DNA from: Eledone cirrhosa
Taxonomy: Eukaryota
Assembly (NCBI GenBank): GCA_964016885.1
Contig: OZ024743.1
Coordinates: 249,736,001-249,800,000 of the forward strand
Reading direction: 5' to 3'
Length of the DNA: 64,000 bases
Shown: positions 1-64,000 of the stretch, piece by piece
How positions within the stretch are numbered: position 1 is the stretch's first letter
Layout of the letters: each line of letters starts with the position of its first letter
Program-made: the position numbers and the translations under genes
The notes under the pieces: generated by a model
The model's input: the letters and a program-made list of their open reading frames with translations, nothing else
Databases searched by the model: none
Told to the model about the DNA's origin: nothing

Positions 1-244
1 ATTCTACTATATTACAGGTGTGTCAACAATATATTCTACTATATTACAGGTGTGTCAACAATATATTCTACTATATTACAGGTGTGTCAACAATATATTC
101 TACTATATTACAGGTGTGTCAACAATATATTCTACTATATTACAGGTGTGTCAACAATATATTCTACTATATTACAGGTGTGTCAACAATGTATTCTACT
201 ATATTACAAGTTTGTCAACAATATATTCTACTATATTACAGGTG
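1..244 (+). repeat. 32-bp tandem minisatellite (>=7.5 copies, may continue upstream of the window) built from the SLC22 splice acceptor
   Basis: Unit ATTCTACTATATTACAGGTGTGTCAACAATAT. CAG ends at 17, 49, 81, 113, 145, 177, (209 mutated to CAA) and 241; the last is the acceptor of the coding exon. Confidence 0.95.
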
Positions 245-456
245 CATCACCAGTATGTTGTACTATGGAGTGACACTAAATTCTGTTGATATGTCAGGCA
301 ATCAATATATAAACTTCCTGTTGATGTCAGTTGTAGAAATTCCAGCCAATATTCTTGGATGCATATTATTCTATTGGTTTGGTCATCGTAAACCATTGTG
401 TGCCCTCATGATATTTGCAGGAATCAACTGCATAGTCTCAAATTTTGTGACAAAAG
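242..456 (+). CDS. SLC22 organic cation/anion transporter-like (MFS), internal exon
   Basis: tattacAG|G-TGC ATC ACC...; encodes CITSMLYYGVTLNSVDMSGNQYINFLLMSVVEIPA..FGHRK (SLC22 YYG, VEIP and GRR-like motifs); donor AAG|gtaa at 457, phase 1. Confidence 0.9.
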
Positions 457-1265
457 GTAAAAAATGTATGATTCTTAGTACTATTAGACTTTCATTTTTA
501 AGTATTATCATCATCCTCTTCATCATCATCATTTTATGCCTGTTTTTCGTGCTGGCATAGGTTAAACAGGGGGTCATGGTCTGAGACAAGACAGCTTGGA
601 GACCCACATCTTGTTTATATGTTCCCTATTTTGCTATGGTTTCTACGGTTGGATGCTCTTCAGAACATCAACTACTTTACAGATTGTACAGGGTACATTT
701 TATCATGGCTCCAACACTACAATCAAATTTTCACAAATCAATGTTTGTCTTTCATTTAATTGTTTCATGAAATTTAAATCTAAAATTAAAGCAACTCTCT
801 TAGAGCAGATCCTGAAAGAGTCTCAATGTCGATAATGGATTGAAATCAATACTGTGGGCAGGGGATCACTTGTTGGAAGTATAGGGGTCAGTGGTATCAT
901 GTAGGCGGAAGAACAACCGACATGGTCACGCTCTTCTCTTTTGGACCATGGCATCAAACAGACATGATTGCTGTGTAAGCTTGAGTATATGTTGATAGGT
1001 TCTGGCCACAGATTAGGTGGGTATATTTCCCGTCTGGACAAGATCAACAATAGGAGAGGATCCACAAGGATGGTGAGCTATCCATTTTCTCTTACAACAA
1101 ATACATTGAGGAATTATGTTCAGGATAATTTGAACTCTACTGTAAGCAGAAATAACAGTAAAAAAAACAAGCATTTAGAATGATTTGGTCTTATCCTAGT
1201 GTTAGTGTTTGATAGATGGACAAAAAATGGTGTATAATCATTATAATATACAATTTTTTCTTCAG

Positions 1266-1374
1266 ACAATATTTGGATTCCTCTGATATTGGTTGTTTTG
1301 GGAAAACTGGGTGCCACAGCATCATTTAATGGTCTTTTCTTGACATCAGCAGAACTATTCCCTACAGTAGTACG
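1266..1374 (+). CDS. SLC22-like transporter, penultimate exon (not in the ORF track)
   Basis: ttcAG|AC AAT...; encodes (D)NIWIPLILVVLGKLGATASFNGLFLTSAELFPTVV(R) with the SLC22 ELFPT..R motif; donor CG|gtaggt. Phases match both neighbouring exons. Confidence 0.92.
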
Positions 1375-1575
1375 GTAGGTGTTGCTTTTTACTATTTTAC
1401 ATACACACACACACACACACATATATATATATCAAATTAAAAAGTGGAGTTAAAGATCCACAATCATCTCCCATAATTTGTAGTTAATATGTTCCTCACA
1501 CTGATGGTTCCAAATGCCATATGACTGAACACATATCTCTGTATACTTCTCTCTATATGCTGATTTATATATATT

Positions 1576-2435
1576 CGAGGTGTGTCAGAAAAGTTCCAGG
1601 ACTGATGTCACAAAAGATTTATTTCAAACCCAAACTTCACACAAGAGTTTTCTCCTTCAAAGTAATACCCTTGGAGTCTAATGCACTTTTCCATCCTTTT
1701 CTGCCATGCACTCCTGGAAGGATTCTTCCGGGATTCTCTGCAGTTCCGTCGTCACAGCCTTTTTGATGTCGTCCACGTCTTCAAAATAGGCCCCCTCCGG
1801 GTCGTACTCGAAGATCCATGACTCATCTCCGGTGATGACTATCCCTAGCAAGTCTGGTTCGATTTCAAGACCCTTCTGGTCATCGTTCAGCAGTTTTGGC
1901 ACCATCTTCGCGCAGACTTTCCGCATGTCCAAATCTTCAGTGAGAATCTTCCAGACGCTGTCCCGATTCATGCCCAGCTCATTTGCCATCAGTCGAACAG
2001 ACAGCCAACGATCGCTACGCACCATCTGCCTGACGCGCTCAACGTTGACCTCAGTCCTGGTTGTTGAGAGCCTTCTGCTCCTGGGGTCATCTTCCACATC
2101 CTCGCGTCCTTCTTTAAACCTCCTACACCACTCAAAAACACGTGAGCGTGACATCGTCTCATCTCCATACACTTGCTGCAGCAATCCCAGTGCTTCTGAC
2201 GGAGTTTTCCCCAACCGTACCAGAAACTTCAAGTTTGTTCGTTGCTCTGTGCTCATTGCTTGACGACCTGAAACAGAGGACATGTATATAAAATTATGAA
2301 GAAAAAAGTTTGATCGCTGCAGAGAGCTAAAATTATCCAGGGGGATTACTTTGAAGGAGAAAACTCTTAGTGTGAAGTTTGGGTTTGAAATAAATCTTTT
2401 GTGACATCAGTCCTGGAACTTTTCTGACACACCTC

Positions 2436-2436
<1 letters not shown>
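1576..2436 (-). mobile_element. Internally deleted mariner (Tc1/mariner) transposon in an SLC22 intron
   Basis: ~100-bp inverted termini starting CGAGGTGTGTCAGAAAAGTTCCAGGACT; TA on the right flank (left flank reads TT). ORF 1678-2283 has the mariner HTH, a (W/M)VPKLL motif and ITGDESW (first catalytic Asp), then jumps to the C-terminus. Confidence 0.93.
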
Positions 2437-2512
<76 letters not shown>

Positions 2513-3202
2513 CATGCACATAAGATGATGGGCTCTACTTAATCTTATTTCAACCTCAAAAGTGGAGATACCAGAATGGTGTACACATTTACCTTGTAGT
2601 TACATCAGATAGTTAGAACACTGCTTATAAACATCTACCCACCAACTCTGATAGAGCAGGCAGTATGGTGCCATCAAGTACCATGCTGTCTGTATTGACT
2701 GCATGGTTTAAGCATCTTTTGTTATAATAGCTGATATAGCACTACATGTTATTAAAACACCAGTTCACCATCTGAAAGAGCTGGTCATATTTATGGGTAT
2801 GAAACTGTATGGTAATGCAAAAATAAGTCAAACTGCTAATATAAATATTCTCAACTTCCTTATTTTTTGTGTTGATTGTTTTTTTCATTTGTTTGTACAC
2901 AAACTTACATACATATATATAGTATCATCGTTTTATGTCTGTCTTTCATGCTGGCATAGGTTGGACAGGTCATGATTGTCTGAGACCAGACGGGTCAGAG
3001 GATTGCACCTTATGCCGATGTACTATGTTTGACATGGTTTCTAAGGCTAGATGCTCTTCCTAATGCCAACCCACTTGCACTGTGTATTTGGTGCATTTTA
3101 TCATGGAACCAGCACTACCATTCTTGGCACAATTGAAGAATCTTCTCAACCATTTTCTAATATATACATATATATATATATATCTTTTCTTTTATATTTT
3201 AG

Positions 3203-3410
3203 TAACAATGGAATGGGTGCCGCCTCATCATTTTCTCGACTTGGTGCTCTTCTATCACCCCTAATTCTTGGACTTTCTATGTATGGTTCCTGGATACCTC
3301 TCAGTTTCTATGGAATATTGGGAATTGTTGCTGGATCTCTCATTATTTTACTTCCAGAAATGAAGGATTATTGTTTACTCCAAACACTCCAAGACATGGA
3401 TAACATCTAG
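3203..3410 (+). CDS. SLC22-like transporter, terminal coding exon
   Basis: ttttAG|T completes Arg; NNGMGAASSFSRLGALLSPLIL...LLPEMKDYCLLQTLQDMDNI*. TAG ends at 3410; AATAAA at 3564-3569. Confidence 0.9.
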
Positions 3411-4077
3411 ATCTGGTTTATTGCACAAACTATCTCTTTTTAATTAATTTAATATAGATAAACTGATAAGTTATGAAGAAATTAGGCAAGTTTGAACATT
3501 TGAAAATTTGTTTGCTTTCATTATGAAAAGTTGCCACAATATGTTATGCCTATAAAATAATCAAATAAATAGGAAAATTTCCCAAATTATTTCAACCTAC
3601 TTCATTATCCACTCACACTTTCCACCTTCTTCAATCTGATCCCATCACCCTCAATCTCATGATAACCCACCTTTCCCCTCCTTCAAGTATACCTGCAACC
3701 TTTGTGACTTCTTCGTTCACAGCTTCTCTTCTGCCACCTACAGCTCCCCTCCCCCTGCATCCCACACATATGCCTGGGTATATATATATATAAATCATCA
3801 TCATCATCATCATCTTCGTTTAACGTCCATCTTCCACACAGTTAGACTAAAATATATATATATGTTGATTATTATTATTTTTATTAAATAAGCATTTTAC
3901 ATTTATTTTTCTTGTTGGAATAGTTTCTGTAAAGTTTTGATATATGAAAATAAGTTGTTATACTTTGGGAGGGTCATGCTGCCAATAAAAACACAGGCAC
4001 TTGTTGGATTTCACTTCAATTTATTATAAACTCCCAGTTGGTTATTTTAGTATTCGGATGGTTGGTTATTTTAACAT

Positions 4078-4470
4078 GGAGGCACATGGCTTAGTGGTTA
4101 GAGCACTGGCCTTGCAATCGAAAGGCTGTGAGTTAAATTCTCAGACCGGGTGATGTGTTGTTTCCTTGAGCAAGACACTTTATTTCACATTGCTCCAGTT
4201 TACTCAGCTGTAGAAATGAGATGATAGGACTGGGTTTCCTATCATTCCAGTGCAAAGTAGTCATGGAGGTGCCACAGCAAAAAAAGCACCCAGCCCACAC
4301 TGTAAAGGGGACGTGTAGGCGCCACAGTAAAAAAAGCACCCAGCACTCACTGTAAATGAGGTTGGTGTTAGGAAGGGCATCCAGCTGTAGAAATCAACCC
4401 AGAATCAGTTCCCGTCCCACCCTTGCAAGCAGAGAAAAGCGGACGTAAAATGATGATGATGATGATGATG

Positions 4471-4471
<1 letters not shown>
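4078..4471 (+). mobile_element. tRNA-derived SINE family B (CORE-like centre, (ATG)n tail)
   Basis: A box TGGCTTAGTGG, B-box-like GAGTTAAATTC, CCTTGAGCAAGACACTT centre, tail GGAAGGGCATCCAGCTGTAGAAA...GGACGTAAAA(TGA)n. A close copy lies on - at ~42452-42787; more diverged relatives at ~27597, 27900, 32440, 37620 and 62530. Confidence 0.85.
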
Positions 4472-4503
<32 letters not shown>

Positions 4504-4638
4504 TATTTGTAGATTAACCCCCAGGCTGAATTGTCAGCTAGGTGGCAATCTCATTTTTTGGCCCCCATAGGGGCGAAAATTTAATTTTAAATTAATTTGA
4601 AATCTGTTAAGAAAATTTTTTATATTTTGCCATCAACA

Positions 4639-6700
4639 ATGGCTAGCATTCAAGAATCGCTAGCGAACGTTGAGGAAGGGAAAAGAAAAGAATTTCACGT
4701 TGCTAAGAACTTTGCCTATATCAATGTTGTTGACAACAAAGTTTTGTTTAATGAAAGTGAGGTAGACAACACAAACAAAATTGAACCACACAGTGTACAA
4801 CAGACACCAAAAACAACAGAAAAACAATTGACACAACTGCAAACGGAAAAACCGACAACCACAACAACAACAACAACATCAAAAGAATAACTTTTACAGA
4901 AACAGTTGCAAATAATAATATGGTTTTCAACATTACCTCAAACTCCACATGTATTGGCGTCACTATAGAAGCCAATATGGACAACAAAAATAAAAACAAG
5001 ATTGAACCACACAGTGTACAACAGACACCAAAAACAACAGAAAAAACAACAGAAAATAAAACGATTGACACAACTACAAACGGAAAAACCGACAACCACA
5101 ACAACAACAATAACAACAATAACAACAACACAAAAAAAAATATTTTTGCGCAAACAGTCATCAACAAAGAAGATTACAAGGATCTCGATATCTCCAATGC
5201 GAGACAGATTCTCTCTGAAGCAAAGGAGTTTATCATTTTCGGTGAAAACGGTGGGTTTCAAATAAACTCACTCCCAGAAATTCGTCTTGAAATACTTCGA
5301 AGGACAGTTACCTTCAAAACTGTTTCAAAGGAAACAAAATGACCAGCATTCCTCAGTCAAAGGGAAATTGAGGCAACCTTGAAAGAGATATTGCCAAACA
5401 TTGACTTTATGCAGAGGGCCAAACAGTACGGGAGTATTTCGGTGCTCCTCAAAAGCGAGGCCGTCGCACAAAGATACTCAGTGACACCAATACTGTCAAA
5501 AATATACACCTTTTTCCCTATATACATGGGAAAAAGGACTCAGAAAATCAGAATCGCAAACATACTACCAAATATTAATATTTGGTGGATATTAGCAGGT
5601 TTTATAGAGGAGGGACATGACACCATCCTCTCCATCAGGAAATCAACCAGACACACGTGGTCTGGTACAAATTTGGAGATTCTGGTGCAAACGAGGCTGG
5701 AGAGAATCTCCAAAATACCCGAAAAAGTGCTGGTGGACAACAACAGCAACATAAGCATTTCGGTTGAAGGAAGAAAACCCACACTGCTTTCGATGTAACA
5801 GCACAGCACATCTAAAGGCCTCCTGTCCTTTACAGGCACATTCTAACCCCCCCCCCCCCCCCCCAAAAAAAAATACTGTTAACAACACCAACACCAAAAC
5901 AACCACCACCACCACCACCACAACCACAACACACAAAACAAGCAAACGCACCAAAACGAACAGCCACTCAACCAACTACAGCAGAAAAAACACAAACAAC
6001 ACCCCAAAGAACACAGTCCCACTCCATCCCACTCCATCCAACACGGCCACAAACACACCATCACCACACAACAAACACCTACCGCATCATCGTCAGACGA
6101 GGCTACTTCTTCATCTCCAAGTGAAGATGAAGGACAGCCTCGAAAATCCAAAAAGTAAAAAAAAAAGACACCACAAAGCCACAAAAACAACAATCGTCCA
6201 ACACCAACACACAACCACCGACACAAATAACAACACAAACAACACCAGAATCAAACCCCGCCCTACCAGCAAAACAAACACCAACACCACACCAAACACA
6301 AGCACCCACCATAAAAAGAAAACTCCCAGACGAACAACAAACTAAAACAACACAACAAAAACACAAACAATACACATACATCAACAAAAAACAACAAGAG
6401 TTTGATGGAGGTCATCTCCAAAAATCCCAAGGTGGAGACGGAGGGCAAAACTTTCGTTAAAGCAGAATCGTCTACACACCTCAAACTAATAAGGGTTTCG
6501 ATGGAAACATAGCGAACTAAAAACAAAATTTTTGCAGGACGTGGGCAACTCCTGTCAAAAACCCATAAACCGCGTCTTGTTAAAATGTTTCCCCACCACA
6601 CCCAACACCCCCATCAGCACTCAAATGGTTAATTTAACAACCCGATTTCCAGGAAGCGAAAAGGTAAGTGCACCTTTTCGTCCTCTTTCGCCAACTCTTC
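4639..6700 (+). pseudogene. Tx1 ORF1 (gag-like), frameshifted
   Basis: MASIQESL... start; VEGRKP followed after a frameshift by CFRCNSTAHLKASC (CX2CX4HX4C); T/N/K low-complexity stretches; internal duplication of ~4775-4875 at ~4995-5110. Confidence 0.75.
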
Positions 6701-6709
6701 TCCACCAAC

Positions 6710-9700
6710 ATGGCTAATTTACGAGTTGGAAGCGTGAATGTGCATGGCTTAGGGATGCCCTGGAAATAGGGCCAACTTTTAAACGACCTTAGGTCATACG
6801 GTATGGATGTGATAGCCATCACCGAGTCCAGGATCCACAACAGGCATCAATTAAGCCCATCTTCAATGACTTTGAGATCTACGCATCTCTCCTGTCAGCC
6901 AGGAGGTGGAGGGGAAGTGGCTGTCATGTTTCGAAAAAACCTGGAACTCGAAATACAGCAAGTACACTGGAACCTGGAGGGTAGACTGGTAGTCCTAGAC
7001 GTGAACAGTCTTGGAGGTGGAGCCTTCAGACTGGTGGCCGTTTATGCCCCGACTGGGCAATCGCGGCCAGACTTCTTTAAGTGTCTAGAGTCTTTTCTGA
7101 GAATGTCTTCCTCCTTGCTTTTAGTGGGGGACTAGAATGGCATCCTAGACGTACGATGAGACTATGTAGGATCATGTCCTAGTAGAGCGGGGTGCAACAG
7201 CCTCAAAAATTTAATCGGCTAATTCCAACTGGCCGATAGGTATCAACTAGATTTCCCGACTGCACCACAGTGGACGTGGACAAACCGCAGCGGGACATCT
7301 AGATCGTATTTAGACAGGTTCTTTATTACAGAGAGAGACAAGAAGATGTTAAGCTGTCTACAAATGCACATGGTTGCCTATTCAGACCACAAACTAGTCA
7401 TCTGCATAGTCAACCATGATAGAGTACATAGACAAGGACCCGGATACTGGAAGCTGAACCTGTCACTACCGACACGTAAAGCCTACAGTGAATGGATAAG
7501 TAGATTAGTTAAGCAACAGTTGACAGGAGCCAATTGTCAACAACAGATGGTGGTACTCCCTCAAGAAAGCAATTAGAGTAAAGTCAATAGACTTTAGCAG
7601 AGAGTTAGCCGTAGAGAGAAACAAAACAGAAACGGAACTAGTAGCAAGGTAGAGGAGGCGCTTAGGAGTGGCAACGTAGCTAGAGTGCTAGCAATGAGAA
7701 CGGCACTGGACCAGTTCTTCGACGTGAAACACGAAGGTTGCATGGTCAGAAGTAAATCATGTGCTCTAGGATATGAGGGAGCAAAAGCTGTTAGCTGGGC
7801 CCGAGTGGCAGAGGCGAAAAGTGGCAACAAGTCCACGATTCGGTCTTTGAAAAACTCCAAGCGGATGTGCGTGGCCTTTCAGCGGCACTTTGCGCAACTG
7901 TTCGGGCAGAGTGGCGGTGCGTTGAACGAGGCAATGGACTTCGGTTCATACCTTGACGGCCTGCCACGTCTCTCGAGCATGGCCGCCGAGTTCTGCGAAA
8001 GACCGATCACAGCCACTGAGATACGGAACACTCTGAGCTGCTGCGGGAAATGCAAATCACCCGGTCTAGATGGTCTACCCTATGAGTTTTACATAGGCAT
8101 GCCGGACTTGTTCTCTGTCGTCCCCGAGGCCGTCTACTGCAACTGGCAGCAGAATGGGAGAATTCCCAGTTCTGCAGGCAGGGGCATAGTAACGCTGATC
8201 AGAAAAGATTAGAACAAGGGGGACGAACTAAGTAACTTTAGGCCCATAACTCTGCTCAACACAGAGTTAAAGATTTTGGCCAAGGTGTTGGCAACAAGGT
8301 TGGTGCTTGTCGTCGAGAACCTGGTAGGGAAAGCGCAAACGTGTGCAATCCCGACCAGGTTCATACACGACAACCTCCACCTCATGCGATACATCATAGA
8401 GAGGGTAGGGTGTAAACCCGGCTTTGGTGGGGCTCTGATCAATTTAGATCAATCTAAGGCGTTCGATAGGGTCGACCATCAATACTTGGAAGCGGTTCTC
8501 AAGGCGGCCAGTTTCAGACCCGTCTTCAGAGGCTGGATCACCGCAATGCACACCAACATCTGCTTGATGGTCAAGGTGAACGGCTACCTATCGGAGCCGT
8601 TTGCAATCACGCGTTCCATCCGACAGGGATGCCCTCTCTCCTCCATTCTGTACGTACTCTAGAGCCACTGCTGCAGGGCATTTCGTTGGTACTGGGAGTG
8701 TGGAAAGCGGTGTCGGCTTATGCTGACGACGTGACGGTAATGGTGTTGGAAGCCTCCGAAACTGAACCCGGACAAGTCTGTTGGTTTGCAACTCGGAACA
8801 TGGAGAAGCAAACCGATGCCATCCGACAGCGTTGTCGGATGCTGGACGGACAGACCGGTGAAATTGCTTGGGGTCTGGTTCGGTCCGGACCTCCAGGTGG
8901 AGAAAACTGGAATGAGGTCACGGCCAAGGTATTTGCGCTCACCCAGAAGTGGGCAGAGTGCAAACTATCCTTGAAAGGTCGAGCGGAGGTGGCAAACACT
9001 CTCATAGCGTCCGTCATCTACTACCGCTTGACCATCGTGCCTTGTCCCCGTGAACACCTCACCAAGATGGAACGCATGCTCTTCCAGTTCCTTTGGAAGA
9101 TGCAGGCTCCACTGGTGAGGAGATCCGTCTGCTGTCAGCACCTTTCCAATGGAGGGCTGGGAATGCCGTGGCTGATGATGCGTAAGCATGTGCTGAGGCT
9201 ACGGCATCTACAGGTATTCCTCACCGACCCCCCCACTGGTGTGGGCACCGTTTGTGAGACAAGCCTTCCCACAACTTGTCTCGCTGACGGAGCTGCAGTC
9301 TTGAGTCAAGCGAAGACCGAAGAAGATGGGCGCCTGGCACATTGAATACGCTCAGGTGCTCACAGTCCTCTGTCAAGTGGGCACGGCAATCAGTGGAGAC
9401 TCCACTTTGACATTCTATAGAGGGTTAGTACGTCACAAGGGCGACGATGTACTCGGAGAGACTCCAGGTGTCGAAGACGACGAACTCACCAGTCTGTTTG
9501 GTAGGACTTTCCATCCGAGACCTATGGACAACTTCCATAGGTCCCTGGCCTGGCAGTGCTACCGAGGAGCTCTACCAGTTCGTACAAGATCTACAGGCAT
9601 GGACGCCCCGGCAGGGGTCCTTCCAAGAGGACGTGTCCAAAATGCACGCAGGACATTGAAATCGTCCTGCACGCAATTGTACACTGCCCGGGCGTAACTG

Positions 9701-10050
9701 ACCTGTGGTACTACGCGGAACAACTGTTGTCGCATATGGGGCAAATCCAGTTGACTGCCGAGTCCATAGTAAGGATCAAACCGCCAACTTCTTTCAAAAA
9801 CGAAAGAGAGACGGTTTTCCTCTGTACAGTGGCTATGGTGAAAGAGGTTATAGGGTGGACGAGATTAAGAGGACTGAGGGCAGATGCCTTTCTCTCCAGA
9901 CAACAACTCATTCCCTTCTTTAGATACCACTTTAGAAGGAGAATCAGGATGGAGAAAGAGGCACTGCACCCCAGTAAATTTACTGAAAGGTGGGTGAATG
10001 TGGCAAAAATGGCCCGAGTGATTGGGCCTTCTCTGTATATAAACCTGTAG
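6710..10050 (+). pseudogene. Tx1 ORF2 (AP endonuclease, reverse transcriptase, zinc finger) with multiple stops and frameshifts
   Basis: MANLRVGSVNVHGL, VYAP, LVGD, YSDHK, GPGYWKLN, KSPGLDGLPYEFY, FRPITLLN, DQSKAFDRVDH, RQGCPLS, AYADDV, GGLGMP, CPKC..E..LHAIVHC. Confidence 0.93.
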
Positions 10051-10304
10051 GCTGAAGAAGAGAGCAGAAGGAAGAAAGGAGCACTTGCACAACATGCTCC
10101 TGGAGTTGAGGGTTGTTCTATCGACAGGGGTATTAAACAACCCATTTGTGGCACCTCTCCACTATTGGGGATTTCGATTGTTTTAATTGTTTGTTTTATA
10201 TTTTTACACGATTGTATGTTAAATCCTCGGTATGTCTTTGTTTTGTCCCCTTTATCATGTGCCCTTGTGGCTAATAAAGAAATCTATCTATCTATCGATC
10301 TATC

Positions 10305-10706
10305 TTTTTTCCAAATACCACTTTGGAAGAAGAATCAGGATGGAGAGAGAGGTGCTGCACCCCAGCAAGTTTTATGAAAGGTGTGTGAAAGTGGCGAGAA
10401 TGGCCTGAGTGAATGGGCCTTCTCTCTATATCAGCCTGTAGGTTGAGGAAAAGGAGGAGGAGAGGAAAGGAGTACAAACTCTTCGTACTCCTGGAGATGA
10501 GTGTTGCACATTTTTTCAGGGGTATGTGTTACTCATATGAACTGTCTCCCCCTATTGGGGAAAATCGACTAATTTTTTAAATTGCATTTGTGATAATATT
10601 TTACACGTTTTTATTGTATGTAAACTTCCCCCTTTGTATTTGACCCCTTCTTTTGTGCCCCTGGGGCTAATAAAGAAACATATCTATCAGTCTTTCTATC
10701 TATCTA
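10305..10706 (+). mobile_element. 5'-truncated 3' fragment of a related Tx1 subfamily, in tandem behind the first copy
   Basis: Aligns with 9915-10290 (TACCACTTT.GAAG.AGAATCAGGATGGAGA...); ends CTAATAAAGAAA followed by degenerate (TCTA)n. Confidence 0.88.
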
Positions 10707-10969
10707 GCTATATATAAAATGAAGAGAATCAATGTAGTCAAATTAAATCCATCTTTTTAAATAATTATGATCATTTCTATACAGGTGGTAATCATACATG
10801 CATATGTAAACAATAAGTCAATCAGAAACAGTTAATTAGCAATTATTTACACAAAACACAATACATAAACATCCACATATCAGGAATTATCAAAAGGGAT
10901 AGAATTTAAGCAGATACATATTTCACAAATACCAGCAATATCAAATATTGAAGATTAGCAAGCACTTGA

Positions 10970-12388
10970 AGAAAGCAAATGAAGAAGGCTATCAACACAT
11001 GGGCTGTTGCAGTGTTAAGGTATAGCGCTAGTATGATAGAGTGGAGATGGGATAAACTTAAGGAGCTTGATAGAAATACCAGGAAAATTCTGACACAAAT
11101 TCTACAGCCCAAAAGTGATGTGAACAGGTTGTATCTATCACGACAAAGAGGAGGAAGAGGTCTCATTAGCTGTGAAATGTGTGTGAAATCAGAGGAAAAT
11201 AATCTAGCATGGTATGTAAAGAATTCAAAGGAGAGATTGATGGCAAGAGTAAGAAAGATAAAGTCCTAAGCAGTTATAAAGCAAAGGAAAAGGGAGAATT
11301 TAAACAAGACAAACAGAATGATACATTGAATAGATGCAAGAAAAAAATTGTATGGTCAATTCATAAGTGAAATGCCTGAGTCAGCTGACAAAAATAGGAA
11401 CTAGGAATGGATTAGGAAAAGTGACTCAAAAGTTGAAACTGAGACCCTTATTTTTGTAGCCCAGGAACTGAAAACAAACTATATCAAGTTCAATATTGAC
11501 AAGTCAGTGAATTCCCCACTTTGTAGGTTGTGTGGTGAGAGAGGTGAGACAATAAGCCACATTATTAGTGAATGTAAAAGCAGTGAATTGGCAGTATCGG
11601 TAGAGCGTCAGACACCATGCCTTACATCATAGAGTTATGGCACTTTACGTTCTGAGTTCAAATCCCGCCGAGTTTAACTTTGCCTTTCATCCTTACGGGG
11701 TCGATAAAATAAAGTACCAGTAATGCTCTAGGATAATTGCTGGCCTTGTGCCAAAAGTAGAAACAATTATTAGTGAATGTAAGACACTTGCTCAGAAAGT
11801 GTATAAGAGAAGGTATGACAACATTGCCAGATTGGTTCATTGGAAGCTGTCATGAGTATGACATGAGCAGAAGTGAGAAATGTTATTAACACCAACCAGA
11901 AACGGTTGCTGAAAATGAACAGTAAAATATCTTGCAGGACATCACCATCCAGTGCAACCATGTTATCGTGGCTAGAAAGCCTGATATTGTTGTCATAGAA
12001 AGGAAGAATAACAAGTCATGTATTATGGATATTGCTTCACCATGGGACCTCAGGGTGAATGAGAGGGAAAGTGAGAAAGTTGAGAAATACCAGGAGCTGA
12101 AGAGAGAAATCAGGAAACTGTGGAGAATCAGACACATAGAAGTGGTACCGATTGGGAGCAGTTATTAAAAGGTTGGATGCTTGGCTTGAGAAGCTAGGAA
12201 TTACCATCAGGATAGGATTGTTTCAGAAAACAGCCTTGCTAGGAACAGCTAGAGTTCTAAGAAGGGTGTTGGAAAGTTGAAGGAGAAGGAATGACTCAAA
12301 GGATGTTTGTCCATTGGCTATGGCCTGCTCTTTTGGTATAGTGTCGGTATAACATCTGCCAGAACAAAAGTGTTACGAATAATAATAA
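10970..12388 (+). mobile_element. 3' half of an RLE-type non-LTR element (R4/Dong-like), decayed
   Basis: AINTWAVAVLRYS, RLYLSRQRGGRGL, CRLCGERGETISHIISEC zinc knuckle, KPDIVV...DIASPWD...EKVEKYQEL restriction-like endonuclease; ends in (AAT)n. Confidence 0.88.
11578..11765 (+). mobile_element. tRNA-derived SINE family A inserted into the R4-like element
   Basis: A box TGGCAGTATCGG, B box GAGTTCAAATCC, central GCCTTTCATCCTTACGGGGTCGATAAAATAAAGTACCAG; 17-bp TSD ATTATTAGTGAATGTAA at 11561-11577 and 11766-11782. Confidence 0.92.
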
Positions 12389-12568
12389 TTGTTTCTATAT
12401 TTGGCACAAGGCCAGCAATTATCCCAGTGCATTACTGGTACTTTATTTTATCAACCCCGTAAGGATGAAAGGCAAAGTTAACCTCGGCGGGATTTGAACT
12501 CAGATCGTAAAGGGACGTAACTATGCTGGAAAGCATGGCGTCCGACCCTCTACCGATACTGCCAATCC
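12388..12568 (-). mobile_element. SINE family A copy in the (AAT)n tail of the R4-like element
   Basis: Reverse complement of the same consensus. Further copies at ~20040, 25915, 28395, 29695, 30915, 33130-33790, 46375-47195, 49650, 55625, 57643 and 59625-59970. Confidence 0.9.
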
Positions 12569-12857
12569 ATGTGTAAATAATAGTTAATAAACTGTTTCTC
12601 TGTATGATTATCACCACCTGTAAAGAAATGATCGTAGATATTAAAAAATGAATTTAATTTGATATCCTTGGTTCTCTTCATTTTAAATATTTATGGTCTG
12701 CTACCCTCACTGTCCTCAACATAAAGAACTTTAACCTTCAGAAGAGTATTTTTATTGTTTTGAATGACTAATGTACTGAAGGCTTTAAGCGTGTATTGTG
12801 CTTTTCTTACCTTACCAAAAGTAATAGTGGGATACTCCATTATAATGACTTATATCA

Positions 12858-12905
12858 CTGATGATTTCCTTCGAATGAAACAGTACTAGTCCTGTAGAAG
12901 CCATT
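12858..12905 (+). ncRNA. Hammerhead ribozyme-like motif (stem I displaced)
   Basis: CTGATGA-tttc cttc gaat-GAAA-cag tactagtc ctg-TA. Same family as 61214-61270, but the upstream stem I strand is offset by about 6 nt. Confidence 0.6.
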
Positions 12906-12918
12906 TCTCTATTAAATA

Positions 12919-14677
<1,759 letters not shown>

Positions 14678-14761
14678 TATATATATATATATATAAATGT
14701 GTGTGTGTATATATATGTATATATATATATATATATGTGTGTGTGCGTGTGTATATATATG

Positions 14762-14806
<45 letters not shown>

Positions 14807-14822
14807 TTGTATATATATATAT

Positions 14823-14895
<73 letters not shown>

Positions 14896-14962
14896 TATAT
14901 ACACACACACATTAGAGACGGTGGATTACCTGGGCTGGGTTTCAATCTCAGTCAACGTCTAT

Positions 14963-15000
<38 letters not shown>

Positions 15001-16995
15001 TTATTAAAATAACAGATTCAAGTTTAAGCAAAGAATCGCTGCTTTCACCCTTAACGGGATCTTCTGAAACTAACAAAGTCAATCTGTGAACGCAGAAGTG
15101 GATATTTCAAAAAACGTTGCAACCGGAGGAAGACAGGAAGACGATACTTTGGTTCGTGGAAACGTTCCCTGGCAAAGAACGGGAAAAAAACGAATATAAT
15201 ACGTCATTAATAGGAGCGGGGAAAAACAATTACGCGCAAAGACAGAACCACGTTTATGGCATAAAAGAGGTCGTTGACTAATGTTCTTTTAGGTGGTTCA
15301 TAGAGACGTTCTCTGGCAATGAACGGAAAAAACGAAGATAATACGTCATATGTGGAGCGTTGAGAACAATTGCACGCAAAGACAAAACCACGTAAATGGT
15401 ATAGCAGAAGACGTAGACTAAAATTCTAACTAGGAGAGCGAATGATTCTCGGCTTCAAAGTTAAGAATAAAGTAAATAAAATACAGAGGTAATTAAAATT
15501 AAATAAATACATACACGCATCCATATACGTACATACACAAGCATACATAGGTATACAAATACACGCACATATAAATATGTGCGTGTGTGTGTGCGTGTAT
15601 ACAAATAATTAAATAAACGTATATAAATAAATAAATACGTATATAACAAGCACACACACATACCTACATGTAAATACACAAATGTTCGGAGATGTACGTC
15701 AACCAAAACACAAAGTACACATAAACACACACCCTACATACGTACGAACCCGCATACTCACACAGACGCAAAACTCACGTATACACATAACCAAAAGCAT
15801 ATGTACCAGAATTTATATAATATACGCCATAACATATACAATCAGATATACGTAAGAGAAAGTATACGTACCGTCACAAAACATACAGGTAATATATACT
15901 TACCTATGCAAATAAGTAATGGTATAAACATAACATATACTTAGCTACCACATCAAGACGTAAAATATCCGCGTATAGATCGTACTATCCGTTAGGGTAT
16001 AATGTGGGGCTGTAATACAGGAAAGTTTTGTGCAATTTATGTTTACAAGCCGAAATTGCCTCAGATTTTTTGTTTAAGATGTGGTCTGTGGCGTAGAGTA
16101 TTTCCAGGGCCTCAGCGGTGCAGTCGTCACATAGTCTTTTATTTCCGTTATACGATCTAGCCCTAGCTAGGATCTCCCAGTGTAACTTATATTGGGTGTG
16201 GTTGTCTTTTTGGACTCCAGATATAAGCTGAAAGTGACGTCATATTCCTTCTTAGAGGGTAACGAAAATAATGGGTATGCATGTAAAGACGCTGCTTGAA
16301 TCTATTGGCGGTTAACCCTATGTAGGCCCTACAGGACGTGGGTGTTTCAACCTTACATTTGTAGACAATGTTACTAGAGAGGCATTTCCCGGATATGGGG
16401 CAATCAACCCGATTCCTACAATTACAGTTAGTACTAACTACAGGGTTGCACGTGTTCCTACGGCTAGGTAGTTTAGCTAAATTTGAAACTGTGATGTTAT
16501 GTGCAAGGTTAGGAGTCGTAGAGTAAGAAATTTTAATAGTATTTCTATTAAAAATGTTACTATATTTATGTTTAGGGGGAAAATGCATTGTAATAAGGGA
16601 TAGAAAGATCTTAGCTAATGGTGTGGCCACCTCCATATTATATGGTGGGTTATACCATATAATGCGTCGGGATCTATTTCTTCTAGGTCTATTCTCGTAC
16701 TCAGTGTATGCTACCTTATCGACAAATTCACTCCGAGCAAGAGCTTCATTGTAATATGTATCGTCTTCCTGTCTTCCTCCGGTTGCAACGTTTTTTGAAA
16801 TATTCACTTCTGCGTTCACAGATTGACTTTGTTAGTTTCAGAAGATCCCGTTAGGGGTGAAAGCAGCGATTCTTTGTTTAAACTTTAATCTGTTATTTTA
16901 ATAAATAAATATATATATATATATCTTATATATTTGATATATATTTATCCTTATCGAGCCCTCTTTGGATTTTAGTCTTCAAATTTATTATTATT

Positions 16996-16998
<3 letters not shown>
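15001..16998 (-). mobile_element. Penelope-like element copy B (Hydra-clade-like), longer truncation, inverted arm and tail, within (TA)n
   Basis: Near-identical to copy A; arms at ~15001-15150 and ~16757-16905; same tail at 16925-16998. Confidence 0.92.
15986..16760 (-). pseudogene. PLE linker and GIY-YIG endonuclease remnant
   Basis: RRIIWYNPPY, IFNRNTIKISYS, CNCRNRVDCPISGKC, IVY...AYIGLT..FKQRLYMH; frameshift near 16210, then a CxxC-containing C-terminus. Confidence 0.9.
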
Positions 16999-17019
<21 letters not shown>

Positions 17020-17031
<12 letters not shown>

Positions 17032-18997
17032 GAAGTTGGGCGTTGTTTGTTTGTTTGTTTGTTTGGTGTCCCGAACATGCAGGCTACACCGTTCATCCGA
17101 TGTTCATGAAACTTGACACATATATAAAACTCGACCCGTAGATTGGAATAGGCTACTTGAAATTTTCGAAAAATCGATAATCGCGCCCCCAGAAGCCAAC
17201 AATCGATATTTTCAAAATTCGTCCGATTTCGATGAAACTCGACGCAAGTGTGTATTTTGATCCGGGGATGAACGTGGGCCACATTAAATTGGATCACCAG
17301 AGGCAAAAATCGATATTTACGAAATCTGTCCGATTCCAATGACATTTGACGTAGGTATGTATTTTGATGCGGGGATCAACGTGGGGTACCACGAGCAGTA
17401 TATTTTCTCAACGATAGATACACAAACAGGTATGCGCGCACGTGTGAACCGCCTTTTTCTCTGTGTGTGTATCCGCTTTTTGTGAACAACAATAAATCCG
17501 GCCGTCTCACTAAACGGACCTTTATAGAATTTGCCCACTTACTTATCGGTGAGTTAGTGCTTATTTATTTAGACTACTTGCATGCCAATTCAGTTAAATT
17601 TAATTCACTTTTCGCCTTCCTTAAATTAAAAAATCCCCATTGGGACTAGGGGATCGTCGACATCTTAGCGTTAAACTTTTCATATTCCCCCTTATTCAAG
17701 TGCAAATACAGTATTATCCCTATCTGAAAGGAAACCAAATTTAATGGTGTCTTTTGTGATGCCAAAAGCTAAAAGGGGTGAGTAAATTTTCAAACAGTCT
17801 TAAATAATCATGCTTTTTGAAAAAAAAATACTAAATAATACTTTGACCAAGTTGTATTGGACATATACAAAGTTGTAAAAAATGTTACGTTCGTACCAAT
17901 TTTTTCCTTTTTTAAAGAAAAGGTTCTAAAAAATTACTTAATTCATAACACTACTGTCACAGCCTTTTGCACAGGAAGTGAGTAAGTTTTCGGGTTTTTA
18001 AACGTAAGTTCACCAGGGTTTGTGTTTTTCCATTATTAGTCCACCTCTAATGGCATTTTTTGTTCTGTTTACGACTAAATGTTATAAGCGTATTTGCAAA
18101 TTGGTATTGTTCTTTAATTTTTTAATTAGTTGTCACAGACCATCTGCATGCAGTGCAATTGATTGCGCACACCTGCATGCAGATAAACACTGACAGCTAA
18201 TAAAAAATCGATAATTTGCTTATTAAGACATCGGTCAAAAAGAGAGATTGAATGTACTTTAGAAAATTTTTTGAATATATTGTTCTTTTTGGTATGATAT
18301 GTCAGAAATATAGCTACTATTTACTTTGGTTATTTTTTGTAACTAAGAAACGGTTCCATTTGGGTGTATATTTAACGAGAAAGATCCCAGGGTTTTGGAC
18401 AAGTTTGTTTCAGGCATTGTATAGACGCCAATTTTGTCACACCTTGGTCATGAATTCGTATTCTTTTCCAATAGATACCGTATTTTCCGCTCTATAAGGC
18501 TTACCGGGATATAAGGCGTATCATTTAAAATCAGGTCCGCGCAACGGCGTGTAAGGCCAACCAGGAAAATGCTATCTTCTTTACTTTTAGTCTAGATCTA
18601 TTACTTCTGTTAGAGCCGTGATTGATTAGCTCACCGGAGTATAAAGCGCAGAGCTGTTTTTTGATGAAATTTAGGTATTTTAAGTGTACTTTATAGGCCG
18701 GAAAATTCGGTAAGTTATTATAATCATATTTCCAAACCTTCCCATTCACCAGTAACCATGCTAGCGAATATGGTGTCACCTCTCTCTGTACTTAATCACC
18801 CCTCTCTAACCTAACAGCTTCGTTACACGTCGTTATGCCCTCACGGAAATTTAAGAATATATCAAGAAAAATAAATACAAACCAGAATTGTGGTAACTAC
18901 CGATCACCCGGACAGTTTTGATAATACTGTTTCGCAATATTATTTGTGAAGAGGAATACCAAAATCCTAGCTCATCGGCGGGTGAAGAATTATTAGT
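17020..18997 (+). mobile_element. Probable non-autonomous Helitron-like element with nested insertions (3' end uncertain)
   Basis: TATATAAAGTGAAGTT start followed by a (GTTT)n microsatellite, ...CCGAT...ATGAAACTTGACACA and CpG-rich internal repeats (~17250 and ~17355), an organisation typical of microsatellite-bearing invertebrate Helitrons. Confidence 0.4.
18478..18710. mobile_element. TA-flanked Tc1/pogo-type MITE
   Basis: TA-CCGTATTTTCCGCTCTATAAG ... TTATAGGCCGGAAAATTCGG-TA imperfect TIRs with TA duplications. Confidence 0.75.
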
Positions 18998-19377
18998 ATC
19001 CTGGTCACTTCTAAATGTAATTAAAAAAATGGATAGTGTGCGTATATGTAACGCACATGGTTCCAGAAATTAGCGTGTCTCGCAGACTCACGCCACTAAA
19101 AACAGTAGCCGGGTTTATTAGAGATTTGAATTAGCTCGACGAATTAACGGAGCCGAATATTTCAAAGGCATGTATTGAGTTAGAAACTCAAAATAGTCTC
19201 ATTACAGTAAATTAGCTCTATGAAAGAGGGAGCCGTATCATAGATTGAGTTAGAAACTCAAAATAGTCTTTTACAATTAAATAGCTCAAAGAAGGGAATC
19301 TTTCCGAGCCGTGTAATATAGCTAACTTGGTCATTTGCAATTAGAACACATGTATACTTATATCGGTGTTCATCTCT

Positions 19378-19441
<64 letters not shown>

Positions 19442-20298
19442 AATAAAGATTCAGCGAGAATCGCATTTTCGGCAGGCAGGAAAAGCGAAGCGAAACGCAA
19501 AAATCAGAAATGATACTGGCAAAGTGCTCAATAGTTAAAAACCAGAGCTAAACAATGTGTTAAGAAGCCATACAAAACTGAAAAGGTGGCCAAGAAGGCA
19601 TTAACCACCCAAGCCAAAAACCAAATCAAGCTAAACAGCTCAAAACAAAATAAATGATAAAAAATATATAAATATCATGGTGAGATGACTTCTAAGGGAC
19701 TAGAACTGCCTTATTTATTGAACGAATGAATCAGTTCCAGTCCTGTAAAAGTGATTTCTATATGGAATAAATATGTATCTTCTGTACTATTGTATTGCCT
19801 ACATTGTTGCATTGTGGTTTCCTCTCGATCCCATTTTTAATTATAATATTTGCACACACAAAACACAAAAATATTCTTATGTAAAAATTAAACAGATAAA
19901 CAACATTGGGAAACAATACAATAAAATGAAGATACATAATATTATTAGACCTTGATATATTAAGAAAAGAGTATTAATCTTTCAGACGATAATAATTCAT
20001 CAGAAGATCGAATATGAAATGAAAGCATAGAAAAATAATTGTTTCTACTTTAGGCACAATTACAGTTCAGTACCCAGTACAATACTGGTACTTTATTTTA
20101 TCGACCCCGTAAGGATGAAAGGCGAAGTTAACCTCGGCGGGATTTGAACTCAGACTGTAAAGGGACGTAACTATGCTAGAAAGCATGGCGTCCAACTCTC
20201 TACCGATACTGCCAATTCACGAAAAATAATGAGAGTAAGAAAAGGAAGAAACAGGTAAAAATGGTGCTTTCGGGAAAAGCCTGTGTGTGTTTAGTAAG

Positions 20299-20489
<191 letters not shown>

Positions 20490-20681
20490 TGCAATAATGT
20501 CTTCCTCTATATTTCTTTCTCACTTCCTCTCACCTTACCTCTCTCTCCCTTTCATTCTCTAGAAGAAATAGTCTTTATTCAGATATGGAATGTATATAGG
20601 CACCGTCAGGTTTAAAGTTCCCATGATACGTTGTATGTCACTACGGTGTCCCTACGTCTCCATCAATAGTTATGGATCCAT

Positions 20682-21195
20682 CCATTCATAATTGTTTCTA
20701 CTTTTGGCACAAGGCCAGCAATTACCCAGTGTATTACTGGTACTTTATTTTATCGACCCCGTAAGGATGAAAGGCAAAGTTAACCTCGGCGGGATTTGAA
20801 CACAGAATGGCAAGGGCCGTAACTCTATGCGTCAAAGCATGGCGTCCGACCTTCTACCGACACTGCCAATCCCCATTCATAATTGTTTCTACTTTTGGCA
20901 CAAGGCCAGCAATTACTCAGTGCATTACTGGTACTTTATTTTATCGACCCCGTAAGGATGAAAGGCAAAGTTAATCTCGGCGGGATTTGAACTCAGAATG
21001 GCAAGGACCGTAACTCTATGCGTCAAAGCATGGCGTCCGACCTTCTACCGATACTGCCAATCTACCGCCCTATTCATAATTGTTTCTACTTTTTAGGCAC
21101 AAGGCCAGCGATTACCCAGTGCATTACTGGTACTTTATTTTATCGACCCCGTAAGGATGAAAGGCAAAGTCAACCTCGGCAGGATCTATTCATAA
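20682..21195 (-). repeat. Head-to-tail trimer of SINE family A
   Basis: Three consecutive copies (the rightmost 5'-truncated), each bounded by ATTCATAAT. Confidence 0.9.
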
Positions 21196-22059
21196 TGTTT
21201 ATACGAACGCCAGCTTGACAAATACAATCCAAGGGACATCACTCTTACAACTTTTTAACTATATAAATAAATAAATATCTATTTATAATAGTTACTTCCC
21301 TTGTTTTGAACAGTCTTGTGAACTTTAACTAAACATGAAATGTGTTCTTCATAGTCAACATTGCAGTGATTCTGTTGTTCATAGGTCAAAGAATACAGTG
21401 TATTGGTAGATGCATCACGCTATTCATTTTGTTTTAATGTTTATATATTGTCAAATATCTACTAACTATAAACAAGGTCTTTCAGTACGTGGAAGCTACG
21501 TAAAGTTTCAATATCAGAAACTTTCAGCTGCTTTGTACTTCTCTGTTTTTCACCCTTTTCCGTATTTATGTGTACTTTACCTCCCTTGTCTCTTTATTTT
21601 TATCTCTTCTTTCTCCAGCTTTAACTGTAAGAAGTATTAGATGCCTCTCCTAGTCTATGGTGGTTTCCAGCTCTATAGGGATGTTTGATTAATTTGAATA
21701 AACGAATAATTAAATAAATGGACTGCTGGAAAGAGACACTGTTTTCTGTTTTACTTGTAAATATTTCCTTATTTTATTGTTTTCTATTTGTTATAGTTGA
21801 AATCAATATAAGTTTGCTTGAACTGAAATATTCTTCTTATATACTGAACTTTCACTCGGATTCATTGATATCAGACATCTTAACTCTTTCCATACCAAGC
21901 CGGCCAAAACAAGCTCGTTTTAAAGGTTTCCTATTTAAATTAAAATCTTACAATGTAATTTTATAGAGGAATTTTTTGTGAAATTATGTTATAAATAATA
22001 GCTTAATAATGAAATAATAATTTGAGTAAATCCTAGAACTAGTGTAGGAAGCCATATGT

Positions 22060-22320
22060 TACTGGCTAGATATAGAGAGGACATGTCATTAGAATGTCTA
22101 AGGAAAGAATTGCTGGACAGGTTTTATAGGCAAAGCCAAAAGGCAAGAGAGCCAGAGGTAGACCATGAGTAAGATGGTTCAATAATATCGATAATAGCTC
22201 AGTTTTTTTGCTTGTGGATCCATCCAGATTGTTGGAGATGGTTGCTTTTGATAGGATACACAAGTCGTGATGGAGACCACTCTGCTTCCATATCACTTTC
22301 TGGAATAAGTGGGTTAAGAA
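22060..22320 (+). mobile_element. RTE-clade LINE 3' fragment
   Basis: Translates to GHVIRMSKERIAGQVL*AKPKGKRARGRP*VRW (RTE C-terminus). Confidence 0.65.
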
Positions 22321-23014
22321 GAAGAGGAGAAAATCATTTGCCGAGGTCAACTTGTCTTTCATCTTTTCAAAGTTAATAAAAGTACTGGGGTTGATGTAAT
22401 TGACTGTCCTCTTCCCAAGGGTTGCTGGCCTTGTGCCAAAATTATAAATCCTTAATTAATTTAAATAGATAATATTTCATTAGAAATATCGTAATGAAAT
22501 GGTTAAACCTGGCACACATGTGTACTGAGTCTCCACGATTTTCCTTAACATTAATTTATCTGTTTATGTGCCAAGGTGTGCTCAACAGCAGCAACAACAT
22601 ATATGAACCCATAACTCCTGATGAAGTTGTAGAGGTGCTGTTGTGACATTTGGCTAGTTTTGGGCATTTCAAACTTAATGGAGCCCATTCCCTATGCCAG
22701 TCTAAACATAGCAAATCTTTTCCACAAAAGGAGAGAGAGAGGGAAGAAACGAGGAAAAGATATAGAGGCAGAATCAACCCCAGTACTGGACCAAGCATTT
22801 TTATTATCGACCGTAAAAGTAAGAAAGGCAATGTTAACCTTGGTCGGTTTTAAACTAAGAGCACGGAGAGCTAGAAAGAACACCACAAACCCTTCTATTC
22901 AATGACTCTGCTAATTTGCCTCATAACAACTTACCTGACACTATTAAACAACAATGACAATAACTTACCTGGGTTAATCACACTACAACAACAACAACAA
23001 CAGCTTCTTCTTCT

Positions 23015-23450
23015 GTGCTGGATGTTTGTGTTAAGAGAGGGACTGAGCTGTCAACTGATCACCATCTAGTTATCTGAAACTTGAGACTACCTAAAGCCAA
23101 GGAAGCCCACAAAACTGGCAGGTCCAGGGCAACCTACAGGATAAAGTGGGAAGCATTGGTGGATAAGGAAGTCAGAAGCAGGTATACAGATACTATTGCA
23201 TCCAAATTCAGAGAACTCCCTGAGCAAACTGAGGACATTGAAATAAATTGGAGATTGTTCAGTACAGCAGTTTCTGCTGTTAAATGCTGCAGGCAAAAGA
23301 GACTTGGTGTGGTACCGGAGGTCAAAGATGCTATCCGAGCAAAGAAGGAGGCTTATAAAGCATGGCTAGGAAATTAGTCCTCCTTCTTGCACTTGCGGTA
23401 CAAGCAGGCATGAAAAATTGTAGCAGAGATAGTAAAAGCATCCAAAGTTA
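23015..23450 (+). mobile_element. RTE-clade LINE fragment (end of APE and linker)
   Basis: DVCVKRGTELSTDHHLV..RIKWEAL..EVKDAIRAKKEAYKAWL. Confidence 0.75.
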
Positions 23451-23669
23451 AGAACAACAACAGCAGTTCTTTTATTTACTTTTTCTAAAACTTTCAAGGA
23501 AATGAAACAAAGATGAATAAAAACATAAGAGTGTATACAAATAATTACATTTTAATTTTTATTTCTTTGCTTTAAAATTAGCGAAATATTTACATTGGAT
23601 AGCAATAACAATTGAGAAGAGTTTGAAAAAATGATTGAACTTTCAATCAAACTTTCAACCACAATCATA

Positions 23670-24450
<781 letters not shown>

Positions 24451-24781
24451 TTCCTTCTATATACTTTTCTCAGCAATTAAAACTGTTAGGATAGGTTGTT
24501 TGTTTGTTTTAATTTTTATTCTATTTCTTAAAGTCCAGAACATAAGATTGTTTTATATTTTATTTGTTTGATTTGGGATTTCTTTTGTTTTTGTTTTTAT
24601 TTATTTATTATTATTTTCTTCTTCTTCTTCTTACATTTGGATGTGAATGAGCCAGGATATAACACAGTGAATCAGGAGAGAGAAGGAGAGAGAGATGGAA
24701 GAGAGAAGGAAGGAGACATGGAGAGGGAGAAAATGAGATTGAGAGATGTGAAGAAAGAAATTGAGAGAGAGAGAGAGAGAA

Positions 24782-24812
<31 letters not shown>

Positions 24813-25326
24813 TTGGTAGAAAGAGGGAGGTAGAAAAAGAGAGAGGGACATAGTAAGGAATTTTCAGCTGTAGAACATTCGAAATCCTTTTAGTATTTTG
24901 ATTTTGTTAAAAAACAAATCAATAAAAAAGTTTTTAAAAAAATTAATAAACAAGTAATTTAAATATATAAAACACAACGAAAAAAAAAATACAAATGTAA
25001 TTAAAAAAAAAAAGAATACACCAGGAGAAACTTTGTAGTAAAGTTAGTAAACTGAATATTTATTGAATTTTAGTGAATTGATTTTTTATGATTTAGAAAT
25101 ATTTCAGCTTGTAGTGGAGAAGCATATATTTATATAAACACAATTATATATATATATACATACATATATATATATATATAACAAAGGAAATGTGGTAAGG
25201 AACCAGATGGACCATAACGCACCAGAGTACTCAATACTTAGGGTAGTAGAGTGGGAAATAGGACTAGTAGTCCAGAAATAGCCGTCGAAGCGGCTTGAGC
25301 TCTGCCGTCTGGGTCATACTTTTTCC

Positions 25327-25419
<93 letters not shown>

Positions 25420-25451
25420 ATATACATATATATATATATATGTGTATATAC

Positions 25452-25482
<31 letters not shown>

Positions 25483-26375
25483 TATATACATATATATATA
25501 GATATATACATATATGCACACACACACACATTTATGAGTGTATTTGTATGTTCTCCAGGGTGACTGTGTCTTCATGGTGGGAGTGTATTTGAGGTAAGTG
25601 TGTTTTCCATGTTGTAAGATATAATAGTATTATTGTTGAAATTATGGTCTTCAGCGATATTAATTCACCTACTCTTCCTTTAAGTCTAGAATTCTTATTG
25701 TTGCACACACACACACACATACACTAAACAAAAGTAATATTTCATTATTTTTCTTGTATGTACTTTTAATCACTTTGATACCTAACTGCTTGAAACTCTC
25801 CCAGGTTCTATAATACACAACTGTTTGTTTCAAAGTGTTTATATTTAAATCTAGACCTTCCATCATAATTCTATGTAAGCAAATTTTGTTAAGTTATAAA
25901 TTTTGTTAAGTTATAATTGTTTCTACTTTAGGCACAAGGCCAGCAATTTAAAATGGAGGGGAAAGTCAATTAAATGGACCTCAGTGCATTACTGGTATTT
26001 TATTTTGTCGACCCTGTAAAGATGAAAGGTAAAGCTAACTTCGGTGGGATTCAAACTCAGAACGTAACTCTCTGTAGCAAAGCATAATTTCTGACGTTCT
26101 ACCGATACTGCCAATCCACCACCCTAGATGACCAACTTAATAATGAAAAATGTTAGTTTTATTACTAAAGCTCTATAAATTTTTTATATTTTTAAAATTA
26201 ATTGAAAATTACAAGCAATGTCTTTCATTAGAAATATGGTAGCGAAAGGGGTAAGGTGCTTATATTTACCTAAAAACTTTCCTTTTGTGTATAGGTAAGA
26301 ACTGTAGTTATGTTCCAAACACAAACTTGATATGAAAGTTAGTTATATTACTTTTTCTCTATCTCTCACAACTGT

Positions 26376-26409
<34 letters not shown>

Positions 26410-26843
26410 TTCTATCTCTCACAACTGTTACTCTCTCTCCCCCTCTCTCTCTCTCTCTCTCTCTCACTCACATATACATACATCACCTCCCCTAAATTTT
26501 CTCTTCATATTTCTCTCCCTCACAGCTTCCCTCTTTGTCTCTATTTCAGTTTATCTCTACAATGAATGTACTTCTATATAATTTATTTTGTTCTAATAAT
26601 TATTGGACATAGGTGAGACAAAACGTGTTAAAATTGATGAGTGAAAGTTTCACTGTATAAATGCAAACAACTTACTTTGTAAAGAAATGGTGAAAACAAA
26701 ATATATGGAAAATATAAGAAAACATTTTAGAAAAAGAGAAAAAAAAAAAAAACCTCCCTAATTTGAAAAATTATAAAACAGCATGATATCGTTTAATTAA
26801 CATATTTTTTCTAATAAGCTTGAAAACATGAATGCAAACATAC

Positions 26844-26925
<82 letters not shown>

Positions 26926-27138
26926 ATATATATATAAAATGCAACTAGTTAAATAGAACTAGTAAGACCATCATTCAACTTAGAACTCAATACTTTAATG
27001 AAAGTAGAGTGTAGATATAATTTAATACATGTAAAACCTGATTGCCAAGCCTAAACTATTTCAAAATGGCTTTAAGTTTGACAACCAGGCATACTTTAAT
27101 GGATATGTATATATGTGTGTGTATGCATGTATGGTATG

Positions 27139-27174
<36 letters not shown>

Positions 27175-27763
27175 CATATATGTATATATATATGGATGTG
27201 CATGTGCTTTGTGAATATATGTACAGGTGTGAGCTTTTGAAAAGGATGTATATAATGCTATGTATGAATATATATGTATATTATATATATGTGTAATGCA
27301 ATGTATGTGTGCATTGTAACGTATGTGTGTATAGCCCAGTTATTTTTTCTTTTTGTTTTGGAGTGTTGTGTGAAAATTATAATACAACAATATTTTTGAC
27401 ATTAATCAGTCAGAGATAAAGAACAAGGAAGATTATTCCAGATTATTTGAGGTAAAAAATAAAATTTCAATAAACGTTTTGCAATCCATCCTCAGAAGTA
27501 TCAGAAAACCCATATGAACTGTATTTGGTGAGATAAAGGAGGTTTTATGTGTAAACGAATAAAATTCTTTCAAGTAAAATGTCATATATAATATAGGTGC
27601 AGGCATGGCTGTGTGGTTAAGCAGTTTGCTTTGCAACCATGTGGTTCTGGGTTCAGTCCCACTGAGTGACAACTTGGGCAAGTGTTTTCTATTATAGCTT
27701 AACATTGACTAATGGCCTGTTAGTGGAACTTCATAGATGGAAACTGTAGACTCATCGTATTTA

Positions 27764-27797
<34 letters not shown>

Positions 27798-28154
27798 AAC
27801 TGGCACTCATGAAATTAACGTGCAAGTGACTGAGCATTCCACAGACACACATATGCTTAACGTAGTTCTCAGGGAGATTCAGTGTGATTCAGAATGTAAC
27901 AAGGATAGTCAGCTCAGTGGACTGGAGCAATGTGAAAATAAAGTGTCTTGCTGAAGAACACTATCCACCACCAGGAATGGAACTCATGACCTTATAATCA
28001 TGAGCCAAATACCTTAACCACTAAGCCATGGGCCTTCATGTAAATTATATATATACATACATGTCTTCGTATATATGAAACTACAATTTGAATTTTGCCA
28101 ATATTTTTAAAGTTAACCATATATATACAACTGATATCTGTTTTTATTCTTTAA

Positions 28155-28189
<35 letters not shown>

Positions 28190-29089
28190 ATTATCTCTCT
28201 CTCTCTAATACTTAGAAGTAACTAAGATTGGTATTTATTTAAAAACATATTGGTTGTATTAATATTCATTTCTAATTTAGATGCAAGGCCAGCAAATCTT
28301 GGTGGAATACATCAATCCCACTGCTTCACTGCTACTTTATTTTATCAACCCGGAAGGTTGAAAGGCAAAATTGACCTTGATACGATTTGAACTTAATAAT
28401 TGTTTCTACTTTTGGCACAAGGCCAGCAATTATTCCAGTGTATTACTGGTACTTTATTTTATCGACCCCGTAAGGATGAAAGACAAAGTTAACCTCGACG
28501 GGATTTGAACTCAGTCCGTAAAGGGACGTAACTGTGCTGCAAAGCATGGTGTCCGACCTTCTACCGATACTGCCAATTCATAATGGTTTCTAATTTAGGC
28601 ACAAGGCCAACAATTTTTGGAAAAGGGGAAAGTTGATTAAATTGACTCTAATGTGTTACTGGTATTTTGTTTTATTGACTCTGGAAAGGCAAAGCTAACC
28701 TCAGTGAGATTTGAAATAAGAACTGAAGGGACATAACTTTATGCCACAAAGCATGTTGTCCAACACTCTAATGATTCTATCAAATCTTGAATTTGAACTT
28801 AATAATAACAATAATATTAATCATAATATATATAATAATAACAGTTTCTTTAGAAACACATTTACATGTATTAGTATTAACCTGGAGATCAATGAGAGAG
28901 TTAATTAATAATTCATTTATTAAGTGTTGATTAAGCTGTTTCACTTTCCTTTTACACTATTACTGGGATTTTAGTTGATCCTAACAAACCAGGTCTGATT
29001 TTTTTTCTTATCATTTGTTGTATAGCTAAATTACAGGACATAAACAGCAAACACAGACACACACAAGCATATTATATATATATATATAT

Positions 29090-29520
29090 AAAGTTTAACA
29101 TGACAAAATTTCACATAAGGGTTTTTTTGATTAGTAACCAGTTACACATGTTTCACAGATGATTGGTTCAAGGTCCATTTGGTGTTATACCTGAATCAAC
29201 ATCTCTGATGAACAGATTGATGCTGGAGTTGGGTCTATAACACCTATATTGACTTTAAGCCAATCATGTAAAATGTCCACATGGCCTCAGCTAGTTGGCT
29301 GGCACAGGTATAAGAGTGAAAGAGTAATTAGTCAATAATCAATAACAACCTTTATGTAAAACTTCATTGTGTTAAATTTAATATACATAATCTGCCTTAG
29401 CATTGAGTGCTTATATTAATACCACCGCCAGTAATCCAGAATATTACTGAATAACTTAAACTGCTCAAACAATTTGATTAGTATCAGCTTTATTGCAGTT
29501 ACAATTCATACCCAATATTA
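29090..29520 (+). mobile_element. Decayed fold-back mini-element (inverted arms and tail) in (TA)n with a split hammerhead remnant
   Basis: Arms ~29090-29204 and ~29212-29380; CTGATGA at 29205; the left arm on - reads ATCTGT-GAAA-CATGTG-TA; tail CTGCC..ATTGAGTGC. Confidence 0.55.
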
Positions 29521-32304
29521 TATATATATATATATATATATGATGAATTTAGGTACAATTTCCATTTACCAAATTTTACACTCAAGGCATTGCTCAACCT
29601 AAGGCTAAAGTAGAAAACACTTGCTGATTGTGCCACCACAGGGTTGAGAAGCAAGTCCCTTAACCACACAGCCATGCTTGTGCCTTGTACTAATAACTGT
29701 TTCTAACATAGGCACAAGGCAAAACATTTCGCGGCAGAGAGGAGTGGGGAAGGAGGAAGGGTTTGTAGTCAATTAAATCGGCTCCAGTACTTGACTGCTA
29801 CTTTATTTTATCGACCCTGGAAGGATGAAAGGCAAAGTTGGCCTCGGCAGGATTTGAACTCAGAATGTAAAAATCAGGAACAAATACCAACACTCTAATG
29901 ATTTTGCCAATCTGAAGAAATTTTGCAAATTTGAGAGGGTTAAAGAATAATTTAAAATTAAACCAACCATTTGTTCGATAAGTATATCAAATAAAGTTTT
30001 GCCATGATTTCAATATTTAGAGCAGTAAAAACAAAGTATGTGTGCGTGTGTATGTGTGTGTATGATGATAGGGACTGTTTCAACAAGCCAGTGACATCAG
30101 CAAAACTTCAAAGTTAACAATCACCATTAATAACAAATATTACATTGACTCTATACACAGTATAAGAGTTCTTTATTCAGTTCATGTTTAGTGTTTATCA
30201 CACAAACCCATAAAACAATCATATATATATATATGTGTGTGTGCATGTGTATACATATATATACATGTGTGTGTGTGTGTGTGAATATATATAGTTTGTT
30301 TTTATGATTTCATTATTTTAGACCAATTAAAATAAAGTGTGTGTAGGTCTGATTGAGTGAGTGAATATATGTGTGACTGTGTGCATCTGTATGTGAGTAT
30401 GAGTGTGTATGTGATGATATGTAATAATCTGAAATAATCTTGTCTGTGTGTCCATCTCCTAACAATATATTCTTCTTCTTCTTATTATTATTATTTCAAT
30501 ATAACAAACAATACTTCATTTATTAATCAGTCCCAGCTCATAAAATTCTGTCTCAGGGAAAAAAGAAAAATTAAAATTTAAAAAAAAAAAAAATTTAAAT
30601 TATAATTTCTTTGAAATATTAATTTTTTAATAATTATAATTTTTTTTACTATTCTGGTAACATTAAAATATTTCTTGCCATTTTCAAATTAAAAAAAATG
30701 TTTCTTGTTAATTTGAATTTTTTTTAAATTTAATTTTTTTTGTTAAGATTACATTTACGTTGTTGATATTTCTGTTTTTAAATATCATTTTTAATCGTTT
30801 TGTGCTGTTTTTGTTGTTGCCACAAATGAAGTCTAATTCCAAACATAGCAAATTTAAAAAAAAAAAAATTGATCTCTTAAATTTAAATTTAAAAAAAAGA
30901 TAAAAACACAAATTACGGTTTCTAATTTTAGACACAAGGCCAACAATATTTGAGGGGAGGGAAAAGTCGATTAAATTGACCCCAGTACTTGACTGGTACT
31001 ATATTTTATCAGCCCCGGAAGGATGAAAGGCAAAGTTGACCTCAGCGAGATTTGAACTCAGAATCTAAAGAGCCAGAACAAATACCGCAAAAAGCAAAGT
31101 GAGGTGGCAGGAATGAGGAAAATATCTGATAAGTTACTTTGGAATAGGCACAAAATATACAGTTGACGCCCCCTCACCTAATCCCAGACCATCACCCCGA
31201 CCCTTTAAAAGAAAGTCACACACATATAGACACAGACACACACACACACACACATATACATCCCTCAGCAACACCACCTGGTTTAACAACCACCCCTTCC
31301 TTGGGTGCCATTAGCACTGTCCATTCTGTTGCTACAAGTATTCATGATAGGTCTCCTGGTTTGAGGATAGCTTTCCCTTACCTCTCTCTCTCTTTCACAC
31401 ACCAGTCTTGGAGGTCCTGAAAAGGATCATGGACACTGCTCTTCCCTCACAGATGAAACAGAAAGAAAAAAAAAAGGACGCTAACACACACTGTCATTCA
31501 ATGACACACACAACTACCCCCTTCCCCAGCTATGCAACTACCCACCCATACAGTCGCTCATACACACACAATTGCTCAGCTAAACATACACACATACTGA
31601 GTCAGTCTCACATACATACCAAGTCTCACACTCTTGCTCTCTCTCACACACAGCCATAATAAACCATCAATTTATAACCAAATTAACCCTTTTTATACCG
31701 AACCACCTGAAACCACACATGGTTCTATGCTACAGAAATGTTTGTTTTAACCTTTTTGATACCAAATCACTGAAACCACACCTGGTTCTGGATATTTTAA
31801 TTGTTTATATTTATCTAAAACCTTCCATCATAATTTTATGTCAGTTATCTTCAAAACACTAGATTAATAGTAAGAAAGTTATATTACTAAATACCTCCAA
31901 ATTCTTGATTATTTTCAAAATTATTTGGAAATCATGAGCAGTCTTTAATTAGAAATATTTCTAATTTAAGCACAAAGCCAACAATTTGATTAAATCAACA
32001 CCAGAATGTAACTGGTACTTTATTTCATCGACATCAGAAGGACGAAATCCAAAGTTGACTTTGGCAGGATTTGTGTTTAATTAGATATACGGTAATGAAG
32101 GGGCTTAAGTAATACTGATAGTAGGGGTTATTTTAAGATGGTTAATTCTAATAAACCCATCAAATTATAACCAATTTAAGTAATACTAGAAGTCATTTTA
32201 TCTCAACATTGCTATCTCTGCCATTCTCTACTTGTTATTCATTTTATTTATTTTTCATTTATAGGTCTGTCTGTGAGTCTTTTGTCAGTATATAAATATA
32301 TATC

Positions 32305-32358
<54 letters not shown>

Positions 32359-33797
32359 TTTAACATCAATTTTCCATGCTTGTATTGGCTAGACTATATA
32401 TATATGTGTGTGTGTGTATAAAAGGTTAAAGTCTGTCTCAAGCCCAGAGACTCATTAGACCAGAGCTTATCCTGGCTTCATTAAGTGATTGAGTGTATAA
32501 GGCTCTTCCCTGAATAAGATGCCAGTCTATTGCAGGGTTAACTCCCCTGCTGCTGCTGCCATTTTTATTCAGCTGAGTTGACTGGAGCAACGGGAAATGA
32601 AGTGTTTTGGTTTTGCTCAAGAACACAATGTGCCACCTGGTCATAGAATTGAACTTACAGCCTTACAATTCTGATTTAAACACCTTAACCACTAAGCCAC
32701 ATATACACACACATAAACATATGAAAAATATATATGTATATTTGTATGTAGGTATGTGTGTGTGTACATATTGAAAAGGATAATGATGAGATAGAAAAAA
32801 ATAAAAAAATAAAACAAAACATAATATAAAGCAGAAGGAAGTGGACCATGTAGTGGCTTAGTGCAATTATTATTATTGTTATTATTTTTTATTATTATTA
32901 TTTTTATATAACACAACCCTTTGCTTTTTGAACACAGAAACCTCATAATCAGAGACTGGTGGGCCCAAAATATCTATGGACTGATGAATAACTAAAAACA
33001 AATTTCCACAGTATTGGTTCTTGTTATTGTTGTTGTTGTTTTGGCACACCATATTTGGAAATAATTTTCTCTCCCTTTAATCCCTTAATTGTAATTATTC
33101 ATAAAGTAGTAATAGTAATAATAACGATGATGGTTTCTAACATTGGAACAAGGCCAGTAATTTGAGGGGTGGGGGTCGTAGGGAAAGACGATTATATCGA
33201 CCCCAGAAAGATGAAAAGCAAAGTTGACTTTGGCAAGATTTGAACTCAGAACAAAAAGTACTGTAACTATATGTCGCAAAACACTTTGTCTGACACTAAC
33301 GATTTTGCCAATCTACAGCCCTTGATAATAATGGTTTCTGATTTAGGCATAATGCCAATAATTGTGGGGTGGGGTGGAAAGTCGATTAAATCGACCCCAG
33401 TGTGTTACTGGTATTTTATTTTATCGACCCCGTAAAGATGAAAGGCAAATTGGATCCATAAGGATGAAAGGAAAAGCTAATCTTGGTGGGATTTGAACTC
33501 AGAACGTAAAGGGCCGTAACTCTATGCCGCAAAGCCTGTTGTTTGACACTAATAACTCTGTCAATCAACCACCCTAGTAATAATAATAATAATTCTTTCA
33601 AACATCAGCACAAGGCCAGCAATTTGAGGGAAGGGGAAAATTGATTGAATCAACCTGTACTTTTATATTATCGACCCCCAGAACAATGAAAGTCAAAATT
33701 GACTGTGACAGGATTTGAACTTAGAACATAAAGAGCTGGAACACATACCGCAAAGCAATTGCATGATGCTCTAACAATTCTGCTAACCCAGCACTTC

Positions 33798-33829
<32 letters not shown>

Positions 33830-35327
33830 GTCTTTCTTCTGGTTCCAATCAAGTAGGTTTGTGTGTACAATTGTTTTGATTTGTGTTAATGTGTATGTAT
33901 ATATGTGTATGTATGAACGTAAATGTATATACATATGTGTGTAATACTTATCTTGTGAAAGATTCTGATCAGTGTTTGTGGTCAGTGTGTATAGTAGTAA
34001 GAAAGTGGGGTCTTTGGCCTGTATGTGTGATCAGGGAAGTGGTCAGTTCAAAGCTTTTCTTTCTTTCTTTTCAGTTTTCATTTTTTTGGAGGGGGGAATT
34101 AGGTGTGTGGGTGGGTTTTTTTCTTTTTTTATTTGCATTTTGTGAAAAAATATAATTATTACTATAGCCACCACCACCAATATTATTATCATCATCATTG
34201 TTATCAACATTATCACTATCAGTCTCAGCATGTTTGGCCATAATTTCTCAAACATTAACCTATAACATCCTGTAATAATTTAGCAGAAAATATCTAAAAA
34301 CAGGTTTGTTAATTCAAATGTTTATGGTGTATTTACTAGTGGACAAATCATTGTGAAATTTTGCAGTATTAGAGTCAAGATATTAATTTTTAATATGATG
34401 CAGCCATAGTGCTGTTTAGTACTTTTCAAGAATCTCTTGCTAATGTGGTTTCATGTGGTACAGGACGTTAAGAGTTAATGAATGGTGGTTTTAATGTCTC
34501 ATAGCAACAAAAAAAAAAAAAAAAAAAAAAAGGAAAAGACTGGTTCTTCTAGAGAGATAGATAGATAGATAGATAGACAGTGAGTGAAAATGAAATAAAA
34601 AATAATTGAAGCAAAGATAGAGAGAGATGTAAAAAGAGAGATGGAGAGAGAGATTATGAGAAAGCAAGAGAAAGAGAGAGACAGAGGGGAAGAGAGGGAA
34701 ATGGAAAGAGGGAGAGAGAGAGAAATGGAAATAGAGAGAGAGGAAGAGAGAAAAGGAGAGAGAAGGGAGAGAAAGAGAGAAAGAGGAAGAGAGAGAGAGA
34801 TAGAGCTAGAGAAAATGAATGAGATTAAAAAAGTGAATGTAGTGGTGGGAGGCAATGTTTGTTCTTTTGTGTTTATATATTTCTTTTCTCTTCTTTTATT
34901 TTCCCAAACAGCAATCTGGTCTGTTTCACATAGTCCAGTGTTTGAAATAAACAAACAACTATTTGGGCTACATTTTGGCAATATTTCAAAAGAATAATGC
35001 TCAAAACTTCTTGTTGTTGTTGTCGTCGTCGTTTTTTTTTTAACTTTACCAATTAATTGCAGTTAAATGTTTTTTTTTTCTTCCTAAAAATGTTTCTTTC
35101 TCATTTTGAAAAAGATTTTAAAACTTCATTTAAAATTTTATTTCATTTTATTCAAACATTTAATATTATATATTTTTTGTGTGTAGTTAAGGATGTTGTT
35201 TTTATTTATTTGTTTGTTAGTTGAATGGTTTTTGTTTGTTTGTTTGTTTTATCAATATTTTTTTTAATTTTAAAATTTTTTTATTATTATTTTATTTTTT
35301 ATTTTTTATTTTATTTTTTTTTAAATT

Positions 35328-35836
35328 TCAGACTATGACATCTTTTAAAATATATTTTTGAATTTGTGATGTTCCAGTGTCTGGGTGGTGATGTAACACA
35401 TAACTATCTGAGGCCAAGCTGTCACTGTCTGAGGCAGTTAACATGGCTGATGTTGATGATATGTCATTGTACGGAGGATAATCTTTACAGTTTTCAGTCA
35501 ATGTGTAACGCAAACCTGTCAGATTTGTGGCCCGGGGGACAGTAGCCGGGCCACTGCCTCCTCCCCCTCCTCCTCCTCCGTAAGGGGAGTCGAGAGAATT
35601 GGAGATACAGTATTTAAAAGTGGGCCGTTTTGTTGTCGGTGGTGGAGTCTTGACGCTGAGTTTATCAGATTCAGTTGAAGATGATGTATGGGATAAGATG
35701 TCACCATTGAGTGTTTTGGGGGGACAATGGTTCGGGCGAAACGTACGCAGGTTTGGAACCCGTCTCACTTCCCCAGGATTATCCCCCTTTTCTTCATCAA
35801 ATGAACCTTCTGCTGGCACAGGGGATCCTTTAATAT
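35328..35836 (-). CDS. Protocadherin-like gene, terminal cytoplasmic exon
   Basis: Strong poly-T CCAG acceptor; phase 1 matches the donor at 62242; open 169-codon Ser/Pro/Gly-rich frame (D)IKGSPVPAEGSFDEEK...SDSDSLASDSY...KYILKDVIV*. The hydrophobic C-terminus resembles a PDZ ligand. Confidence 0.75.
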
Positions 35837-35945
35837 CTGGAAAAAAAAAAAAAAAAAGTTTTAAACCTATGTTAATTGGCGTTTTTTTTGTTTTTTTAAA
35901 AATTACTCTTCAAGATCTAACTGCAAAGATAGCTACTACTACTAT

Positions 35946-35991
<46 letters not shown>

Positions 35992-38699
35992 GTTGCCACC
36001 ACCACCTACTACTACAAAATGAAAAATAAAAACCCATGGACAGTCAAGAGGGCCCCGTCACATTGTTTTGGTACAACTGATTCCAACATTTTAAGTCCTT
36101 GTCTTCACAATACATGTACAATATCTCCAAGACATATTTACAATAGACCCCAGTACCCAGGACATTAATGGAACACTGTCTTAAAAAGGACATTTTCTTT
36201 TGCTGACTCAGGCCATCAGAAATGGAAAAAATAAGTCCCATTAAAAATGTATACACAACATCAATATCATCATTAAGTGAAAACTTTCCTGCAGAGGTCA
36301 CACACCACCAATAATAAATGCAGAACAACAACACCAGCTGTTGATCACAGTGGCATCTTTGACCACATCCAGAAAAAGGCACACAATTAATTAGTTTAGA
36401 GCCATATGTATAACTATTTTAAAGCCACTCAACTAATTGGTTAAAATTCACTCTTTGACAATCTTCCACCTCTGGCCCACAAATGTCTCCTCCCTCTATA
36501 TCTACCACTACTACAATGGTAACTGTTTGTCAGAGCTTACTGGACCCATGTCACCTCCACTCAGGCATTCTTGATTTACTTGTCTCTATTCCTCCTCTCA
36601 TCATTTAAGTCGTCCTCTGTCCCATAGACAGACCCTGCACTAACTATTAGCCTCAATACTTTCTGCTTAAAAACGTTGGTTCTCTGGGATTTTTTCCCTG
36701 CTTCTGTCTTTCCCAAGGGAGTGGATCTGTAAAAATTTAACAGAACATCAACACCATCATCTGTATCTCTGATGCTGGAAGACTTGTATAGGTCTTGGGC
36801 ACTGCCCTCCTCGCTATTCCAAACATACCAAATAAGAAACAAAAAAGAAAAAAATCTAACAGAGGTCACCAGCAGAACCCAGAGGAATACAAAAAAAAAA
36901 AATGTCCCCAAACAAAAAAACCAACAAACAAACAAATAAAATGAAAACAAAAACTAGACTTTGAATAAAATTCATGCTACATATTTGGACAGCCAGGGTA
37001 CACCAACCGATACTGGGGTGTACCTTAGGGCACACCATCTCCACTTGGCGAACACCTTGATAGAATGGGTAGGGGATAATGGTTGATAGTTATGTGATTT
37101 TTAATTAGCTGCTGTTGCTACTTGTATTTATTCCAGTTTGTTATGATCTGAGTTCAAATCCCACAAAAGGCAACTTTCACTTTTATCTCTCTGGTGTTGA
37201 TAAAATACTAATCAAGTGCAGTCAATTGGCAAACTTGGTAGAGCATTGGACAAAAATGTATTGTAGCATATATTCTGGTTCTTTACATCCTGAGTTTAAA
37301 TCTTGCTTAGGGTCAACTTTGCTTTTCATATTTCCAAGGTTGATCAAGTACCAATTTAGAGCAGTAGATTGGTGGACATAGTAGAGCATCAGATGAACTG
37401 TTTAGTAATAGTTGAAGGTGACAGTTTAATAGGATTCTCTGAGCATTCAAAAAAATGAACTGAAGTATTTGTTCAGGTGTTTTATATTCTGACGAGCCAG
37501 GTAGATGTAGCAAACATGTCTATATTTAGACAATAACATAGCATCTTTACAAATAAAACACCCAAAGGAAGGCAATGGGAAAACACCTCTTGGGTTTAAT
37601 ACATATATAAATATGTATGTGGTGAAGGTACATGGCTTAGTGGTTAGAGTGTTGGATTCACAATCATGAGATTGGGAGTTCAATTCCCAGACCAGGTAGT
37701 GCATTTTGTTCTTGAGCAAGATGCTTTCTTTCACATTGCTTTGGTTCACCAAAGTAGAAAAGATGAGTTGTGATGCCATGGATGTCAAGCTGTATCATCC
37801 TTTGCCTTTCCCCTGGACAACATCAGTGGCATGAAGAGGGAGGACTGCTAATTTTCCACAGAAACACTTTGCCTGGGCATGTGCCACACAAGGGAACTTT
37901 CTAAGTGCAAACCTATGGTCAGCTATGATGAAAGATATATATGTATGTGTATGTATATATATATATGTATGCAGGATATCCATAGATAAAAGGCCAAGGA
38001 AAACAATGTGCAATCTAGTACAAGAGAGCTTATTAAATTTCATACACTTAACATATATGCATGGCCTATGGTTTTGGGGTTCAGTTATGGCCACCACTGT
38101 ATAGTGGAGGAGTCATTCTAAAAATGGCCTCTCTCATCAAGTGCAAATTTAAAGACAAATTTAAAGAAAAAAAACTGTTACTTTATGAAAAATGGCCATA
38201 GTTCGTGAAGAGTTCCAGTCAAAAACAAAGGGTTGTAACTCCCACAAAAGCTGTAGATTATAATATTACATCATTATATGTACAGAGAGGTGTGGGCAAT
38301 TTGCTTTGAATCAATGTGAATGTATAGTATGTGCGTAACCTAAGCTGTAAGTTTTTTTAAAAACCTTAAGTGAACCTGTTACAATATGGATAAAGCTCAT
38401 ATATCATAAATTGTTTGAATTTAAAAAGTCACAGGAGATGATTTCCTTTGAGAAATTTTGGATGGATGGATGGACGTACACTTTTTACTCTTATCCATAT
38501 ATGAAGGCTGTATAGGCAGGTGTGAATAGAAATGTATGTGTGTTACTTAGTGTGAAATGTAATTTTGTAAATCTTAAACCGCTTTTTTAAAAAAAAATTG
38601 TGTTTGTATAGAGATCTGTTATTTGTGTATTTATGCATGTGTATAGGTGAGAGAAAACAGGGTCACAGAGGATTCAGTAGATCTGATGACTGGGCATTT

Positions 38700-39060
38700 T
38701 GAGGTGTGGGTTTCCAATTGGACAGGAGATGGATTTTCAGATGTTAGCAATGTCTAAAAACTTTAGAGTTAAGATATTTGTTTGGTGAGTAGAATCTTTG
38801 CAAAATCCTAATTTTTTTCACTGAGGCAGAATAGGCATCTCTTAATTCCATTGATGTATGGTGTGAACATTCAAGCTCTTTCCATGTTAATTCATACAGC
38901 ACTCCTTTTTCTTTTGGTTGCCAGACTCTTTTTGCCATCGCTGTGCTAGCTTTCATATTGGGATGCCTGAATGAGGAGAGGTGCAAGTAGAACCTTTGTT
39001 TAATTTGGTCCTGCACCATACTCAAATATTTGTCAGTGGTTTCTGGCTGGTTGGTGTTTG
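38700..39060 (-). mobile_element. Old Penelope-like GIY-YIG remnant
   Basis: QIKQRFYLHLSSFRHP..STAMAKRVWQ..YELTWK, then CLFCLSEK in another frame; parallels copies A and B. Confidence 0.7.
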
Positions 39061-40095
39061 TGTATTAAATATCTGCCTCACATTTGATGGATTACAATTT
39101 AAAATTTTTTAGTTTATGTTTCTATGATATAATAATCTGACCATTAGAATCCTAATAATTTTAGTAGGAATGTAGTCACTAAAATGACAACATGTACCAT
39201 CATCCTAGGATTACGTTTAATTTTCTGAAGAAGTATGAGATTTTTAACACGAACTAGAGTAAATATAGACATTGTTTCTTTTCCTATTTTATGATTATTT
39301 TCTACATTTGTCTGGTAATGTGTTAAAGAAAGAATCTTCTACTGAAATAATTGTAAGAATTAAGCATATTTCTATCAGCTTCATTTGTTTTATATGCTCT
39401 GTGTAAAGATTGGAACATTTCTTCTGATCTTTAAACGTCTATTCACTATATTTCTATCAGTATAAACACTTAAACAGTTTAAAATCTTCTCAATCGCAAA
39501 TTCTCAAGAGACTACATTTTTTCGTATGTATTATTATTTTTATAAAAATATATATATATAAGAGAATATATATACATGTGTGTATATATATATGCATATG
39601 TATGTAAATGTATATATATGTTGATATATATATATATGTGTATTGTATGTGTGCATAAATCAACAGATACTTGTGTGTCTGTACATATTTGATACAATCT
39701 TGTAGTTATTTTCTACTTGTGTTTTATATATATATATGACCCATCCAACCCATGCAAGCATGGTATAATGGATGTAAAAACATTGATGATGATGATGATG
39801 ATATATATATATATAGATAGATATGTGTATATAAAAAATGGTTGTTTTGGAAGCCTTTACAATGCAGATGGATAAATCTGTGGGTAACAAAATTCGATTT
39901 CATGTGCGTGCACCCAATAGGGTATATTCAGTGTGTATTTCAATCAGTCTGACCCTGAGACTAACAACAAATGGCCACGTAGATCCTTTTCTGACAAACC
40001 TCCAAAGTTCTTTTGGAATCCCCTGACGATAGATGGAAAATCCGAAATATAGAGACCAATAAATCTATTCCAAGGTAACTTCATCTCTGATTTTG

Positions 40096-40842
40096 TTAGA
40101 GATGCCTACTGGCAAGGCGGGTCTTCTCTGTTACTGAGTACCGCCAAAGGTCTCGGTCCAGTGACATTGTCTTGGAGAGGTGTAAGTGTGTGAGGTCGGA
40201 GTTTATCAGCTCGTCCCAGGTTTTTCTAGGTCTGCCTATTCCGTGGCTACCGTCTATCTTTATTGCCCTGCACTTTGTTATACAGCTATCGACTTTCATG
40301 CGCATCACGTGTCCATACCAACGTAGCCTTCTCTCGAGTAAACAACATCTGATCCCTCTTATTTCTAATTTTTTCCTTAGTTCGTTTATGCTTTGCCGTT
40401 CACGTATATTACTGTTACACATCCAGCGGAGCATGCAAGCTTCGTTCCTCTCTAGTCTGCATATATCCTCTGCACACAATGCCCAGGTCTCACTGCCATG
40501 CAACATTGCTGTTCGTATGCAGGCATCGTACAACCTGCCTTTCATTTTTAGGGAGAACCCTTTAGCAGCTAATAGTGGTATAAGCTCTCTGAACTTTTTC
40601 CAACCAGTTCTGACTCTAGCTACTGTACTTTCAGAGCACCCTCCCCCACTGCTGATTTTATCGCCCAGGTAACGGAAGCTGTCCACTATTTCTATAGAAC
40701 CCTCTGCGCAATTGAAAGAGCTAGTATTTTGTGGGCACTTGCTGCTACTTATTGCACCAGAACACCGGCCACATGTAAAATCTATGTTCTTAGTTAGCTT
40801 ATCTGTGATCCCACTACATCTTTTATGCACCCATACTTTGCA
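40096..40842 (-). mobile_element. RTE-clade LINE, 3' part with an uninterrupted frame and a PHD-like finger
   Basis: [72 protein letters not shown]. The N-terminal YIYI of the listed ORF is microsatellite. Confidence 0.92.
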
Positions 40843-41826
<984 letters not shown>

Positions 41827-41833
41827 TTGAGTT

Positions 41834-41912
41834 TGTCTCCTGATGAATCTTAACTCAAGACATTTCTATTAATTGGATGTCTAAAAATACGGATGAAACC
41901 ATGGTAGAGATA
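41834..41912 (+). ncRNA. Minimal type-I hammerhead ribozyme with extended stem II
   Basis: TGTCTC-CTGATGA-ATC...(agacat/atgtct hairpin)...GAT-GAAA-CCATGG-TA-GAGATA; palindromic ACCATGGT stem III; GUA site at 41904-41906. Confidence 0.8.
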
Positions 41913-42288
41913 TAATTACGGTATGTACACATTTCTTCTAAGTTTAATTTTACACCTAATTGTGTATGGTTGATGGTATATTTAGTCAGTTTCTACATGC
42001 TGTCAAAATGTTGGATAAATACTCTATTGGGGCCACCGCGAAGAGGCCACTTTCGGTTATTTGTCGGAGATTTCTTCATAAGAGCCTTTCTTCTTATAGC
42101 TTGGTCTAATTGATTTTTTATATGGTTAATTATGCTAATTGGAAGAGGAAATGGTATATATTTTATCTAATAATTCTAAGGACATGATTTATGATATATA
42201 TATATATGTATATATATGTATAAATATATCTATATATATATATATATGTATATATATATGTATATATATGTATATATGTATATATATG

Positions 42289-42355
<67 letters not shown>

Positions 42356-42390
42356 GTATATATATATGTCTGTGTGTGCATATATATATA

Positions 42391-42454
<64 letters not shown>

Positions 42455-42795
42455 CATCATCATGATCATTATTTTACGTCTGCTTTTCCCTGCTTGCAAA
42501 GGTGGGACGGGAACTGATTCTGGCTTGATTTCTACAGCTGGATGCCCTTCCTAACACCAACCTCATTTACAGTGAGTGCTGGGTGCTTTTTTGCCATGGC
42601 ACCTCCACGACCACTTTGCAGTGGAATGATAGGGACCCCAGTCCTATCATCTCATTTCTACAGTTGAGTAAACTGGAGCAATGTGAAATAAAGTGTCTTG
42701 CTCAAGGAAACAACACATCACCCGGTCTGAGAATTGAACTCAACCTTTCGATTGCAAGTGCTCTAACCACTAAGCTATGTGCCTCCATATATGTG

Positions 42796-42841
<46 letters not shown>

Positions 42842-43025
42842 AAGGTTTACATATACTCTATCGGGGCCACCGCGAATAGGCCACTTTCGGTTATTTGTCG
42901 AAAATTTCTTCATAGGAACCTTTATTCTTATAGCTTGGTCTAATTGATTTTTTATATGGTTAATTATGCTAATTGGGAGAGGAAATGGTATATATTTTAT
43001 CTAGTGATTCTAAGGACATGATTTA

Positions 43026-43100
<75 letters not shown>

Positions 43101-43197
43101 TGGACCGGCAATCGCTCTGTTTAATTAGCTGCTGATTATTACTGAAATTCTATAATAATCCAGCTTATATAATTTTCGCAGAAGCAGGGGAGTACAT

Positions 43198-43239
43198 GGC
43201 TCTGATGAACACCAACCAGCATAAAACAGACTGTCAGCC
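43198..43239 (+). ncRNA. Decayed hammerhead (G12A)
   Basis: GGCT-CTGATGA-...-AAAA-CAGACTG-TC-AGCC; stems I and III intact, GAAA mutated, stem II poor. Confidence 0.55.
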
Positions 43240-43366
43240 TCTCTCCCTTCTTCAGCCGAAAATAGGTAAGTGACATAGTCACTATTTAAAAACTGATAAC
43301 GTATGGTGTCCTAATTGTTTTAAATTAAACATACGGTATATTGCCAAATATACTATACATACATTC

Positions 43367-43399
<33 letters not shown>

Positions 43400-43400
<1 letters not shown>

Positions 43401-44016
43401 GGTGGCTGCCAACTCATTTTCGAGTACGCCCACTACTTTATATCCATGTAGGAGAACCCCTACCGATGCGCTGGACGAGTGACTTTTTAGTCCAGCCAGT
43501 GACTTGAAAACTCTGGTACAAATACTACACTTGTGACAATTATTGACACATAGTGCTGGGCCCATGGTACCATGTGATGACAAGTGCAGAGAGATCTCCA
43601 GATATAAAGCAATGCCTGCGCCGTGAAGCTTTTATAGTGAGCAAAGGCACTGCACAAAGCCAGTCCCACTCTCTTAACCAAGATGATATTTACCAAAAAG
43701 AAGAACAAGTCAACATCATTGGATACCATCAGGGTTGCAGGTGTTATATCAGAGTTTTCCTTCTCCTAGAATTCTGCTTTGACAAAGGCTAAGGGGTCAT
43801 CTCTCCCAGTGATTTTGGATGGCCATTGACTCTTAAGAGCTCCTTTGCCCTTTGACAGGTTTTGTTTTTAGTCCTACAGGATGTCCAAAGTCACCCTCCT
43901 CACCAAGAAACCTTGGTGGGGTTGCCAGTTTAGTCGCCAACGACCCGACCATGAGACAGGTTGTACTGGGATACATGTTACCAGTAGCACCAACTGGTGC
44001 TACTGGTAACATGTAT
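43400..44016 (-). mobile_element. Internally deleted RTE (BovB-like) derivative: 5' UTR fused to the 3' end
   Basis: 5'-UTR-like GGCGACTAAACTGGCAACC...AAGAGTCAATGGCC; 3' end encodes CSICTRVFKSLAGLKSH (C2H2-like end of RTE ORFs); flanked by (TA)n. Confidence 0.6.
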
Positions 44017-44046
44017 ATATATATATACATACATATATATATATAT

Positions 44047-44101
<55 letters not shown>

Positions 44102-44148
44102 TAGATATACATATATATATACATATATAGATATACATATATATATAC

Positions 44149-44235
<87 letters not shown>

Positions 44236-44947
44236 CATATATATTTATATATATATACTAAAAATTTTTATTTAATAACACAGGGAATGTATAGCAGTAA
44301 TAAAAAAAATCACTTATGCTTTGTATGTATATATTATATGCGGGAGTAGATATAATGTGTATTTTCTGAGTGTGTGTGTATATATATATTTATGTATCTT
44401 TGCCTATATGTACGTGCTATACGATAGGTAATTTCTCTAGCAATATATATATTTTGTAATGTTTAAATTCCAATTTTTAATATATTGATCTCAATTTTTA
44501 AACTAAATATCTAATCATAATTAAACAATGATTAATTTTTTCATATTATATGTATATTCCATTCATGAATATTAATATTTCTAATTTTATTTATTCATTT
44601 CATCTCAATTGTTAACTCAACTTAATATGACATGACTTAAGGTTTTCGTTCTCTCCCCCTCTCTCTATCTCTCTCTCTTGAGTTTTTTCTCTCTGTCTGG
44701 TGGTTTGATATCTCTCTGTTGTTTTCCTCTGTTTTCTTTTTTCTTTTTTCTTTTTTCCTTCTTCTTTTTCTTTATTTATCTCTCCCTTTCTTTTCTCCAC
44801 GTTTCTTTCTCTCTCTCCGTCTTTTTACTTATCCTTAACACAACGACTTACTAAAATAAACAAACCACTATCCTGATGTCTTCCAAAAGTAACGGTCGCA
44901 TTTTGAAAGGGTACGTCAATGTTTATTTATAAAACTGGTATATATTG

Positions 44948-45012
44948 TATTTTGTCTGATGAAGGCATACCATAATTTAACTTGGTATCCTTGAAATATG
45001 TATAATGAAATA
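44948..45012 (+). ncRNA. Minimal type-I hammerhead ribozyme
   Basis: TATTTTGT-CTGATGA-aggcatacca..tggtatcctt-GAAA-TATGTA-TA-ATGAAATA; 8-bp stem I with two G-U pairs, long stem II, near-palindromic stem III, AUA site. Confidence 0.75.
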
Positions 45013-45423
45013 AATATGGTTTTATAAATATAGTTTCCATTTGTTTATATCGTATATGTACATATATGTACATTTATTTATATATATGTACATATATTTA
45101 TATATATGTACATATATATATATATGTAAATATATATATATGTACATATATATATATATGTACATATCGTATATATATATATGTATATATATATATCATC
45201 ATCATCGTTTAACGTCCATCTTCCATGCTAGCATGGGTCTGGAATATATATATATATATATACACATTTATACACACACGCACATACATGTGTGTATGTG
45301 TGGGTGTGCATTAGAATATGTATTTAAAATACAGTAGTGTATAAAACATTCAAACATTAACTGAATAAGTACTCAATACTGGTAGGTAGAGTGTAGAATT
45401 ATATTTTCTAAGTAGAAAAATGG

Positions 45424-45464
45424 CAGTGACTTTGAAGATTCAGCTTGGTTGCTTCATCTGGCTA
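45424..45464 (-). ncRNA. Decayed hammerhead with CAGATGA core
   Basis: On -: TAGC-CAGATGA-AGC aaccaa GCT-GAAT-CTTCAAAG-TC-ACTG, followed by the CTCT..TATTGAGTAC tail. Confidence 0.45.
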
Positions 45465-47574
45465 TATATTAACTTAGATTTGATGTTTGTGAGTGAATAT
45501 GGGATTATTTTCATAGCTGTAAGTGTGGCTGTTTGAAATTCCAACTTAATAACACTGTTCTATATGCATTGTATAATGGTCTACTGGAAGTTTCCATCTG
45601 GTTAGGAGGACTGATGTAATGTTGATGTTTCAAAGTATATATATGAAACATTTGTTTGTATGTGTGTATGGTGAGATTTTGTATGAATATGTTACATAAA
45701 TTATATATAAGATCCTTATAACAGAAAATTTTTTAAAATACATCAAACAACAAATACACACTCACATACACACACACATAAAATACTAGATAATAAAAAA
45801 AAACTGACTTGTCTCAGTATATATTGCATGCAACACAGCTGACATTCAATAAGGTATATTTATAAAGTCAAATATTTATAGAATCCCAACAACAACAACA
45901 AACACAACACCAACACATACAATTAAACATAACAACAGCAACACCAACTGGGTGTATTTTATCATGACACCAGTACTACTACTTTACTGAGTGTACTAGG
46001 TGCATTTTATCATGACACCAGCACTATTGCTTTTAATGACAATAGTTGATCAACAACAACCATGACAACAACAACAGTGAAAACAACAACAATCACAACA
46101 ACAACTGCAACAAGTATGACAACAAGTAAATATTAGTAAATATTAGTGATGTGTTCATAAGCAGAATTATTAATACAATGTAGCAAAACAAAAAAATCAA
46201 CCAACCTGCTGTTAGGGTTTCAAATCAAACCAATGTAGCAACAAACAAACAGTACATTCCAACAATTTAGAATCAATTAATAAATTAATTTTTACACTTA
46301 AGATTTTGGTTAGTAGTGCTTTCCTTGTTAATCATCATTAACACAAACATACAGGCAGCTACAGGATTAATAATAATGATTTCTAGTATAGGCACAAGGC
46401 CAGTAATTTTGGGGAAAGGGAAAGTCAATTGAATCAACCCCAGTATGTTACAGGTACTTTATTTTATCGACACTGTAAGGATAAAAGGCAAAGTTAACCT
46501 CAGCGGGATTTGAATTCAGACCGTAAAGGGCTGTAATTCTATGCTGCAAAGCATGGTATCTGACTCTCTACCATTAAGATTCTGATTTAGGCAGGTCAAC
46601 AATTCCAGAGGAGGGGAAAGTCAAATAATCAACACCAGTACATGACTGGTACTTAATTTCATTGACTGCCAATGGGTGAAAGGCAAAGTTGACCTCAGAG
46701 GGATTTGAACTCAGAATGTAAAAACTCAGAACAAATGTTGCAATGTCATTTTGTCTGGCGCTCTAATGGTTCTGCTGATGCAGAACCCTCTAGATTAATA
46801 ATGTTTCTACTGTTGGCACAAGGCCAGCAATTACCCAGTGCATTACTGGTACTTTATTTTATCGACCCCGTAAGGATGAAAGGCAAAGTTAACCTCGGCG
46901 GGATTTGAACTCAGAATGGAAAGGGCCGTAACTCTATGCGTCAAAGCTTGGCACCCGACCCTCTACCAATACTGCCAATCCACCGCCCTTTTCTAGATTA
47001 ATAATAATAATAATGGTTTCTGATTTAGGCACAACGCCAGTCATTTTTGGGGAAGAAGAAAGTCAATTAAATCGACCCCAGTTTGTTACTGGTACTATAT
47101 TTTATCTATCCTGTAAGGATGAAAGGCAAAGCTAATCTCGGTGGGATTTGGACTCGGAACGTAAAGGACCATACCAATATGCCAATCCACCACCCTAATA
47201 ATAACTACTAATTTTAATCATTATCATCATCATCAATAACATTATTGTAGTGTATGTACCTTTGTATAGAATGTGCCCTGCACCTCTCTTTTTCTGGCTA
47301 TCACATCCTGGATGTTCATCTAAGTCAAGGTTGGGGATAATGGTGACAGTGTGTCTGTGTATCCACTCATAACTATATCATTTTTTAGTGTGAATGAGTG
47401 TATGTATACATGTGTTTGTTTTTGTGTTTGTTTATCTTTGTATGTGTATGTGTGTATATCTGTGTATATATATGTGTGTTTATGAGCTTAAAAAAATAAT
47501 AAAATAAAAAAAAATTAATGTTCTCCTTTAACTAACTTCTTTACTACATATAGGAAAGAAAGAAACCAATTGTC

Positions 47575-47930
47575 AGATCAGACCAAGGAAATAATGTTTC
47601 CATTATTTCTTCCATAGATGATATTATCTGCCAGTTACAACAGCTGGTAGAAGAAAGGAGCTGATTATCATATCAGACTGAGGTAACAATGTTTCCACTA
47701 GTCTTTCCATTGATGATGATATCTGCTGGTCACGACCAAGGAAACCATTTCAATTGGTCTTTCTATTGGAGATACTATCTGCTAGTCTTAACTTTTGGCA
47801 AATATCAGACCAAGTAAACTACGTTTCCATTGGTCTTTCCATTGCTGATACTATTAATCTACTGGTCACAATATCTGACAGAAAACAGATTGGACCAAGG
47901 AAGCTATGTTTCCATTGCTGATGCTATTTG
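47575..47930 (+). repeat. Diverged tandem repeat, about 5 units of 65-105 bp
   Basis: Recurring GACCAAGGAA..ATGTTTCCATTGGTCTTTCCATTGCTGATA..ATCTGCTGGTCAC; a solo inverted copy lies at ~54925-55005. Confidence 0.8.
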
Positions 47931-48302
47931 TCTGTCTGTCTCTTAAAACTCTTGACTAAAGATATATCAAGTTTGTAATAAGGTTTCAAATGAAAGCCAT
48001 TATGAAATTAAATTTTAAGTTTCTTGAATTACTTCATAAAAAAAAAAAAGAATAATAAACTGTATATTTCACACATCTGTAATTATATTTAGTCTTAATT
48101 AAAAAAAGAAATGTTTAATGATATTATCAATTAGTAAATATAAACATTGCAACTTTAACCCTTTCATTAATTAGCTAACCCCTAGATTTTCAGCAAAGCA
48201 CACATTTATCAACTTATTATTATTGTCAGTTAATGTACCATTAGTTGATATCATTATACTATCATCTGAATATATTATGTACATCTCTAAAAATCAAGTT
48301 AA

Positions 48303-48531
48303 CCCTTTAAACACCAACCTTACCCCAAACTGCTTCAATTAAACTTTTTGAATTTATATTCATATTTTGAACTGAGATGTCATTATTACATGCTACATAA
48401 TAGGAGATTTAATAGTTTGATATTTGTTTTATTAAGTTGAAAGTTAACTATTTCATTAAACCTCTCATAATTATTTTGATAATTCAAACACAAAGCAGCA
48501 TATTCTTGTTAGAAATCTGGTCACAAGAGGG
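48303..48531. mobile_element. piggyBac-type MITE (TTAA-CCC...GGG-TTAA)
   Basis: TTAA CCCTTT ... AGAGGG TTAA. Related copies at ~21880, 26125-26255, 31683, 50930-51180, 52624-52880 and ~53950-54115. Confidence 0.65.
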
Positions 48532-50800
48532 TTAAGTAACTGACTTCATGTCATACTATTTATGTGTTTTCTTCACTGCTACCAATATGGTATGGAACAC
48601 TTACTCTTTAGATGGGTAAAAGGTAGAGAGATATTTTTGTTAATTATTAGTCTGTAGCTATTTTAACTTTTAATGTCCTATATCACTTTAGAAAAAATTC
48701 TTAAAAATTACAAAACATCACCATGGCTGTATTACATTAAAAATTAAAGTGTTTACTCTAGTACTGCAAATTCTTCTCAACAATCTATCCACCAGTAAAG
48801 ATTCTATAAACATTGAATTACAAACTTGCTTTTTAGATATATTCTGCTAGACCATCATTGGATGATAAGAGCTAATACCACAAATTTTCACAATGATCTG
48901 CCAATCAGTAAAGATGCTACAATTGTTTTAAGATATTTTCTGCTAAATCATTATATGTTAAGGGTTAAAATACAACTATCTTTCTAAAAAGCCAATATTA
49001 CATTAAAAAAAAAAACAACAATTTATAGATATAAGATTTTGCTTAAAAATTGCATCTGCCATTATTGCTTCTTAAAACAAAAAATATATTTGCTTTCATT
49101 GAGCCTATTGTTCATTGATTTTAAAACATGCAATCACTTACCAAATATATGTAAACTGAAACTATATATAATGCTGGTACATCACTGCAGAAACAAAACA
49201 TGTGGTCAAATAAAAGTCTAGGTCACACAACATGGTGTCAGGGAAGAAATATATTCAAATAATTTACCATATTTCCCAGCATCAAAGACACTATTTTTCC
49301 TAAAGTAAGGCTAAAACATTTATCTCCTAGAAGACAAAGTTTATATTTATCTTAAACAAATTTTACTCCAAAAGGAGGGTTATCTATGCTAAACAGTTGA
49401 ACTCCTGTATTTTGCCTCTGAATAAAATGTATAAATTATACATAGTTAAGATAGAAAATAAACAAAATGCATTAAAAAGGTTTGAAAACACATGCATAAT
49501 AATAAATATTCATTCTCTTATTGGCAGACAATGGTAGGTGAGCCAACTCATGAGTACAAATTTACATGTATGTTAATATTACAGGTATAGTCACTAGTAA
49601 TAATTTACATGTTGTATGTTAATATTACAGATATAATTACTAGTAATAATTGTTTCTACTTTTGGCACAAGGCCAGCAATTGCCCAGTGTATTACTGGTA
49701 CTTTATTTTATCGACCCCGTAAGGATGAAAGGCAAAGTTAACCTCAGCGGGATTTGAACTCAGAATGGCAAGGGCCGTAACTCTATGCGTCAAAGCATGG
49801 CATCCGACCCTTTACCGATACTGCCAATTCACACTAGTAATAATGTACATTTGTATCAATTTTACTAGTATTTTATCTTGTATCAAACAATTCTAATTTT
49901 AAGGCGGGTTTGCAAGTAAATCTGTGGTAGAAAACAAAATTGTAGATTATAAGTTAATCAACATGATCTATGTCACTAAACCACTAACTTTAAGTGATCA
50001 ATAGAATATATGTGTCACTAAGCCACTAGTTATAATGGATCAAAAAGAATTTATATGTTACTAAGCCACTAATGAAACATTTACATAAAGTACATGAAAG
50101 TCCTGAGATCTTGTTTCCATGTATATTATTTTTTCGAAATTGTGATGCATCTTTGATATTTGAGCATCTTCAGTGCCAGAAAATATGGTTTATTATTCAA
50201 TTGAAGAATTATAATATACTTTTTAAAAAATATTTTGAGATCATTTCAGTGATCATGATATTGGAACTGATTTAAATAAGTGAATAAAATTTAGTGGAAA
50301 ATATTTAAAAAGAAAAAAATATACCCATTAAGTAAGATTTCTTTCCTTAAATTGTTCAAATATAGTAAACTATTTTTTTGAATTATAGGAAGTTTTGAAA
50401 AATTTTGACAGATAGAAAGCGTAAATTTGTCTTACACATCCATATATTTACAGATATCCACACAAGCATATTGACATACATAACAATAAACACAATAACA
50501 TCTCCCACACATAACCCATATATATATACATATATATATATACATATAGATATATATACATATAGATATATATGTATATATATATATATATACATATAGA
50601 TATATATACATAAAGATATATGCACACACATATATATATATATACATGTGTGTGTGTGTGTAGGTATATGCATACAATTTATGTGTGTATGAGTATATAG
50701 GTGTGTGTATGTATGTGTATGAGTGTGTGTGGAGACACATAGCAGTGCAATGGTGCAGATACACATTACTGAATATAAACAATGACAGATACAATTGACT

Positions 50801-50836
<36 letters not shown>

Positions 50837-53800
50837 ATAGATAATATATACACTTAATACAACAATGTAAACACACTCACACATATACATTGACTATGGT
50901 AGTAATTATGAATATGACTCTATTTCAGGTTGATGACACCAACCCACCTAAAACCACTCCCGATTCTACAATACAAAATTTTAAAATGTTAATATATATC
51001 TAATATCCCTCTATTGCAATTTTGTGTAAAAACCTCTGTTAAGTTATCTTCTAAGCACCAATTTAATAATGAGAAAAGTAGTTATATTGCTAAATCCCTC
51101 TGAATTTTTAATTATTTCCAAAATTATATGAAAATTATCAGCCGTATCTTCCATTAGAAATAGGGTAACAAAATAGTTAACTTAGCTAATGTATGTATGT
51201 AGCTATAACCCCTGATGGAATTGTAGGGGCACCATAACAACATCATCATCATCGTTTTACGTCCGTTCTTTCACGCTAGCATGGGTTAGACGGATCTCTT
51301 AGGAATTTTAAATCTAGTAGAACATAACACTCTCTAGGTTTGAGCACAACTGATTTCTTCCAGAGAAGAAAAGATAGAAAGAAAGTGAGAAATTCAGAGC
51401 CTAGAGAGCCAGAACAAATACTAATTTGCCAACTTAGCTAATAGAAAATCTCAAAATATAAAATATATATACAAGTCTTTATTTTTCCTTCGAAATATAA
51501 AGGATATTGTCTAGTAGGGTTTGTAGATCTTAACAGCGATCTAACTATTATCTCAGATCTAACCATGAAAGCCACACAACAAACCTGACCACTGTGTTTT
51601 ACAATATATGTGGCAGATCAATACCCACTGATCATAACCAAACAATGTAGATATAAAATACAACATTTACACACAACATCAACACCATAATCCACATACA
51701 ACATCTACACAATCTCATAACGTATATATATATATATATATATACACACCTTAGATTTAACATCCCACCCCTCATCTATTTTAAAATAATCACTAAGTTA
51801 GGAACTATATGTTCTACTCATTTACTTTCACTTTCACAATTACTGATTCTATAATATAATTTATAATACATTTTATTATATCACAGTGTGTGGAGAGAAT
51901 AGTAAATGTGTTACCCTGAAGAATGGCAAGAGAGACACACTGAAAGAACCAATCTACTCTATTCCAATAAAATTGAATATGGAGGTGGTTTTGTGGCCCA
52001 GGACAGCAGATGTTTTCACTGCTATAGAGTTGATAAGAAACCTATCAGAGAGCAACCAATATTTCTTAGAATGTAATCCTCAGCTTGTTTGAGCAATGAA
52101 GCATAGGTCTGATGCTGCTTTCACTAAGCTGTGGCTGGAGAAAGTATCACTGTACATCTCATCATATGTTAAAGAAAAACAGCGGATTGACAGTATCAGT
52201 AGAGTGTTGGATAAATTCCTTTGTGGCATTTGGTTATGGCTCTCTACATTCTGAGTTCAAACCTTGCTGAAGTCAACATTGGTTTTCATCCTTCCGGGGT
52301 TGATAAAATAGAGTACTAGTAAAACACCCCCTCCCTAAATTGCTGGCCTTGTGCAAATAATCAGAAATGATTATAGGTCACCATCAATTTCTCCATCCCA
52401 GATAAATATCTGTGCCACCAATTAAATAGATCCAGCAAAGAAGAAAATTGCAATGAGCAGATTATTTCTCTAAAACTCATTTTATTAAAGAATATTCAAT
52501 ATTGCTGTATTAGTCCTTCAATTCAAGTTTATGATTGATGCACTGAAAGCTCCCAAATCTATCCACACTTCAGATTATCGAATATTATTACCTTAATGCA
52601 ACTGGTTTTCAACTTCTAATTATTTAACCCTTTTGATTCCAAACTGCTTGAAACTGCCCCGAGTTCTAGCATATAAAACTGTCTATTTTAAAGTGTTTAT
52701 ATATATCTAAAAAGCTTCCATCATAATTTTATTTAAAAATAACTTTTAGGGTATGTTTCAAACACTGCCTAAATAATGTAAAAGTTAGTTATATTACCAA
52801 ATCTCTCCTAATTCTGGATTATTATTATTATTATCATTGGCAACGTGTTTCATTAGAAATATCACAATTAAATAGTTATGAACCCATGAACTTCACATAT
52901 TTCTACACTATAATTATTAAGACACAATAAATATCTATTTAAAAAAAAATCCCCTTAAACTATTATAACAGGTTTTATTTTATTTTATTTGAACAAACTA
53001 GGCAAAACATCAAACTTGGAAGCTTTTATCTGACAGATATATAAACCTTGGTAACTCTGGTCCATTTCCTTTGTATTATAACATATTTAATAGCAGTTTA
53101 TTTTGTGAAAACCCTGCTTGGTATCTTAACCTTACATTAGGGATAACTTTGACATCACAATAGCCTTAGACACAACTATTACTGAAACATGCTACGTTTG
53201 TCTTCCTTCTCACCTTGGTTTTGGTTGTTATTTTTTTTAAAGTTCTGTGAAGAAATAAAGTAAACACTTAATTATTTTTGTGTTTTTTTTTTAGGTTTGC
53301 CACCAATTAACAACAAAATTAACACACGCATATACATCACATACACACACATATATACACTTCACATACACACACACATATATATACATCACATACACAC
53401 ATATATATAGTACTGAGATTATGTAACTAATTATTATAAAAACATATATGTATGTGAGCTTGTAAACATATATGTATGTGTTAACATATATGTAAACTTA
53501 TATGTATGTATAAACAGTATGGATATCTAGGGACATTTATAACCTACGTTACAATACATAATTATTATTATTATTATTATTATTATAAAACTCTTTAGCA
53601 TCCATGTTAAATTTCTAATAAATTGATTGTCAATATAACATTTGTATATTTATATATATTTACTAATACATTTCTTTTAAACTATTGTTTTAAAGCTATT
53701 GCTTTCCTTTTATATTATGTAATTTTCAATATATAATTACTTTTTCGCCATTTGTTGGTATTATTTGGAAATTGGTCTCTTTGCCGATAATTTTTGTATA

Positions 53801-55549
53801 TAACCAACGTTGTTGTTTTTTAATAATTATATTATTCTTTATATGAAGTATTGTGAGATATATAATAAAGAATGTATTGAGAAAGCTGGTAAAATGTGTG
53901 AATAGGAAATACAATGGAGGAACTAGATTAAAGTAAGAATGACAAAACAAAATCTTCCATTTTATGTTAACGTAACATCTGTTATTTTCAAAACACCAGC
54001 TTAATAACGAGAAAGTTTATATTAGTAATCTCTCCAAAGTCTTGATTATTTTGAAAATGATTTGACAATAATAGGCTGTGTGTTTCATTAAACATATGCT
54101 AATGGAAAGGTTAAATACAAATATGAGGATTCATTAAAAGCAACAGACACCAACAATCAATTTGTTTCCCTAAGTGAAGCAACCGTCAAAATATCTTGGT
54201 TACAGCAATTTTTCATCCAAGGGAAAATACTCCAGCCATCCTCACAAGGTTCGGTGTTAAGTTGTCTCCCTTGAATGATACCACGCGGTGTATTTACAGA
54301 AACATGTTTCAAATGTTGGGATGGGGAGAATGATTATATCCACCCAATATTTGACGGCTACATTATTTTATCGACCTTGGAAGGATGAAAGTTAAAGTTG
54401 ACCAAGTTGTGGTATGAACTCAGTCGTAACTAAATCCTGCAAATCATTTTTTTCTGACGCTATACCGATACTTTCAATCCACCACCCTTATAATAATAAT
54501 AATAATGAAATTATTGTGTAATGTGCTCAGGTGCACTACAACTCGTCAAAGTATATATTTACATATATATATTTTAACAGCAAATATCTTCCTCAAACTC
54601 AGCTCAATGTTGTTTTTTCTGAATGTTCTTTTTATTCCTTTATTCTTTCACTGGTTTCAGTCATTTAACTGCTGCCATGTCAAACCACTACCTCTTAGTT
54701 GAACATATTGACCCTAGTCCTGGCTCAAACAAGGGCACCCAAACAGAAAAAAAAAAAACTCTTTCAAAATTCATGCCCAGCCCATGTCAGTATGGAAAAC
54801 TGAATATAAAACTAATGGTATTCACATATTACTCAGGGTTTTTATTTTTGTGTTTTTTTTTTACACAACTAATCATTTAATTTATAATACTTTCTGATTT
54901 TTAAGATAAATATAGAAAAATTAAACCAGTAGATAGTATCAGCAGAAGAAAACCAATGGAAAATCGTTTCTTTGGTTCTATCAGATAATTGACACCTTTC
55001 CTTTAAAAATATATGTAATAAACAGAATCTTTTTTTTCATTTTTCCTGGTTTACTAATGTTCGTTGTTACATTGGACAGGCTTAATACAACAATGTTATA
55101 TTAGTAGACAAGAAGTTGATAAAGAAAGGATGAAAAAAATAATAATTTAAGAGATGAAGACGACCAGGATAGATGAAGAATAACAAATTATCAGATGGAA
55201 AGGATAGATGTAGAAACAAGAAACAGGAGAAGTATAGATAAGAGAGTTATAGGAAAGGAAAGATTTATGCACTGTAAGAAAAGTTAGGATTCCTCAATTT
55301 ATTTTAAATCTTTGTAAAGAACAATTTAATAATTGTGGCATTATATTGCCATTTACATGAATATTACTGTTATTTTCAAAGGGGAAATGTTGAAGCTTCA
55401 TTGAGTAAAGATATGCACAAAATAATAAGGTAAAAAAAAAAAAATGTAGATAGAAGAGTTTCCTCAGGCTGCTGTATCTAAATACATCATTCCATGTTTT
55501 TAAACAAATAACTATAGAAAACAATTTCCTTTTAGAACTCAAAATCAAA

Positions 55550-55588
<39 letters not shown>

Positions 55589-58500
55589 ATTGATTTGTTA
55601 TATTTAATTTAATATAATAATAATTTCTGATTTGATACAAAGCCAGCAATATTTGGGAGGGGGAGAGTTGATTAAATTGACACCAGTGCATGATAGGTAC
55701 TTTATTTTATCGACCTTGTAAGGATGAAAAGCAAAGTTAACCTCGGCGGAATTTGAACTCAGAACGTAAAGGGCTATAACTATGCCATGAAGCAGGGTGA
55801 CAAACACTTTACCGATACAGAATAATAATCAAATTCATAAAACAGTAAAAGAAAATTATATTTCAATAATAAGGATCATTCCATTTGCAATGGCATCTAC
55901 TCCACAGAGCTGTCTAATCATGTACCACATCCACTCAGACACTTAAGACTAATTTGTCTCTCCTCTCACCACCCATGGTTCTGCCCAGCTCCCTTCTAAC
56001 CTCCAAGCCCTGCACTAACCCCTAATCAAAGTTTTTCTAACTCCGCTCTGCAGAACAACCTTATATGGTCATAAACACAACCTTAGATGGTCAGCATCAA
56101 AAGGTTTGTAAAGGCTATGAGGACAGCATCAGTGGGTCTGGAAGAAAGCTCATGAATACAGTATTGGTTTCTATAGCTGGATGCTCTTCCTAATGCCATC
56201 CACATTTACAGTGTGTACTTTGTGTTTTTTGTCATGACAACTACATGACCACTTGACACTGTGAGATGGATGCTGTTTGCCATGATCCCTTTACAGTGTG
56301 GGCTGGGCACATTTTGTCATGTCACCAAAACGACCGCTCTACAATGTGGGCTGGGTGCTTTTTGCCATGGCACAAAATCGACCACTTTACAATGTGGGCT
56401 GGGGACTTGGGTGGGGATTGGGGAAGCAGATTTAGGGACATGGGAGAAGGACATGTTATGGCATGTATATATATAAATATAAAAAAGGATAAAGATCCCA
56501 TAACTCCTTGTGGAGTCGTAGAGGCACCATCAAATGGCATGTCTAGGGCACATTTAAATCTGGTGGAGCTCAAACCTCTCCAGGTCTGAACATAGTCAAT
56601 TTTTTCTATAGAGGAAGAATCAACCCCAGTACTGGACTGGTACTTTCTTTTTATCGACTTCGAAAGGATGAAAGGCAAAGTTGACCCCAGAGGGATTTGA
56701 ACTCAGAGTGCCAATTTGCTGCATATATATATATATATATATCATATTCCTCATTTGCTTACAGTTTGCAGTAATAATTACCATCAGTGTACAATTTGGA
56801 CATGGCTACATAATATATAATACATGACAAGGATGTACTATTGTACTATACTGTAAGTTGTTGACTATTTCACAGACATGTTATAGTGTAAGTTGCTGAG
56901 TATTCCACAGACATGTATATCCTTAATATAATTTTCAAAAAGATTTAGCATGACACAATATGTAACAAAGTTCGATCTTTGAATTACAGGTATAGTCTAT
57001 CTTATAGTATAAATGGCTGAGATATGAGATATTGTGAAATGAGATACATAGACATAAACAACAGTCATTTGCAATTGAGTATGACTTGGCATGTACCATG
57101 CTTTTGCTAAGGGTTTTAGGTGTCCATGCAGTCACAAGAAAGCATGGAGACCCTCTCAGCCCTCCCTCCTAAGATTGAATGGAATATCCAGGATCTAAGA
57201 GCTGGAAAGATGGCTGCACCAGCACTGGGCTGATGCTTTTTTTTTATTGATCCTGAAAGGATGAAAGGCAAAGTGAACCTTGGCAGAATTTGAATTCAGA
57301 ACGCAGAGACATGGAATAAATATCGAATGCTCTCACAACTCTAATTCACTCCCGCAGTGGAGATATGTCATTGTATATATTTTTTAGGTTGACTGAATTT
57401 TGAGCAAATATCAGATTATTAAAATTTATAAAAATATCCAAACTAACTGGACCTCCTTTGGTTTCGATGATGAGTGTTTAACTAGTTCAGCTAATTGAAC
57501 TGAACTGCCAACATAATGGATAATTATAATACAAGTGGTTGAGTATCCCACAGACATGAGTACTCTTAATATAATTCTATGGATATTGAGTGTGATGACA
57601 ATGGCCCTTTTGAATTTCAGGTACAGTCCTTCTTGTAATATAATTGTTTCTACTTTTGGCACAAGGCCTGCAATTACCCCAGTGCATTACTGGTACTTTA
57701 TTTTATCGACCACCGTAAGGATGAAAGGCAAAGTTAACCTCGGCAGGATTTGAACCCAGAACGCAAAGGGCCATAACTCTATGCTGCTAAGCATGGTGAC
57801 TGACGCATTACCAATACTGCCAATCCATCGGCATTGTAATATAATTTAAGTAGCTGAGTATTCCACAGACATTTGTAACTTTAACATAATTTTCAGGGAG
57901 ATTCAGCATGACACAACATGTGACAAGGCTTGACTTTTGAATTACAGGTACAATCAATCTTGCATTATGATTTGTGCCAAAAAGTAGAAACAATTATAAT
58001 CTAAGTGGTTGAGTATTCCACAGACATATGTATCATTAAAATAATTTTCAGGCTGAATCAGTGTCACTTTTTTATTACAGATAAAGTCTATAATATGTGT
58101 TAATGTAAGCGGCTCAATATTCCTCAGATATGTGTACCCTGAATGTAATTGTCAGGGAGATTCAGCTTACCTCAGCTTCAATGGTGTTAAGTAACTGAGA
58201 GTACTAGAGTCCCCCTCGCCTGAACAGGAAGCCAGTTCACCACAGGTTTAATCCTCATCTGCAGCTGGCACTCATTCTTTCTGCTGAGTAAATTGGACAA
58301 ACAGAAAAGGAAGTGTCTTGTTCAAGGACACAATACACCACCAGGAATCAGACCCAGGACAGGATCTTATGATCACAAGCCAAAAACCCTAACCACTATA
58401 CTATATCTATTCACTGACACAACAGCAATGTGCTGTTTCTTTAGCAAGGTCTCAGGTCACAATGGTTCAATTCACCCAACTATTGAAGGTACAGTTCACT

Positions 58501-58659
58501 AGTAAAAGCAGTGGGAGGATGCTATCACTTGACTAGAGTTTCATCATTACCTTGTACTGTTTACCTTCAATCAGTTCCCAACATGTGGTCCATCAACCCC
58601 TGGAGGAGGTCTGCAAAGGTAGTATCAGGGGGAGGGAGGTGTCCTTGTCAGTTTGAAAA

Positions 58660-59560
58660 ATAGGTGTCTTATACATGGCTGTATATTATACATGTGTGCG
58701 TCTTATACATTGTGGTGTCTTATACACTGGTGCATTTTATAAACAGATGCACCTTATTCACTAGTGTACCTTATACACAAGTGCACTTCATGCATCAGTG
58801 CACTTTATACACAGGCACATCTTATACATGGATGTATCTCATTCATGAATGTGTCTTATACAAGGGAACACAACATATACATGGAAGTCTTATATATGTG
58901 TGCATCTTATACATCAGAGCATCTTATACACCGGTGCACTCTATACACCAGTACACCTTATATATCATCACATTTAAAACATGGGTGCATTTTATTAATA
59001 GATACATCTTATATATATAGGTATGCCTTATATATGAGTACATCGTAAACATCAGTGCACCTTATACAGCAGTGTATCTTATCCACCAGTACAGTTAATT
59101 AACTGGTGTTTCTTATACACAGATTTTACTTATAAACAGATGCATCTTATACACAGAAGCACCTTATACACCAAGTCTTCTTATACACTAGTGTATCTTA
59201 TTCACCAGTATGTCTTATACACTGGTGTTTCTTATACACCAATGCAGCTTGTACACTGTTATGTCTTATACACATCTTATGAATAGACTAATCTTACACA
59301 CATCTATGCCATACACATTGGTGCAACTTATATACACATATGTGTGCCTTATGCACTGGTGTGGCATATACATCAGTATATTTTATACACCATTGCACCT
59401 TATACAACAATGCACCTTGTACACCAAATCATCTTATATATAGGTGTTTCTTATACACCAGCACGTCTTATACATTATCTTTATTATACAGGTGTTTATT
59501 ATATGCAGGCACATCTTTCATGTCTTATACATGAGTGCACCTTATATCCTGCGAAATAAT
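58660..59560 (+). repeat. Degenerate ~18-bp minisatellite (GGTGCACCTTATACACCA-like)
   Basis: CTTATACA recurs at ~18-bp spacing over ~900 bp; ends in GTGCACCTTATATCCTGCGAAATA. Confidence 0.85.
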
Positions 59561-60797
59561 CATAAATATGTCATTTCCTTTCATTTTAAACATATGATAT
59601 GTAATGAGAAAGTCTGTTAAAATAATGATTTCTACTATAGGCGCAAGGCCAGAAATTTTGGGGAAGGTGAAAGTTGATTAAATTGATCCCAGGGCATGAT
59701 TGATACTTTATTTTATCAACTCTGGAAGGATGAAAGGCAAAGATAACCGTGGCAGGATTTGAACTCAGAATGTAAAGAGCAATGACTCTATGCTGTAAAG
59801 CATGGTGTCTGACGCTCTACTGATACTGTCAATCCACCACCGAAAATAAGTTATAATAATTGTTTCTACTTTTGGCACAAGGCCAGCAATTATCCCAGTG
59901 CATTACTGGTACTTTATTTAATCAAACCTCGTAAGGATGAAAGACAAAGTTAACTTTGGCAGGATTAACATAAGTTATAATAATAAAATAATATTAATGT
60001 TTCAATATCAGCAAGAGCGATATCATCCATAAAACATAAATAAATGAATAAACAAATTAAGGAAAAAATTAATGGCAAACATTTCCATATCACTGGCATT
60101 GCTTTTGAAAGAAAAAACTTTGATTACAAATTATAGAAAACATATGTGTGTATGTATGAGTGTGTGTACATGTATGTTTGTAAGTATGTATGTATATATG
60201 TATGTATGTGTGTGTGTGTATGTATGTATGTATGTGAGTATGATTGTGCATGAGTATTTTGTGCATGTGTGAATATCTCATGTGTATATATATATATATT
60301 CATAGATAGATATACTCACATGTATAAATATATATGGCCGGAATAAGTGTTTTAATCATTTTTTAAAGAAAAGTTTTCTTTTTTTCCCCTCTCTATAGAT
60401 ATGTATGTTTATTAATTGCAACTTTTTAAGTATGATAGATACTGTGATTTCTAAAATATTTGATCAGCTTATGGACTAAGATAATAAATCATCAATGTGT
60501 TTATCAAAGTAAGACATGTTAAGTGTGGTGTCTATATATATATACACACACACATATACATATATATATATATTAGAAATATAAGCTATCGCCGTATTTT
60601 GACTAAAGAAATTAAAGAAATTATTTAGCCTGATAGTGGGGTTAAGAACCATCTGAGAAATGGAAAAAGATGAGTATTGACATACATGTACGTCAATACT
60701 CATCTTTGATAGCTTATATTTCTAATTTCAAACTCGTTCGGTGTTTCGAAAATATTCTTACTTGATATATATATATATACACATATCCAACATATAC

Positions 60798-60832
<35 letters not shown>

Positions 60833-61151
60833 TCTATCTGTATATAGGTATGCATTTGAAGTTTAAATATTTTGAGAAATGAAAGTGCAAAAAAGATAAT
60901 ATAAAAAGGATTTTCGAAATATTAAACATAAAAATTAAAGAAAAAATATCTATATTCTATAAAGGTTTCCTTGAAATACTTCCTGATCTATGGATCGGAT
61001 ATCTGACTGACATGTTTTTTTAATGTTTATATTCTACCTGCAATGATTGGTCAGTTAGTTTACTGAGCGGGTATTTATTATTAGAAAGTGTTTACTCTGC
61101 TCTACTAATATCTGGTTCATGACAGATTCTTGGATATATATATATATATAG

Positions 61152-61204
61152 ATGAGATTCTACAGGACTAGAACTGTTTCATTCTTTAGAAATCATCAGG
61201 AATC
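61152..61204 (-). ncRNA. Hammerhead ribozyme, left member of a divergent pair
   Basis: On -: GATTC-CTGATGA-tttc taaa gaat-GAAA-CAG ttctagtc CTG-TA-GAATC; intact core and stem III, GUA site. Confidence 0.8.
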
Positions 61205-61213
61205 ATGAGAATC

Positions 61214-61270
61214 ATGAGATTCCTGATGATTTCTAAAGAATGAAACAATTCTAGTCCTGTAGAATCTCAT
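61214..61270 (+). ncRNA. Hammerhead ribozyme, right member of a divergent pair
   Basis: ATGAGATTC-CTGATGA-tttc taaa gaat-GAAA-CAA ttctagtc CTG-TA-GAATCTCAT; perfect 9-bp stem I, one mismatch in stem III. Confidence 0.8.
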
Positions 61271-61349
61271 GTATATTAAAACTTTTATACTCTGCTATGT
61301 ATTGAGTACCTTACTTACTGTGGTTACCTCCGATTCAACCCGGAATAAC

Positions 61350-61403
<54 letters not shown>

Positions 61404-61414
61404 GCATATACATA

Positions 61415-61451
<37 letters not shown>

Positions 61452-61486
61452 GCATATACATATATATATGTATGTATATATATATA

Positions 61487-61550
<64 letters not shown>

Positions 61551-61585
61551 TATACATATATACGTATATATATATATGCATCCAT

Positions 61586-61642
<57 letters not shown>

Positions 61643-61991
61643 TGCATATACATATATATATATGCATGCATATTCATGTATACATATATATATATATGTG
61701 CATGCATATACATATATATGTATATATATACATATATATTTATATATATATATATATATGTGCGTGTGCATATATATATGTATGAGTATGTTGTGTATGT
61801 GTGTATGTATATATGTATATATAAGTGTGTGCATGTGTGTGTGTGTGAAGTGACACATAGCTTGACTGAGTTTCACAATGTAACACTGCAATAATTTAAC
61901 TCAGCAAGTTGGATAGATTCAACAGCCAAATGAATAAACAAATAAACAAATAGAAATAAAAAACAGCACCTTGAGTCTTTTTTTTGTTTAT

Positions 61992-62020
61992 ACTAGCAAA
62001 ATACCTGTGATTCACAGGAA
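61992..62020 (-). mobile_element. Helitron-like 3' terminus
   Basis: On -: CCTGTG aat CACAGG hairpin, 7 nt, then CTAG|T. Confidence 0.45.
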
Positions 62021-62242
62021 ATTTAACTAATAAAAACAACGCCGTACTTTAACATAGCATATTTCTTTTTTAATCAAATCTTTTAGCTTTCTCTTTTCAT
62101 ATTTTTGATATTTGTGAAAGAACGTGGCCCACAGCAGTGGCCCTTGAAAAAAATAATAAATATATTGTTCAGTATATTATGGTGTCGTTGTCGACGGTAA
62201 CAAAGACTAACGTTTCCCTTGGGTGGTAGTAGTAACCCTTAC

Positions 62243-62384
62243 CTGTCTTATTATTTTGATAGGGGACTCTGTTCAGTTGAACATCCTCTTCACTGCCTCC
62301 ACGGCCACTATCAGATGCTCCTGTCTCACCAGAATTTTCACTGTATGTATCTTCCATCTTAGCTAAATGTAATAAAGTTTTGTA
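62243..62384 (-). CDS. Protocadherin-like gene, cytoplasmic exon with CM1-like motif
   Basis: Pyrimidine-rich ttttcAG acceptor (phase 0); YKTLLHLAKMEDTYSENSGETGASDSGRGGSEEDVQLNRVPYQNNKT; G|gtaagg donor. DSGRGGSEED matches the protocadherin CM1-type motif. Cadherin repeats lie outside the window, so the family call rests on this motif. Confidence 0.8.
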
Positions 62385-62989
62385 CTGAAAAAGTACAGAA
62401 GGGAGAGAAAAGAAAAAGAAAAAAAAAAGAAACATTAATATGTGTGATATATATTTTAGAATCAAAACATATATATTTAATATTTTTAGACATACATTGA
62501 CACACACATACATACACACACATTTATATAAAGGGTAAAGTCACAAATGACCATGGGATTCACACCTAGAAAGTTCCCCTCCGAAGCACAGGTCCGGGCA
62601 AGGTTGTTTGTGTAAGACCAGCAGTCACCTATGCATACTGGTCTCCCCTCTCCACACCACCAATATTGTCAAAGGTAAAGGCAATGGCTGGTACAGCTTG
62701 GCATCAGTGATGTCACAACTCATTTCTACAGCTGAGTAAATTGGAGCAACATGAAGTAAAATGTCTTGCTCGCTCAAGAACATATATATATATGTATATA
62801 TATGTATACATATATATGTATATATATATATGTATATGTATATATACATATATATGAATGTTTAATTGGGTGTGTATATACATACATAATATAAGATGTA
62901 GGTAATCAGTAAAGGTGTCTAAAGTTAAGATATATGAGGACTTTGGGGTTAAGCTGGAATCCAAATTCAGATCAGCAAATAAAGTTTTC

Positions 62990-63990
62990 TGGCAGGTATC
63001 TGCTGACTTTGTAATAAGAAATCCTTTCTGATATCTGTTATCAGGAATACATCTGGGGTTCTCTTCTTTTTAGAGAGATGCATCCTTGCGAAGTGGAAAG
63101 AATACTTTGCTGATATCTTAAACCTGGTCACAACACCATCTTCTGAGCATCTGGGAGCAATGACCAGTCTTTTGGAGGCTAAGGTCACAAGAGCAATTAA
63201 AGAGCTCAAATGAGGCAAGGCTACTGGTGAGGATGAAATTTGGACAAGATATTAAGAGCCTTAAATAGAGAAGGTATTCCATGGCTGACTCATGTGTGCC
63301 AGCAGGCTTGGATCTCTGGAAAGGCACCTAAGCAATAACAATTGGCAGTGATAATCCCAATTTTCAAAAAGGGAGACAAGAGAGATTGCTCAATTATAGT
63401 GGGATCTCCTTGTTAAGTGTCTGGCAAAGAGATGTAGGGAGCTAGCTGATGAACAGTGTTATTTTCACCCGCACACAGCTCAGCTGACCTAATTTTCACA
63501 TTGCAGCAGGTCTTTGAGAAATCATAGGAGTACTGCCAAGAGGCGTATGCTTTCTTTGTAGATCTAGGAAAGGCATATGACCAACCTTGCACAGGACCTG
63601 CTGTGGAAGGTTCTGCAGGCGTATGGAATTGATGGATGGCTTCTTTTTGCCTTCATGCCTCTATACAAATGCTCTAGTATTTGTGTTCACATAAATGGTG
63701 CTAAGTCAAAACCATCCAATGTGGGTGTTAGACTCCACCAAGGGAATGTTTATGAATGATGGAAGGCATGAGGTTGAATTAAATGCAAGAATTGCAAGAG
63801 CTAGTGCAGTAATGCACCAGCTTCAGTATTTAGTAATCAGAAGAAAGGAGGTAGGTGTAAAAGCCAAACCCGCTATCTTCAATTCAGTATTCTTGTTGTC
63901 AACCCTTACCTATGGTCATAATTCTTGGGTAATGACTAAAAGAATACAAGTGACTGAAATAGGGTTCTTCTCTCCGAATTGAGATATCTC
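62990..63990 (+). mobile_element. Decayed RTE-clade LINE reverse transcriptase fragment
   Basis: GKATGEDEI, PIFKKGDKRDCSNYSGISLLS, FVDLGKAYD, VGVRLHQG, ELNARIARAS, TLTYGHNSWVMT, with stops and deletions. Confidence 0.85.
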
Positions 63991-64000
63991 AGCTCTGATA

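Follow-up and report, generated by a model that had tools for sequence, protein, structure and literature searches.

The palindrome found in an intron of an octopod protocadherin gene of Eledone cirrhosa is very probably a young pLTR insertion of an endonuclease-bearing Penelope-like element (PLE), likely of the Hydra clade, which is set in a TA repeat and accompanied by an inverted copy that lacks the tail. In the protocadherin pre-mRNA its two arms should, by prediction, pair as a 53-bp hairpin that keeps both hammerheads unfolded. The copy number of the element, its parent ORF, the boundaries of its arms and the variants that both arms have in common are direct observations. The element is most likely an ordinary by-product of insertion and not a protocadherin switch. 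The window analysed here comprises 64,000 nucleotides (contig OZ024743.1, positions 249,736,001 to 249,800,000 of assembly GCA_964016885.1), and its relevant features are collected in Table 1.

Table 1. Features of the palindromic element and its host intron, in window coordinates; parent positions (with sign) are relative to C3 of the hammerhead.
Feature	Positions	Strand	Remarks
Left (TA)n target tract	61134..61150	.	Sequence
Inverted, tail-less pLTR copy, parent -5 to about +53; hammerhead C3 61199, N17 61161	61146..61204	-	
Locus-specific junction, short pieces copying stem I sequence	61205..61216	.	Junctions vary among copies
Direct pLTR copy, parent -6 to +127; hammerhead C3 61223, N17 61261; plus tail	61217..61350	+	
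Right (TA)n-rich target tract	61351..61759	.	
Cytoplasmic exon of the host protocadherin; GT donor at 62242	62243..62362	-	38/39 aa vs Argonauta hians protocadherin
Host protocadherin last coding exon, 3' end of host intron	35328..35837	-	Protein match

The arms (61152-61204 and 61218-61270) are complementary at 52/53 positions, with a single mismatch at 61174/61248 and a spacer of 13 nt; an 80-bp extension (61271-61350) is present on one side only, and the flanks, examined for a target-site duplication, are TA repeats on both sides. The type I hammerhead motif CUGAUGA...GAAA...GUA can be read on each strand, and both strands carry the complete type I core (C3-A9, G12-A14, A15.1-U16.1 and an NUH triplet, here GUA) in a three-helix arrangement with an open-ended stem I. 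On the minus strand, the one transcribed with the host gene, stems I, II and III have 5, 3 and 4 bp, while the plus-strand copy has a stem I of 10 bp and a stem III of 3 bp that is broken by an A-C mismatch at 61248, a position occupied by G in most reads and contigs of the family. The 10.1-11.1 pair is U-U rather than the usual G-C in the window and in 12/12 aligned parents, and a search of the window against Rfam gave no family at gathering score. The preliminary description is thus confirmed in its near-perfect inverted repeat with one hammerhead per strand, its asymmetric tail of about 80 bp, its (TA)n on both sides and its stem III mismatch in the plus copy, and the cleavage site that it predicted between 61161 and 61160 would coincide with N17 at 61161. 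Its view of the minus copy as intact holds for the core and the 4-bp stem III, and is qualified by the U-U pair, the 3-bp stem II and the lack of an Rfam match. We suspect that the short junction between the arms arose by re-priming.

Because the two host exons, the second of which (ending at 35331) matches the Argonauta protocadherin at 73%, map to adjacent residues of that protein, the element can be placed 892-1091 nt below the donor at 62242, in an intron of about 26 kb. This is the last coding intron of a minus-strand octopod protocadherin, in agreement with the earlier placement about 1 kb inside such an intron. Pfam gave no family for either host exon or for the PLE fragment of the window. 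That the insertion lies in an intron of a neural gene is a matter of chance, and the locus itself is of little weight. Read on the host strand, the tail contains donor-like GTAAGT and GTAAC at 61305-61330 (-), which might act as a cryptic 5' splice site, the real donor being 0.9 kb further up.

The identity of the element follows from its full-length parents. These carry the same hammerhead and tail ahead of an ORF of about 713 aa with RT and GIY-YIG regions, so that the window element is a 5'-short PLE insertion, and a young one, since its direct arm is identical to the full-length copy L129 at 131/134 nt and one of the 3 differences is a common variant at +14. A query from the N-terminal part of the ORF gave 150 scored matches, 20 of them with an open frame of 758-759 aa. 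Among 30 loci selected by their ORF, 13 have hammerhead and tail directly upstream, with the ATG at +175; another 5 show the tail without the hammerhead. In long copies, too, the hammerhead/tail end is connected with an ORF that bears RT and GIY-YIG motifs, and in L092, L096, L099, L101 and L108 this end lies downstream, joined to the 3' part of the ORF. Its presence at both ends of the ORF marks the sequence as a pLTR.

The architecture is that of an EN+ PLE: the YRDD and VYK...YIG motifs lie in one frame, as a single ORF of RT and C-terminal GIY-YIG; the pLTR with its hammerhead occurs at both ORF ends; and an inverted 5'-truncated copy with a one-sided tail is found in 56/87 terminal copies. 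On the parent ORF, Pfam returned GIY-YIG below the cut-off (E 0.022) and no RT family, so PLE membership rests on motifs and architecture; no informative name appeared among 120 listed of 683 homologues. Within the PLEs, the motifs point to the Hydra clade as the likely home of the parent. RWR and DKT are present in 6/6 full-length frames examined, corresponding to the RWK/DKT motifs of the clade; the ORF of L101 has a CxCx5C linker at residue 450 and CxxC and CxH, around the conserved E and N, at 550 and 578; and insertion is into (TA)n (84/87). As regards a CCHH finger, which the endonuclease of the clade does not have, the GIY-YIG core contains no CxxC but does contain C-x8-C; related ORFs in L100, L104 and L106 have one Cys.

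Two other classes of mobile element were considered and rejected. A MITE or fold-back DNA transposon does not fit the one-sided tail, the variable junctions and the RT parent. A non-LTR retrozyme would consist of head-to-tail tandem monomers, described in parts of PMC7229834 as about 170-400 nt long, whereas the window element is a single head-to-head pair. A head-to-tail satellite does occur elsewhere in the genome, at C28:30,578,000-30,871,000 (L246-L253). It has 78-bp units of the same hammerhead (parent about -13 to +65), in which 42 exact junction matches all fall on one strand; the units are 92% alike, and most keep the core. Judged by its sequence, the satellite looks like an array of a very short non-LTR retrozyme that descends from the PLE of the window, and dimeric cleavage could take place in it.

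Searching the genome with the 200-bp element gave 2,274 candidates, of which 40/40 scored align over the full length at 94-100% (the self-hit included). Exact matches numbered 8,070 for a 30-mer of the tail and 6,127 for a 47-mer of the hammerhead, and head-to-head hammerhead core junctions within 30 nt occur 4,948 times, under a pattern that also picks up a sister family. Reversed control patterns gave 0 matches against these thousands; the palindrome pattern is therefore not due to chance. The 30 best-scoring copies are all palindromes with differing junctions, except that one junction string is common to 5/30. Such recurring strings are what would be expected if a non-autonomous master, palindromic in itself and similar to a MITE or SINE, were copied whole, but we consider this very improbable, as most junctions and outer ends differ, arm length ranges from under 30 bp to 3.3 kb, the tail is always missing on one side and the parent is an RT element. 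Among four sequencing runs, the left flank was covered only in X1, possibly the assembly's own sample; in X6 and X17, which bear the same species label, the element was covered and the flank was not, and X4, from another organism, gave one 45-nt partial match; this coverage has no bearing on whether other genomes carry the insertion.

Since the best-scoring copies had been chosen by their likeness to the query, an unselected set was taken instead. It consists of the 90 tail matches that come first among the 8,070, and all of these lie on contig C1. Three continue into the ORF and 87 are terminal; TA follows directly after 84/87 of the latter, and 27 of the 87 have two complete cores, as in the window. 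An adjacent inverted arm is present in 56/87, a count to be read with the proviso that in long copies, such as L092 with its 3.3-kb arms, this arm may lie outside the fetched stretch. Without exception but one (55/56), inverted arms end at +53 to +66 from C3, without the tail, the exact end being blurred by TA microhomology. Toward the 5' side, 30/56 inverted arms stop at -7 to -4; tailed arms (n=87) stop at -8 to +3 in 36 cases, while 23 end downstream of this range and 28 upstream of it. The longer arm is the inverted one in 27 copies and the tailed one in 8 (p 0.002). In 25/25 comparable pairs the arms agree at the loop II site +14 (13 A, 11 T, 1 C), which would have p about 5e-9 if the arms were independent; over all sites, the arms have 20 variants in common and 21 that are private, with one short arm contributing 6 of the latter. 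Two of these features are new here: arms that often end at the border of stem I, some 30 nt downstream of a conserved TATA box, and subfamily variants common to both arms in every comparable pair.

The TATA box in question lies at -36 in the family of the window and at -36 or -37 in 6/6 parent-like copies of the sister family, although the intervening sequence differs. Pol II promoters direct initiation about 30 nt below the TATA box, so the start would fall at -6, where the arms stop. Stem I has 6 bp in both families, with 2 compensatory pairs between them (12 sequences); as these sequences represent essentially two lineages, the covariation evidence is modest. The sister family provides a further sign of an RNA 5' end in an extra G at -7, as a copied cap would give, which was seen in 17/24 short copies against C in 5/6 parents (about 7 ambiguous). 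The same sign is not supported in the family of the window, where the G occurs in 1 of the 7 rows outside the parent-like class and 3 of the 7 are parent variants. A 3' splice site was rejected as the cause of the -6 hotspot because AG at -6/-5 is absent in sister-family parents with the same hotspot; the hotspot could also be due to the stem I repeat itself. Three copies (L037, L169 and L171) start at about +39, the cleavage site, and were not taken as evidence of cleavage because microhomology in stem I explains them equally well.

Arms with a common 5' stop and common variants suggest double priming on one RNA. In such a scheme transcription of the parent would start on the first base of stem I, at about -6, with the conserved TATA box 30 nt upstream. 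The element's enzyme would cut both strands of the (TA)n tract; one cut end would prime cDNA synthesis at the tail end (+127) of the parent RNA, and the other would prime within the same molecule, where it is rich in TA near +53 to +60. Both cDNAs would run toward the RNA 5' end and be joined there by microhomology, the downstream cDNA having to displace the upstream one, which would fit its more frequent early stops. The twin-priming idea comes from work on L1. For PLEs, in vitro experiments with Anolis Poseidon, as far as they are set out in the relevant passages of PMC11167929, found both target strands cut and extended and the tail bounded by two internal RT starts. We propose, tentatively and as an account that may well prove wrong, that the roughly 5,000 hairpins with twin hammerheads record in vivo the way in which PLEs make inverted ends, through an RNA that starts at the first base of stem I, two cut TA strands priming on it at two internal sites, and cDNAs joined at its 5' end; the by-product, self-contained dsRNA hairpins spread through the genome, would silence the element's ribozyme within host introns and might supply substrates for octopus hyper-editing.

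The same PLE could also have reached this form by another route, through self-priming or snap-back on one template, or through later gene conversion combined with central deletions, and this we regard as a serious contender that stops somewhat short of being probable. It likewise predicts identical variants in both arms (arm identity could stem from later gene conversion), it accommodates the short copied-back pieces in the junctions, and self-priming on an antisense template has been proposed for PLE palindromes, in a passage of Arkhipova 2013 (PMC3846280). Snap-back from a tailed cDNA, on the other hand, cannot give an inverted arm that reaches further 5' than the tailed one, as it does in 27 copies against 8 the other way round, and in L035, L059, L160 and L207 the tailed arm ends near +50 to +71, where the other arm begins.

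The consequences for the host RNA were assessed by predicted folding. Within the complete minus-strand sequence, the price of imposing the hammerhead helices is 70.8 kcal/mol, as compared with about 3.9 kcal/mol for the isolated arm (P 0.002), with the energies being nearest-neighbour predictions without Mg or tertiary terms. Reading all 18 A of the antisense arm as G still leaves a cost of 54.8 kcal/mol, and even in the extreme case where each edited pair is a full mismatch it amounts to 14.5 kcal/mol; six core adenosines of the ribozyme arm would be editing targets as well. In simulated growing transcripts every nucleotide of the ribozyme is paired in the MFE structure from 11 nt past C3 on. 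Of the two structures that had been supposed to compete in the pre-mRNA, the hairpin is thus the predicted winner, and the proposal that early transcription of the antisense arm favours sequestration is borne out by these models. With the hammerhead fold costing about 71 kcal/mol, and still 55 after editing of every antisense A, the models predict sequestration and make an editing switch very improbable.

It had been suggested that A-to-I editing or folding kinetics might free the host-strand hammerhead and so lead to a regulated cut of the protocadherin intron. The core on the host strand is intact and its stem III is the better of the two copies, and in excerpts of PMC5625713 the octopus CNS shows the strongest hyper-editing signal among the species compared and palindromic repeats of the frog are heavily edited. 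Against this stand the energies given above, the loss of core adenosines to the same editing and a ribozyme arm that is modelled as paired while it emerges. There is also no sign of selection specific to the locus, given only 3/134 nt of difference from the parent and about 5,000 equivalents. Metazoan PLE hammerheads, moreover, cleave poorly alone, showing no cleavage as monomers and little as dimers in the assays described in part of PMC4209133, or need the protein of the element, as did that of the Anolis PLE (PMC11167929, in the passages concerned). We consequently give the switch next to no likelihood, and neither it nor the related notion of a special self-silencing device is supported, as the same geometry occurs on both strands and at 4,948 junctions; it follows from the way in which the retroelement inserts. 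In view of what PMC5625713 describes for octopus dsRNA, it is plausible that the hairpin is edited by ADAR, but according to the folding models this would not free a working ribozyme. The ribozyme would serve the element's own life cycle and is likely inert at this locus, where the hairpin would be at most a passive ADAR substrate.

Other elements in the window and among the fetched copies are related to this family. A single sister-family hammerhead (12858-12916, +), 83% identical to the parent and cut on its 5' side, has a TA tract after it. The stretch 12990-16900 is taken up by pieces of a related PLE nested in one another, with about 48% aa identity to the parent ORF at 15988-16759 and 13991-14302 (-) and inverted terminal copies bearing a hammerhead-like motif near 16840 and 14410, in which core position 4 is A. 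In L095:238-3400 (-) and L103:1-2380 (+), a different PLE ORF, Neptune-like with a CX4CxxC linker and two Cys in the GIY-YIG core, stands upstream of a 79%-alike hammerhead/tail end; this represents either an exchange of 3' ends between PLE clades or a nested insertion into the TA tract. At the start of the window (1-560, +), a 32-bp tandem repeat runs into an apparent exon, which from its translation we take to encode a membrane transporter. The translations of 1678-2406, 4785-10050 and 40096-40800 presumably represent fragments of one mariner-like transposase and of two non-LTR RTs.

Set beside known systems, as characterized in the pertinent sections of the papers cited, the element combines textbook PLE features, namely inverted 5'-truncated copies, one-sided tails and pLTR hammerheads (PMC8557442, PMC3846280, PMC2377424), with (TA)n targets that have also been described for PLEs (PMC8557442, PMC3846280). 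With the inverted-pLTR insertions of EN+ PLEs such as D. virilis Penelope and Adineta Pen2/Pen2a (PMC3846280, PMC8557442) it shares the head-to-head 5'-truncated copy, the one-sided tail, the hammerhead and TATA-like box in the pLTR and the AT-rich or microsatellite target; unlike in those, both arms here are cut down to the hammerhead alone with one sharp stop, the tail is about 65-75 nt instead of 30-40, and copies number in the thousands. The diagnostic set given for the Hydra clade in section 11 of Craig 2021 (PMC8557442), comprising RW[K/R], DKT, the CxCx5C linker, CxxC and CxH around the conserved E and N, and (TA)n insertion, is shared, as is the canonical-type HHR. Differences from the described families lie in RWR in place of RWK, in two Cys 8 residues apart within the GIY-YIG core, and in a length of about 5 kb, owing to a long microsatellite-rich 3' region, where described Hydra families are mostly under 3 kb.

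Metazoan PLEs carry type I hammerheads (Cervera and de la Pena 2014, PMC4209133) of the same topology, with an intact core and palindromic loop III bases, and these likewise occur mostly as solo truncated copies with some opposite-strand pairs, which in Schistosoma lie 100-700 bp apart; the present ones differ in their 4-bp stem III with an 8-nt loop, their 3-bp stem II and the U-U in place of G10.1-C11.1. Anolis Poseidon PAc (Frangieh 2024, PMC11167929) shares a hammerhead near the ORF start, internal insertion ends and an AT-rich target, but belongs to another clade, and its ORF starts inside the hammerhead and not, as here, at +175; inverted arms are not addressed in the portions of that account considered here. 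A repeat paper on O. vulgaris mentions neither 'ribozyme' nor 'Hydra', and among 16 listed papers on octopus, cephalopods, Penelope or hammerheads, octopus and hammerhead came together only in Craig 2021, whose files S1/S2 may already contain the PLE family of the window.

In conclusion, a switch in a protocadherin intron would, if true, have been a major finding, and energetics and copy number argue strongly against it. The family to which the palindrome belongs is a young, high-copy and apparently intact Hydra-type PLE that offers thousands of natural insertion products with sharp ends. The formation of tandem and inverted structures by PLEs is listed as an open question in Craig 2021 (PMC8557442, in the passage concerned). 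The present set of copies makes the double-priming and self-priming models testable, both by counting and by in vitro assay.
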